Shown here one piece after another: positions 1-31,188 of a stretch of 31,188 nt of DNA; positions within the stretch are counted from its first letter, which is position 1, and each line of letters starts with the position of its first letter. The notes below the pieces were generated by a model. That model had not been told where the DNA came from and made no database searches. It saw only the letters and a list, made by a program, of their open reading frames with translations. The position numbers and the translations under genes were made by a program. Origin of the DNA: a virus (Duplodnaviria; Heunggongvirae; Uroviricota; Caudoviricetes); the IMG/VR virus record IMGVR_UViG_2690316121_000008, positions 1 through 31,188 of that record. One strand, 5' to 3'.

Positions 1-1224
1 ATGGCGCTGTCTGATGCGTGGTTGCGTTCAGTCGTTGGAAAGGAACGTGATAAGGTTTTGGTTAAATCCGATCGTGATGGTCTGTCTGTCAGAGTATCAC
101 CGAAAGGTCGCGTAGTGTTCCAATATCGTTATCAATGGGCAGGGAAAGGTGAGCGTCTTGATATCGGAACTTACCCGGCAACTGGATTAAAAGAGGCCAG
201 AGAAGAAGTTATCCGTCTTCGTGGTGAACTCGAGTCAAACCGTAATCCACGATTGGTCAAGCAGGCTGAAAAACGAAAAGCTACTGAAGCCATGACGGTA
301 GAGTCTGTGATCCGTGCTTGGTATGAAGCATATTGTGTAAAAAATAAAAAAGGTTCTGAACAGATACTTCGCTCGTTTGAGCTGCACCTGTTCTCTAAAA
401 TCGGGAATATCCCTCACGATGCAGCTACATTGCATGATTGGTTAGAAGTCCTGGAGCCTCTTAGCACTAAGACTCCAGCAATAGCAGACCGATTGCTAAT
501 TAACGCAAAGCAGGCCCATGTCTGGGCGTATAAGAGAAAGCTCATTGAAACTCGCCCGCTGTCGGATATCACGGGTAAAGATATGGATATCCGTAAAGGT
601 CAGAAGAAACGGTTTCTGACACATGATGAAATTAAAATCCTTTATGCTGCGATCGATGGTTCTCGAATGGTTCCTAAATACCGGGCCTTCATTAAACTAT
701 TGCTGCATTTTGGTTGCCGTAGTTCAGAGCTAATTACCGCCCGGGTGGACGATTTTGATTTCATTAATAAAGTATGGACTGTACCACCAGAACGACATAA
801 GACTGGGGAGATAGCAGGCGAACCGCTAAAGCGGCCCATTATTGAACCGGTTGAAGAGCTTATAAAGTACGCTATTTCTATGAACAATGGTTCCGATATG
901 CTTTTTACTAAGGAAGGAAGCAGGGAACCCGTTGGTCGGACATCATTGCAGTCGCTGCCTTACAATTTAATGCAATACGCATGGCGGCGTTTGGGGTATC
1001 AATTCCCTCATTGGTCTCTTCATGATTTGAGGCGAACAGCACGAACAAACTTTTCTGATCTTACTGCGCCTCATATTGCAGAAATAATGCTGGGTCATAA
1101 ACTGCCAGGGGTATGGCAAGTTTATGACAAGAGCAATTATCTAGAAGAACAGCGTAAAGCCTACCAAGCGTGGTGGGAGAGGGTTGAGGCGATAGTTACT
1201 TGTATTAGCTCATGTTCCCAATGA
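1..1224 (+). CDS. int: Tyrosine recombinase / phage integrase (P4-type, N-terminal arm-binding domain plus C-terminal catalytic domain)
   Basis: 407-aa ORF starting at ATG at base 1; N-terminus resembles the P4-family integrase arm-binding domain; C-terminal region contains HDLRRT and LGH motifs typical of tyrosine recombinases. The attachment site would lie left of the window. Confidence 0.9.
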   Translation: MALSDAWLRSVVGKERDKVLVKSDRDGLSVRVSPKGRVVFQYRYQWAGKGERLDIGTYPATGLKEAREEVIRLRGELESNRNPRLVKQAEKRKATEAMTVESVIRAWYEAYCVKNKKGSEQILRSFELHLFSKIGNIPHDAATLHDWLEVLEPLSTKTPAIADRLLINAKQAHVWAYKRKLIETRPLSDITGKDMDIRKGQKKRFLTHDEIKILYAAIDGSRMVPKYRAFIKLLLHFGCRSSELITARVDDFDFINKVWTVPPERHKTGEIAGEPLKRPIIEPVEELIKYAISMNNGSDMLFTKEGSREPVGRTSLQSLPYNLMQYAWRRLGYQFPHWSLHDLRRTARTNFSDLTAPHIAEIMLGHKLPGVWQVYDKSNYLEEQRKAYQAWWERVEAIVTCISSCSQ

Positions 1225-1318
1225 CATTTTTAGAATCCAGAAATCACAACCAAATCTAACAATCCTATTTGAGTGAGAAGTAGAGGTTAACCTCCGAAAT
1301 ATTGGCGATTTAGGAGAG

Positions 1319-2356
1319 TCATTGGACATTCAGTGCTTTCTCCATCTTTATGTCACTAGCAAGAATTTCTGCCTGCTTTCTCAAAACCGTTAACATAACA
1401 TCTTCTTTATTTTGTACAGCAACTAGTGAATAGAAAGGTTCACTAGTTGTACAGGTCAAACGTAATATACCAAAGTCATCATGGTGAGGTATTAATGCAC
1501 GATAATTCCCATCGGTGATAAACATAAAGCGAGCGTCAGAGTATTCGCTGAGCCACATATACTTATTATTACAAAAGAAAGTATCGCGAGCATCATACAT
1601 TACGGCAAACTTAATACCAAAATTAATGATGGAGTTCGTCTGTATACAAAGTACAATAAGTGAAATGTAACCAATAAGAAATAATGGTGCAAAAAAAGAC
1701 ATAGAATATCTTAAGTTGTCAGATGTTGCTGATTTCCTTTTTTTTATTTTAGGCGATATGTTTGCTAAGTAACTAATGTAAGCGAGGTAAATGGCAAGAT
1801 AGAATGTAAAAATAAAAAATAATGCAAAAACTGCTGTTATGAGTTTGTTTGATGTTGTATCGAAAGGAATATCCAATATATTTGATGTTAGAGAGCGTGC
1901 GTAATAATATGAGATTAATGAGATGATTAACCACGAGTATTTAATTCCGATCTTTGCATCTGTTAGTGGTTTTTTTTCTATTCTATTGAGCAATTTTATG
2001 TGAGATAATATAGTATTTGTGATACACAAAATCGTAGCAAAAATAAGTGCACTAAAAATAGGTATACTGATTTGACTGATAAATTTGAAAGAAATGCATG
2101 TCAGTAAAAATAGCACTGTTGACAATAATGCTGAATTTTGTGTTTTTCTATAGTTTTGGGGGAGGCGAATGACCCGTTGATTAGGTGAATTATTATACCA
2201 GTATTTGTGTATGATGAACCCGCAAAGAACAATCATGCACAACCAAATAACAATGGGGTATAAAGGCGCTTCCTGTGGCATGATGATGAGCACTGCCATC
2301 GAGAATAATAAAGAGTAGATGATGCCAAGATTTAATGAGGGGGGCGTTTTTCTCAT
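1319..2356 (-). CDS. Hypothetical integral membrane protein (about 7 predicted TM helices plus ~100-aa C-terminal soluble domain); AT-rich moron
   Basis: 345-aa ORF, ATG start with AGAAAGG Shine-Dalgarno-like sequence upstream; strongly AT-rich codon usage unlike flanking phage genes; multiple long hydrophobic segments in residues 10-240; convergent with int. Confidence 0.6.
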   Translation of the reverse strand: MRKTPPSLNLGIIYSLLFSMAVLIIMPQEAPLYPIVIWLCMIVLCGFIIHKYWYNNSPNQRVIRLPQNYRKTQNSALLSTVLFLLTCISFKFISQISIPIFSALIFATILCITNTILSHIKLLNRIEKKPLTDAKIGIKYSWLIISLISYYYARSLTSNILDIPFDTTSNKLITAVFALFFIFTFYLAIYLAYISYLANISPKIKKRKSATSDNLRYSMSFFAPLFLIGYISLIVLCIQTNSIINFGIKFAVMYDARDTFFCNNKYMWLSEYSDARFMFITDGNYRALIPHHDDFGILRLTCTTSEPFYSLVAVQNKEDVMLTVLRKQAEILASDIKMEKALNVQ

Positions 2357-2586
2357 CGATAACCTTTCTAATGATGTATGAATCTATTAGGTGTAAAGGC
2401 TTTTATAACAGATGTTAATGACACTCGGAAAGTGATCTTATGTTTGAAAAAACAATTTGTTACATGGTTAAATGATTACACATAATATGTTGTTTATAGC
2501 GTCTGTCTATTTGTGGATACACGCTTGAACATTTCATTTATGACACGGAGCGGATACTCAGATTCGCTTGGGCTCTGTGTCATAAA

Positions 2587-2614
2587 TGAGTCAGCTCATA
2601 TCTGAGCTGACTCA
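2587..2614 (-). terminator. Perfect 12-bp-stem palindrome immediately downstream of the AlpA-like gene; putative terminator or protein-binding site
   Basis: tgagtcagctca-tatc-tgagctgactca, directly after the stop at 2617 on the minus strand, followed on that strand by TTTAT. A second inverted repeat (2540-2550 / 2573-2583) lies adjacent. Confidence 0.4.
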
Positions 2615-2616
2615 CG

Positions 2617-2811
2617 TTACTCAATAATACCTGCAAACCTATAAATCTTTCTTGATGCCCATTTATTTGGACAGGATTTAATATCAGGATCTGGAAAATC
2701 TGGCCTGTATTTTTTGCCAGTCCTCCTGTTTACGCTGTTCCAGCGAAGCACCGTCGATATTGAAACGCCACAGAATTCGGCGACTTGTTTTGTTGTCATT
2801 AAGTTGTTCAT
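2617..2811 (-). CDS. AlpA/Xis-family small HTH DNA-binding protein (putative excisionase or regulator)
   Basis: 64 aa; MTTKQVAEFCGVSISTVLRW helix-turn-helix typical of the AlpA/excisionase (HTH_17-like) family; GGGGAG Shine-Dalgarno 5 nt upstream of ATG. Confidence 0.7.
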   Translation of the reverse strand: MNNLMTTKQVAEFCGVSISTVLRWNSVNRRTGKKYRPDFPDPDIKSCPNKWASRKIYRFAGIIE

Positions 2812-2844
2812 TGCTGCTCCCCTGCGGTTGTACAGTTGAAAGAC

Positions 2845-3381
2845 TCATGCGCATGTGTGTAATTCTAATAACTCGTTAAAACGTTCCATAAACATCCCGT
2901 AGGCATGGCCCGGTGCCAGTGGAATCACGTTGAACATCTCTGTTGCCGGGATGCCTTCCAGTACAGGCCAGAAAGAGCCATCATCAAGCCCGAGATCGCG
3001 GCGTTCGGTTGCCAGCATGATGAGATCGGCATATTTCACGGGTGTACTCATAACTGGGGGTAATCCGTATTTCTCACGGATTACGGCGTCTATTTTTTCT
3101 TCCATCCGTTTATAGTCAGGAAGAAGGCGTTTCAGTGGTGCGGGAATGTCCTGACAATACGCTTCTGTTGCATCATGCATTAACGCTTCAAAAGCAAATT
3201 CCTGCGGCACCAGCTGGCTGCAAAGCACCGCATGTTGGGCGACGCTGTAGAAGTGTGAAAGATGACCGGCAAAGCGACAGATATTTGAAAGGGAAACTGC
3301 GATATCGTTAATCACGATATCGTCTTTATTTATCCTGTCATAATAAAAATGCTTCCCGGAAAAAGTTTTAATAAATGACAT
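2845..3381 (-). CDS. HD-domain phosphohydrolase, YfdR/YfbR-like (5'-deoxynucleotidase family)
   Basis: H...HD metal-binding motifs (SVAQHAVL, LMHDATEAY, DIPAPLKR) matching the YfbR/YfdR HD family; start chosen at internal ATG (MSFIKTF...) preceded by GGAGA, giving 178 aa; the ORF track allows 9 further upstream codons (to 3408). Confidence 0.75.
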   Translation of the reverse strand: MSFIKTFSGKHFYYDRINKDDIVINDIAVSLSNICRFAGHLSHFYSVAQHAVLCSQLVPQEFAFEALMHDATEAYCQDIPAPLKRLLPDYKRMEEKIDAVIREKYGLPPVMSTPVKYADLIMLATERRDLGLDDGSFWPVLEGIPATEMFNVIPLAPGHAYGMFMERFNELLELHTCA

Positions 3382-3508
3382 TTTGTTCTCCACGTATATG
3401 TGCTGCACCGCGCTGAATTCTGGTAAAAGGAAGTCCTCGCCATCCGGCGATTATTGAGTCAATTACGTTTCCATAAATGCCCCCACAGGGGCATTTGTAG
3501 TAATGAAA

Positions 3509-4333
3509 TCAGGCGGTGAAAGTACCAATAAAGGTTTCTACTTTGCTGTCTTTGAATTTCTCAACAAGCAGATCACGAAATTCGTTAGCCATATCTTCCT
3601 GCACCGCTTCCAGCTGAATAATGCGCAGAACCAGTACAGGACGATCGCCAGTGATAATGCTGAGGCGTAATTTAAACGGACGTTCTTTCAGGCCTTCAAA
3701 TGGAACGCATTTAAATTCAAATGCCACTGGCATAATGTCTTTGGTCTTCGCTTCGACAGACTCCATCAGGGAGCGTTTGCCGCTGAAGTCATTATCTTCA
3801 AAATCAGCGGTCTGGTTTGCTTCAATCGTGATTTTACGGACAGCCGCAGCCGCTTTTGTTGCCTGAATAGCGTCACCATTAGCATCAAAGCCCACAAGGT
3901 AGTCGGCCCAGTCTTCAATCCATTCTGCCAGTGACTTCTGAGAATTACGCTCGCCATTAACAGACAACAGAGCAGAGAACGGTGCTGTCTTTTTCAGTTT
4001 GAGAGTGGCGGTGTTATCGGCGTGACCTGGTTCATCAATAGTACCCAGGTTAAGAACACTGACGGCACGCATATTATCAGCATCGATAAAGCAGCGGGTG
4101 CCTTCATCTGCAAGATCTTTAGAATAACAGGTAAAGTCATCGATGCTGGCAGTGGAAAGCGCACCACGGAAACGGAAGCGATTTAAATTAAATTTTTCCA
4201 GATCATGAATGCGGAAATTCTCAGGTAATGCCACTGCGTCGGCACCAATCTTACTGATAATTTCATTAACACCCTGAGCAGAAATAAGGGCATGGATTTG
4301 ATTAATTGCGGTTGCGTCTAAGTTCTGAGACAT
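3509..4333 (-). CDS. YfdQ-like protein (DUF2303 family), function unknown
   Basis: 274-aa ORF with AGGA Shine-Dalgarno; length and position (next to YfdR-like and YfdP-like genes) match the yfdP-yfdQ-yfdR arrangement recalled from the E. coli CPS-53/KplE1 prophage; assignment from memory, not searched. Confidence 0.65.
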
Positions 4334-4398
4334 AATAAGTCCTCACTATATAAAGATATTCAGTGATGAGATAAATAATCAGTTAATTAAGAACGATA

Positions 4399-4761
4399 TT
4401 AATGACCTGCTGCGCGGAGTTTTCCGTCAGGTTCACCGGCAAGAGTCAGTAATTGTCCCTGGTCTTCCTGCAGAATAGTCAGACGACCACCGCGATTGAC
4501 ATACATCGGCGTTTCGGTGGTGTCTTCTTCGGAAATTTTCCCGCGGTTAGTCGGGCGAACATATGAGAGTTTGTGTTTGATTTTCACACGGCTCTCATCA
4601 AATGGTTCGATTTCCAGGTTGAGTGAGACCTTACCTTTGGTTTTCGTGTTCATCACACCGGAAGCGACTTCACTGAGAACTGCGCCGATTTTGGTTTCAA
4701 ATACGCCGCCGTCCAGCTCCCCGATAAATGCCTGCACATCAGTACTGCGTTCGCTAGCCAT
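4399..4761 (-). CDS. YfdP-like small protein, function unknown
   Basis: 120 aa from ATG at 4761 (MASERSTDVQ...) preceded by GAGGAG; the annotated ORF continues upstream to 4995 without a stop, but that extension lies in a GC-rich structured leader and is probably not coding. Confidence 0.55.
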   Translation of the reverse strand: MASERSTDVQAFIGELDGGVFETKIGAVLSEVASGVMNTKTKGKVSLNLEIEPFDESRVKIKHKLSYVRPTNRGKISEEDTTETPMYVNRGGRLTILQEDQGQLLTLAGEPDGKLRAAGH

Positions 4762-4810
4762 TTTGCTGCTCCTCATCATATCGACCCTGCAAGGTCGGTT
4801 GGTTTCTCCA

Positions 4811-4897
4811 CAAAACAGAGAAGAACACCTGCGGTGACAGCCGCCCGGATGGATTGGGTTATGAGCCCGTCGTCCGGTGATGATCTTCTCTGTTTTG
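4811..4897 (-). promoter_or_regulatory. 14-bp perfect inverted repeat (CAAAACAGAGAAGA / TCTTCTCTGTTTTG) with 59-nt spacer in the 5' leader of the yfdP-like operon
   Basis: Arms at 4811-4824 and 4884-4897 read directly from the sequence; lies ~50 nt upstream of the yfdP-like start in an unusually GC-rich non-coding stretch. Confidence 0.5.
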
Positions 4898-5625
4898 TAA
4901 AAAGAGCGGTACCAGCCGGAAGCAAGTGTACAAACTGGTACCGCCAAAGCAGTGGCTGTTGTGGTGACCGGTGCTGATCTCCGGCTTGCGGTCATTTCAG
5001 ACTCTCACGGGCGTTTAATTGCCCCGCCGAACAGCTCTTTTCCGCAATAGCTGCAATGTCTTTCGCGCATCAGCCTGCGCATTCACCACAACGCTGAGAG
5101 CACTTAGCCAGTTACGGCACCACACTTTGTCGCGGTTCCATAAATGCCCTCATCGTTGCACCCTGGTCTCTTCCCAGGCGTCAAACCGAATCGCCACGCT
5201 GGTTAGGCGTCTTATCAGCATCCTCATTGACTTGCACATTCCGGCTACCTGGTTTGTTTGCCCGAGCAAGGAGTGGATTGTCCCCTTTAACGTCCCCAGA
5301 CCGCTAACGACGCATGTGCCATACGCCGTGTTACAATAAAATATTCGGTATTAGTTACCAAAGAGACGATTACTCTTATGGTTGAATGTAATACCCCTGT
5401 TGAATATTTTCTTGCGTACTATTTGTTTTTCCTATATAACGAATTGGTTGTTTTATTTACATAATAAGAAGTTTTCTTGAATAAGTTTACATTGTTTTGT
5501 CTTGCTATTTTTCAAAATTCAAGAACAATGAATTGTCGCTATCGGTAATTATTCTTTATGAAATTTTATAAATAACTCCCTGCTTTTGAGTTTTGTACGC
5601 AGTGTTTTTAGTTGTCGAGGACATA

Positions 5626-5835
5626 ATGGATAATCAAAATACTCCTGTTTTTGATGTATGTGGTTGGTACTGTGTGCCAGTTAAAGATCATAATTCAGTT
5701 ATAGTTCAACTGTCCTGCAAACAACCACCATTTGAATCTGATAAAATTATCGAAAGTCCAATATATTCTTTTCCCATAAAAGAAATACCAAATCTCATAA
5801 ATACATTACAAAACATTTATGAAGAAAATAATTGA
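5626..5835 (+). CDS. Small AT-rich hypothetical protein (69 aa, four Cys); stand-alone moron
   Basis: ATG preceded by GAGGA at 5 nt; AT-rich upstream region; intrinsic terminator immediately downstream; opposite orientation to both neighbouring operons. Confidence 0.5.
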   Translation: MDNQNTPVFDVCGWYCVPVKDHNSVIVQLSCKQPPFESDKIIESPIYSFPIKEIPNLINTLQNIYEENN

Positions 5836-5859
5836 TTATAAATCCAGTTCAAAAGTGAA

Positions 5860-5881
5860 GCGTCCATTTGGGCGCTTTTTT
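5860..5881 (+). terminator. Rho-independent terminator downstream of the small moron
   Basis: GCGTCC-ATTT-GGGCGC hairpin (one G-U pair) followed by TTTTTT. Confidence 0.55.
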
Positions 5882-5995
5882 ATTTACGAATCATTCCGGT
5901 CTTCGTATGCCCCGGACGGCTACTTCGTGGGCGTCCTGCCTGTTCGATATCTTATATAGGTACATTATGTATCTCAATGGTACATTGTCAAGTAT

Positions 5996-6017
5996 AAAAA
6001 AACCTGCCGAAGCAGGT
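5996..6017 (-). terminator. Rho-independent terminator downstream of the repressor gene (minus strand)
   Basis: ACCTGC-CGAA-GCAGGT hairpin with a run of 7 A on the plus strand (U-run on the minus-strand transcript), 14 nt past the repressor stop. Confidence 0.55.
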
Positions 6018-6030
6018 TCATAGACATTGA

Positions 6031-6705
6031 TCAGGCTTTAATTTTGTATCTTCTTGGTTTTCCTGAGAAAATAACTGTACCAATGATAGAGCAATTACCG
6101 TTTATCTTAATGTAAGGCTCAGGCCAGTTGGGGTTTAATGCTTTGAGATAACGCTGTGTCCCGTCTTCTATCAACCTTTTGAAGGTGGTTTCACCTGTAT
6201 CGTGCATCAATGCAATAACGTCATCGCCGTGGCAGGCTGGTACTTCTGGATCGACAAAAATCATGTCTCCCGGACGGTACTCATCAATCATTGAATCACC
6301 AATCACCCTCAATATATAAGTCATTTCGCCACAGGGTACAGGGCAGGGATACGTTTCTGTTGTGCTCAAATCAACCTCAGAATAGCCAACTTCTTTCCAT
6401 GCTCCGGCCTGTACCCATGATATGACAGGGACTAACGTTATTTGTTTATTAGTGATTGAAACATCAGGTTTTTTTGTGATGTTCGTTGTCTGGTGTTCTT
6501 GATCAAGCCATCCGACAGGCAGGTCGAAACATTTTTCGATGTGCCGTGCCATGCTGTCACCGATATTTTTAGTAGCGCCATCCCCCATAAACCTGCTGGT
6601 CTGGGTAGGCTCGCGATCAATCATGGTGGCAAAGGATGAATTTCCGCCAACACCATCTCTCAGTTTTCTGGCGTTAGACCGCCGGATGTCATGGATTGTT
6701 TTCAT
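6031..6705 (-). CDS. CI-type prophage repressor with C-terminal S24 (LexA-like) autopeptidase domain
   Basis: 224 aa; C-terminal domain aligns by eye with P22 C2 / lambda CI (ISWVQAGAW, GDSM catalytic Ser region, VDPEV, TFKRL, LNPNWP, INGNC); divergent from a Cro-like gene. Confidence 0.9.
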   Translation of the reverse strand: MKTIHDIRRSNARKLRDGVGGNSSFATMIDREPTQTSRFMGDGATKNIGDSMARHIEKCFDLPVGWLDQEHQTTNITKKPDVSITNKQITLVPVISWVQAGAWKEVGYSEVDLSTTETYPCPVPCGEMTYILRVIGDSMIDEYRPGDMIFVDPEVPACHGDDVIALMHDTGETTFKRLIEDGTQRYLKALNPNWPEPYIKINGNCSIIGTVIFSGKPRRYKIKA

Positions 6706-6721
6706 AACGAAATTAAAACCT

Positions 6722-6740
6722 TTGTACCGATAAGGTACAA
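6722..6740. promoter_or_regulatory. Perfect 19-bp palindrome TTGTACC-GATAA-GGTACAA; putative repressor/Cro operator
   Basis: Located in the 90-bp divergent intergenic region between the repressor and cro-like genes; a possible -35 TTGAAG / -10 TAACAT lies just downstream and further GGTACA half-sites occur at 6784-6789. Confidence 0.55.
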
Positions 6741-6795
6741 GTATCTTGAAGGTTCATCTCGATCATGTAACATGTATACTGGAGGTACATGCTGT

Positions 6796-6996
6796 ATGAA
6801 AGCGTATTGGGACTCTTTAACCAAAGAACAGCAGGGCGAGTTGGCCGGAAAAGTTGGCTCAACACCTGGCTACTTACGGCTGGTTTTCAATGGTTATAAA
6901 AAAGCCAGTTTTGTGCTGGCTAAAAAACTTGAGCAATGCACGTCAGGTGCAATTACGAAATCTGACTTAAGACCGGATATCTATCCGAAAGATTAA
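6796..6996 (+). CDS. Cro-like HTH regulator (YdaS-like)
   Basis: 66 aa from ATG 6796; HTH segment and C-terminal LRPDI motif resemble the Rac prophage YdaS family as recalled; divergent from the repressor across the operator. Confidence 0.65.
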   Translation: MKAYWDSLTKEQQGELAGKVGSTPGYLRLVFNGYKKASFVLAKKLEQCTSGAITKSDLRPDIYPKD

Positions 6997-7027
6997 CAGA
7001 ACACCTTCAATTTTTAACCACAGAACG

Positions 7028-7591
7028 ATGAGGCTAACCGTGGGTAAGCATCACTGGAAAGTAGAAAAACAGCCTGAGTGGTACGTGAAAGCTGTCAGAA
7101 AAACTATCGCGGCGTTGCCGGGGGGTTACGCTGAAGCTGCTGAGTGGCTGGATGTAACAGAGAACGCTTTATTCAACCGCCTTCGTGCAGATGGCGATCA
7201 GATTTTCCCGCTGGGATGGGCAATGATTTTACAGCGCGCGGCTGGCACTCACTACATTGCGGATGCTGTCGCACAGTCTGCTGGTGGGGTGTTTGTATCG
7301 CTTCCTGAAATTGAGGAAGTAGAGAACGCCGATATAAACCAGCGCCTGCTGGAAGTCATCGAACAGATCGGGAGTTACTCAAAGCAGATTCGTTCGGCAA
7401 TCGAAGATGGGGTAGTGGAGCCACACGAGCAGACAGCAATTAATGATGAGTTGTATCTGTCAATTTCGAAGCTCCAGGAGCATGCAGCACTGGTCTACAA
7501 AATCTTTTGCGCTCCAGAAAAGAGTAACGCCCGCGAGTGTGCAGCTCCGGGCGTCGTGGCGTTTTGTGTCTGTGGAGAAACTAACGCATGA
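7028..7591 (+). CDS. Putative CII-like / YdaT-like early regulatory protein
   Basis: 187-aa ORF immediately after cro-like gene; probable HTH near the N-terminus (AEAAEWLDVTENALFNRL); family assignment is a guess from position and HTH; alternative GTG start at 7040. Confidence 0.4.
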   Translation: MRLTVGKHHWKVEKQPEWYVKAVRKTIAALPGGYAEAAEWLDVTENALFNRLRADGDQIFPLGWAMILQRAAGTHYIADAVAQSAGGVFVSLPEIEEVENADINQRLLEVIEQIGSYSKQIRSAIEDGVVEPHEQTAINDELYLSISKLQEHAALVYKIFCAPEKSNARECAAPGVVAFCVCGETNA

Positions 7592-8424
7592 ACAGTTTAA
7601 CGGCAAATAACCGTTTGTCGCAACAGCTGGAGGTCAGCGTCGCTGAACACCTGTTGTTACGGCATGAATGCAGATTACCAAATCACCTGGCTGTAAGTAA
7701 CCACAGAGAACTTTACCTGACTGTGGGGGGCGAGTTGTGCAGGAACTTAACCGCTGGTTTCGTGACGGAAGAGGGCGTTATGTCCATGTTATTCGTTGGG
7801 AGCCAGAAACACAGCGCGTTATCTATCTTCGCAAAGACTACACGCATGAGTGCTTTAGTCCTTTGTGGAAATTCAGGCGTGATTTTGTTGAGTGTGAAGG
7901 ACCACCAGCACATTGATTCTGCCATTCCGGGACGTTACACTGTTCAGGCACCTTATAAAGCGGGTGCCGGGATTGGCGTCTTGGAAATGTTATCGGCGAT
8001 ATATGACGCGCCAGCGTCTTTTTTATCGTCTGCGTCTGTGCACACCCAAATTATGGTGGGCTGGACGGGGGCACCGAAAGGTGCGCCGGTTTCCGATAAC
8101 GCCGGTTACGCCAACCCCGTTCAGTTCACCACCAGCGAAATTGGCGTTTCCGGTGGTGAAGGTAATTCACTGTTATCGGAGGCTGCCATCATGGCTACTG
8201 TCCCAGCCCTCTCTCGTCTGAATGATGAAGACTTACATAAACTCAGTTATGTAACAACTGCACTACGTGCTCTGCGCAAGGTAACTCTTTCGGATCCGCA
8301 GGCGCATCAGGTTCTGGTAGAAACCCTTCTTAACTTGCAGGCTGAACGTATCCGTTTGGCGGATAAGGCTAATCTTCATATTCACCGTCTCCTGAATATC
8401 AGCGGAGGGCATCGTCATGCTTAA
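7588..8424 (+). CDS. Hypothetical early-right operon protein (278 aa)
   Basis: ATG overlapping the upstream stop (ATGA), typical translational coupling; no recognisable motifs by eye. Confidence 0.55.
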   Translation: MNSLTANNRLSQQLEVSVAEHLLLRHECRLPNHLAVSNHRELYLTVGGELCRNLTAGFVTEEGVMSMLFVGSQKHSALSIFAKTTRMSALVLCGNSGVILLSVKDHQHIDSAIPGRYTVQAPYKAGAGIGVLEMLSAIYDAPASFLSSASVHTQIMVGWTGAPKGAPVSDNAGYANPVQFTTSEIGVSGGEGNSLLSEAAIMATVPALSRLNDEDLHKLSYVTTALRALRKVTLSDPQAHQVLVETLLNLQAERIRLADKANLHIHRLLNISGGHRHA

Positions 8425-16398: not shown

Positions 16399-17026
16399 TA
16401 GCGATAATTTTACTCATCATCCTTCACATTTGGCTCTGTAGACAGGGTGGTGATCACTTCTGGAGTGAATCCAGATTAAACATCTCATTGCTGATGCTTG
16501 AAGTTGAGCATCTGGCGCGCGGTAAGGGGCTGCGTTGAAATAAGAGCCAGTCATTACAAATACCAGGATTTAGCCTCGTATTCGCGGGGCTTTTTATTGC
16601 CATTACAAAAGCCACTCCCTACAGAGTGGCTTTGATAATGGCTTATAGCCTACACGGGATAACTTAACTGATATCCCTTTTAACGGATAAAGGTATTCAA
16701 GCCTGACACATCATGCGCTGTATCGTCGCCGTATTCCCGTATTAACAGAGACCGTAGCCCGACGGGGAACTCCTTCTGCGAGAGTGTGCGGGAATAATCA
16801 AAAACGATGCACACCGGGTTTTTACCGCGTTTATGGTTCGCGGGTTTGTCCCTCATGCTCGCCAGTCCTGTGCGGGGGGGGAAGAAACAGGATACTCACA
16901 CAGATTCTTGTGCGAACGATGCTATTCCTTTCTGGATTATCCCGATGCCATTCATGCAAGGCGCTGTATCAGACGTTCGTCATGGCTGTCAGGCTGACGG
17001 GTCCTCCCGGTGGGGTGGGCTGCCAC

Positions 17027-17090
17027 GGGGCGGGAGCAGCGCGGAAAAAGGCTAGTTTTTGAAATTTTATTCGTCATCACCACTGCTGTA
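17027..17090. other. Putative cos site (cosN-like core GGGGCGG-GAGCAG-CGCGG plus downstream cosB-like elements)
   Basis: By eye this aligns with the lambda cos region as I recall it (GGGGCGG CGACCT CGCGG ... CTATTTATGAAAATTTT ... TTCGTCAT): here GGGGCGGGAGCAGCGCGG ... CTAGTTTTTGAAATTTTATTCGTCAT, ~190 bp upstream of the Nu1-like start. Confidence 0.45.
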
Positions 17091-17213
17091 ATTGATTGAT
17101 ATTACAGCGGTTTTATTTTTGCAGTGTCGATTTTGATTGTTTTTTGTTCATCACTAACACCGTTTGCCTAAAGTTGTTCGCAAGATGCATGTTTAAAACA
17201 TTCTGGAGCGGGT

Positions 17214-17708
17214 ATGGATCGAGAGTTAAAAAATCTGACGCTGAATATCAGTCAACTGGCGGCACTGTCAGGTGTACATCGCCAGACTGCTGCGGCAAGG
17301 CTGCAAAATCTACCCGTTGCAGGGGGGCATGAAAGCAACCTCAAGCTTTATCGGGTGGTTGATATTGTGTCGGCATTTCTGGCATTGCCACCGCCGGTTG
17401 CAGAAGGCGAAATGGACGCGCATGAGCGCAAAGCCTGGTATCAGTCTGAACGTGAGCGTCTTAAGTTCGAACAGGAAACGGCACAACTCATTCCGGCCAG
17501 TGATGTCAGACGGGAGTTTGCCATCTGGGCAAAAGCGGTCGTGCAGGTGCTGGAGACATTACCGGATATTCTGGAACGTGACTGCGGTCTGCAGCCTGCC
17601 GCTGTGAGCCGTGTTCAGTCCATTATTGATGATCTGCGCGATCAGATAGCCCTGCGGGTGACTGAAGCAGGTGCGGATGATGAGGAGGAATTACAGCAGG
17701 AGGAGTAA
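17214..17708 (+). CDS. Terminase small subunit (lambda Nu1-like)
   Basis: 164 aa; N-terminal winged-HTH (LTLNISQLAALSGVHRQTAA) and position immediately upstream of the large terminase; Shine-Dalgarno GGAGCGGG. Confidence 0.8.
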   Translation: MDRELKNLTLNISQLAALSGVHRQTAAARLQNLPVAGGHESNLKLYRVVDIVSAFLALPPPVAEGEMDAHERKAWYQSERERLKFEQETAQLIPASDVRREFAIWAKAVVQVLETLPDILERDCGLQPAAVSRVQSIIDDLRDQIALRVTEAGADDEEELQQEE

Positions 17709-19810
17709 TGCTGAATCAGGAAACCGCAAAGGCAGCACGAACCGATTCAGGTTATATCCTTCGCGCACCGAGACGAATGCGGGTTGCTGATGCCGTTGCT
17801 CAGTATATGCGGGTGCCCATGGGGGCAGGGAACTCAGTCCCGTGGGATCCGCTGGTGGCACCGTATGTTATTGAGCCGATGAACTGCCTGGCCTCGCGTG
17901 AATACGACGCAGTGATATTTGTTGGCCCGGCACGAACCGGCAAGACTATCGGCCTGATTGACGGCTGGGTGATTTACAACGTGATTTGCGATCCTGCTGA
18001 TATGCTGATCATTCAGATGACGGAGGAAAAAGCCCGCGAACACTCCAAAAAACGACTCGCCAGAACGTTTCGCGTCAGCCCGGAAGTGGTCAGTCGCCTG
18101 AGTCCGAACAAAAATGACAACAACGTTTATGACAGAACATTCCTTGCTGGTAACTACCTGAAAATCGGCTGGCCGTCAGTCAATATCATGTCCTCATCAG
18201 ATTATAAATGCGTCGCGCTGACGGATTATGACCGTTTTCCGGAAGATATTGATGGCGAGGGGGATGCTTTCTCTCTTGCCTCAAAACGTACCACCACATT
18301 TATGTCCAGCGGTATGACGTTGGTGGAGAGTTCCCCCGGCAGGGATGTGAAGGATGTGAAATGGCGACGGACTTCACCGCATGAGGCTCCACCAACCACG
18401 GGGATCCTGTCGCTCTATAACCGTGGTGATCGCCGTCGCTGGTACTGGCCCTGTCCACACTGTGGTGAGTATTTTCAGCCCTGCGGCGATGTGGTTGCTG
18501 GTTTCCGTGATATTGCCGATCCCGTGCTGGCAAGTGAGGCGGCTTATATTCAGTGTCCTTCCTGTTCAGGACGGATTATGCCTGAACAAAAACGCGAGCT
18601 GAACGGACGTGGGGTCTGGTTACGGGATGGTGAATCCATCAATGCAGATGGCAGTCGTTATGGTGATCCCCGGCGTTCACGTATTGCGTCATTCTGGATG
18701 GAGGGTCCGGCAGCTGCTTATCAGACACTCTCGCAACTCGTTTACAAACTGCTTACTGCAGAACAGGAATACGAGACAACCGGAAGTGAAGAGACACTCA
18801 AGACGGTTATCAATACCGACTGGGGATTACCTTATCTTCCCCGCGCCAGCATGGAGCAACGAAAAAGTGAATTGCTTGAGCAGCGGGCAGAGCCAGTTCC
18901 TTCCCGCAGTGTGCCGGATGGCGTTAATTTCCTTGTGGCGACAGTGGATGTGCAGGCGGGACGTCATCGCCGTTTTGTGGTTCAGGTAACGGGCTATGGC
19001 AGCCGTGGCGAACGCTGGATTATTGATCGTTACAACATCACGCAGTCATTGCGCGGTGACAGCGACGGGGAGAGCCAGCGAATTGATCCGGCCAGCTATC
19101 CGGAAGACTGGGATGTCCTGCTGACGGATGTTTTTCATAAAAGCTGGCCGCTGGCCTCCGACCCTTCTCAACAAATGCGACTGATGGCAATGGCGGTGGA
19201 CTCCGGCGGTGAAGACGGGGTCACTGATAATGCCTATAAATTCTGGCGTCGTTGCCGTCGTGATGGCCTTGGCAAACGTATTTACCTGTTTAAGGGCGAC
19301 AGCATCCGGCGCGCAAAACTGATCACCCGTACATTCCCTGATAACACCGGACGAACGGGCCGACGGGCGCAGGCCGCAGGTGATGTGCCGCTCTGGCTTC
19401 TTCAGACGGATGCCCTGAAAGACCGGGTGAATAACGCGTTATGGCGTGACTCGCCAGGTCCCGGCTATGTGCATTTCCCTGACTGGCTGGGGAGCTGGTT
19501 TTACGACGAACTGACGTATGAAGAGCGGAGCAGTGACGGGAAATGGAGTAAGCCGGGTCGCGGTGCCAACGAAGCTTTTGACCTGATGGTGTATGCCGAG
19601 GCTCTGGTCATTCTGCATGGATACGAAAAGATCCGCTGGCCGGATGCACCGGAGTGGGCGAGCCGGGAAACCTGGCTGGAGTGTGTCCCGGACAGTACCG
19701 AACCGTCACCCTCACCGGAACCGGTATCCACGCCTGTTAAAAAACAAAAACGGAAGAAAACAGTAACTGACGATGTTAACCCCTGGCTGACTTCCGGAGG
19801 ATGGTTATGA
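17708..19810 (+). CDS. Terminase large subunit (lambda gpA-like)
   Basis: 700 aa; Walker A-like VGPARTGKT; CPHCGEYFQ zinc-ribbon-like motif analogous to lambda gpA CPHCGEEQY; ATG overlaps upstream stop. Confidence 0.9.
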   Translation: MLNQETAKAARTDSGYILRAPRRMRVADAVAQYMRVPMGAGNSVPWDPLVAPYVIEPMNCLASREYDAVIFVGPARTGKTIGLIDGWVIYNVICDPADMLIIQMTEEKAREHSKKRLARTFRVSPEVVSRLSPNKNDNNVYDRTFLAGNYLKIGWPSVNIMSSSDYKCVALTDYDRFPEDIDGEGDAFSLASKRTTTFMSSGMTLVESSPGRDVKDVKWRRTSPHEAPPTTGILSLYNRGDRRRWYWPCPHCGEYFQPCGDVVAGFRDIADPVLASEAAYIQCPSCSGRIMPEQKRELNGRGVWLRDGESINADGSRYGDPRRSRIASFWMEGPAAAYQTLSQLVYKLLTAEQEYETTGSEETLKTVINTDWGLPYLPRASMEQRKSELLEQRAEPVPSRSVPDGVNFLVATVDVQAGRHRRFVVQVTGYGSRGERWIIDRYNITQSLRGDSDGESQRIDPASYPEDWDVLLTDVFHKSWPLASDPSQQMRLMAMAVDSGGEDGVTDNAYKFWRRCRRDGLGKRIYLFKGDSIRRAKLITRTFPDNTGRTGRRAQAAGDVPLWLLQTDALKDRVNNALWRDSPGPGYVHFPDWLGSWFYDELTYEERSSDGKWSKPGRGANEAFDLMVYAEALVILHGYEKIRWPDAPEWASRETWLECVPDSTEPSPSPEPVSTPVKKQKRKKTVTDDVNPWLTSGGWL

Positions 19811-20019
19811 ATCAGAATGATATTGAAGCCATGATTCAGCGTTATACGGAAGCTGAAATGGCGGTGCTTGACGGAAAATCCGTCACTTTTAATGGTCAGC
19901 AGATGACCATGGAAAACTTATCTGAGATCCGGCAGGGGCGGCAGGAGTGGGAGCGCCGCCTTGCGGCTCTGATTACACGACGACGTGGGCATCCCGGGTA
20001 CCGGCTGGCGAGGTTCTGA
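19807..20019 (+). CDS. gpW-like head-tail joining (head completion) protein
   Basis: 70 aa; position between terminase and portal; C-terminal RRRGHPGY resembles lambda W RRRGPAGF; ATG 19807 is 6 nt after GGAGG. Confidence 0.6.
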   Translation: MNQNDIEAMIQRYTEAEMAVLDGKSVTFNGQQMTMENLSEIRQGRQEWERRLAALITRRRGHPGYRLARF

Positions 20020-21527
20020 TGGCAATTCTTGATGATGTGATTGGCGTTTTTTCACCAGGATGGAAAGCGGCAAGGCTGCGTTCCCGTGCGGTGATCCAGG
20101 CTTATGAGGCCGTAAAAACGACGCGGACACACAAAGCCCGACGGGAGAACCGAACTGCCGACCAGTTAAGCCAGTACGGGGCCGTGTCGTTACGTGAGCA
20201 GGCCCGTTACCTTGATAACAACCACGATCTGGTCATTGGTGTATTTGACAAGCTGGAAGAACGGGTGGTGGGGAAAAACGGGATTATTGTCGAGCCACAT
20301 CCGGTATTACGCAATGGGGCCATTGCCCGTGATCTGGCAGCGGAGATACGTACCCGATGGAGTGAATGGTCTGTCAGTCCGGAGGTCACCGGGCAGTTTA
20401 CCCGTCCGATGCTGGAACGTCTGATGCTGCGTACCTGGCTGCGCGATGGTGAGGTGTTTGCCCAGATGGTTTCCGGGCGCATAAACAGCCTGACGCCTTC
20501 TGCCGGTGTTCATTTCTGGCTGGAGGCGCTTGAGCCGGACTTTATTCCCATGACCAGTGATGAGAGCAACAGGCTGAATCAGGGCGTGTTTGTTGATGAC
20601 TGGGGGCGTCCCGAAAAATATCTGGTGTATAAAAGTCGTCCTGTATCCGGACGGCAGATGGAAACCAAAGAAGTGGATGCAGAGCGAATGCTGCATCTTA
20701 AATTTGTTCGCCGTCTGCACCAGATGCGCGGGACGTCTTTATTGTCCGGTGTGCTGATCCGCCTCAGCGCCCTGAAAGAGTATGAAGATTCTGAGCTGAC
20801 TGCAGCAAGGATCGCCGCTGCTCTGGGGATGTACATCCGCAAAGGCGACGGACAGAGCTATGAAACGGATGGTAATGACAGCAAGGAGAATGAACGCGAG
20901 CTTACCATTCAGCCAGGCATTATTTACGACGATCTGAAACCCGGCGAAGAAATCGGAATGGTGAAGTCGGATCGCCCAAATCCTAACCTTGAAACTTTTC
21001 GTAATGGTCAGTTGCGTGCCGTGGCGGCGGGCAGTCGTCTGAGTTTTTCCAGTACAGCGCGCAACTATAACGGCACTTACAGCGCCCAGCGTCAGGAGCT
21101 GGTTGAATCTACTGATGGCTACCTGATCCTGCAGGACTGGTTTATTGGTGCCGTCACCCGCCCGATGTATCGTGCATGGCTGAAACAGGCTGTGGCATCC
21201 GGTGTTATCAGGCTACCCCGCGATCTTGATCGTTCTTCACTGTATACCGCGGTGTATTCCGGACCGGTGATGCCGTGGATTGACCCTGTTAAGGAGGCTG
21301 AGGCCTGGAAAATCCAGATTCGTGGTGGAGCGGCGACAGAATCAGACTGGGTACGTGCAGGTGGTCGTAATCCGGATGATGTCAAACGTCGGCGCAAGGC
21401 CGAAATTGATGAAAACCGCAAGCTGGACCTGGTATTTGATACCGATCCGGCCAGTGATAAAGGAGGCAGCAGTGCCGCAACGAAACGACAGGAGCCGCAG
21501 TACACCGACGACCAGTCCGAAGAATAA
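20019..21527 (+). CDS. Portal protein
   Basis: 502 aa, ATG overlapping the W-like stop; size and position (after terminase/W, before protease-capsid) typical of portal; not lambda B-like by eye. Confidence 0.8.
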   Translation: MAILDDVIGVFSPGWKAARLRSRAVIQAYEAVKTTRTHKARRENRTADQLSQYGAVSLREQARYLDNNHDLVIGVFDKLEERVVGKNGIIVEPHPVLRNGAIARDLAAEIRTRWSEWSVSPEVTGQFTRPMLERLMLRTWLRDGEVFAQMVSGRINSLTPSAGVHFWLEALEPDFIPMTSDESNRLNQGVFVDDWGRPEKYLVYKSRPVSGRQMETKEVDAERMLHLKFVRRLHQMRGTSLLSGVLIRLSALKEYEDSELTAARIAAALGMYIRKGDGQSYETDGNDSKENERELTIQPGIIYDDLKPGEEIGMVKSDRPNPNLETFRNGQLRAVAAGSRLSFSSTARNYNGTYSAQRQELVESTDGYLILQDWFIGAVTRPMYRAWLKQAVASGVIRLPRDLDRSSLYTAVYSGPVMPWIDPVKEAEAWKIQIRGGAATESDWVRAGGRNPDDVKRRRKAEIDENRKLDLVFDTDPASDKGGSSAATKRQEPQYTDDQSEE

Positions 21528-21540
21528 TTCCTGGTTCAGG

Positions 21541-23499
21541 ATGCAGGCTGGTCACCAGAGTGACGCGGATATTTATATTTATGACGAGATTGGTTTCTGG
21601 GGTGTTACAGCGAAGCAGTTTATCAGTGATCTGAATGCACTGGGCGATATCACCCACATTAATCTCCATATCAATTCACCGGGTGGCGATGTCTTTGAAG
21701 GCATCGCCATTTTTAATGCGCTGAAAACACATGGTGCGTCCATTACCGTTTATGTCGACGGTGTGGCGGCATCAATGGCGTCGGTCATTGCGATGGTGGG
21801 AAACCCGGTCATTATGCCGGAAAACACCTTCATGATGATTCATAAACCATTTGGCTTTACGGGCGGTGATGCGGAGGACATGCGCACCTATGCCGACCTG
21901 CTCGATAAAGTTGAGGCGGTTCTGTTACCCGCTTATGCACAGAAAACCGGGAAAACCACCGATGAAATTGCTGCCATGCTGGCGGATGAGACCTGGATGT
22001 CCGGTGCCGAATGTCTGGCACATGGATTTGCTGATCAGGTGACGCCAGCCGTTAAGGCAATGGCATGTATTCAGTCAAAACGTACAGAGGAATTTAAAAA
22101 GATGCCGGAATCCATTCGAAACATGATTACTCCGCCACGCAACAGTGCTCCACGCGTACAGGATAATGAACCTGCAGCTTCCCGGACGCCAGTGCAGGCA
22201 GCAGCACCCGTGGTGGATGAAAACAGTATCCGTGCGCAGGTACTGGCAGAGCAAAAAGCGCGTGTAAATGGTATTAATGATCTGTTTGCCATGTTTGGCG
22301 GGCGTTATCAGATGCTGCAGGCTCAGTGTCTTGCCGATCCTGAATGTTCGCTGGAGCAGGCCCGCGAAAAGCTGTTGAACGAGATGGGGCGCGAGTCCAC
22401 GCCATCCAATAAAAATACCCCGGCTCATATTTATGCCGGTAACGGTAATTTTGTGGGGGACGGGATCCGCCAGGCGCTGATGGCGCGTGCCGGATTTGAA
22501 AAAACCGAACGTGATAATGTCTACAACGGGATGACCCTGCGTGAATATGCCCGTATGTCACTGACTGAACGGGGTATTGGGGTTTCCGGTTATAACCCGA
22601 TGCAGATGGTCGGTGCGGCGTTCACACACAGTACGTCTGACTTCGGTAATATTCTGCTGGATGTTGCGAACAAAGCCATTCTGCAGGGCTGGGAAGATGC
22701 CCCTGAAACCTATGAACAGTGGACGCGGAAAGGTCAGTTGTCTGATTTTAAAATTGCCCATCGTGTGGGTATGGGGGGCTTCAGTGCTCTGCGTCAGGTG
22801 CGTGAAGGGGCGGAATATAAATACGTCACCACCGGAGATAAACAGGCCACTATTGCACTGGCGACCTATGGCGAGCTGTTCAGTATCACCCGTCAGGCCA
22901 TTATCAATGATGATCTGAATATGCTGACCGATGTCCCGATGAAACTGGGCCGTGCGGCGAAATCCACTATTGCCGATCTGGTTTATGCCATTCTGACGTC
23001 TAACCCGAAAATCTCCACAGATAATGTAAGTCTGTTCGATAAAGCGAAACATGCAAACGTACTGGAGAGCGCTGCAATGGACGTGGCATCGCTGGATAAA
23101 GCCCGCCAGTTGATGCGCGTTCAGAAAGAGGGGGAGCGTCATCTGAATATTCGTCCTGCGTTCGTACTGGTACCGACGGCGATGGAGTCTGTTGCTAACC
23201 AGGTCATTCGCTCCTCAAGTGTCAAGGGGGCTGACATTAACGCCGGTATTATTAACCCGGTGAAAGATTTTGCGACCGTTATTGCAGAGCCTCGTCTTGA
23301 TGATAACAGCCAGACCACCTTCTACCTGGCTGCGTCAAAAGGCTCCGATACGATTGAAGTGGCTTATCTCAACGGTGTGGATACGCCATATATTGATCAG
23401 ATGGAGGGCTTCAGTGTGGATGGCGTGACAACGAAAGTGCGTATTGACGCCGGTGTCGCGCCAGTTGATCACCGCGGTCTGGTGAAATGTACGGCGTAA
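21541..23499 (+). CDS. Fused prohead protease (ClpP/S49-like) - scaffold - major capsid protein
   Basis: 652 aa from ATG 21541; N-terminal ClpP-like segment (INSPGGDVFEGIAIFNAL...VDGVAASMASVIAMVG); long C-terminal capsid-like domain; the ORF track's upstream extension (from 21280) overlaps the portal and is rejected. Confidence 0.8.
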   Translation: MQAGHQSDADIYIYDEIGFWGVTAKQFISDLNALGDITHINLHINSPGGDVFEGIAIFNALKTHGASITVYVDGVAASMASVIAMVGNPVIMPENTFMMIHKPFGFTGGDAEDMRTYADLLDKVEAVLLPAYAQKTGKTTDEIAAMLADETWMSGAECLAHGFADQVTPAVKAMACIQSKRTEEFKKMPESIRNMITPPRNSAPRVQDNEPAASRTPVQAAAPVVDENSIRAQVLAEQKARVNGINDLFAMFGGRYQMLQAQCLADPECSLEQAREKLLNEMGRESTPSNKNTPAHIYAGNGNFVGDGIRQALMARAGFEKTERDNVYNGMTLREYARMSLTERGIGVSGYNPMQMVGAAFTHSTSDFGNILLDVANKAILQGWEDAPETYEQWTRKGQLSDFKIAHRVGMGGFSALRQVREGAEYKYVTTGDKQATIALATYGELFSITRQAIINDDLNMLTDVPMKLGRAAKSTIADLVYAILTSNPKISTDNVSLFDKAKHANVLESAAMDVASLDKARQLMRVQKEGERHLNIRPAFVLVPTAMESVANQVIRSSSVKGADINAGIINPVKDFATVIAEPRLDDNSQTTFYLAASKGSDTIEVAYLNGVDTPYIDQMEGFSVDGVTTKVRIDAGVAPVDHRGLVKCTA

Positions 23500-23585
23500 A
23501 CGTCGCAGACAACAACTCTGATGGCCCGTAAGGGCTTTTTTTGTACCTGAAATCAGCCCCTGAACGAGGCTGTGCGGAGACAGTT

Positions 23586-23909
23586 ATGGCAAAGAATTTT
23601 GTAGAAGAAGGAAAAACGGTGGCGATTGTTGCCAGTGCAGCCATCAGCAGCGGAGACCTGGTGCAGGTGGGTGATGTTTTTGCGGTGGCGCTGACCGATA
23701 TTCCACAGGGTGAAACAGGCGACGGCCTGACCGAAGGTGTGTTTATGCTGCCTAAGCTGAAAACGGATGACATGAAAACGGGTAAGAAGGTTTATCTGAA
23801 GTCCGGAAAAGTTCAGCTGACTAACAGCGGCTCTGATCCGCTGGTCGGGGTTGTCTGGGCAGATGCCGGAACCAGTGCAGAAGAAGTGCCGGTAAAACTC
23901 AATGTCTGA
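23586..23909 (+). CDS. Small head-associated protein (DUF2190-like, putative head decoration/fibre)
   Basis: 107 aa from ATG 23586 preceded by GGAGA; Gly/Val-rich beta-type composition; position immediately after the capsid gene. Confidence 0.45.
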   Translation: MAKNFVEEGKTVAIVASAAISSGDLVQVGDVFAVALTDIPQGETGDGLTEGVFMLPKLKTDDMKTGKKVYLKSGKVQLTNSGSDPLVGVVWADAGTSAEEVPVKLNV

Positions 23910-24177
23910 TCCCTTTTCCCGGCTGGCAGCGCGTATGGATGCGATCACGGTCAGAAAGATGGGAAAGACAGCCTCGATTAATGATGTCGATATGACTGTG
24001 ATCCCGGGAGAAACACTGGCAGAGCTGAATGCTCTGTCCGGATCTGCGGTCTCTCTGGTGGTGTTTTCTTCGGGATACCGCCCACGGCGCGGGGATCGCG
24101 TTGTTTATGACGGACAACATTGGACGGTCACACGGCATGAACGCTTTAACGGTAAGCCAATGATCTTTATTGAGTAA
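23902..24177 (+). CDS. Head-tail joining protein (lambda FII-like position)
   Basis: 91 aa; C-terminal RRGDRVVYDGQHWTVTRHERFNG resembles lambda FII C-terminus (RRGDTLTIGEENFWVDRV) as recalled; overlaps the upstream stop. Confidence 0.55.
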   Translation: MSDPFSRLAARMDAITVRKMGKTASINDVDMTVIPGETLAELNALSGSAVSLVVFSSGYRPRRGDRVVYDGQHWTVTRHERFNGKPMIFIE

Positions 24178-24188
24178 AGAGGTGTGGG

Positions 24189-24767
24189 ATGAAGGGGCTT
24201 GAGAATGCCATCCGCAATCTGAACAGCCTTGATACCCGTATGGTGCCACAGGCCAGCGCATGGGCGATAAACCGTGTGGCACAGAAAGCGGTCTCGGTTG
24301 CCACCCGGCAGGTTGCCGGGAATACCGTTGCGGGAGATAACCAGGTGAAAGGGATACCCCTGAAACTGGTACGTCAGCGTGTCCGGGTGTTTAAAGCCAG
24401 TCCGTCAGGAAAAATGACGGCCAGGATCCGCGTTAACCGGGGCAATCTGCCTGCCATTAAGCTGGGGACCGCCCGGGTCAGACTGACCCGGCGTGGTGGA
24501 AAACTGCAGTACCGTGGCAGCGTGCTGAAGGTGGGTAAATATCTTTTCCGGGATGCGTTTATTCAGCAACTGGCGAATGGTCGCTGGCATGTGATGCGGC
24601 GTATTGATGGCAAAAATCGTTACCCCATTGATGTGGTGAAAATCCCTCTGTCCGGACCGCTGACACAGGCATTTGAAGATGCCCGCGACCGCATCATTGC
24701 TGCGGAAATGCCGAAACAGCTGGGGTATGCACTGAAACAACAACTGAGATTATGGCTGACCCGATGA
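24189..24767 (+). CDS. Z: Tail completion protein Z (lambda gpZ homologue)
   Basis: 192 aa; N-terminus MKGLENAIRNLNSLDTRMVPQASAWAINRVAQKAV nearly identical to lambda Z as recalled; same length as lambda Z. Confidence 0.85.
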   Translation: MKGLENAIRNLNSLDTRMVPQASAWAINRVAQKAVSVATRQVAGNTVAGDNQVKGIPLKLVRQRVRVFKASPSGKMTARIRVNRGNLPAIKLGTARVRLTRRGGKLQYRGSVLKVGKYLFRDAFIQQLANGRWHVMRRIDGKNRYPIDVVKIPLSGPLTQAFEDARDRIIAAEMPKQLGYALKQQLRLWLTR

Positions 24768-25165
24768 ACCGACATACACAAATCCGCCAGGTCGTACTGG
24801 CACGCCTTCGGGAACAGTGTGGAGACAGCGCCACGTTTTTTGACGGGCTTCCGGCATTTATTGATGCGCAGGAACTGCCTGCCGTGGCGGTGTGGCTGAG
24901 TGATGCTCAGTACACCGGAAAAATGACGGATGAAGATGACTGGCAGGCTGTTCTGCATATTGCCGTCTTCATCCGGGCACAGGCACCGGATTCAGAGCTG
25001 GATATGTGGATGGAGAGCACCATTTTTCCTGCCCTGAATGATATACCGGCACTTTCCGGACTCATCGACACCCTGATCCCACTCGGTTTTAACTATCAAC
25101 GTGATAATGAGATGGCCACCTGGGCGATGGCGGAAATCACGTACCAGATCACGTACACGAATTAA
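24764..25165 (+). CDS. U: Tail terminator protein U (lambda gpU homologue)
   Basis: 133 aa from ATG overlapping the Z stop (ATGA); ATFFDG, ELPAVAVWLSDAQYTG, PDSELDMWMES, DIPALSGLI match lambda U (upstream ATG 24752 is an alternative). Confidence 0.85.
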   Translation: MNRHTQIRQVVLARLREQCGDSATFFDGLPAFIDAQELPAVAVWLSDAQYTGKMTDEDDWQAVLHIAVFIRAQAPDSELDMWMESTIFPALNDIPALSGLIDTLIPLGFNYQRDNEMATWAMAEITYQITYTN

Positions 25166-25175
25166 GGAGGTGGTA

Positions 25176-25919
25176 ATGACCACACCAAATCCACTGGCAA
25201 AGACGAAAGGTGCGGGGACGACGTTCTGGATGTATACCGGCAACGGCGATGCGTTTGCGAATCCTTTGTCGGACACTGACTGGCTGCGTCTTGCGATGGT
25301 GAAGGATCTGCAACCTGGCGAAATGACCGCTGATGCAGAAGATGACACTTATCTCGATGATGAAGATGCAGACTGGAAAACGACAACCCAGGGGCAGAAA
25401 TCCGTCGGTGATACTTCGGCGACGCTGGCCTGGCGTCCGGGTGACAGCGGACAGAAAAAACTGGTTCAGTTGTTCGACTCCGGTGAAGTCTGCGCGTTTC
25501 GTATCAAATATCCCAACGGTACTGTTGATGTTTTCCGTGGCTGGCTGAGTTCACTGGGTAAAACCATTGCCTCAAAAGACGTGATGACCCGCACCGTGAA
25601 AATCAGCGGTGTGGGGCGTCCATATCTGGCAGAGGAGGGCACTGAAACCGTGGGCGTTACCGGGCTGACGGTGGCACCGGCATCCGCCAGTGTCAATGTG
25701 GGAGCAACCACCACGCTGACCTTTACAGTAAAACCTGACGGAGCCAGTGACAAAGCGATCAGTGTGCATTCGACAGATCCACAGACTGCCACGGTGACCC
25801 TGAACGGGCTTGTGGCCACGGTGAAAGGCGTGAAGCAGGGCAGTGTCAGCATTGTGGGCATGACTTCTGACGGCGATTTTGTGGCAGTGGCTACGGTGGC
25901 TGTCAGCGCCGCAGGTTAA
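25176..25919 (+). CDS. V: Major tail tube protein V (lambda gpV homologue, with C-terminal Ig-like domain)
   Basis: AAGGAGG Shine-Dalgarno then ATG 25176; 247 aa; NPLAKTKGAGTTFW, ANPLSDTDWLRLA, YLDDEDADWKTT, FRIKYPNGTVDVFRGW match lambda V closely. Confidence 0.9.
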   Translation: MTTPNPLAKTKGAGTTFWMYTGNGDAFANPLSDTDWLRLAMVKDLQPGEMTADAEDDTYLDDEDADWKTTTQGQKSVGDTSATLAWRPGDSGQKKLVQLFDSGEVCAFRIKYPNGTVDVFRGWLSSLGKTIASKDVMTRTVKISGVGRPYLAEEGTETVGVTGLTVAPASASVNVGATTTLTFTVKPDGASDKAISVHSTDPQTATVTLNGLVATVKGVKQGSVSIVGMTSDGDFVAVATVAVSAAG

Positions 25920-25940
25920 CAGGACGATACTCATCATTTG

Positions 25941-25964
25941 CCCCGGTTATCCGGGGCTTTTTTG
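25941..25964 (+). terminator. Hairpin plus T-run immediately after the major tail gene (partial terminator/attenuator)
   Basis: CCCCGG-TTAT-CCGGGG followed by CTTTTTTG, between V and G. Confidence 0.5.
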
Positions 25965-25976
25965 CAGGTGGAGAAC

Positions 25977-26366
25977 ATGATGTTTCTGAAACAGGGCACG
26001 TTTAATTATGAAAAACAGTCCGTGGTGCTCAGTGAGCTGTCCGGGCTGCAGAGAATTGAATATCTGGCGTTTGTTCAGCAGCGAACGGCAAAGTTTGATG
26101 CCGAAGAGGGAGAACTGCCGGAGGCTGAACGACAGATTGCTTTTCTGCGGATGGGGATGGATATCAATGCCTGGCTGGTTTCCCGCTCACTGTGGAATGC
26201 GGAACAGTCTCAGGATGTTGAGACGCTTTGCGCATCCGTTATTACAACATGGTCGTATGATGCCCTGGGAGCGGGGGCGGAGATGGTTCTGTCGCTGAGC
26301 GGTATGGGAGCCATTGAGAATGCCGGGGATTTGGAGCATGAGGTGCTGACGCCGGAAAAGTCCTGA
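25977..26366 (+). CDS. G: Tail assembly chaperone G (lambda gpG homologue)
   Basis: MMFLKQG... LSELSGLQRIEYLAF resembles lambda G (MFLK... LSELSALQRIEHLAL); followed by a -1 frame ORF overlapping its 3' end. Confidence 0.8.
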   Translation: MMFLKQGTFNYEKQSVVLSELSGLQRIEYLAFVQQRTAKFDAEEGELPEAERQIAFLRMGMDINAWLVSRSLWNAEQSQDVETLCASVITTWSYDALGAGAEMVLSLSGMGAIENAGDLEHEVLTPEKS

Positions 26367-26704
26367 CGCGGGAAATGCAGTTTGTCATGCGGCTTGCCCG
26401 GGAGTTCCGGCGGGCAGACTGGCGGCGGATGCTGTCGGAAATGTCGGCCACTGAGCTTGGTGAGTGGGGCGATTATTTCCGGATGCAGAGCTTCAGTGAT
26501 GTGTGGATGGATGCGCAGTTTGCCTCGCTGAAGGCATTGATCGTGAGAATGGTGTCCGGCAGCAGTGATGCTGCGGTGGCTGATTTCAGCCTTTTACCGG
26601 AAGAGAACGGGATACCGGAGCGAACGGACGAAGAACTGATGCATCTTGGGGAAGGTATTTCCGGAGGTGTGCGTTATGGACCAGATAGCCAACCTGGTCA
26701 TTGA
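26342..26704 (+). CDS. T: T segment of tail assembly chaperone G-T (expressed as G-T fusion via programmed -1 frameshift)
   Basis: Open -1 frame relative to G starting at 26342 (after an in-frame TGA at 26339-26341) and overlapping the last 8 codons of G; arrangement conserved with lambda G/T; slip site not canonical (CCGGAAAAG). Confidence 0.5.
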   Translation, partial: GADAGKVLTREMQFVMRLAREFRRADWRRMLSEMSATELGEWGDYFRMQSFSDVWMDAQFASLKALIVRMVSGSSDAAVADFSLLPEENGIPERTDEELMHLGEGISGGVRYGPDSQPGH

Positions 26705-29700
26705 TTTGGGGATTGATGCGGCAGAGTTTAAAAATGAAATTCCCCGTATCAAAAACCTTCTGAATGGTGCAGCCAGCGATACAGAACGGTCTTCTGCCCG
26801 TATGCAGCGTTTTATGGAGCGTCAGACTCAGGCCGCCCGGCAGACAATGCAGGCGGCTTCTTCGGCTGCAACAGCCGCATCCGTCCATGCGCAGACGGTG
26901 GAGAAGAGCGCACAGGCTCATGAACGCATGGCCCGCGAGGTGGAGCAAACCCGCCAGCGTATGGAGGCACTGAGCCAGAAAATGCGCGAGGAACAGGCGC
27001 TGGCCATGGCTCTGGCGGAGGCTCAGGATAAAGCGGCTGCTGCGTTTTATCGTCAGATTGACAGTGTGAAACAGGCCAGTGCGGGGCTGCAGGAATTACA
27101 GCGTATTCAGCAGCAGATCCGACAGGCCAGAAACAGTGGCGGGATTGGTCAGCAGGATTATCTGGCGCTGATTTCTGAGGTTGCTGCGAAAACCCGTGTT
27201 CTTACACAGGCTGAGGAAGAGGCTACCCGACAGAAAGTGGCGTTTATCCGTCAGCTCAAAGAGCAGGCAACCCGCCAGAATCTTTCATCTTCTGAGTTGC
27301 TTCGTGCTAAGGCAGCCCAGCTGGGGGTAAGCAGTGCTGCAGAAGTGTATATCCGCAAAATGGAGCAGGCAGGAAAAGCCACGCATTCGCTGGGTCTGAA
27401 AAGTGCAGCAGCCCGCCAGGAGATAGGCGTTCTGATAGGTGAACTGGCCCGCGGCAATTTAGGGGCGCTGAGGGGATCCGGGATAACGCTGGCTAACCGT
27501 GCCGGATGGATAGACACACTGATGTCACCGAAAGGCATGATGCCAGGCGGGGTTATTGGCGGTATTGCCGCGGCCGTCTATGGTCTGGGTAAAGCCTGGT
27601 ATGACGGTCAGAAGGAGGGGGAAGAATTTAACCGCCAGTTGTCGCTGACGGGGCATTATGCCGGAGTCACTGCCGGGCAGCTGTGGACGCTCAGTCGTGC
27701 TATTTCCGGGAATGGTATCACGCAACATGCTGCAGCCGGTGCGCTGGCTCAGGTGGTGGGGAGTGGTGCATTTCGTGGAAACGATATCGGTATGGTGGCG
27801 AGAGCTGCCGCACAGATGGAGCGATCGGTTGGCCAGTCGGTCAGCGATACCATAAATCAGTTTAAGCGGCTGAAGGATGATCCTGTAAATGCCGCGAAGG
27901 CTCTGGACAATGAGCTGCATTTTCTTACTGCCACTCAGCTTGAGCAGATACGCGTCCTTGGGGAGCAGGGGCGGTCCAGTGATGCTGCACGGATAGCCAT
28001 GTCTGCACTGGCGGAGGAAACCGGTCGGCGTACTGCGGATATTGATAATAACCTCAATGCGCTGGGTAGTACGCTGCAAACCTTGTCTGACTGGTGGAAG
28101 CAGTTCTGGGATGCGGCCATGAATATTGGTCGTGAAGATTCGCTGGATGCGCAGATTGCCACTTTGCAGGAGAAAGTGTCGCGGGCGAAAAGACTCCCCT
28201 GGACGGCATCATCTTCTCAGGTTGAATACGATCAGCAGCGTCTTAACGATCTTCAGGAGAAAAAACGCCAGAAGGATTTGCAGGATGCAAAAGAGCAGGC
28301 AGAGCGGAATTATCAGGAGCAACAGAAACGCCGTAATGCTGAAAATGCTGCACTGAACCGGATGAATGAAACGGAAGCAGCACGACATCAGCGTGAAATT
28401 GCGCGTATTAATGCCATGCAGTACGCCGATCAGGCTGTCAGGGATGCGGCGATACAACGTGAAAATGAACGTTACGAGAAAGCCCAGGCATCCGGTAAGA
28501 AAAAAACACGCGAAACCCGTAATGATGAGGCCACCCGGTTATTGCTGCAGTACAGTCAGCAACAGGCACAGGTGGAAGGACAGATTGCTGCTGCCAGACA
28601 GTCAGCAGGCATTGCCACGGAAAGGATGACAGAAGCGCATAAACAGCTTCTGGCTCTGCAGCAGCGCATCAGCGACCTGGACGGGAAAAAACTGACGGCA
28701 GATGAAAAGAGTGTGCTGGCCCGTAAAGATGAACTGATTCAGGCACTGACGCTGCTGGATATAAAACAGCAGGAGCTTCAGAAACAGACGGCACTCAACG
28801 ATCTGAAGAAAAAAACAATTCAGCTGACCAGTCAACTGGCTGAAGAAGAGCGCGCTCAGCGTCAGCAACATGACCTGGATATCGCCACGGTGGGTATGGG
28901 TGATCAGCAGCGGCAGCGATATCAGGTACAACTGAGTCTTCGCCAGAAATACCAGCAACAGCTGGAGCAGTTGAGGCGGGATAGTGAGCAGAAAGGGACA
29001 TATAACACGGATGACTACAGAAAGGCCGAGCAGGCGCTGACGGAGAGCCTGAACCGGCAGTTGAGTGAAAACAAACGCTACTGGCAGGAACTGGAAGTGG
29101 CTCAGGGTGACTGGAAAAACGGTGCCATGCGGGCGTTTAAGAATTTTACGGCCGATGCGGATAATGCGGCAGGAACTGCTGAACAAATGTTTACAGCGGC
29201 ATTCAGCAGTGCGAGCGACGGACTGGCGACATTCTGTACCACTGGCAAACTCAATTTCAAATCCTTCACCTCTTCTCTGTTGTCTGATATGGCAAAAATT
29301 ATGGCACAGATGGCTATGATGCAGGCGGTAAAGGGCGTCGGTTCTTTATTCGACATCACGGCTAATGCTGATGGCGGTGTTTATCAGTCTGCTGATTTGA
29401 GTCGCTACAGTGGCACGGTGGTTAACCGTCCGACGTTTTTTGCTTTTGCAAAAGGCGCAGGTGTGATGGGGGAAGCGGGACCTGAAGCCATTCTGCCTCT
29501 GCGTCGTGGTGCTGACGGTAAGCTGGGGGTTGTGGCGGATATTGGTGGTTCAGGTATGGCGATGTTTGCCCCGCAGTACAACATCGAGATCAATAACGAT
29601 GGCACGAACGGGCAGATAGGTCCGGCTGCCCTGAAGGCGGTTTATGACCTCGGGAAAAAAGCGGCAGCGGACTTTATGCAACAGCAGGCCCGTGATGGTG

Positions 29701-29726
29701 GTCGGTTAAGTGGAGCATATCGGTAA
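26676..29726 (+). CDS. H: Tail tape measure protein H (lambda gpH homologue, extended)
   Basis: 1016 aa from ATG 26676 (GGAGG 8 nt upstream); N-terminus MDQIANLVIDLGIDAAEF and C-terminus NNDGTNGQIGPAALKAVYD...RDGG match lambda H; long coiled-coil centre. Confidence 0.9.
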   Translation: MDQIANLVIDLGIDAAEFKNEIPRIKNLLNGAASDTERSSARMQRFMERQTQAARQTMQAASSAATAASVHAQTVEKSAQAHERMAREVEQTRQRMEALSQKMREEQALAMALAEAQDKAAAAFYRQIDSVKQASAGLQELQRIQQQIRQARNSGGIGQQDYLALISEVAAKTRVLTQAEEEATRQKVAFIRQLKEQATRQNLSSSELLRAKAAQLGVSSAAEVYIRKMEQAGKATHSLGLKSAAARQEIGVLIGELARGNLGALRGSGITLANRAGWIDTLMSPKGMMPGGVIGGIAAAVYGLGKAWYDGQKEGEEFNRQLSLTGHYAGVTAGQLWTLSRAISGNGITQHAAAGALAQVVGSGAFRGNDIGMVARAAAQMERSVGQSVSDTINQFKRLKDDPVNAAKALDNELHFLTATQLEQIRVLGEQGRSSDAARIAMSALAEETGRRTADIDNNLNALGSTLQTLSDWWKQFWDAAMNIGREDSLDAQIATLQEKVSRAKRLPWTASSSQVEYDQQRLNDLQEKKRQKDLQDAKEQAERNYQEQQKRRNAENAALNRMNETEAARHQREIARINAMQYADQAVRDAAIQRENERYEKAQASGKKKTRETRNDEATRLLLQYSQQQAQVEGQIAAARQSAGIATERMTEAHKQLLALQQRISDLDGKKLTADEKSVLARKDELIQALTLLDIKQQELQKQTALNDLKKKTIQLTSQLAEEERAQRQQHDLDIATVGMGDQQRQRYQVQLSLRQKYQQQLEQLRRDSEQKGTYNTDDYRKAEQALTESLNRQLSENKRYWQELEVAQGDWKNGAMRAFKNFTADADNAAGTAEQMFTAAFSSASDGLATFCTTGKLNFKSFTSSLLSDMAKIMAQMAMMQAVKGVGSLFDITANADGGVYQSADLSRYSGTVVNRPTFFAFAKGAGVMGEAGPEAILPLRRGADGKLGVVADIGGSGMAMFAPQYNIEINNDGTNGQIGPAALKAVYDLGKKAAADFMQQQARDGGRLSGAYR

Positions 29727-30055
29727 TGGAGACGTTTCACTGGAAAGTGCGTCCGGATATGAATGTGGTATCAGAGCCGAAAGTGGTGACAGTGAAGCTG
29801 GGCGATGGTTATGAACAGCGTCGTGCGGCGGGACTGAATAACCAGTTGTCGACTTACAGCGTGACGATACGTGTTCGTAAATGTGAACACCCATCTTTAA
29901 AAGCCTTTCTGGAACGGCATGGTGGCGTCCGCGCATTTCAGTGGACGCCACCTTATGACTGGAAGCCGATCAGGGTGGTTTGTCGTAAATGGTCGGCAAG
30001 CGTGGGGGCGTTGTGGGTAACCATAACGGCAGATTTTGAACAGGTCGTGGCATAG
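29726..30055 (+). CDS. M: Minor tail protein M (lambda gpM homologue)
   Basis: 109 aa, same length as lambda M; ATG overlaps H stop (TAATG). Confidence 0.9.
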   Translation: METFHWKVRPDMNVVSEPKVVTVKLGDGYEQRRAAGLNNQLSTYSVTIRVRKCEHPSLKAFLERHGGVRAFQWTPPYDWKPIRVVCRKWSASVGALWVTITADFEQVVA

Positions 30056-30064
30056 GAGGCCCTG

Positions 30065-30763
30065 ATGCAGGATATTCCACAGGAAACACATCATGAGACG
30101 ACACGCCTCACTCAGTCAGCCCAGGTAGTGCTCTGGGAAATCGATCTGACAGAGGTCGGTGGAGAACGTTATTTTTTCTGTAATGAGCAGAACGAAAAAG
30201 GTGAGCCGGTTACCTGGCAGGGGCGGCAGTATCAGGCATACCCCATTCAGGGGACAGGATTTGAACTGAACGGCAAGGGCAGTGCTGCCCGTCCGACACT
30301 GACGGTTTCTAACCTGCACGGCATGGTCACCGGGATGGCGGAAGACCTGCAGAGTCTGGTCGGCGGAACGGTGGTCCGGCGTAAGGTTTACGCCCGTTTT
30401 CTGGATGCGGTGAACTTCGTCAACGGAAACAGCGATGCCGATCCGGAGCAGGAGGTGATCAGCCGCTGGCGCATCGAGCAGTGCAGCGAACTGAGCGCAG
30501 TCAGTGCCTCTTTTGTACTGGCCACGCCGACGGAAACGGATGGTGCTGTTTTTCCGGGGCGCATCATGCTGGCCAACACCTGCACCTGGAGCTATCGCGG
30601 TGATGAGTGCGGTTATAGCGGTCCGGCGGTCGCGGATGAATATGACCAGCCGACGTCCGATATCACGAAGGATAAATGCAGCAAATGCATGAGCGGGTGT
30701 GAACTTCGCGGCATGGTCGCTAATTTTAGTGGTTTCCTTTCCATTAACAAACTTTCGCAGTAA
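30065..30763 (+). CDS. L: Minor tail protein L (lambda gpL homologue)
   Basis: 232 aa; VVLWEIDLTEVGGERYFFCNEQNEKGEPVTWQGRQYQ and C-terminal Cys cluster near-identical to lambda L as recalled; AGGAGG Shine-Dalgarno. Confidence 0.9.
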   Translation: MQDIPQETHHETTRLTQSAQVVLWEIDLTEVGGERYFFCNEQNEKGEPVTWQGRQYQAYPIQGTGFELNGKGSAARPTLTVSNLHGMVTGMAEDLQSLVGGTVVRRKVYARFLDAVNFVNGNSDADPEQEVISRWRIEQCSELSAVSASFVLATPTETDGAVFPGRIMLANTCTWSYRGDECGYSGPAVADEYDQPTSDITKDKCSKCMSGCELRGMVANFSGFLSINKLSQ

Positions 30764-30768
30764 ATCCC

Positions 30769-31188
30769 ATGACAGAGACAGAATCAGCGATTCTGGCGCA
30801 CGCCCGGCGATGTGCGCCAGCGGAGTCGTGCGGCTTCGTGGTGAGAACGCCGGAAGGGGAAAGATATTTTCCCTGCGTGAATATCTCCGGTGAGCCGGAG
30901 GCGTATTTCCGGATGTCGCCGGAGGACTGGCTGCGGGCAGAGATGCAGGGTGAGATTGTGGCGCTGGTCCACAGCCACCCCGGTGGTCTGCCCTGGCTGA
31001 GTGAGGCCGACCGGCGGCTGCAGGTGCAGAGTGATTTGCCGTGGTGGCTGGTCTGCCGGGGAGTGATTCATAAGTTCCGCTGTGTGCCGCATCTTACCGG
31101 GCGGCGCTTTGAGCACGGGGTGACTGACTGTTACACGCTGTTCCGGGATGCTTATCATCTGGCGGGGATTGAGATGCCGGATTTTCAT
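30769..31188 (+). CDS. K: Tail assembly protein K (lambda gpK homologue), 3'-truncated by window end
   Basis: Hand translation from ATG 30769: MTETESAILAHARRCAPAESCGFVV...HSHPGG...; near-identical to lambda K N-terminus (JAB/MPN-like HSHP motif); no stop before the window edge. Confidence 0.85.
   Translation, partial: MTETESAILAHARRCAPAESCGFVVRTPEGERYFPCVNISGEPEAYFRMSPEDWLRAEMQGEIVALVHSHPGGLPWLSEADRRLQVQSDLPWWLVCRGVIHKFRCVPHLTGRRFEHGVTDCYTLFRDAYHLAGIEMPDFH

Follow-up and report, generated by a model that had tools for sequence, protein, structure and literature searches.

A single-gene moron encoding a seven-helix membrane protein family of Enterobacterales mobile elements, with a possible role in exclusion or defence

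Introduction

Membrane proteins are familiar products of prophage morons. For the gene described here, the nearest precedent is P22 SieA, an inner-membrane prophage protein that stops DNA injection (PMC10883804). SNIPE (PD-lambda-1), HXS and Kiwa KwaA also reside in the inner membrane and provide defence near genome injection (PMC13190303, PMC13128918, PMC11785009), and the first two, which act where phage DNA enters (PMC13190303, PMC13128918), are looser precedents than SieA. Beside int/att of temperate enterobacterial phages, genes are also found for AT-rich polytopic proteins such as GtrC and Oac/OafA, which act at the periplasmic face and have 10–11 TM helices; the Wzy/WaaL proteins have 10 or more. 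Plasmids and ICEs, in turn, encode inner-membrane proteins that stop DNA entry, of which F TraS and SXT/R391 Eex are examples. These conjugative entry-exclusion proteins are small and are encoded inside tra operons.

We analysed a stretch of 31,188 nucleotides from a virus of the Caudoviricetes (IMG/VR record IMGVR_UViG_2690316121_000008, positions 1 to 31,188), referred to below as the window, and followed up one of its genes, located at 1319..2356 on the minus strand. Like SieA, the encoded protein is a predicted inner-membrane product of a single prophage gene with its own putative promoter, and a block of DNA injection is the mode that we propose for it by analogy. SieA differs from it in being 164 aa long, in having few TM helices, in lacking a periplasmic beta domain, and in its restriction to P22-like phages, whereas the window family is also found on ICEs and plasmids. 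When the family profile was compared with P22 SieA using hhalign, the probability was 0.4%, and the two are therefore not homologous. The protein resembles GtrC and Oac/OafA in composition, in polytopic character and in gene position, but has seven TM helices, fewer than these proteins and fewer than Wzy/WaaL; it is encoded without gtrA/gtrB partners and lacks conserved catalytic His, Asp or Glu residues. HXS and Kiwa are multi-gene systems, whereas the cassette described here contains a single gene, and the window protein differs from SNIPE, HXS and Kiwa in having no cytoplasmic effector domain and no PADLOC match; SNIPE was excluded as a relative on the grounds of its different architecture. 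TraS and Eex are brought to mind by three ICE copies of the family that lie beside virB, but, going by the descriptions of these proteins, the window family differs in occurring also in phages without a T4SS and outside the IncF tra region. In sum of assignments, the protein belongs with none of SieA, Gtr, Oac/AT3, Wzy/WaaL or the families of PADLOC v2. If the reading that we favour is right, it would nonetheless work like the SieA-type exclusion proteins.

The gene and its cassette

The ORF at 1319..2356 (minus strand), taken from the ORF list of the window, is intact, begins with an ATG and encodes a 345-aa protein, the founding-type member of an unnamed Enterobacterales family, present in RefSeq as a ‘hypothetical protein’ (WP_021560194.1); the copy in E. 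coli 377323_2f, which is 99.9% identical, is annotated as hypothetical as well. A ribosome-binding site, AGAAAGG (2363..2369, minus strand), is positioned 6 nt upstream of the ATG, and an extended -10-like promoter element, CTGTTATAAA (2402..2411, minus strand), was recognized by alignment ~45 nt upstream of it. The gene sits between int and a gene for an excisionase or AlpA-like DNA-binding protein. The integrase gene (1..1224, plus strand) is complete, encodes a tyrosine integrase and matches the Pfam models Phage_integrase, Arm-DNA-bind_3 and Phage_int_M in addition to PHROG models. The excisionase-like gene (2617..2811, minus strand; phrog_1553, E 1.6e-34) is upstream on the same strand as the 345-aa gene and is followed by a hairpin in the sequence at ~2583–2612. 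Further upstream on this strand are yfdR (5'-deoxynucleotidase) and yfdQ (DUF2303), and the remaining window carries the terminase, head and tail genes of a lambdoid prophage. No small partner ORF was evident upstream of the 345-aa gene.

The original prediction had described an AT-rich gene that is convergent to int and occupies a classic cargo position next to it, and this description agrees with what was found in all three respects. The gene has an overall GC content of 0.34 compared to 0.44 for its flanks, and along its length the value varies between 0.28 and 0.36, as opposed to 0.43–0.50 in int and yfdR/yfdQ. It is arranged tail-to-tail with int, with 94 bp between the int stop codon and the 3' end of the gene. 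With regard to the cargo position, positions 1–3500 of the window were compared by blastn with sister prophages that use the yjjG-side attachment site (L023, L024, L025, L034 and L035). Homology ends at 1204–1212 and restarts at 2533–2574, which delimits an exchangeable cassette at ~1213–2543 that is swapped for other genes in the sister prophages. No Rfam elements were found in this cassette. Among the genes that fill the same slot in sister prophages are those for an AIPR protein that matches AbiU in PADLOC (E 6.7e-111), for the defence-associated sirtuin Dsr1 (RefSeq name), for a DUF4365 protein and for a DUF6602 protein, together with unnamed small genes. The int-adjacent slot is thus a cargo hotspot in which recognized anti-phage genes recur.

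The first 3.5 kb of the window matches E. coli chromosomes next to yjjG. A search of 5426 complete E. coli genomes returned the whole segment at 99.6–99.9% identity in five; int and/or yfdR segments with 80–99% identity are present in ~3000 genomes, of which only those five have this cargo. Within this lambdoid E. coli prophage, the segment forms a self-contained, single-gene moron that comes with a promoter-like element of its own.

Size and range of the protein family

Homologues were collected with a word-indexed search of 5.8 billion proteins, which returned 28 clusters, and with an exhaustive HMM search of 1.84 billion representatives (clusters at 50% identity), which found only 33. In all, ~50 homologue sequence clusters were recovered, with full-length members of 310–390 aa that share the same layout and with distal members that are 15–35% identical to the window protein. 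None of the family members recovered has the C-terminal domain in any other architecture. Every member that bears a name is called ‘hypothetical’ or ‘uncharacterised’, and the named members all come from Enterobacterales, namely Escherichia, Salmonella, Citrobacter, Kluyvera, Cedecea, Kosakonia, Shimwellia, Jejubacter, Pectobacterium, Brenneria, Affinibrenneria, Symbiopectobacterium, Serratia, Pantoea/Mixta and Entomohabitans. A tblastn search of 50,697 sequenced phage genomes yielded no homologue, and a literature search by accession numbers yielded no match.

The window protein did not match any Pfam, PHROG, NCBIfam or PADLOC model, and no meaningful match was obtained when 51 family members were searched with the Pfam, PADLOC and PHROG models; TM-like matches to TMEM128, SPC25, PspB and DHHC among the library results were dismissed as chance. 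For PADLOC-DB v2.0.0, which covers systems described up to 2023, the 51 members gave two matches only, both at chance level (E ~0.2). The original prediction had stated that the protein is neither Oac-type nor a Gtr protein, a view that these searches uphold: at E<=1, none of the 51 members matched the ten-TM acyltransferase-3 family (PF01757), none of them scored meaningfully against Acyl_transf_3, GtrA, PMT_2, Wzy_C or EpsG, the hhalign probability against P22 GtrC was 1%, and neither gtrA nor gtrB was found near the 345-aa gene. The original prediction had named strong homology to a known housekeeping transporter or O-antigen polymerase as one finding that would speak against the proposed role; such homology was looked for and did not emerge, and Wzy_C (PF04932) and related Pfam models had no match among the 51 members.

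Structure-based searches gave a similar outcome. Foldseek returned nothing below E 0.1 from the PDB or from BFVD (viral predicted structures), and a structural neighbour was found in these two collections neither for the whole protein nor for the C-terminal domain. Sequence searches of the PDB used both a full-family profile and a C-terminal-domain profile, and their matches, MscS over the TM stretch (E 0.008) and 1zso (E 0.5), were set aside as low-complexity or insignificant. Within reach of the tools used, the family could not be linked to any protein of known function or structure; it is a conserved, unnamed family that is unannotated in the libraries searched and has no recognizable fold.

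Protein architecture and topology

Seven TM segments were identified by hydropathy at approximately residues 8–26, 31–49, 74–92, 94–116, 140–158, 172–198 and 219–241, and seven long helices are present in an AlphaFold2 (AF2) model built from a 51-sequence alignment (pLDDT 83.7, pTM 0.75). An earlier model from 26 close homologues had a pLDDT of 60 and was discarded. In the retained model, the seven helices are followed by a helix at 240–255 that prolongs TM7, a six-stranded beta domain at 260–313 and a C-terminal helix at 317–344. Hydropathy, the AF2 model, Lys+Arg content and conservation together assign the TM helices to residues 1–244 (1625..2356, minus strand), with a predicted cytoplasmic N terminus, and conservation, Lys+Arg content and the model assign the predicted periplasmic beta domain with its C-terminal helix to residues 245–345 (1322..1624, minus strand). 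The about seven TM helices and the soluble C-terminal domain of ~100 aa that had been expected from the sequence are therefore both present in the model.

The side of the membrane on which this domain lies had been given as either cytoplasmic or periplasmic. In all 49 full-length members, the mean number of Lys and Arg residues is higher in the predicted inside loops (18.2) than in the predicted outside loops (2.5). Exactly two Cys residues, both invariant, are present in the C-terminal domain of 48 of the 49 members. Because the positive-inside rule holds in 49/49 members and because of the invariant Cys pair, we infer an N-in, C-out topology that places the C-terminal domain in the periplasm, and the cytoplasmic option is abandoned. 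A six-TM topology with the C terminus inside was rejected, as it would expose the KIKKRK loop to the outside and leave the invariant Cys pair in the cytoplasm. C262 and C302 probably form a structural disulfide that stabilizes the beta domain, which fits the predicted periplasmic location.

Only C262 (1571–1573), R286 (1499–1501) and C302 (1451–1453) are invariant in the extended alignment, with D162, F260, Y266, Y285, R299, L300 and P307 being nearly so. Conservation peaks in the C-terminal domain and in the TM5–TM6 periplasmic loop and is lowest in the cytoplasmic loops. The conserved, periplasm-proximal R154 (1895–1897) and D162 (1871–1873) are found at the end of TM5 and in the TM5–6 loop, respectively. 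At the DNA level, too, the C-terminal domain is best conserved, and the blastn match to plasmid copies is limited to 1425–1597. The peaks of conservation in the C-terminal domain and TM5–6 loop suggest that the working face of the protein is periplasmic. One element of the original prediction, a conserved-looking His/Asp motif in the C-terminal domain, did not hold up: H291, H292, D293 and D294 are kept only among close relatives and vary freely at these positions beyond the closest clade, so that as far as the alignment can tell the HHDD stretch is not a catalytic signature.

Mobility of the cassette

Family members were found in four temperate-phage slots, which are the int-adjacent slot, the nin region, the Q-lysis interval and the gpS–gpV interval. 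The nin-region copy is in a Rac-like E. coli prophage (L010), between the replication genes and the genes for a DUF1367 protein and Q, and the Q-lysis copy, which belongs to a Citrobacter prophage (L039), sits on the opposite strand between Q and the lysis genes. The gpS–gpV copy is in a P2-like prophage (L042) with a GC content of 62–69%, compared to 36% for the gene, and its product retains all of the invariant residues; Erwinia phage ENT90, its nearest relative among sequenced phages, has gpS and gpV side by side without a cargo gene. Outside of phages, homologues are located directly beside the virB operon in ICEs of Pectobacterium, Symbiopectobacterium and Brenneria, adjoining parM/stbB on IncF plasmids, on an ehx plasmid and a Pantoea megaplasmid, and, as one-gene islets flanked by housekeeping genes, in the chromosomes of Jejubacter, Kosakonia, strain YMB-R22 and others. 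The IncF plasmids include p948 of ETEC H10407, on which the gene is an intact 340-aa ORF that is absent from the gene table.

The gene has a GC content of 0.30–0.36 in 16 of 17 contexts, with flanks of 0.38–0.66; the contrast is 0.34 versus 0.44 in the window and 0.36 versus 0.66 in the P2-like prophage. Between unrelated contexts, 100–170 nt of upstream flank and up to ~170 nt of downstream flank are kept, as illustrated by the window and the Citrobacter Q-lysis copy (77% over 101 nt) and by the Brenneria ICE and the Jejubacter chromosome (82% over 167 nt). CTGTTATAAA is retained in nine of eleven upstream regions from unrelated genomic contexts and has a single occurrence in the window (2402–2411, minus strand), where 0.01 would be expected by chance. 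We infer that it is an extended -10 element (TGnTATAAA) and hence a predicted promoter; a consensus promoter match at 2509–2482 was set aside in favour of this phylogenetically conserved element. AAAGG or AAAGA, corresponding to the ribosome-binding site, is also kept in homologous upstream regions, and no convincing intrinsic terminator was found downstream of the gene. Taken together, the predicted promoter and gene, the deviant composition and the insertion between otherwise adjacent phage genes correspond to the definition of a moron. As judged from these alignments, the cassette is an autonomous moron that travels with conserved upstream DNA.

One promoter-plus-gene cassette in four distinct phage moron slots, in ICEs and on plasmids is an unusually clear case and should help to explain how cargo passes from one class of mobile element to another. 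A GNAT acetyltransferase gene lies upstream of the homologue in Kosakonia and Shimwellia; it is absent elsewhere, and its presence there was taken to be a coincidence. The phages, conjugative plasmids and ICEs that serve as carriers all stand to gain by excluding competitors.

Candidate function

The sequence and profile comparisons revealed no resemblance to a known exclusion or defence protein, so that the argument for a role draws on context and anatomy. Exclusion-type action is favoured by the AbiU and Dsr1 genes that alternate with the cassette in its slot, by defence neighbours, by the mobile carriers and by the predicted periplasmic location of the conserved face. The neighbours include an HNH protein next to a family member with Avs3a ~4 kb away (L026), a GajA-like ATPase that adjoins another (L032), and a SIR2_2 protein beside a third at the edge of an integration hotspot. 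No defence neighbour is present in the chromosomal islets between housekeeping genes, in the nin region or at IncF stbAB, and position as such is weak evidence of function, since conversion and fitness genes are found in slots of this type too. That none of the 50,697 sequenced phage genomes encodes a member likewise counts against a role in exclusion.

On this basis, we put the chance of an anti-phage or anti-MGE role in the broad sense, which includes action as an abortive-infection effector, at about even. The narrower reading that we favour, in which the prophage expresses an inner-membrane protein that serves exclusion or defence and acts from the periplasmic face, is offered tentatively and falls somewhat short of even; both the role and its point of action are read from context. 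The protein would sit in the inner membrane with its N terminus in the cytoplasm, its seven TM helices spanning the bilayer and its small beta-rich domain facing the periplasm. This domain, the TM5–TM6 loop with D162, and R154 would form a conserved face at the outer leaflet of the inner membrane. Cytoplasmic effector domains are absent, and the short cytoplasmic loops show little conservation. A lysogen, or the host of a plasmid or ICE, would be protected from incoming phage and possibly from other mobile DNA, with genome entry hindered at the periplasmic side of the inner membrane in a SieA-like fashion. The target may be a conserved host entry component or the ejection or tape-measure apparatus of the invader. 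Phage ejection proteins, tape-measure proteins and the mating channel all must cross at the periplasmic face.

Strong purifying selection acts on the predicted periplasmic domain in different genera and types of element, and we therefore think that its ligand is more likely to be a conserved component of the host, or a feature common to many invaders, than a phage protein that evolves fast. A conserved partner, be it from the host or a small molecule, would explain such selection no less well than an arms race with phage proteins would, which is a point against the favoured reading. The most far-reaching version of the exclusion reading is that the family constitutes a structurally new single-protein barrier, in which a seven-helix bundle with a disulfide-locked periplasmic beta domain would block foreign DNA; this we regard as doubtful, as we do, to the same degree, its extension that phage and perhaps conjugation would be blocked through a conserved Enterobacterales entry component and that the barrier spreads as a promoter-plus-gene cassette among lambdoid and P2-like prophages, ICEs and IncF plasmids. 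If a function in exclusion or defence is confirmed, the protein would represent a new single-gene mechanism at the level of the membrane, without a known fold, and its presence on ETEC and EHEC plasmids and on prophages would make it relevant to the host range of phage therapy and to horizontal transfer in Enterobacterales. With its small size, clear predicted topology and three invariant residues, the protein is a tractable candidate.

Among the alternatives, the one that survives best, although we consider it unlikely, is an accessory fitness gene apart from mobile-element conflict that hitch-hikes through a benefit to the host, for example as a periplasmic immunity protein against a bacteriocin or contact-dependent toxin, in envelope-stress tolerance or as a host-colonization factor. 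The single-gene islets between housekeeping genes (Jejubacter, Kosakonia, YMB-R22 and others) and the copies on ETEC and EHEC virulence plasmids (H10407 p948 and the ehx plasmid) are what such a gene would show, one lineage lies beside a T6SS vgrG cluster, and moron slots also hold bor, lom, sopE and similar genes. However, no toxin, bacteriocin or regulator gene was consistently adjacent in the contexts examined, while recognized defence genes recur as neighbours or slot alternatives. To our knowledge, the immunity proteins described for pore-formers, microcins and T6SS effectors are much smaller and unrelated, which also counts against this explanation.

An enzyme of lysogenic conversion or another envelope modifier, which would bind a lipid-linked or membrane-anchored precursor and alter the cell surface, is improbable. 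In such a protein, the periplasm-facing R154, D162, Y266, Y285, R286 and R299 would bind the precursor (Und-PP-glycan, LPS/lipid A-core, ECA, lipid II or a phospholipid) and modify or sequester it. The predicted placement of the conserved face at the outer leaflet of the inner membrane would suit this activity, the strong conservation of the domain suggests a conserved small ligand, the named members are confined to Enterobacterales, and int-adjacent slots are the classic location of gtr and oac genes, as with gtrABC in P22. The homology searches point the other way, with no Pfam match to Acyl_transf_3, GtrA, PMT_2, Wzy_C, EpsG or any other family, an hhalign probability of 1% for GtrC and no gtrA/gtrB partners. 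Furthermore, the invariant residues are two Cys and one Arg, which leaves no catalytic set of invariant His, Glu or Asp, and the GT-C, AT3 and Wzy folds require more than seven TM helices.

Less credible again is an abortive-infection effector whose periplasmic domain would sense perturbation of the envelope by an infecting phage and whose helix bundle, probably as an oligomer, would depolarize or permeabilize the membrane, such that the infected cell would die before phage release. An outside sensor joined to a helical bundle is an architecture with which the AF2 model is compatible, AbiU is found in the same slot of a sister prophage, and single-protein membrane Abi effectors are known; sensing of membrane changes is documented for Kiwa (PMC11785009). 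Against this, the TM helices are poorly conserved and have no conserved polar or charged lining besides R154, there is no similarity to the TM effectors in PADLOC, and the constitutive carriage on many plasmids and islets shows no cognate antitoxin or regulator. Finally, the chance of a spurious or decaying ORF in AT-rich junk DNA is negligible, despite the low GC content, the unannotated function and the ETEC plasmid copies without a feature in the RefSeq or PLSDB gene tables, as this reading is ruled out by ~50 homologue clusters of the same length and architecture with distal members at 15–35% identity, by the invariant residues and the confident AF2 model (pLDDT 83.7), and by an ETEC copy that is an intact ORF of 340 aa.

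Cargo of the integrase-adjacent slot

The left arm constitutes a hotspot for defence genes in this prophage family. In sister E. coli prophages, the slot that holds the membrane protein gene in the window is occupied by genes encoding AbiU/AIPR, a DUF6602 protein, a DUF4365 protein, or Dsr1 (loci L023, L034, L035, and L036), and a gene for a PAPS reductase resembling SspD/BrxP is frequently inserted between xis and yfdR. Directly 3' of the xis stop codon, and just past the end of the exchangeable cassette, lies a near-perfect 13-bp inverted repeat (window ~2583-2612, minus strand; GTGAGTCAGCTCA gat ATGAGCTGACTCAT), which may represent a terminator or a recombination boundary.

Family members in other genomic contexts

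A distant member of the family with a GC content of 0.36 occupies the junction between gpS and gpV in a P2-like prophage that otherwise has 62-69% GC (L042 5983-7017). The same junction in the Erwinia phage ENT90 (L044) contains no cargo gene, and the two loci thus form a clean pair of filled and empty sites. On a viral contig, a 156-aa ORF (L043 5818-6288) matches only TM7 and the C-terminal domain of the family; it represents a truncated remnant or else a natural shorter form.

The family is also encoded on plasmids. An intact member of 340 aa adjoins parM/stbB on the enterotoxigenic E. coli (ETEC) H10407 plasmid p948 (L030 4989-6011), where the ORF has no corresponding feature in the RefSeq and PLSDB gene tables. 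Around three dozen ETEC-type plasmids likewise lack a feature for the family gene in these tables.

In one lineage (L045-L047, ~4238-7783), the family gene is flanked by genes for SIR2_2 and RibD_C proteins and is located shortly downstream of a T6SS clpV-vgrG cluster. The DNA to the right of the family gene carries an integrase and is variable, which identifies the end of the T6SS locus as an integration hotspot. A GNAT acetyltransferase gene is encoded directly 5' of the family gene and in the same orientation at two further loci (L020 6273-6782 and L022 6254-6796). This arrangement occurs in Shimwellia and Kosakonia and is missing from the other contexts; the adjacency is probably coincidental.

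Additional features of the prophage

Matches exceeding the Rfam gathering score were obtained on the plus strand for the Hfq-binding sRNA isrK (window 7948-8024, 59 bits) and for C4 antisense RNA (window 8049-8136, 83 bits), both within or adjoining the ORF for a Rha-family regulator (window 7588..8424). This region of the lambdoid prophage looks like a c4/antirepressor immunity module of the P1/P7 type.

Another AT-rich patch is present at window 5400-5900 (GC 0.29). It contains an 80-aa ORF (window 5593..5835, plus strand) that is annotated as hypothetical in RefSeq (WP_021559686.1) and is flanked by yfdP and the gene for a LexA-like repressor; this ORF looks like a second small moron. The prophage additionally carries a cluster of four tRNA genes on the plus strand (window 13247-13556), namely Met(cat), Arg(tct), Thr(tgt), and Gly(tcc).

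Follow-up and report, generated by a model that had tools for sequence, protein, structure and literature searches.

What a cluster of three genes does in the early-left operon of a lambdoid prophage is the question raised by this locus. It lies in a window of 31,188 nucleotides, which is the whole stretch of viral DNA analyzed here. The reading that we tentatively favor, while placing it slightly short of an even chance, is that this early-left trio would serve host takeover, with YfdR and YfdQ dampening DnaA-dependent initiation of replication and with YfdP and YfdQ acting as one unit.

The window carries the yfdP-yfdQ-yfdR cluster

An earlier note had described the genes as co-oriented and furnished with good ribosome-binding sites, and both points were borne out. 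All three are minus-strand open reading frames whose limits agree exactly with those proposed (Table 1), and Shine-Dalgarno-like motifs precede the starts of yfdP (GAGGAG), yfdQ (GTGAGGA) and yfdR (GGAGA). Their identification as yfdP-like, yfdQ-like (DUF2303) and HD-domain nucleotidase genes was confirmed by the 97-99% identity of the products to E. coli K-12 proteins encoded by the cryptic prophage CPS-53 (98% for YfdP, 99% for YfdQ and 97% for YfdR). RefSeq annotates the same three genes, and the codon differences from K-12 are mostly synonymous (synonymous:non-synonymous = 15:2 in yfdQ and 20:5 in yfdR), the pattern expected of real genes under purifying selection. Together, these data show that the trio is the yfdP-yfdQ-yfdR cluster, orthologous to the CPS-53 copy.

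Of 5426 complete E. coli genomes, 3186 contain matching DNA, as do 97 phage records. The cluster is an already known trio of lambda-like phages, described as such in PMC12315714, and not a new module. To call it uncharacterized was thus an overstatement, given that the trio has been published and that K-12 YfdR has been assayed both as a nucleotidase and as a DnaA binder (PMC4776307); the statement that YfdP and YfdQ are functionally unknown still stands.

In the closest locus, K-12 CPS-53 (KpLE1), the three genes are arranged as in the window, with identical order and spacer lengths (65 nt and 127 nt). The CPS-53 cluster continues into yfdS, yfdT, ypdJ and torI, whereas in the window yfdR is followed by an excisionase-like gene in the place of yfdS/yfdT. 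CPS-53 has also lost cI and the pL context, with yfdO lying upstream, whereas the window keeps the repressor and the promoter/operator. The same trio occupies the same genomic position in LLS (gp37-39), ST64B (gp35-37), mEp460 (gp33-35) and SfV (orf29-31). Phage mEp460 carries extra genes before xis (yfdS-like, DUF551, Ea22-like and Rv2179c-like exonuclease), compared with which the operon in the window is minimal, while LLS is of the same functional type as the window prophage, being Chi-rich and devoid of a Rec module.

A repressor-controlled early-left operon

The position ascribed to the cluster, that of an early-left operon, was upheld by its surroundings, as it lies between a cI-like repressor gene and an excisionase-like gene, behind an operator-covered pL-like promoter (Table 1). 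The palindrome overlapping this strong, leftward promoter-like site matches a perfect one between cI and cro (6723-6739). The trio is therefore the conserved head of a repressor-controlled early-left operon in a lambdoid prophage of the SfV/mEp460/ST64B/LLS type. In K-12, the literature treats yfdPQ as an operon.

Table 1. Features of the yfdPQR cluster and its surroundings, in window coordinates.
Feature	Position	Strand	Details
Excisionase-like gene	2617-2811	minus	directly after yfdR; PHROG 1553 'excisionase', E 1.6e-34
yfdR	2845-3381	minus	178 aa; HD-domain 5'-(deoxy)nucleotidase, DnaA-binding by K-12 orthologue
yfdQ-yfdR spacer	3382-3508	minus	127 nt; two hairpins at 3500-3471 and 3450-3437
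yfdQ	3509-4333	minus	274 aa; DUF2303
yfdP	4399-4761	minus	120 aa, counted from RefSeq ATG
Leader, pL-like promoter to yfdP	4762-5963	minus	~1.2 kb
80-aa ORF in leader, opposite strand	5593-5835	plus	own terminator at 5857-5878 (plus)
pL-like promoter	5964-5991	minus	TTGACA-16-CATAAT, consensus 11/12; directly after terminator behind cI
Operator-like palindrome	5968-5984		overlaps pL-like promoter; 1 mismatch
cI-like S24 repressor	6031-6705	minus	

The long leader holds no minus-strand ORF of at least 40 aa wholly inside it. The only minus-strand ORFs touching it are a 198-aa N-terminal extension of the yfdP frame upstream of the RefSeq ATG, which is not conserved, and a 49-aa ORF at 4776-4925. 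Between 4762 and approximately 5345, the leader is ~96% conserved in many prophages. In the yfdQ-yfdR spacer, the first hairpin (3500-3471) is present in the MFE and centroid folds alike, and comparison with K-12 reveals a compensatory G-C to A-T change in the second (3450-3437). Neither fits a simple terminator scan, and the pair is possibly an attenuator or an RNA-stability element.

This context bears on the proposal that yfdPQR is kept for low-level prophage expression that aids stress tolerance of the host (H2O2, MMS, acid) and has no lytic function. In its favor are the host regulator SrsR, whose strongest binding site in the genome lies between yfdO and yfdP and which activates yfdPQ during stationary phase, and the persistence of the yfd genes in CPS-53, a decayed prophage. 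However, an operator-covered pL-like promoter implies that the cluster of the window should be repressed in lysogens, the reported stress phenotypes are weak, and in CP2-like phages of Xanthomonas the yfdP-yfdQ pair heads an operon whose other members include genes for Erf, exonuclease and SSB. We consider a benefit to the lysogen improbable as the sole role of the cluster.

The HD metal ligands of YfdR are intact

YfdR matched PHROG 318, 'deoxyribonucleoside 5' monophosphate phosphatase' (E 8e-109), and is homologous to Atu1052 (PDB 2gz4; E 3.5e-13). It fell just under the curated cut-offs of the YfbR-like and HD_3 models (score/cut-off of 24.1/25.9 bits for PF12917 and 16.8/22.5 bits for PF13023) and below that of NF003009 (19.9/122 bits), which makes YfdR a distinct subfamily and not a YfbR equivalog.

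Loss of metal ligands would have spoken against an active HD protein; the H...HD...D motif is, instead, intact (H50, H69, D70 and D119). H69, D70 and D119 align with the HD and D ligands of YfbR, and H50 sits within a VAQH motif shared with Atu1052. Each of these four ligands, and likewise R36, E73 and D78, is kept by 58-60 of 60 relatives. YfbR, which is the housekeeping 5'-deoxynucleotidase of E. coli (dCMP phosphohydrolase), shares with YfdR the HD fold and metal ligands as well as the catalytic Glu and both substrate residues, Arg and Asp, although the two proteins are only 25% identical. K-12 YfdR, a metal-dependent HD phosphohydrolase, is a low-affinity 5'-nucleotidase (Zimmerman 2008, as summarized in PMC4776307), with a reported substrate affinity much lower than that of YfbR. 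From the assay of this 97%-identical protein, the YfdR of the window is predicted to be a 5'-nucleotidase as well.

YfdR, DnaA and the initiation of replication

Binding to DnaA is a further difference between YfdR and YfbR. Purified K-12 YfdR binds domain I of DnaA in a Phe46-dependent manner and competes with DiaA and DnaB (PMC4776307). Multicopy yfdQRS or yfdQRT inhibits initiation of chromosomal replication in vivo and in extracts; the inhibition requires both yfdQ and yfdR, but not yfdP, and a yfdQR plasmid that lacks yfdS or yfdT does not suppress hda-185 (PMC4776307). Neither YfdR nor DnaA was bound strongly by YfdQ, YfdS or YfdT in pull-downs (PMC4776307). The replication phenotype was seen in multicopy only, deletion of yfdQRST was without effect, and the authors concede a possible artefact (PMC4776307).

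The window contains yfdQ and yfdR from the inhibitory set of Noguchi and Katayama 2016, and its YfdR differs from the K-12 protein by five substitutions, four of them in the last 10 residues. Searching the window with K-12 YfdS and YfdT (tblastn) gave no match better than E 0.33. As both genes are missing, the published sufficient set for DnaA inhibition is incomplete here.

In a competing view, for which the conceded artefact also speaks, YfdR is chiefly a dNMP phosphatase that shifts dNMP and deoxynucleoside pools in early lytic growth, DnaA binding is a consequence of overexpression, and YfdP-YfdQ acts independently. Conservation of the full HD catalytic set among the YfdR relatives points to selection for catalysis, the protein goes by the name of 5'-deoxynucleotidase in both RefSeq and PHROGs, and an earlier report of YfdR phosphatase activity towards CMP is cited in PMC10870394. 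Dephosphorylating dNMPs, in contrast, seems counterproductive for a phage that is replicating its DNA, and we regard this explanation as unlikely.

YfdP and YfdQ form a conserved pair

YfdQ scored 308.2 bits against Pfam PF10065 (DUF2303; cut-off 26.6 bits, E 5.7e-92), with residues 7-272 aligning end to end to model positions 2-269 of 269, and is thus a member of a family for which the representative library contains 1462 clusters (50% identity). YfdP matched PHROG 204 (E 4e-49), and its close homologues carry a precomputed match to PF27127, which assigns it to that family; a local Pfam scan, whose copy may not include PF27127, returned no match. In the AF2 model, YfdP consists of a long helix and a three-stranded sheet, followed by a C-terminal tail (residues 82-109) that is strongly conserved but modeled with low confidence. 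A fold search against a PDB copy lacking entry 9O7M found no informative structural neighbor for either AF2 model.

By sequence, YfdQ matched PDB 9O7M, 'YfdQ Protein' (E 2.4e-44; 1e-84 in a profile search), a solved structure that contains 36 YfdQ chains; our literature search found no paper on this entry or on any YfdQ structure. The protein in 9O7M comes from a CP2-like phage of Xanthomonas, is a DUF2303 protein and aligns over its full length to the YfdQ of the window at ~39% identity. As in the window, yfdQ of the source phage is directly preceded by a yfdP homologue; that phage differs in having an Erf/exonuclease/SSB module and in lacking yfdR. YfdP was considered as a second component of 9O7M, but a profile search of the PDB sequences gave no match.

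Co-conservation of the three genes, on which their treatment as one module depends, held for two of them and in part for the third. In 79/79 species-level loci, out to Marinobacter, Hahella and Photobacterium, yfdP directly precedes yfdQ, and the two are also adjacent in Xanthomonas phage CP2 and CP2-like phages. In contrast, yfdR is present in 59/80 loci and absent from 21/80, including all distant ones, so the core function of YfdP-YfdQ cannot depend on it. All of 80 close viral contigs from E. coli keep the whole trio and vary in the genes downstream, and in several loci the pair or the trio is almost the sole content between cI and xis/int. Iterative 'Xis' matches and some 'YfdT' matches, located on ORFs that overlapped or were very long, were taken as profile drift and left out.

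In a bolder version of host takeover, the obligate pair would be an early-phage machine, a large oligomer (36 copies in 9O7M) that acts on the replication-initiation apparatus of the host, with YfdR as a lineage-specific DnaA-binding add-on, from enterobacterial lambdoid prophages to phages of Xanthomonas, Vibrio and Marinobacter. We hold this to be a minority prospect.

Alternatively, YfdP-YfdQ could be an unrecognized recombination or RecBCD-modulating function that replaces the missing Rec module. The cluster occupies the exo/bet/gam position, searches of Pfam, PHROG and NCBIfam revealed no recognizable recombination gene in the left arm of the prophage, and in CP2-like phages yfdP-yfdQ lies just upstream of the Erf, exonuclease and SSB genes. 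On the other hand, not every Rec-less phage has the cluster, not every phage with the cluster is Rec-less, and ArgO145 combines it with a complete Rec module of four functions (PMC12315714). The growth of LLS, a phage with the trio, benefits from RecBCD, and this speaks against an inhibitor of the Gam type. The window is Chi-rich (11 sites versus 1.4 expected), consistent with reliance on host RecBCD. Neither YfdQ nor YfdP matched a recombination family in Pfam, PHROG or NCBIfam, and their hhalign probabilities were no more than 0.05-0.7% when compared with Bet, Exo and Gam of lambda and with Erf of CP2. By these comparisons they do not belong to the lambdoid Rec module, and on the hhalign results and the published co-occurrence data both were rejected as hidden recombination proteins. 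We consider a recombination role very improbable.

Counter-defense, in which YfdR would hydrolyze immune nucleotide second messengers or YfdQ would sponge them, appears to us more remote still. Early expression would fit, as would the HD fold, which is also that of some cyclic-nucleotide phosphodiesterases, and the large YfdQ oligomer in 9O7M is compatible with a sponge. YfdR, however, falls in the YfbR-like mononucleotidase branch, keeps the substrate residues R36, F37 and D78, and lies outside the HD-GYP and other phosphodiesterase branches. No link of the trio to counter-defense was found in a literature search, and none of the three proteins matched a defense system in PADLOC-DB at E values up to 0.01. 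Degradation of immune messengers by the HD protein, as the earlier note had ventured, thus found no support, the known substrates being mononucleotides.

Proposed role and implications

In the favored reading, induction or infection would derepress the operon, and YfdR, aided by YfdQ, would then dampen DnaA-dependent initiation at the host oriC, a host-takeover step analogous to the action of lambda P on DnaA. Their genetic linkage suggests that YfdP and YfdQ would act as one unit, probably a complex, in which the conserved, disordered tail of YfdP may dock onto the large YfdQ oligomer. This unit would be older and more widespread than its link with YfdR. Lambda P, B. subtilis SirA and E. coli Dps offer precedents, as each is a DnaA-binding inhibitor that blocks initiation, the outcome proposed for YfdR. 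SirA and Dps target domain I of DnaA, as YfdR does, whereas lambda P binds domain III. YfdR has no sequence relationship to any of them and differs in being an enzyme-fold protein that needs partner genes for its effect.

As a new module, the locus is not worth pursuing, because it is the familiar yfdPQR cluster, carried by over half of the complete E. coli genomes. What is new here is the strict yfdP-yfdQ coupling, the optional yfdR, the missing yfdS/yfdT and the link to 9O7M. YfdP and YfdQ are among the commonest early-left genes of lambdoid phages and are still without an assigned function; their strict coupling across distant phage lineages argues for studying them as a pair, apart from YfdR, and the deposited 9O7M structure suggests that an answer on YfdQ may be close. 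If the link to DnaA holds in real infection, it would represent a common way for temperate phages to silence replication of the host, and, should the paired machine prove real, YfdP-YfdQ would be a widespread host-takeover device, often the sole conserved early-left content in Rec-less, Chi-rich lambdoid phages.

Layout and identity of the yfdPQR genes

The three minus-strand genes yfdP, yfdQ and yfdR have the coordinates and orientation claimed for them in the earlier note, as judged from the ORF list and the sequence, and are separated by spacers of 65 nt (yfdP-yfdQ) and 127 nt (yfdQ-yfdR). The top-scoring promoter-like site of the region lies ~1.2 kb from yfdP, with no convincing minus-strand ORF in between, and is overlapped by the palindrome-like TGTATCTCAATGGTACA, one mismatch away from TGTACCGATAAGGTACA, a perfect palindrome between the repressor and cro-like genes. 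Because this pL-like promoter shares its operator-like palindrome with the cI/cro spacer, and because the cI-like repressor and an excisionase-like gene flank the trio, 'early-left operon' is a fair description of the arrangement.

Positions of the genes and other elements discussed (trio from the ORF list and sequence)
Feature	Position	Strand	Remarks
345-aa ORF	1319-2356	minus	AT-rich (~35% GC); between integrase and excisionase-like gene; RefSeq, hypothetical protein
Excisionase-like gene, 64 aa	2617-2811	minus	downstream of yfdR; PHROG 1553, E 1.6e-34
yfdR	2845-3381	minus	178 aa; preceded by GGAGA
Hairpin, yfdQ-yfdR spacer	3450-3437	minus	5-bp stem, then T-rich run
Hairpin, yfdQ-yfdR spacer	3500-3471	minus	9-bp GC-rich stem
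yfdQ	3509-4333	minus	274 aa; preceded by GTGAGGA
yfdP	4399-4761	minus	120 aa from ATG; preceded by GAGGAG
Conserved stretch	4762-5345		~580 bp upstream of yfdP
80-aa ORF	5593-5878	plus	AT-rich; span includes its own strong terminator (5857-5878)
Palindrome-like TGTATCTCAATGGTACA	5968-5984		
Promoter-like TTGACA-16-CATAAT	5991-5964	minus	just left of terminator trailing cI-like repressor
cI-like S24-peptidase repressor	6031-6705		upstream of trio
Palindrome TGTACCGATAAGGTACA	6723-6739		
Chi sites (GCTGGTGG)	7280-17858		eleven
isrK Hfq-binding sRNA	7948-8024	plus	59 bits, above Rfam gathering score
C4 antisense RNA	8049-8136	plus	83 bits, above Rfam gathering score
tRNA genes	13247-13556	plus	Met-CAT, Arg-TCT, Thr-TGT, Gly-TCC

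YfdQ belongs to DUF2303 over its full length (308 bits), and YfdR is an HD-domain protein that scores just below the YfbR-like and HD_3 cut-offs, far below the YfbR equivalog model, and matches PHROG 318, 'deoxyribonucleoside 5' monophosphate phosphatase', at E 8e-109. Compared directly with their counterparts in the K-12 cryptic prophage CPS-53, the proteins are 98% (YfdP), 99% (YfdQ) and 97% (YfdR) identical, the majority of codon changes being synonymous. A megablast search with positions 2500-5400 matched 3186 of 5426 complete E. coli genomes (query coverage of at least 80% in 1126), where RefSeq uses the names yfdP, 'YfdQ family protein' and 'yfdR: 5'-deoxynucleotidase'; the region also occurs in 97 phage records, including mEp460, Stx2-converting phages and Klebsiella phages. 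The trio has moreover been described as such in phages LLS (gp37-39) and ST64B, with the yfdQ and yfdP homologues stated to be without known function (Zheng et al. 2025, PMC12315714). It is therefore a known entity: its genes are annotated and have K-12 orthologues, it has been characterised in part through YfdR, and the literature discussed it explicitly in 2025. The label 'uncharacterised' has to be dropped; the earlier note was sound as an observation, and its interpretation was borne out only in part.

Around the trio, the conserved stretch upstream of yfdP is ~96% conserved across many prophages and phages and carries no RefSeq annotation; mEp460 is annotated with two small opposite-strand ORFs in its counterpart, and the stretch may be a leader, have a regulatory role or hold small genes. 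The 80-aa ORF, between the pL-like promoter and yfdP and opposite to the leftward transcript, matched no family in family-model searches or PADLOC. The 345-aa ORF, which by eye has several long hydrophobic stretches and found nothing in Pfam, NCBIfam, PHROGs or PADLOC, looks like a moron.

A strictly coupled yfdP-yfdQ pair with optional yfdR

To assess co-conservation, 80 loci from different species were gathered via the YfdQ alignment and their ORFs searched with iteratively built profiles. The gene directly before yfdQ, in the same orientation, encoded a YfdP homologue in 79/79 loci with upstream DNA included, and a YfdR homologue followed yfdQ in 59 of the 80, being absent from all distant loci (Kistimonas, Marinobacter, Pontibacterium, Hahella, Photobacterium). 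Co-conservation of the module thus held for yfdP-yfdQ and in part for yfdR, and the unit is more aptly seen as an obligate yfdP-yfdQ pair to which yfdR is a common but optional addition. The usual order is cII-like, cro, cI, (variable), yfdP, yfdQ, [yfdR], (variable), xis, int, and the left arm of some loci holds little besides the pair or trio. All 80 near-identical E. coli viral contigs have the complete trio, with variable downstream content: 57 continue with yfdS and/or yfdT, and 23 have neither gene.

A PDB sequence search matched YfdQ to 9O7M ('YfdQ Protein', 36 chains) at E 2.4e-44, or 1e-84 with the family profile; the YfdP profile had no PDB match. Xanthomonas phage MET23-P3 encodes a protein 98.8% identical to the 9O7M sequence, and CP2-like Xanthomonas/Xylella phages encode proteins that share 93-96% identity with it. 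In CP2, a 124-aa ORF homologous to YfdP (hhalign probability 99.2%, E 7e-20) comes before the yfdQ homologue, and genes for a DUF1351 protein, an Erf-like annealing protein, an exonuclease and an SSB come after it. The pairing thus reaches a phage group quite unlike the others, where it sits alongside a bona fide recombination module. The literature searched makes no mention of 9O7M or a DUF2303 structure, and notes YfdQ function only in the K-12, LLS/ST64B and SW1 studies, the last a preprint that connects yfdQ with the production of phage SW1.

A cryptic recombination or RecBCD-related role is very unlikely. Zheng et al. likewise considered recombination improbable, because phages without a recombination module do not all carry the cluster and are not its only carriers, and ArgO145 has it together with a full Rec module (PMC12315714); their LLS evidence and our hhalign checks against recombination proteins also count against it.

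The junction between yfdQ and yfdR is a hotspot for insertions, holding a leucine-rich-repeat-like protein (175-271 aa) in some Enterobacterales prophages (loci L096, L097, L098, L136), and a PAPS-reductase-family gene lies in this region in some E. coli prophages (hits H10-H15). Some database proteins (P0011, P0071, P0308) carry both YfdP (PF27127) and DUF2303 domains; since they are shorter than the two proteins summed, they are probably deletion or frameshift fusions and not informative natural ones. In our copy, the spacer hairpin that precedes the T-rich run differs from its K-12 counterpart by a compensatory double change, G-C to A-T, and the two hairpins may attenuate or stabilise the transcript; the K-12 literature takes yfdPQ as its own operon.

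Other elements of the window

The eleven Chi sites, against 1.4 expected from shuffles, all fall in a ~10.6 kb stretch of the early-right, replication and late-regulatory region. The adjoining isrK and C4 matches in the early-right region suggest, from sequence, a P1/P7-type antisense-controlled antirepressor circuit. The four tRNA genes are phage-borne.

YfdR and replication initiation

Missing metal ligands had been set beforehand as the finding that would count against an active HD protein; the ligands are present. In alignment with K-12 YfbR, H69, D70, E73, D78 and D119 match the HD dyad, catalytic Glu, substrate Asp and fourth ligand, H50 sits inside a 'VAQH' motif common to the solved homologue Atu1052 (2gz4, E 3.5e-13), and R36 and F37 are the counterpart of the Arg-Trp substrate pair. 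These positions are conserved in 58-60 of 60 relatives from diverse genomes, position 37 being Phe or Tyr in 59. Judged by these residues, YfdR is a non-degenerate HD protein. As summarised in PMC4776307, Zimmerman et al. (2008) described it as a structural homologue of the 5'-deoxynucleotidase YfbR with much lower nucleotide affinities, and in K-12 work yfdR deletion left CMP yield in an engineered strain unaltered. We regard a purely metabolic role for YfdR as doubtful. Counter-defence against nucleotide signalling is extremely improbable: PADLOC was negative, and we found nothing in its support.

In K-12, yfdQ-yfdR-yfdS-yfdT is a multicopy suppressor of hda-185 over-initiation, requiring yfdQ, yfdR and either yfdS or yfdT; yfdP is dispensable and yfdQR alone is insufficient (Noguchi and Katayama, PMC4776307). 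[quoted passage not shown] Here, yfdS and yfdT are absent from the whole 31 kb window and the excisionase-like gene directly follows yfdR, a layout found in only 1/80 close viral contigs (L082). Since yfdQR alone was insufficient in the published genetics, the case for inhibition of DnaA is weaker in this prophage than in K-12. The host regulator SrsR activates 'yfdPQ' in K-12 and has its strongest binding site in the yfdO/yfdP spacer. That the genes serve to help the lysogen under stress is unlikely.

The best-supported reading, which we hold tentatively and a little short of even confidence, is that of a repressor-controlled operon that would fire early, in which YfdR would be an active but low-affinity HD nucleotidase also binding DnaA domain I and, with YfdQ, may damp host initiation during lytic development, in the manner of the lambda P analogy made by the K-12 authors (PMC4776307). 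Our reserve reflects the multicopy caveat, the missing yfdS/yfdT and the existence of the yfdP-yfdQ core without yfdR. Together, these data make small additions to the published picture: the strict coupling of yfdP and yfdQ across distant phages, the optional nature of yfdR, a copy without yfdS/yfdT, and the link between 9O7M and its Xanthomonas phage homologues.

Follow-up and report, generated by a model that had tools for sequence, protein, structure and literature searches.

Early-left genes of SfV-, ST64B- and mEp460-type phages are expressed without N, and for how this is achieved the literature offers only the guess of a put-like RNA (PMC12315714; PMC3851460). Specifically, SfII, SfV and SfIV were reported to be without N, cII and cIII (PMC3851460), and the authors of the related phage LLS guessed at an RNA antiterminator (PMC12315714). 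The same question is raised by the region upstream of yfdP in the 31,188-nt stretch of phage DNA analyzed here as a whole (hereafter, the window). An initial annotation had noted in this region a GC-rich non-coding stretch of ~580 bp with a 14-bp perfect inverted repeat, and had proposed that it is a cis-acting RNA element, such as an attenuator or a put-like RNA, or a compound operator for the left promoter. We found that the minus (leftward) strand of positions 5344-4762 is a mosaic of RNA modules that are found separately in very different phages. One of the modules is a tRNA-like element (TLE) belonging to an unannotated family, which is present in hundreds of phages of Proteobacteria.

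Results

Organization of the early-left leader

As shown in Table 1, the modules on the minus strand are arranged in the order L1, H1, TLE, intrinsic terminator, H2, small hairpin and the yfdP ribosome binding site. The ~580-bp stretch is GC-rich and non-coding as annotated; its GC content is 0.53-0.55 vs 0.29-0.35 in the flanking moron, no RefSeq CDS is annotated in it, and it is without codon periodicity. In distant BLAST searches, the region fell into three blocks, each with its own distribution among phages. The locus is common in E. coli, given that a 1.26-kb query consisting of yfdP and the leader matched 3029 of 5426 complete genomes, and positions 4340-5336 are 99% identical in mEp460. 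O157 lysogens of the Stx2c and Stx2a types have the region as well, with an identity of 97-98%. On the other hand, the CPS-53 prophage of E. coli K-12 has only ~20 nt upstream of yfdP in common with the leader, so that K-12 data are of no help for it.

The ratio of G.U to A.C was 72:28 in the TLE and 32:4 in H2, and this excess of G.U favors an RNA made from the minus strand. Leftward action at the RNA level and strong structure, both part of the proposed cis-acting RNA element, stand, although the main content of the region, namely mobile modules including the TLE, had been overlooked. No family in Rfam 15 (E values up to 1, window positions 4000-7200) matched over any module, and ARAGORN found neither a tRNA nor a tmRNA in 4762-5340. 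Note that the tRNA cluster of the window itself (13247-13556) is without an H1-type leader.

Table 1. Positions of the features of the early-left region in the window.
Feature	Position	Strand	Details
Candidate pL	5964-5991	minus	TTGACA, 16-nt spacer, CATAAT; promoter scan 11/12
Moron between pL and leader	5345-5960		620 bp, opposite orientation
Element E	5887-5946	minus	60 nt, ~10 nt after inferred pL start
G+C-rich hairpin	5857-5878	both	terminates plus-strand moron ORF; minus strand then CACUUUUGAA
L1 leader domain	5162-5344	minus	conserved blocks ACGGCGUAUGGCACAUGCGUCG and GGUAGCCGGAAUGUGCAAG; hairpin CCUGG-GAAGAGA-CCAGG at 5178-5162
H1 long hairpin	5089-5158	minus	5' strand CAACGAUGAGGGCAUU (5158-5143), 3' strand AGUGCUCUCAGCGUUG (5104-5089)
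TLE	4960-5090	minus	acceptor-, D- and T-like stems, insert
TLE acceptor-like stem	5090-5084 / 4966-4960	minus	7 bp
TLE linker	5083-5081	minus	AAU
TLE D-like stem	5080-5077 / 5068-5065	minus	4 bp; 8-nt loop AGGCUGAU at 5076-5069
TLE insert	5064-4986	minus	79 nt
TLE T-like stem	4985-4981 / 4971-4967	minus	5 bp; 9-nt loop AGAUCAGCA at 4980-4972
Intrinsic terminator-like site	4899-4945	minus	13-bp G+C-rich hairpin, then UCUUUUU
H2 long hairpin	4805-4903	minus	annotated inverted repeat, extended to ~24-bp helix
Small hairpin	4782-4797	minus	between H2 and yfdP ribosome binding site
yfdP ribosome binding site	4774-4769	minus	GAGGAG; yfdP ATG at 4761
Small ORFs of mEp460 reading	4834-4977	plus	
Small ORFs of mEp460 reading	5019-5339	plus	
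Small ORFs of mEp460 reading	5082-5005	minus	

Coding capacity and operator content of the leader

No leftward ORF matched an N family in Pfam, in agreement with the annotated absence of an N-like gene, and no conserved ORF was found between pL and yfdP. SfV has orf33 in the equivalent place, whose product is acidic and not arginine-rich.

Translation of the leader might still yield an N-terminally extended YfdP (ATG at 4995, 198 aa), given that the frame is open from 4995 in phase with yfdP, or the products of the small ORFs listed in Table 1, given that two hypothetical proteins are annotated here in mEp460. Variable sites fell on the three codon phases as 20/26/23 in the leader vs 29/24/66 in the adjacent yfdP, and no ORF overlapping the leader had a match in Pfam. 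In addition, every candidate ORF is cut by homology breaks and hypervariable inserts: SfV homology stops at 4946, within the putative YfdP extension, and the ATG of a 25-aa ORF sits in the invariant D-like arm of the TLE with the hypervariable insert next to it. Most gaps in leader alignments to relatives were not multiples of three, which is weak evidence because many of the gaps come from a 70%-identity alignment to one relative (L021) that also breaks the frame inside yfdP. Together with the lack of a RefSeq CDS, these results leave translation of the leader with hardly any probability.

The idea of a compound operator for the left promoter did not hold up. Positions 4340-5336 are nearly the same in mEp460, whose repressor differs from that of the window and whose operators are of the TTGC..GCAA type vs the TGTACC-N5-GGTACA type of the window; a sequence identical in a heteroimmune phage is not expected of an operator, indicating that the leader is not one. 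The GGTACC/TGTACA words in the leader were also rejected as operator sites, since they differ in spacing and half-sites from the oR palindrome TTGTACC-N5-GGTACAA.

A family of tRNA-like elements

The TLE resembles tRNAs in three stems: the acceptor-like stem has 7 bp, the D stem has 4 bp and a loop of 8 nt, and the T stem has 5 bp. Two exact-motif scans of viral contigs gave at least 120 TLE loci each, and the family comprises at least 170 distinct copies in which the acceptor, D and T stems all covary. In 170 distinct copies, the three variable acceptor pairs were 93-97% paired vs 51-72% expected, and the acceptor pairing ended exactly after 7 bp. The D stem occurred in the compensatory variants GCGU/ACGC, GCGA/UCGC, GCAC/GUGC, GUGC/GCAC, GCUC/GAGC and GAGA/UCUC, and compensatory variants were found in the T stem as well. 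The D loop and the T loop are invariant, so that a kissing pair between them, which involves these invariant loops only, is without covariation support.

TLE carriers include P1, lambdoid and epsilon15-like phages and Ackermannviridae. Among the 120 genome matches listed, ~62 were true copies as judged by D-stem pairing, and 36 of these had the complete element; note that about half of the degenerate-motif genome matches were chance matches, which the structure filter removed. The 36 complete genome copies were mostly alpha-, beta-, gamma- and deltaproteobacterial, with a single Coriobacteriia copy and a single one in a Phycisphaerales MAG.

The anticodon arm of tRNAs is absent from the TLE, where the 79-nt insert is found instead, and the insert is hypervariable across the family. 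Among 194 distinct inserts, the length ranged from 13 to 179 nt, and the inserts formed 133 groups without a common 12-mer; of 125 cases, 111 showed the 3' block after an insert in this size range. The inserts had no extra structure relative to shuffled sequences (mean z = -0.85), and a long "anticodon" stem made by the insert was rejected because its ends paired at 0.13 vs 0.14 in shuffles. When the inserts were considered as antisense guides, a search of fetched DNA from phages and prophages (2.8 Mb) gave no match outside other TLE copies, a negative result of little weight since a database of this size is small. The inserts may simply be tolerated filler.

Among tRNAs, the initiator tRNA is the closest to the TLE, with 11 of 13 bases equal at the TLE 3' end. 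The TLE also stands where a relative has a real tRNA after this hairpin: in O157 typing phage 9, the same L1 and H1 are followed by a genuine tRNA-Arg(UCU) that starts from the same nucleotide as the TLE. Unlike in tRNAs, the T loop of the TLE comprises 9 nt and has Watson-Crick complementarity to the D loop, and neither CCA nor acceptor identity is conserved, NCCA being present in 17 of 170 copies. The element was not recognized by the Rfam tRNA and tmRNA models or by ARAGORN, and Rfam gave no match over the TLE in eight other loci. A canonical tRNA was accordingly rejected, given the missing anticodon arm, the 9-nt T loop, the rarity of NCCA and the failure of tRNA finders. Like the TLE, tmRNA has other RNA in place of the anticodon arm. 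Phage tRNA arrays, the tRNA-like domain of tmRNA and the bacterial Y RNA YrlA were set beside the TLE as tRNA-like RNAs, and no description of the TLE was found in the literature searched.

Leader domain L1 and hairpin H1

L1 is also present in RCS47, O157 typing phage 9, Tyrion, IMG/VR contigs and epsilon15-like phages, and several of its stems are changed on both sides. Its surroundings vary among the carriers. It lies roughly 40-70 nt after the inferred pL in mEp460 and directly after trnI and before ban in P1; in the window, it is more than 600 nt from pL with the moron in between. Note that L1, whose working name was M3, is unrelated to the phi80 M3 RNA, and that the "M3-like RNA" annotated in HK639 is likewise unrelated to the leader elements.

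The 3' strand of H1 continues straight into the acceptor-like stem of the TLE, and the two compete for ~4 nt. A helix of the H1 class precedes most TLE copies. When the class was counted by duplex energies, as a count of ungapped helices is too low, 87 of 163 distinct H1-type 3' strands had a duplex energy with z below -2 vs shuffles, and many of the 3' strands had wholly different yet complementary sequences. Like the processing stems of rrn operons, H1 is a long hairpin that flanks a stable-RNA cargo. The commonest H1-type 3' strand holds UGCUCUUU, which is identical to the rrn boxA core. Unlike in rrn, however, such boxA-like words are base-paired and swapped for unrelated complementary sequences in many copies, for which reason UGCUCUUU was rejected as a Nus site.

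The terminator and hairpin H2

The paired GGTACC/TGTACA palindromes pointed out in the initial annotation are present, and they pair with each other as the arms of a 13-bp hairpin (4945-4933 / 4917-4905). The hairpin (4945-4905) has a folding energy of -21.2 kcal/mol (z = -4.3) and is followed by a U-run. The 4945-4899 site fits the description of an intrinsic (Rho-independent) terminator, and its activity is predicted from these sequence features; a simple terminator scan missed the site because of its long loop (15-19 nt). A hairpin with U5-6 was found at this position in 6 of 8 relatives, three of which have unrelated stems; the stem is unrelated in ST64B, Eeyore and L202, and the same in SfV and L302. 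In contrast to the initial proposal, the terminator-like element is formed by the GGTACC hairpin and its U-run and not by the 14-bp repeat.

The 14-bp perfect inverted repeat (4811-4824 / 4884-4897) is likewise present, and it is the core of 25-nt arms (4810-4834 / 4874-4898) with 84% complementarity. By our own arithmetic, repeats of this kind (14 bp, perfect, within 100 nt) are expected ~2e-4 times per 580 random bases. The minus-strand RNA of 4905-4762 has a folding energy of -55.8 kcal/mol (z = -4.7), and none of 200 shuffles was as good. On an alignment with nine relatives (A5), 92% of the cells of H2 were paired and seven pairs were changed on both sides, and in SfV, ST64B and further relatives compensatory substitutions preserve the pairing. 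None of 500 shuffles reached the covariation score of H2, and slid controls gave ~45% pairing, a comparison in which H2 is favored because its structure was derived from the window sequence. The initial annotation had named translation of the region, or a repeat not conserved in related phages, as findings that would speak against it; the repeat is conserved in relatives, and the region appears not to be translated. The branched tip of H2, ACGGGCUCAUAACCCAAUCC (4870-4851), resembles the anticodon arm of initiator tRNA, as 15 of 20 bases (14 contiguous) agree with E. coli metY vs at most 12 of 20 for ten other tRNAs.

The additional hairpin annotated at 4780-4797 was found at 4797-4782 with a 6-bp stem. 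It is the same in SfV, and a different hairpin is found there in ST64B and Eeyore.

The left promoter and element E

The candidate pL lies directly after the terminator of the repressor gene (6019-6000) and is overlapped by TGTACC-type operator half-sites like those of the oR region: the oR region has TTGTACC-GATAA-GGTACAA, and the pL region has ATGTACC...GATACAT and ATGTACC. Next to the inferred pL start is element E, which was newly noticed here and lies outside the region described in the initial annotation. Conservation of E extends to 45 phage records, among them ST64B, SfV, SfII, SfIV, phiNP, mEp237, SEN34, SPN3UB, YeP1-3, AH07 and ZF40, with 40 invariant columns and with covariation of all five pairs of hairpin 2. 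The covariance model of E (R2) gave 91.5 bits in the window, where no second copy was found. E is a candidate protein-independent antiterminator or leader signal. The G+C-rich hairpin at 5857-5878, which ends the moron ORF, may also impede leftward transcripts.

Comparison with put RNAs

The put-like RNA of the HK022 type proposed in the initial annotation was not recovered, as neither covariance models of L1 and E nor BLAST found a put element above noise. With filters off and E values up to 10, the models of L1 (R1) and E (R2) gave no match to putL (about 8220-8300) or putR (about 9440-9520) of HK022 in record L219. For the annotated putL of HK639, R2 gave only an overlapping match of 5.4 bits (E = 4.8, rank 9 of 14) and R1 gave none. 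BLAST against the put elements of HK022 and HK639 returned nothing, and Rfam contains no put family model.

In general layout, this phage is similar to HK022 and HK639, in that they are lambdoid, have no N and have terminators in the early-left leader. Like putL, E is immediately downstream of the inferred pL, as is L1 in mEp460, and like put elements, E is ~60-75 nt long, has two stem-loops and is near-invariant. In the window, all of 4762-5340, including the inverted repeat, is separated from pL by more than 600 nt and by the moron. Unlike put, no homology in sequence or structure is detectable in E or L1, the window is without a second, putR-like copy of E, the inverted repeat is downstream of the terminator, and L1 can also be far from promoters, as in P1.

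Discussion

In our view, 5344-4762 is rather probably a 5' untranslated region at the start of the early leftward transcript, with an architecture like that of phage tRNA arrays except that true tRNAs are missing. Transcription from pL (5991-5964) would yield the leader RNA, assuming that it passes through the oppositely oriented 620-bp moron. The TLE would then be cut out like a tRNA, with RNase P acting at the junction of H1 and the acceptor-like stem; RNase P processing is proposed here by analogy, because CCA is not conserved and tRNA models do not recognize the TLE. RNase III would cleave H1 and H2 within their long perfect helices. The terminator would provide the 3' end of the TLE, which would leave a stable RNA of ~130 nt that is shaped like a tRNA and displays a variable and mostly unstructured insert. 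The terminator at 4945-4899 would halt unmodified polymerase, so that yfdP, yfdQ, yfdR and genes further left are proposed to need read-through. In this N-less group, E (5946-5887) and/or L1 would be likelier mediators of read-through than the inverted repeat, which lies downstream of the terminator and ~1.1 kb from pL. H2 may be a double-stranded RNA element of the yfdP 5' UTR, serving as a processing site or a 5' stabilizer in analogy to the RNase III hairpin of the lambda N leader. The TLE and the tip of H2 would be diverged pieces of initiator tRNA, and they may be mimics or decoys for factors recognizing tRNA-fMet.

The ban operon of P1 (Pban, dicF-like region, trnA, trnT, tciABC, trnI and ban) contains the same modules, with one type-A and one type-B TLE, each having a leader hairpin, between trnT and tciA. 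Like the operon studied here, it is early, under repressor control and preceded by a long leader rich in RNA; unlike here, true tRNAs and protein genes lie between its modules. The modules carry no annotation in P1, where two plus-strand ORFs, upl and plp, have been called in their place. The lambda pL leader (nutL, RNase III hairpin and N) is also similar, since the long near-perfect double-stranded hairpin H2 precedes the first ribosome binding site, but there is no N gene in our case.

A different weighting of the same parts would make L1 and/or E a protein-independent processive antiterminator RNA like put of HK022, acting into yfdP and the genes beyond; here, binding of the nascent RNA to RNA polymerase would take the enzyme past the leader terminator(s). 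This is the idea of the initial annotation shifted to another element. In its favor, the phage group is N-less (Pfam; PMC3851460), all relatives examined have terminators between pL and yfdP, and a put-like mechanism was suggested by the authors of LLS (PMC12315714). E, which begins ~10 nt from pL, hardly varies among phages of six host genera. mEp460 has L1 near the inferred pL and no E, and ST64B, SfV and Eeyore have E and no L1. Some short motifs are also common with put, namely ACGGCG...CAUGCGUCG in L1 and CGAAC.GGC ... GGAUGA in E. However, the covariance models of L1 and E missed putL and putR of HK022, the HK639 putL gave no more than the 5.4-bit overlap with R2 (E = 4.8) and none with R1, and BLAST was negative. 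L1 moreover occurs within operons and in non-lambdoid phages (between trnI and ban of P1, and in epsilon15-like phages), and in the window it is far (>600 nt) from pL. We regard such an antiterminator as somewhat unlikely.

The modules could also be decaying debris of tRNA arrays, that is, pseudogenized tRNAs and spacers spread by recombination that only separate pL from yfdP. The position of the TLE in a tRNA slot, its resemblance to tRNA-fMet, the loss of the anticodon arm and of a conserved CCA, and the apparently unconstrained inserts are all in line with decay. Pseudogenes, on the other hand, are not expected to show exact helix lengths and a bias of G.U over A.C, nor do they readily explain invariant D and T loops and compensated stems in at least 170 distinct copies spanning mostly alpha- to deltaproteobacterial genomes and unrelated phage types, and we consider this explanation quite improbable. 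Still less probable, to the point of being remote, is that the repeats act as DNA and not as RNA, as recombination linkers or as a miniature inverted-repeat mobile element (GTTGTGGTGA...TCACCACAAC). The TLE is indeed bounded by a perfect 10-bp terminal inverted repeat, with conserved flanks around a variable interior, and the modules have a mosaic distribution. Yet the outer part of the "terminal repeat" is free to vary provided that its two sides still pair, as in GAGGGGUG/CACCCCUC or UGUAGGUG/CACCUACA, which disfavors an end recognized by a protein. G.U pairs outnumber A.C, the internal D and T stems covary as well, and the TLE replaces a tRNA at single-nucleotide register, all of which argue for an RNA.

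Returning to the reading as a tRNA-array-like leader, a further and more speculative step, which we hold to be unlikely, is that the TLE is the founder of a large RNA family derived from initiator tRNA in phages of Proteobacteria, P1 among them, and that, together with the neighboring hairpins, it provides decoys or programmable baits and not leader regulators. The conserved "top half" of the tRNA would then be a scaffold for processing and stability, on which an unstructured and rapidly evolving insert (13-180 nt) is displayed, and the neighboring hairpins would carry a mimic of the tRNA-fMet anticodon arm. Targets would be tRNA-recognizing host factors or defenses, for example, nucleases that cut initiator tRNA.

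For early-left expression without N, the present results provide concrete pieces, namely a terminator conserved in position, as well as E and L1, both near-invariant and promoter-proximal and neither of them a put homologue. The TLE family combines clear covariation with a hypervariable insert in hundreds of copies across phage types and host classes. If functional, these RNAs would call for corrections of annotation, as ORFs are annotated over them in mEp460 and, on the opposite strand, as upl and plp in P1. They would also represent a new kind of phage-borne stable RNA tied to tRNA biology, possibly for counter-defense.

Setting and mosaic build of the leader

In the window, a lambdoid prophage of SfV / ST64B / mEp460 type, RefSeq carries zero annotation between yfdP and the small plus-strand ORF at 5627-5835. 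Query 4340-5600 had matches in 116 phage records, among them mEp460 (99%) and cdtI, Stx2a, Stx2c and Stx2k phages, and in 3029 of 5426 complete E. coli genomes. All features listed in the initial annotation exist in the sequence. Specifically, the stretch is GC-rich (0.53-0.55 vs 0.29 in the adjoining stretch), a 25-nt arm pair (4810-4834 / 4874-4898) has the 14-bp perfect inverted repeat at its core, and the minus-strand RNA 4905-4762 folds at -55.8 kcal/mol (z = -4.7), a value matched by 0 of 200 shuffles.

A sensitive BLAST of 4762-5340 against phages divided the leader into parts with differing phage distributions. Block 4762-4946 is common to SfV and SfIV, and its core 4798-4904 to Salmonella ST64B-like phages (~85%). 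Block 4957-5105 has 95% identity with the P1-like phage RCS47; within this block, a 40-nt piece recurs at ~90% identity in Klebsiella Ackermannviridae, T1-like, Salmonella, Edwardsiella and Cronobacter phages. Block 5086-5336 is common to TL-2011b, O157 typing phage 9 and Tyrion, and 5165-5336 also occurs in P1, between trnI and ban. For every block, the strand in common is the leftward-transcribed strand of the window.

Features of the leader and its surroundings
Feature	Position	Strand	Remarks
Integrase	1-1224	+	
yfdR	2845-3408		leftward operon
yfdQ	3509-4333		leftward operon
yfdP	4399-4761		leftward operon
H2	4903-4805	-	inverted repeat
Terminator	4945-4899	-	GGTACC hairpin and U-run; positional counterparts in relatives
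tRNA-like element (TLE)	5090-4960	-	
H1	5158-5143 paired with 5104-5089	-	helix before the TLE
L1	5344-5162	-	first leader module
Moron	5345-5960		plus-strand ORF 5593/5627-5835 without Pfam hit, promoter-like sites, terminator 5857-5878
Element E	5887-5946	-	60 nt, ~10 nt past the inferred pL start
pL (inferred)	5991-5964		near-consensus: TTGACA, 16-nt spacer, CATAAT; after the repressor's terminator
S24 repressor	6031-6705	-	Cro-like gene on its right

Conserved helix H2 and terminator

The inverted repeat is conserved in related phages and forms H2, which belongs to the same class of helix as H1. The window was aligned with SfV, ST64B, Eeyore and five contigs: 92% of cells were paired, compared with 43-51% when the partner was slid, with the caveat that the window itself supplied the structure. 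Both sides were changed in 7 pairs, the covariation score was reached by 0 of 500 shuffles, and G.U outnumbered A.C 32:4. The feature is real and works as RNA of the leftward strand, with its helices under selection. H2 has the terminator on one side and the yfdP ribosome binding site on the other, and is probably a double-stranded RNA element of the yfdP 5' UTR. As such, H2 would be comparable to the RNase III hairpin in the leader of lambda N.

The terminator stem of the window recurs in SfV and one further relative (L302). On the other hand, ST64B, Eeyore and another relative (L202) have unrelated stems (-18 to -24 kcal/mol) followed by U5-6 at the equivalent place. A hairpin and U-run that persist while the stem sequence changes speak for a real terminator.

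An unannotated family of tRNA-like elements

At least 120 loci in viral contigs carry the exact 22-mer of the TLE 5' block, GGTGAATGCGCAGGCTGATGCG, and in 111 of 125 cases among the matches listed, 13-179 nt of unrelated sequence separate it from a second conserved block further 3' (about GCCGGAGATCAGCACCGGCCACCAC). A second scan of viral contigs was seeded on the 3' block and gave the sequence variation in the 5' block; the structure was derived from 170 distinct copies. The flanks pair over exactly 7 bp, with background level at the next position, and three variable acceptor-like pairs are paired in 93-97% of copies vs 51-72% expected. A 3-nt linker (AAU) follows the 5' acceptor-like strand. 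The D-like stem has 4 bp with compensatory variants (GCGU/ACGC, GCGA/UCGC, GCAC/GUGC, GUGC/GCAC, GCUC/GAGC and GAGA/UCUC) and an invariant 8-nt loop, AGGCUGAU, and is followed by the insert. The T-like stem has 5 bp, GCCGG/CCGGC (variants GCUGG/CCAGC, GUCGG/CCGAC, GCCUG/CAGGC and GCAGG/CCUGC), and a 9-nt loop, AGAUCAGCA. The D-like and T-like loops could pair with each other (GCUGAU/AUCAGC), but as neither ever varies, a kissing contact between them is only putative. The ratio of G.U to A.C pairs was 72:28, pointing to RNA of the leftward strand rather than to DNA or the other strand. The TLE has the geometry of a tRNA with the anticodon arm replaced. NCCA follows the acceptor-like stem in just 17 of 170 copies, and neither ARAGORN nor Rfam recognised the element. 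The leader holds, besides its positionally conserved terminator, an unannotated tRNA-like family. Note that no description of the family was found in Rfam 15 or the searchable literature, which is not in itself proof of novelty.

The 194 distinct inserts fell into 133 groups without any common 12-mer; they showed no extra structure relative to shuffles (mean z = -0.85), and pairing of their ends was no commoner than in shuffles. Some inserts (L093, L103, L123, L126) and inserts or hairpin loops (L084, Klebsiella phage Magnus (L006), L012, L036) resemble pieces of cellular RNAs. One hypervariable insert may resemble a 16S rRNA segment (...GCUAGAUGGUGAGGUAAUGGCUCACCAUGGCGACGA...), and others bear tRNA D-arm-like or T-arm-like pieces.

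A second subtype, GUGGUGAAUGCGGCUCAGCGCAC ... CCGGGAGGCACCCGGCACCACAAC, occurs in SfV, ST64B, Eeyore and P1 (3592-3614). Its acceptor-like stem is the same, its D and T loops are different and not mutually complementary, and it takes the leader position of the TLE in SfV-type phages.

Host range was assessed by a degenerate-motif scan of one genome per species, with hits filtered by structure. About 62 of 120 genome hits were structurally valid, the remainder being chance matches, and 36 of the 62 were complete. The complete copies lie mostly in alpha-, beta-, gamma- and deltaproteobacterial genomes; single hits in one Coriobacteriia MAG and one Phycisphaerales MAG may both reflect mis-binning.

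In Magnus and seven other loci (L025, L033, L037, L047, L069, L072, L074), a tmRNA-like messenger part lies ~100-300 nt 5' of the TLE; it has tag ORFs (for example ANDDVVLMAA*, ANEEMYLAVA*, ANDEQFLAVA* and ANDDLMLMAA*) in a resume-codon context. Rfam gave weak tmRNA_permuted and alpha_tmRNA hits only, and ARAGORN made no call. Possibly this is a phage tmRNA-like gene that has gone unrecognised and is linked to the TLE; the window lacks it.

The TLE in a tRNA slot

The H1 helix ends at the start of the acceptor-like stem in about half of the TLE copies. The duplex energy was below z = -2 for 87 of 163 distinct H1-type 3' strands, and many of these helices consist of wholly different yet complementary sequences. 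In O157 typing phage 9, upstream domain and H1 are as in the window, and a genuine tRNA-Arg(UCU) follows at the same nucleotide as the TLE; the P1 ban operon has two TLEs, each with a leader hairpin, between trnT and tciA. The TLE therefore behaves as an interchangeable cassette of phage tRNA-array architecture, and would be processed and mature like a tRNA, with H1 as its putative leader helix. The two TLEs of P1 (NC_005856, 3590-3880, minus strand) and three in RCS47 (1920-2631) lie in the ban-operon sense under the opposite-strand ORFs upl and plp, calls that may be artefacts of unannotated RNA genes. The window also has a cluster of four tRNAs (13247-13556, plus strand; Met-CAU, Arg-UCU, Thr-UGU, Gly-UCC) with its own AT-rich upstream region and no H1-type leader hairpin.

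The 3' strands of the T-stem and acceptor equal the initiator tRNA E. coli metY at 11 of 13 positions, compared with at most 8 of 13 for ten other tRNAs; the acceptor-stem differences from metY are paired transitions. Furthermore, the H2 tip bears ACGGGCUCAUAACCCAAUCC, which agrees with the anticodon arm of the initiator over 14 contiguous bases (GGG-CUCAUAA-CCC), a motif also found in H1-type loops of P1 and several contigs.

HK639 annotates an 'M3-like RNA' (phi80 RNase P substrate) after cII (37910-37969). Its sequence is unrelated to anything in the window; it does show that lambdoid early operons are known to include small RNAs processed by RNase P.

Operator, coding and antitermination readings

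The initial annotation raised a compound operator as one reading of the stretch. The GGTACC/TGTACA palindromes are arms of one 13-bp hairpin (z = -4.3) followed by UCUUUUU. TGTACC-type half-sites, similar to the oR palindrome TTGTACC-N5-GGTACAA, overlap pL itself. The operators of mEp460 differ, yet 4340-5336 is 99% identical there, so the hairpin is not an operator, and neither is the leader as a whole. Nor is the leader coding, in line with the initial annotation: variable sites by codon position among relatives were 29/24/66 in yfdP and a flat 20/26/23 in the leader, and ORFs over it gave zero Pfam hits. Two candidate ORFs were rejected. An in-frame yfdP extension from 4995 crosses the T-like arm and loses SfV homology at 4946, and the start of a 25-aa ORF lies in the invariant D-like arm, from which it runs on into the hypervariable insert.

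For the suggested put-like RNA, Rfam has no model. Covariance models from the 5' half of L1 (R1) and from E (R2) both missed HK022 putL and putR; at the putL-like RNA annotated in HK639, R1 found nothing and R2 overlapped with only 5.4 bits (E = 4.8). Membership of the put family is thus rejected. There are short words in common with put, CAUGCGUCG in L1 and CGAAC.GGC ... GGAUGA in E. It is by position only that E or L1 may act in a put-like manner. E occurs without L1 in ST64B, SfV and Eeyore; L1 occurs without E in mEp460, a few tens of nt (roughly 40-70) past its pL; the window has both, parted by the moron, a 620-bp insertion of low GC (0.29) and opposite transcription. mEp460 has no such moron, and its pL adjoins the leader domain.

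Given the terminator in the leader, yfdP and the genes further left should need read-through. Either E or L1 might supply it, if any element does. Any decoy function would be putative. E is near-invariant (40 columns without variation, hairpin fully covarying) in 45 records of Escherichia, Salmonella, Shigella, Yersinia, Klebsiella, Citrobacter, Pantoea and Pectobacterium phages, and is unannotated in every one. In lambdoid phages that have no N, E could serve as a leader or antiterminator signal.

Follow-up and report, generated by a model that had tools for sequence, protein, structure and literature searches.

We propose that the small gene at 5626-5835 of the DNA studied here is part of a self-contained moron lodged in a slot beside a prophage repressor gene, and that its product, a BssS-like protein, modulates host biofilm formation and signalling in lysogens; we give this reading a probability of about 0.55. 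The window, by which we mean the whole stretch of 31,188 nucleotides that was analysed, is a lambdoid E. coli prophage of the e14/CPS-53 type, in which the open reading frame (ORF) lies between the leftward early genes and the leftward repressor gene. As judged from profile comparisons, the ORF adds a new, divergent protein to the established BssS family, and the element that carries it is of a known kind; what is modestly novel is the pattern to which it belongs, namely BssS-like genes in phage immunity regions. The BssS link gives a testable function, control of biofilm and signalling by a prophage, to a 'hypothetical protein' whose gene is found in 30 complete E. coli genomes and on IncF-type plasmids of Salmonella and E. 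coli.

Organisation of the locus

The features referred to below are, in window coordinates:

4399-4761, - strand: yfdP-like gene, first annotated gene of the early-left operon (annotation of L001 mapped onto the window; PHROG 204)
5346-5933, no strand assigned: presence/absence cassette (moron plus shared 3' segment), from comparison with the empty alleles L013 and L016
5346-5625, + strand: AT-rich 5' region, presumed promoter and 5' UTR (28.7% G+C)
5617-5621, + strand: Shine-Dalgarno GAGGA, read from the sequence, 4 nt before the ATG
5626-5835, + strand: 69-aa ORF (69 codons plus stop), from translation; WP_021559686.1, annotated 'hypothetical protein'
5857-5888, + strand: intrinsic terminator of the moron (terminator scan), a 9-bp G+C-rich stem at 5857-5878 followed by TTTTTTATTT
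5958-5972, no strand assigned: operator-like site AGGTACATTATGTAT, overlapping the -10 of pL
5964-5991, - strand: candidate early-left promoter pL, TTGACA-16-CATAAT, 11/12 (scan), convergent with the moron
6000-6019, - strand: terminator of the repressor gene ymfK (terminator scan)
6031-6705, - strand: cI-like LexA/S24 repressor of the ymfK type (Pfam Peptidase_S24, E 1.3e-26; PHROG 4, transcriptional repressor; ymfK in related genomes)

The translation of the ORF is MDNQNTPVFDVCGWYCVPVKDHNSVIVQLSCKQPPFESDKIIESPIYSFPIKEIPNLINTLQNIYEENN; it starts with MDNQNTPVFDVCGWYC, continues with SCKQ and ends in EENN. The initial annotation, made from the sequence alone, had described a 69-aa ORF with CGWYC and SCKQ motifs, a strong Shine-Dalgarno, very AT-rich DNA before it, a clean intrinsic terminator behind it and neighbours of opposite orientation, and each of these elements was recovered here. 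The Shine-Dalgarno is kept as GGAGG in the more distant homologues that we call lineage B, with which the last ~140 nt of the leader (from about 5484) can also be aligned. The G+C content is 28.7% in the 285 nt before the ORF (5341-5625) and 29.0% in the ORF, against 50.0% in the window, and the yfdP-like gene and ymfK are both leftward. As RNA of the + strand, the hairpin at 5857-5878 has a folding energy of -13.3 kcal/mol (z = -3.0) and is followed by a U-run, whereas its - strand reading reaches -7.7 kcal/mol and has no U-run, so that the moron terminator is orientation-specific. The same hairpin (GCGTCC-n4-GGGCGC plus T-run) also ends the other cargo alleles described below and recurs in lineage B, where it stands ~110 nt after the stop codon, ~85 nt further than in the window type. 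Rfam scans of the locus at gathering and E-value thresholds returned only a sub-threshold Phe_leader match; this is simply the terminator, and we rejected the reading of an RNA element.

The promoter region that had been attributed to the gene fared less well. A sigma-70 consensus scan upstream of the ORF found no + strand site at 9/12 or better, and the four sites at 8/12 are at chance level (4.1 +/- 2.2 in shuffled sequence). A rightward promoter is nonetheless inferred as a candidate, the only ground being that nothing upstream is transcribed rightward.

Codon-level comparisons show that the ORF is a genuine coding gene under purifying selection. Indeed, between lineage B and the window type (lineage A), dN/dS is 0.10-0.19 at a dS of ~0.9-1.2, and within lineage A (16 sequences) 4.8% of the ORF columns vary versus 17.5% upstream, eight of the ten variable ORF sites being third codon positions. 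The first 49 nt of the cassette (5346-5394) are invariant in the 16 lineage-A copies, and the ~105 nt of 5395-5500, with ~34 variable columns, form the most variable part of the locus.

On the left side of the ORF, the leftward genes are yfdP, yfdQ (DUF2303) and yfdR, and a 585-nt leader without annotated gene separates the yfdP-like gene from the cassette; on the right, beyond the repressor gene, come the Cro-like ymfT and the CII-like ymfL. We read the segment 5964-5991 as a candidate operator-controlled early-left promoter, pL. Besides the operator-like site on its -10, a second half-match, GGTACATTGTCAAG, overlaps its -35, and a 15-mer of the same type recurs at 6783-6797, between ymfK and ymfT, that is, in the repressor/cro intergenic region. 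The pL segment is kept in the viral contigs L035 and L046, which are ~73% identical in the region, and in these diverged relatives the operator-like 15-mer is a perfect palindrome, GGTACATTATGTACC. If 5964-5991 is indeed pL, the ORF lies inside the pL transcription unit, before the first annotated early-left gene and convergent with pL, a point absent from the initial annotation.

Some observations concern the leader itself. Between the cassette and yfdP, 4996-5345 is a stretch of ~55% G+C without annotated gene and without any match in Rfam, and it is 98% conserved in prophage L013, whose slot is empty; P1-like phage-plasmids of ~90 kb match this neighbourhood in part (~4957-5105 and 5165-5344), at 82-95%, some of these matches being annotated as tRNA-Ile. 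The 198-aa ORF called mechanically over yfdP (4399-4995, - strand) is probably over-extended, because yfdP has 120 aa in relatives; in strain Sx181-0-1, which is identical to the window, yfdP is annotated as frameshifted.

A variable cargo slot and two lineages

Of 5426 complete E. coli genomes, 30 have the small gene, whereas more than 3000 E. coli genomes have the flanks of the cassette. The yfdP-to-ymfK interval is without the cassette in strains A14 and S1-CAM-02-A, and in such empty alleles (L013, L016) position 5345 of the window is joined to 5934 via ~16 unrelated bp. The AT-rich gene with its terminator, which had been delimited at 5341-5881, was thus confirmed as such, but its bounds were not, since the comparison with the empty alleles gives the wider cassette 5346-5933. 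Two other alleles, L014 and L015, have the same flanks and another rightward cargo; they share the window sequence only from 5847 rightwards and therefore end at the same terminator hairpin, which in these alleles shows loop changes and a compensated stem. The alternative cargo, in the slot corresponding to window 5346-5846 (L014:2031-2465 and L015:2023-2535), consists of an ECs1072-family protein and of a 170-aa protein with a weak, sub-threshold match to LprI (lysozyme inhibitor). The locus documents a variable cargo slot in the presumed pL leader of a common E. coli prophage family.

Neither target-site duplication nor terminal repeats were found at the cassette ends, and an insertion of the transposon or IS type was rejected on this basis. 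The sequence comparisons fit a moron that is swapped by recombination in the conserved flanks, not by transposition: the cassette is present or absent in collinear prophages, it deviates in G+C content (29% vs 50%), it has its own terminator and its gene is under purifying selection. Together with the low frequency in E. coli genomes and the empty and alternative-cargo alleles, this upholds the earlier proposal of an independently acquired moron. The morons of lambdoid phages, lambda rexAB and P22 sieB, are similarly optional cargo beside the repressor gene, with presumed expression in the lysogen, deviating base composition and a terminator of their own. However, rexAB is co-transcribed with cI, whereas the window cassette is convergent with cI and pL and would lie inside the pL leader; moreover, unlike for the classical exclusion morons, we found nothing that points to phage exclusion.

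Relatives of the ORF are only a handful among 5.8 and 1.8 billion proteins, a scan of species-representative genomes gave none, and deposited phage genomes contain nothing that matches the ORF itself, in DNA or in protein. The search for homologues and their neighbourhoods found the gene conserved in two lineages, A and B, so that the lack of conservation considered in the initial annotation was not observed. Lineage A, with 94-100% DNA identity, comprises the copies in the 30 complete E. coli genomes, together with those of 10 prophage contigs of IMG/VR, and occurs also on Salmonella and E. coli IncF-type plasmids. We rejected the plasmid copies as independent insertions: what L009 (Salmonella IncFIB-IncFIC) and L010 (E. 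coli p1054c) contain is a 1.2-kb fragment of this very prophage region, corresponding to window 4752-5973. The fragment is ringed by IS elements and lies beside the pertussis-like toxin genes artA/artB and a holin pseudogene, and the Salmonella plasmids that carry it are typed conjugative.

Lineage B (WP_124353614.1, WP_130549488.1) is 70-77% identical to the window type in amino acids and is found on E. coli chromosomes and plasmids, always downstream of a two-partner-secretion adhesin cluster (two-partner-secretion adhesin / HMW1C-like glycosyltransferase / DUF2919 / LuxR/GerE-type regulator). This paralogue has the length, the Shine-Dalgarno and the terminator hairpin of the window type, and its leader can be aligned over ~140 nt, but it has no phage context and follows the LuxR/GerE-type regulator gene. 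Its tie to the adhesin cluster and to a LuxR-type regulator fits a surface or biofilm role.

Relationship to the BssS family

The window ORF has no match in Pfam, NCBIfam, PHROGs or PADLOC, and against Pfam BssS (PF13991, gathering threshold 27 bits) neither the ORF nor lineage B gives any match even at E <= 10. The connection is made by phage-borne intermediates. A phmmer search with the ORF found one distant relative, P0006 (85 aa, 35% identical), at E 9e-5 over 1.8e9 proteins, and hhalign of the family profile (A1) against P0006 gave a probability of 97.7% and E 1.8e-12. P0006 itself scores 31.6 bits on Pfam BssS, above the threshold of 27, and a tblastn search with it led to Salmonella phage F1055 gp37 (WAQ79492.1), 83 aa long, which reaches 61.9 bits on PF13991. 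When the A1 profile was compared with A5, an alignment of F1055 gp37, P0006 and seven BssS proteins, hhalign returned, over 61 columns, a probability of 95.7% and E 1e-8. With enterobacterial BssS as the sole target the comparison is not significant (E 0.13), and the BssS link therefore rests on the two intermediates; a one-to-one HMM comparison with enterobacterial BssS gave P ~7.5e-5, a value that holds for a single comparison. In the multiple alignment, the first strand region forms a graded series from the window protein (PVFDVCGWYCVPVKDHNSVIVQL) through P0006 (PVFAVSGWTIIPICEHDAIVFKF) and F1055 (PVFPVTGWQAGPLPGYDALVVKF) to BssS (THPLVGWDISTVDSYDALMLRL), although identity to chromosomal BssS is 12-14%. 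This profile evidence indicates that the ORF encodes a distant, C-terminally shorter relative of the BssS family.

Structure predictions are consistent with this assignment. The AF2 model of the window ORF (moderate pLDDT, 71.6) has strands at 11-18, 24-32, 41-43 and 47-50 and a helix at 51-68, and that of BssS (moderate pLDDT, 68.0) has strands at 13-21, 26-34 and 45-53 and a helix at 54-72; in these two moderate-confidence models, compared by their secondary-structure elements, the predicted topology (beta-beta-beta-alpha) is the same in order and in register with the shared GW motif. The window protein is thus predicted to be a small cytoplasmic protein made of a beta-hairpin, one or more further strands and a C-terminal amphipathic helix. 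Foldseek searches with the AF2 model against the PDB and BFVD returned nothing significant, and sequence searches of the PDB found no solved BssS relative.

Like the window protein, BssS (YceP, PF13991) is small and soluble, with G-W at the start of strand 1 and predicted strands followed by a C-terminal helix. There are also differences. BssS is an 84-aa biofilm regulator of the Enterobacteriaceae with a short tail ending in H, whereas the 69-aa window protein lacks this ~15-residue C-terminal tail, has HN(S/A)V in place of the YDAL motif and possesses three lineage-specific cysteines; furthermore, BssS is a core chromosomal gene, while the window gene is prophage-borne in DNA of 29% G+C. Only within lineages A and B are the cysteines C12, C16 and C31 kept without exception. 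At these positions P0006 has S, I and F, and F1055 gp37 and BssS also have no cysteine there; the cysteines are therefore a lineage-specific feature and not a family motif, and a Cys-dependent motif, whether zinc or disulfide, was rejected.

BssS-family genes recur beside the repressor of temperate phages with different immunity types, a pattern that we did not find described in the literature searched. In contig L017 the gene for P0006 is rightward, and to its right come a leftward cI-like gene and then a rightward cro; in phage F1055 the BssS-family gene stands between leftward recombination genes and a leftward S24 repressor gene. A scan of IMG/VR yielded 39 contigs with F1055-type genes; in 32 of these 39, which are not independent samples, the ~0.9 kb downstream contain a cI-like ORF of opposite orientation, behind which a rightward cro-like ORF usually comes, and the 32 contigs span several immunity types, the ymfK type of the window included. 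F1055 gp37 and its relatives in the 39 contigs resemble the window gene in being on the opposite strand to a cI-like repressor gene, just past its 3' end, and in having their own terminator, and some of the contigs have the repressor type and the pL/oL segment of the window. Indeed, in L035 and L046 the place of the 69-aa gene is taken by a canonical BssS gene that encodes 83 aa and has a terminator of its own. The F1055-type proteins differ in being 83 aa long and clear Pfam BssS members, and they share ~35% identity with the window protein, in an alignment of only 37 residues. Outside this group, Pseudomonas phage PseuP_224 has a BssS-family gene between a cro-like gene and cI, directly upstream of cI and on the cI strand, and in Synechococcus phage Ssp-JY37 such a gene lies ~0.7 kb from cro.

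All the phage-borne BssS-family genes examined are annotated 'hypothetical protein', and the F1055-type gene is absent from complete E. coli genomes. No report of a phage-borne BssS came up in literature searches that combined BssS with prophage, moron or lysogen; one apparent match was rejected, as it concerns the enzyme Nb.BssSI. The recurrent position next to the repressor suggests that regulation of the BssS type matters during lysogeny, and the phage genes are natural variants for working out the molecular role of BssS. The F1055 slot also contains, between the BssS-like gene and the repressor, a gene for a 61-aa protein with a ClpX-type C4 zinc finger (L028:4328-4513, - strand) and, just before the BssS-like gene, an unannotated rightward gene of 190 aa (L028:3419-3991, + strand).

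Possible role in lysogens and alternative readings

How could the cassette work? In a lysogen, the repressor would hold pL off, and a weak or regulated promoter in the AT-rich leader could then drive rightward transcription of the cassette, as far as its own terminator. This promoter is probably subject to H-NS, whose control is likely for DNA as AT-rich as the cassette. The protein would act on the host like chromosomal BssS, altering biofilm, motility and indole/AI-2-related physiology, or, alternatively, it could interfere with host BssS. Upon induction, transcription from pL would pass the hairpin and run antisense through the moron, the terminator presumably being inactive on the - strand, and moron expression should be shut off by transcriptional interference. 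The phenotypes described for chromosomal bssS concern biofilm, motility and indole/AI-2 signalling (PMC3646849). By analogy with these, we infer that the likely role of the window protein is to modulate the biofilm and signalling physiology of the host in lysogens; to say that it works like BssS is a statement at the level of phenotype.

A much broader proposal, which we regard as doubtful, is that BssS-like proteins form a widespread and so far unrecognised lysogeny-associated class in the immunity regions of Enterobacteriaceae and Pseudomonas phages, where they would reprogramme host biofilm, motility or signalling. They might do so by means of a small dimerising beta-alpha fold that pairs with host BssS or mimics it, or by binding nucleic acids as PC4 and Pur-alpha do; the 69-aa form would then count as a truncated variant that is possibly dominant-negative. 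Should this hold, the phage proteins would open an approach to how BssS works at the molecular level.

Other functions have to be weighed against a BssS-like modulation of host physiology. The protein could be a prophage-encoded inhibitor of a host or phage target, acting in superinfection exclusion, anti-phage defence or anti-defence. In lambdoid phages, the slot beside cI is the one that houses exclusion or defence genes expressed in the lysogen (rexAB in lambda, sieB in P22); here the slot is hypervariable and holds several unrelated cargoes, Dsr1 or a dCTP deaminase is found at another place of the element in related prophages, and the protein is small and acidic. Nevertheless, we consider an inhibitor unlikely: homology points to a family of host-physiology regulators, lineage B sits in an adhesin island that is not phage, and neither PADLOC nor PHROGs contains a match (the PADLOC-DB defence HMMs match none of the ORF, P0006, BssS and the alternative cargo proteins). 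The initial annotation had remarked that small proteins of this sort are frequently inhibitors of host or phage targets; the analysis did not bear out a Cys-dependent inhibitor, the cysteines varying across the wider family, PADLOC, PHROGs and Pfam giving no match and the only homology found being that to BssS.

It is decidedly improbable that the gene serves as an accessory regulator of the phage lysis-lysogeny switch (through the activity of the repressor, Cro or pL, or through repressor cleavage) instead of acting on host physiology. BssS-family genes do adjoin the repressor gene across several immunity types, and that of PseuP_224 lies between cro and cI, co-oriented with cI. However, the gene is missing altogether from prophages that have this repressor, these operators and these early genes; it is therefore dispensable for the switch, and its homologues include the chromosomal bssS of all enterics and the copy in an adhesin island without phage context. 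A non-coding function, with the AT-rich DNA (for example as an H-NS nucleation site or a roadblock downstream of pL) or an RNA as the functional unit in place of the ORF, would suit a cassette that is extremely AT-rich and placed, convergent, in the pL leader; but the strong purifying selection at the codon level, the conserved Shine-Dalgarno, the fact that the upstream non-coding part is the least conserved segment and the absence of an Rfam match make it very hard to believe.

Other genes of these prophages deserve mention. In related prophages with the small gene, anti-phage genes lie ~4 kb to its left, beyond yfdR, a Dsr1 sirtuin in one and a dCTP deaminase in the other (L001:1-2133, L002:1-1580). 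In the window itself, gathering-level Rfam matches to the Hfq-binding sRNA isrK (7948-8024, + strand, 59 bits) and to the C4 antisense RNA (8049-8136, + strand, 83 bits) stand side by side, in or after a region that is annotated in relatives as a Rha-family or DUF4222 gene, and a cluster of four tRNA genes lies inside the prophage at 13247-13553 (+ strand).

What the first reader, a model, noticed from the sequence alone, without database searches (positions are those of the whole stretch)
17027..17106. Lambda-like cos region with a divergent predicted 12-nt cohesive end
The segment aligns by eye with the lambda cos region but the central hexamer differs (GAGCAG here versus CGACCT in lambda as I recall), predicting a distinct cohesive-end sequence and hence packaging incompatibility with lambda despite Nu1/A-like terminase. 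An 8-bp-stem palindrome (GCTGTAAT ... ATTACAGC, 17084-17107) downstream may be an accessory binding site.
Basis: partly seen in the sequence, partly recalled or inferred. Interest (0 to 1): 0.35.

Follow-up and report, generated by a model that had tools for sequence, protein, structure and literature searches.

The report
Prophage cos site, rare end allele
This is the ordinary DNA-packaging (cos) site of a lambda-type E. coli prophage; its 12-base sticky end is a rare spelling of a common, already described type, and the nearby palindrome surrounds the likely binding site for the host DNA-bending protein IHF.

Summary
Window 16999-17158 is a complete lambda-type cos site: cosQ (GGGTCCT), cosN (CCACG|GGGCGGGAGCAG|CGCGG), an A/T-tract spacer, and a cosB made of R3, an IHF site, inverted R2 and R1. 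It lies just upstream of a small terminase (DUF1441/phrog_141) and a gpA-family large terminase.

The predicted 12-nt 5' end is 17028-17039. Its position matches the mapped Fels-1 end (GGGCGGCAGCGG, same terminase families). It also matches the first base of the phage Tritos and cdtI records.

This cos family occurs in about 28% of complete E. coli genomes. The usual end is GGGCGGGAGCGT. The window's ...AG spelling is rare: 2 of 5426 genomes, plus one metagenome contig. Variation at bp 7-12 of lambda-like ends is already documented by the Feiss laboratory.

Packaging specificity lies in TerS-cosB, not in the end sequence. TerS here is not a Pfam Nu1 member.

The palindrome is real, one base off (17085-17092/17101-17108). 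It encloses a perfect IHF consensus that is positionally conserved across relatives. The hairpin itself is confined to one cosB subtype, so a terminator or TerS-site role remains possible.

Verdict: a new member of a known kind, of low interest.

The parts
16999..17005 (+). cosQ (GGGTCCT), packaging-termination element; it ends 22 nt before the top-strand nick, against 23 nt in lambda
   Evidence: Identical to lambda's 7-bp cosQ. Invariant in 55 unique related cos sequences, and it lay outside the pattern used to fetch them. It forms part of the unique composite motif.
17026..17041 (.). cosN, 16 bp: CG|GGGCGGGAGCAG|CG. Predicted nicks lie between 17027/17028 on the top strand and 17039/17040 on the bottom strand.
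   Evidence: Aligns with lambda, with Fels-1 (end mapped in PMC8008629) and with Gifsy-1. The nick-flanking ACG and CGCGG are conserved.
17028..17039 (+). Predicted 12-nt 5' cohesive end GGGCGGGAGCAG, the rare 'AG' allele of the common GGGCGGGAGCGT
   Evidence: The Tritos and cdtI records begin at the equivalent base.
17040..17070 (+). cosN-cosB spacer with phased A and T tracts (CGCGGAAAAAGGCTAGTTTTTGAAATTTTAT), positionally equivalent to lambda I2
   Evidence: Read from the sequence. Shared almost unchanged by all cosB subtypes up to about bp 36, although part of this stretch was fixed by the search pattern. The I2 concept comes from PMC4856287.
17071..17086 (+). R3-like TerS recognition repeat (TCGTCATCACCACTGC), bp 44-59 from the left end
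   Evidence: Direct repeat with R1 (family D1) and inverted repeat with R2 (pair I3). Positions 17069-17079 are invariant and 17080-17083 at least 90% conserved in subtype A; the 3' end 17084-17085 is variable. Its type-specific sequence co-varies with the TerS helix-turn-helix.
17082..17111 (.).
   Evidence: pair I2, 91% complementary. As RNA it folds at -14.3 kcal/mol, z -3.75. It is picked up by the terminator-like scan. The hairpin occurs only in cosB subtype A.
17089..17101 (-). IHF core consensus TATCAATCAATTA (WATCAANNNNTTR), the I1 equivalent between R3 and R2
   Evidence: A perfect match; only 4 occur in the window on both strands, against 1.4 expected. The same strand and the same position (bp 61-77) carry a match with at most 1 mismatch in 30 of 58 loci encoding TerS relatives, against 3 of 58 on the other strand.
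17111..17120 (-). A-tract on the minus strand (AAAAATAAAA), 9 nt 5' of the IHF core as in strong IHF sites. On the plus strand it is the T-run that follows the hairpin.
   Evidence: Read from the sequence. Conserved in subtype A and present in Fels-1. The comparison with lambda's H' site is from my memory, not a tool result.
17121..17133 (-). R2-like repeat, inverted (GCAGTGTCGATTT; reverse complement AAATCGACACTGC)
   Evidence: Inverted repeat with R3 (pair I3, 82% complementary). R2 and R1 change together between cosB subtypes: C TTCGACAT, D AACATAC, E TTCGAC.
17146..17158 (+). R1-like repeat (GTTCATCACTAAC)
   Evidence: Direct repeat of the R3 region (family D1, 17131-17154 versus 17057-17080). 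Distant relatives carry the equivalent TTCAYCATCATG at this place.
17214..17708 (+). Small terminase subunit, 164 aa (DUF1441 / phrog_141), with an N-terminal helix-turn-helix at about residues 10-32
   Evidence: Pfam DUF1441, E 2.7e-41. PHROG 'terminase small subunit', E 7e-74. 40% identical to Fels-1 TerS. The start codon is at bp 187 from the left end, against 191 in lambda.
17708..19810 (+). Large terminase subunit, 700 aa, gpA family (ATPase plus endonuclease); the enzyme that nicks cosN
   Evidence: Pfam GpA_ATPase E 8.5e-72 and GpA_nuclease E 1.1e-85. 25% identical to lambda gpA over 623 aa, E 4e-19.

Best explanation
Window 16999-17158 is the cos site of an apparently complete lambdoid E. 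coli prophage.

Proposed mechanism:
- During late growth the small terminase (17214-17708) binds the repeats R3, R2 (inverted) and R1 of cosB.
- IHF bends the DNA at the site between R3 and R2 (core 17089-17101).
- This anchors the gpA-type large terminase on cosN. It nicks the top strand between 17027/17028 and the bottom strand between 17039/17040.
- The result is 12-nt 5' cohesive ends reading GGGCGGGAGCAG. cosQ (16999-17005) serves the terminal cut.

The end sequence is a rare allele, differing at bp 11-12 from the common E. coli form GGGCGGGAGCGT. It differs from lambda at bp 7, 8, 9, 11 and 12.

Shown: the sequence architecture, its conservation, the protein families, and the positional match to an experimentally mapped relative. 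Inferred: the actual nick positions in this phage, TerS and IHF binding, and functionality of the rare allele.
For: Motif and neighbouring genes:
- The composite cosQ-cosN motif is unique in the window and absent from all shuffles.
- TerS, gpA-type TerL, a head-tail adaptor and a lambda-family portal follow immediately.

Position of the ends:
- The Fels-1 cos was mapped by read-start analysis and PhageTerm as 12 nt, GGGCGGCAGCGG.
- Fels-1 aligns as CCACG|12-mer|CGCGG with the window and has TerS and TerL of the same families.
- The Tritos and cdtI records start at the equivalent first base, and Tritos ends at ...CCACG.

Occurrence of the family:
- It is present in 1498 of 5426 complete E. coli genomes.

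cosB architecture:
- Unbiased repeat finding gives R3~R1 as a direct repeat and R3~R2 as an inverted repeat.
- R2 and R1 change together between cosB subtypes, and the subtypes co-vary with the TerS helix-turn-helix.
- The IHF consensus is perfect in the window. In relatives it is held at bp 61-77 on the same strand in 30 of 58 loci, against 3 of 58 on the other strand.

Prophage state:
- The prophage looks complete: integrase, CI-like repressor, O-like replication protein, Q-like antiterminator, lysis genes and head genes.

Literature:
- Variation at bp 7-12 is common among lambda-like phages, and R3-I1-R2-R1 is the usual cosB plan.
Against: - No virion-end data exist for this phage or for any phage with the AG allele.
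- The allele is rare (2 of 5426 genomes), so it could be a mildly defective variant.
- Record starts (Tritos, cdtI) may have been set by homology rather than by end mapping.
- TerS is not a Pfam Nu1 member, and its homology to Nu1 is only borderline. The R-site and IHF model is therefore by analogy.
- IHF binding rests on a consensus match only.
- The outer half of the palindrome's right arm is among the less conserved positions, and most changes there are uncompensated. The symmetry itself may carry no function.
- The single-sequence structure model of TerS was too poor to use.
Confidence: 0.85

Rival explanations
1. The palindrome plus the following T-run (17082-17120) acts in the late mRNA as an intrinsic terminator or attenuator upstream of terS. 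It would stop unmodified RNA polymerase in the lysogen, while Q-modified polymerase reads through. Its overlap with the IHF site would then be secondary, or the element would have two functions.
For: - The terminator-like scan reports 17082-17111 with 11 pairs, 4 of them G-C, an 8-nt loop and the tail TTTATTTTTG on the sense strand.
- The RNA fold is -14.3 kcal/mol, z -3.75, with 0 of 200 shuffles as stable.
- The hairpin is kept in most subtype-A cos sites, median -13.1 kcal/mol.
- A G.T intermediate and a fully compensated G-C form (the window itself) exist at the outermost core pair.
- A Q-like antiterminator gene lies upstream at 12500-12883.
Against: - cosB subtypes B to E and Fels-1 have no hairpin at this place (-1.5 to -2.5 kcal/mol), yet they keep the TTGAT core and the T-tract. 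Those shared features fit an IHF site better.
- Most substitutions in the arms are uncompensated, and the outer right arm is poorly conserved.
- The stem is A/U-rich with a large loop.
- A stronger terminator-like hairpin already lies upstream at 16572-16591.
Confidence: 0.15
2. The two palindrome arms are half-sites for a dimer of the subtype-A small terminase: a subtype-specific accessory or primary TerS site, rather than IHF-related sequence.
For: - The palindrome is confined to the cosB subtype that goes with one TerS helix-turn-helix variant.
- The left arm occupies bp 58-65, inside the interval where lambda R3 lies (bp 50-65, PMC9026076), and it overlaps the R3-like repeat.
- The left arm is well conserved.
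Against: - The arm sequence (CTGTAAT) is not repeated at R2 or R1, whereas the TCATCAC / GTGTCGA motif is.
- The half-site centres are 16 bp apart, which places them on opposite faces of straight DNA.
- The arms lie inside the expected IHF footprint.
- The outer right arm is variable.
Confidence: 0.15
3. The site is an inactive relic. The AG allele, or the prophage as a whole, is defective, and the sequence is no longer cut and packaged.
For: - The AG allele is very rare: 2 of 5426 E. coli genomes, 0 in IMG/VR and 1 relevant metagenome contig.
- Many E. coli prophages are cryptic.
- Degraded copies of this cos family exist, with a truncated TerL next to a second cos in L012.
Against: - All positions that are conserved in the family outside bp 11-12 are intact.
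- Positions 11 and 12 are naturally polymorphic (GT, GG, AT), and the mapped Fels-1 end has G at position 12.
- The TerS, TerL and portal ORFs are full length, and the prophage carries a complete gene set.
Confidence: 0.1
4. The phage packages by a headful (pac) mechanism, and the lambda-like motif is coincidental.
For: None found.
Against: - TerL is gpA family.
- The composite motif never arises in shuffles.
- The motif is conserved at a fixed distance upstream of TerS across Enterobacterales and Pasteurellaceae.
- Fels-1 was mapped as a cos phage.
Confidence: 0.02

Closest known systems
Salmonella phage Fels-1 cos (end mapped as 5'-GGGCGGCAGCGG-3'; PMC8008629 Suppl. Table 4)
   Same: - The CCACG|12-mer|CGCGG frame is the same.
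- TerS is DUF1441 (40% identical) and TerL is gpA type.
- An IHF-like core lies at bp 61-73, flanked by CATCA-type repeats and a T-tract.
   Different: - The 12-mer differs at bp 7 (C versus G) and bp 11 (G versus A).
- cosQ is the AAGGTACTCC variant.
- There is no palindrome around the IHF core.
- The TerS start is at bp 177 rather than 187.
E. coli phages mEp460, Tritos and cdtI, and the prophage cos family CGCGGAAAAAGGCTAG
   Same: - cosQ, cosN and the spacer are near-identical.
- mEp460 and vB_EcoS-569R4 share the same cosB subtype A and the same TerS (94-96% DNA identity).
- The Tritos and cdtI records start at the equivalent first base.
   Different: - Their 12-mers end in GT (Tritos, cdtI) or GG (mEp460) instead of AG.
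- Tritos and cdtI have cosB subtype B, a divergent DUF1441 TerS and no palindrome.
Bacteriophage lambda cos (cosQ-cosN-I2-R3-I1-R2-R1)
   Same: - The 7-bp cosQ is the same.
- The left half of the end (GGGCGG) and the nick flanks (ACG / CGCGG) are the same.
- The overhang geometry is 12 nt.
- The order and orientation of cosB elements match, with R3 and R2 about 50 bp apart.
- The TerS start is about 190 bp from the end.
- TerL is gpA family.
   Different: - Five of six positions at bp 7-12 differ.
- The R sequences are unrelated.
- TerS is DUF1441, not Phage_Nu1.
- The cosQ-to-nick spacing is 22 nt rather than 23.
- Only 8 of the 16 cosN bp are rotationally symmetric, against 10 in lambda (counted directly from the sequence).
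Gifsy-1 and N15 cohesive ends (Feiss laboratory, PMC4669245)
   Same: - They are documented natural variants in the right half of a lambda-like 12-nt end.
- Gifsy-1 reads GGGCGGCAGCGT, sharing the xAGCxx core with the window.
   Different: - Gifsy-1 uses a Nu1-family TerS and a lambda/21-like cosB.
- The window differs from Gifsy-1 at bp 7, 11 and 12.

Membership tests
[quoted passage not shown] | cosN with the conserved left half GGGCGG and conserved bases flanking both nick sites | tested here: met
   ACG|GGGCGG......|CGCGG is identical to lambda at bp 1-6 and in both flanks. The motif is unique in the window and absent from shuffles.
[quoted passage not shown] | 7-bp cosQ about 20-25 bp upstream of the top-strand nick | tested here: met
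   GGGTCCT lies at 16999-17005, 22 nt before the nick (lambda: 23 nt).
[quoted passage not shown] | Adjacent gpA-family large terminase | tested here: met
   Pfam GpA_ATPase and GpA_nuclease. BLASTP against lambda gpA gives E 4e-19.
[quoted passage not shown] | cosB with TerS-site repeats in the order R3 - IHF site - R2 (inverted) - R1 | tested here: met
   This is a sequence-level test only. Repeats and their orientation come, co-variation of the repeats between subtypes, and the IHF consensus and its positional conservation. Protein binding was not tested.
[quoted passage not shown] | Virion DNA actually carries 12-nt 5' protruding complementary ends at this site | not testable with these tools
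   Support is indirect only: the mapped Fels-1 end and the record starts of Tritos and cdtI.
Phage_Nu1 small terminase family (PF07471) | Significant match to the Phage_Nu1 profile or to lambda gpNu1 | tested here: not met
   Pfam gives DUF1441 only. BLASTP against Nu1 gives E 20. Lambda and Gifsy-1 TerS do match Phage_Nu1.
Phage_Nu1 small terminase family (PF07471) | Remote homology: the same domain order with an N-terminal (winged) helix-turn-helix | tested here: inconclusive
   hhalign of 27 DUF1441 sequences against 2 Nu1 sequences gives probability 50%, E 1.6e-4, collinear over 138 columns with the helix-turn-helix aligned. The single-sequence AlphaFold model was unusable (pLDDT 64). No PDB sequence hit was found.
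DUF1441-TerS cos subfamily (Fels-1, mEp460, cdtI, Tritos) | DUF1441/phrog_141 TerS directly downstream of a CCACG|12-mer|CGCGG cosN with an A/T-tract spacer | tested here: met
IHF binding site | Core consensus WATCAANNNNTTR with an upstream A-tract | tested here: met
   TATCAATCAATTA lies on the minus strand at 17089-17101, with AAAAATAAAA 9 nt 5' of it. The position is conserved in relatives. This is a consensus match only.
IHF binding site | IHF binds and bends this DNA | not testable with these tools
   This needs EMSA or footprinting.
Intrinsic (Rho-independent) terminator | Stable G+C-rich hairpin immediately followed by a U-run on the transcribed strand | tested here: inconclusive
   The hairpin (-14.3 kcal/mol) and the T-run are present. 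However, the stem is A/U-rich, the loop is 8 nt, and the hairpin is absent from sister cosB subtypes. No transcript data are available.

The most novel reading that the evidence does not exclude
The polymorphism at bp 11-12 of the cohesive end (GT, GG, AT, AG) is found on several cosB/TerS backgrounds. [quoted passage not shown] It might be maintained by selection as a compatibility barcode that lowers productive end-joining between chromosomes of the several related prophages that co-reside in one E. coli. Separately, the subtype-A hairpin might be a dual IHF site and Q-sensitive terminator that insulates the head operon in lysogens.
Probability: 0.08. Interest if true: 0.4.

Novelty: new member of a known kind. 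Interest (0 to 1): 0.15.

Why it matters
The practical value is in annotation.
- The site fixes the physical genome ends of a very common class of E. coli prophages, those with a DUF1441 small terminase. About 28% of complete E. coli genomes carry this cos family.
- The 'hypothetical protein' often called across cos is probably not a gene.
- The work gives an explicit cosQ-cosN-R3-I1-R2-R1 map for terminases whose small subunit Pfam still labels as of unknown function.

Biologically it adds one rare natural allele to the known variability of bp 7-12 of lambda-like cohesive ends. It also shows that sister cos sites share cosQ, cosN and the spacer but swap cosB together with the TerS recognition helix, the pattern already known from lambda versus phage 21. 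None of this would surprise a specialist.

Tried and rejected
- Literature search for the exact 12-mers returned only unrelated eukaryotic or plasmid hits.
- Vahanian et al. 2017 (Virology 509:140) and the cdtI phage paper are not held, so I could not check whether this allele or the cdtI ends were reported there.
- The exact AG 20-mer has no hit in IMG/VR. In the metagenome scan, 15 of 16 hits were unrelated high-GC DNA and only L213 was a true cos.
- BLASTP of TerS against Nu1, and PDB sequence searches with the single sequence and with the profile, gave nothing usable.
- The single-sequence AlphaFold model of TerS was too poor for a fold search.
- The covariation test on the palindrome gave one compensated change, which is the window itself. 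A second apparent double change comes from divergent, doubtfully aligned sequences, and there are many uncompensated changes. This is no statistical support for selected base pairing.
- The idea that Gifsy-1 belongs to the same TerS family was rejected: Gifsy-1 TerS is Phage_Nu1.
- The idea that IMG/VR contigs with two cos sites are PICI-like satellites was rejected for the one I looked at. L012 shows a truncated TerL and looks like adjacent prophage remnants.
- The minus-strand promoter-like match at 17092-17064 is at chance level.

Full report
**What is at the coordinates**

The plus strand around the finding reads GACGGGTCCTCCCGGTGGGGTGGGCTGCCACG GGGCGGGAGCAG CGCGGAAAAAGGCTAGTTTTTG.... I joined the two ends of lambda (NC_001416). 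They align as TTACGGGTCCTTTCCGGTGATCCGACAGGTTACG GGGCGGCGACCT CGCGGG.

- The 7-bp cosQ (GGGTCCT, 16999-17005), the three bases before the top-strand nick (ACG), bp 1-6 of the cohesive end (GGGCGG) and the five bases after it (CGCGG) are identical to lambda.
Five of six positions differ.
- The composite motif GGGTCCT-N18-28-ACGGGGCGG-N6-CGCGG occurs once in the window and in none of 100 dinucleotide shuffles.
- The predicted 12-mer is 17028-17039. The hexamer is the right half of the end, not its centre.

**Gene context**

- Downstream lie a 164-aa ORF (17214-17708; Pfam DUF1441, E 2.7e-41; PHROG 'terminase small subunit', E 7e-74) and a 700-aa gpA-family large terminase (17708-19810; GpA_ATPase plus GpA_nuclease).
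- The large terminase is 25% identical to lambda gpA, E 4e-19.
- A head-tail adaptor and a lambda-family portal follow.
- Upstream are a lysozyme and an Rz-type lysis gene.
- Further upstream are a Q-like antiterminator, an O-like replication protein, a CI-like repressor and an integrase. Downstream of the portal is a fused protease-capsid gene.
- This is therefore a complete-looking lambdoid prophage with cos in the canonical place, between the lysis and terminase genes.

**Evidence that the ends are really there**

- In the phage collection, the records of phage Tritos (OV696610) and phage cdtI (AB285204) begin exactly at the base equivalent to 17028, with GGGCGGGAGCGT. Tritos ends with ...CCACG.
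- Stronger evidence comes from Salmonella prophage Fels-1. Its cos was mapped from sequencing-read start sites and PhageTerm as the 12-mer 5'-GGGCGGCAGCGG-3' (PMC8008629, Supplementary Table 4).
- The Fels-1 locus aligns CCACG|GGGCGGCAGCGG|CGCGG with the window. It is followed at a similar distance by a DUF1441 TerS (40% identical, E 1e-41) and a large terminase annotated as similar to that of phage cdtI.
- The nick positions are thus supported by a mapped homologous system. They have not been measured for this phage.

**How common the site is, and how unusual the 12-mer is**

- The 321-bp cos region has megablast matches in 1498 of 5426 complete E. coli genomes. It is 100% identical in two of them, JNE23-011 and JNE112863.
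One singleton, AG, was the window itself.
- The exact AG version is absent from IMG/VR and present in only 2 of 5426 E. coli genomes.
- It also occurs in one metagenome contig (L213), and there on a different cosB subtype.
- bp 11-12 are therefore polymorphic across cosB backgrounds, and AG is a rare allele.
- Across 66 loci encoding TerS relatives from other genera, the same frame is kept while the 12-mer varies widely: GGGCGGCGGACT, GGGCGGCGCGCT, AGGCGGCGGGCA, and GGGTTTCGGGCG in Pasteurellaceae.
- Gifsy-1 reads GGGCGGCAGCGT. This matches the published statement that it differs from lambda at bp 8, 9 and 11 (PMC4669245).

The Feiss laboratory reports the following (PMC4669245 and PMC9026076):

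- Among lambda-like phages, differences at bp 7-12 are common while cosQ is highly conserved.
- Lambda TerL efficiently nicks cosN variants changed in the right half.
- Chromosomes with mismatched lambda/N15 ends are viable, with about a 4-fold lower yield.
- Packaging specificity lies in the TerS-cosB interaction.

A dedicated survey (Vahanian et al. 2017) exists but is not held. A divergent end sequence therefore does not by itself predict packaging incompatibility.

A different specificity is nevertheless likely here, because cosB and TerS differ from lambda's:

- TerS is DUF1441, not Phage_Nu1. Lambda and Gifsy-1 TerS are Phage_Nu1.
- BLASTP finds nothing against Nu1.
- A profile-profile comparison gives a borderline but collinear, full-length match with the N-terminal helix-turn-helix aligned (probability 50%, E 1.6e-4).
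- TerS probably works like Nu1. It fails the Pfam and BLASTP membership tests for the Nu1 family, and the profile-profile comparison is only borderline.

**Anatomy of cosB**

Unbiased repeat finding in 16990-17220 gave three relevant results:

- a direct repeat, 17057-17080 with 17131-17154 (TTTTGAAATTTTATTCGTCATCAC / TTTTGATTGTTTTTTGTTCATCAC);
- an inverted repeat, 17076-17086 with 17121-17131 (ATCACCACTGC / GCAGTGTCGAT);

The order is R3 forward, R2 inverted, R1 forward, with R3 and R2 about 50 bp apart. This is the lambda plan.

The E. coli family splits into at least five cosB subtypes. They share cosQ, cosN and the spacer up to about bp 36 and then diverge. R2 and R1 change together between subtypes:

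| Subtype | Shared R2/R1 core |
|---|---|
| A | TC[GA][AT]CAC |
| C | TTCGACAT |
| D | AACATAC |
| E | TTCGAC |

Each subtype goes with its own TerS helix-turn-helix:

| Subtype | TerS helix-turn-helix |
|---|---|
| A | ...GVHRQTAAARLQNL |
| C | ...GLHRQTVVARLKNI |
| B | ...GLHRDTVKKRLLAA |

This co-variation is the best available in-silico evidence that the repeats are TerS recognition sites.

**The palindrome**

- On its own it is not beyond chance. About 4 such 8/8 palindromes are expected per shuffled window.
- Its 8-nt spacer and inner arm bases form a perfect IHF core consensus on the minus strand: TATCAATCAATTA at 17089-17101. Only four perfect matches occur in the whole window.
- The T-run that follows (17111-17120) is an A-tract 9 nt 5' of that core on the minus strand. 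This is the layout of strong IHF sites; the comparison with lambda's H' site is from my own knowledge.
- In loci encoding TerS relatives, a match with at most 1 mismatch lies on the same strand at the same place (bp 61-77) in 30 of 58 loci, 13 of them perfect. The other strand has 3 of 58 and none perfect.
- The expected bend centre, near bp 74-75, falls midway between R3 and R2.
- I therefore read the palindrome as the I1-equivalent IHF region of cosB.

**What remains open about the palindrome**

- The hairpin-forming symmetry is confined to subtype A. The median RNA folding energy of bp 50-100 is -13.1 kcal/mol there, against -1.5 to -2.5 in subtypes B to E. Fels-1 also lacks the hairpin.
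- In the window it folds at -14.3 kcal/mol (z -3.75). It is followed by TTTATTTTT on the sense strand, so a terminator-like scan picks it up.
- Within subtype A the arms are mostly conserved, but the outer right arm is among the more variable positions and most changes are uncompensated.
- The only clean compensated change (A-T to G-C at 17085/17108, with G.T intermediates in five sequences) is the window itself.
- An attenuator role, or a subtype-specific TerS half-site role, therefore cannot be excluded. I give each about 0.15.

**Verdict**

The end is a rare allele of a very common and already recognised type. The incompatibility argument rests on the wrong determinant. The palindrome is best explained as the IHF-site region of cosB. 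This is a new member of a known kind and is of low interest beyond annotation.

Noticed in passing
window 16807-17055 (+), also 16784-17062: An 82-aa ORF (phrog_17397, unknown function) runs across cosQ and cosN and is annotated as 'hypothetical protein' in several phage records (for example mEp460_059). NCBI's PGAP annotates no CDS there in the identical E. coli genome. The ORF would be cut in two in linear virion DNA, so it is probably an artefact of calling genes on conserved non-coding cos DNA.
   Followed up: partly
L001 1-30 and L005 end (LR595868.1, phage mEp460_4F5): This deposited genome starts 5 nt upstream of the nick and reads CCACG GGGCGGGAG CGCGG. That is 3 nt shorter inside the cohesive-end sequence than every other family member. 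It is either an assembly artefact at the physical ends or a real 9-nt variant. It remains unexplained.
   Followed up: partly
IMG/VR loci L008-L127 against window 17028-17213: At least five cosB subtypes (A to E) share near-identical cosQ, cosN and spacer up to about bp 36 and then diverge, together with the TerS N-terminal helix-turn-helix. This is a sharp mosaic boundary that looks like exchange of a specificity cassette, as between lambda and phage 21.
   Followed up: partly
L012 (cos at 93 and 10764), L018 (661 and 8659), L082 (7636 and 10172), L106: Some IMG/VR contigs carry two cos sites of this family in the same orientation, 2.5-10.7 kb apart, and often of different cosB subtypes. In L012 the first cos is followed by TerS and a truncated TerL, which suggests adjacent prophage remnants rather than a satellite element.
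   Followed up: partly
L213 977-996 (metagenome contig OKTH01000125.1): The rare AG cohesive-end allele also occurs on a subtype-B (Tritos/cdtI-like) cosB. The allele is therefore not tied to one cosB or TerS background.
   Followed up: partly
L206-L210 (metagenome contigs, about 63-65% G+C): Five related high-GC contigs carry GGGTCCATGGTGACG|GGGCGGGAGCAG|CGCGG, the same 12-mer with a GGGTCC motif only about 8 nt upstream. This could be the cos of an unrelated high-GC phage or a coincidence.
   Followed up: no
window 16572-16591 (+): A G+C-rich terminator-like hairpin (AGCCTCGTATTCGCGGGGCT followed by TTTTATTGCC) lies just after the small conserved ORF 16386-16538 (phrog_11822), between the lysis genes and cos. 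This resembles a moron-type gene-plus-terminator unit.
   Followed up: no
window 21280-23499 (+): A 739-aa ORF matches both head-maturation protease and major head protein families (phrog_133, phrog_4523). It is a fused protease-capsid gene of the Gifsy-2/mEp213 type, so the head module is not lambda-like although the terminase, portal and cos are (PMC12315714).
   Followed up: no
window 11502-12497 (+): A 331-aa protein matches PHROG 'HNH endonuclease' (phrog_96, E 1.6e-175) just upstream of the Q-like antiterminator gene. Its role is unknown, and it is not adjacent to the terminase genes.
   Followed up: no
window 17076-17086 / 17121-17131 and subtype-A relatives: In subtype-A cos sites, the R2 variant GCAGTG occurs only with the R3 variant CACTGC (5 of 5 unique sequences), and GTAGTG only with CACTAC (3 of 3). 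This keeps the two repeats complementary. It may reflect selection for matched TerS sites or simply linked haplotypes.
   Followed up: partly
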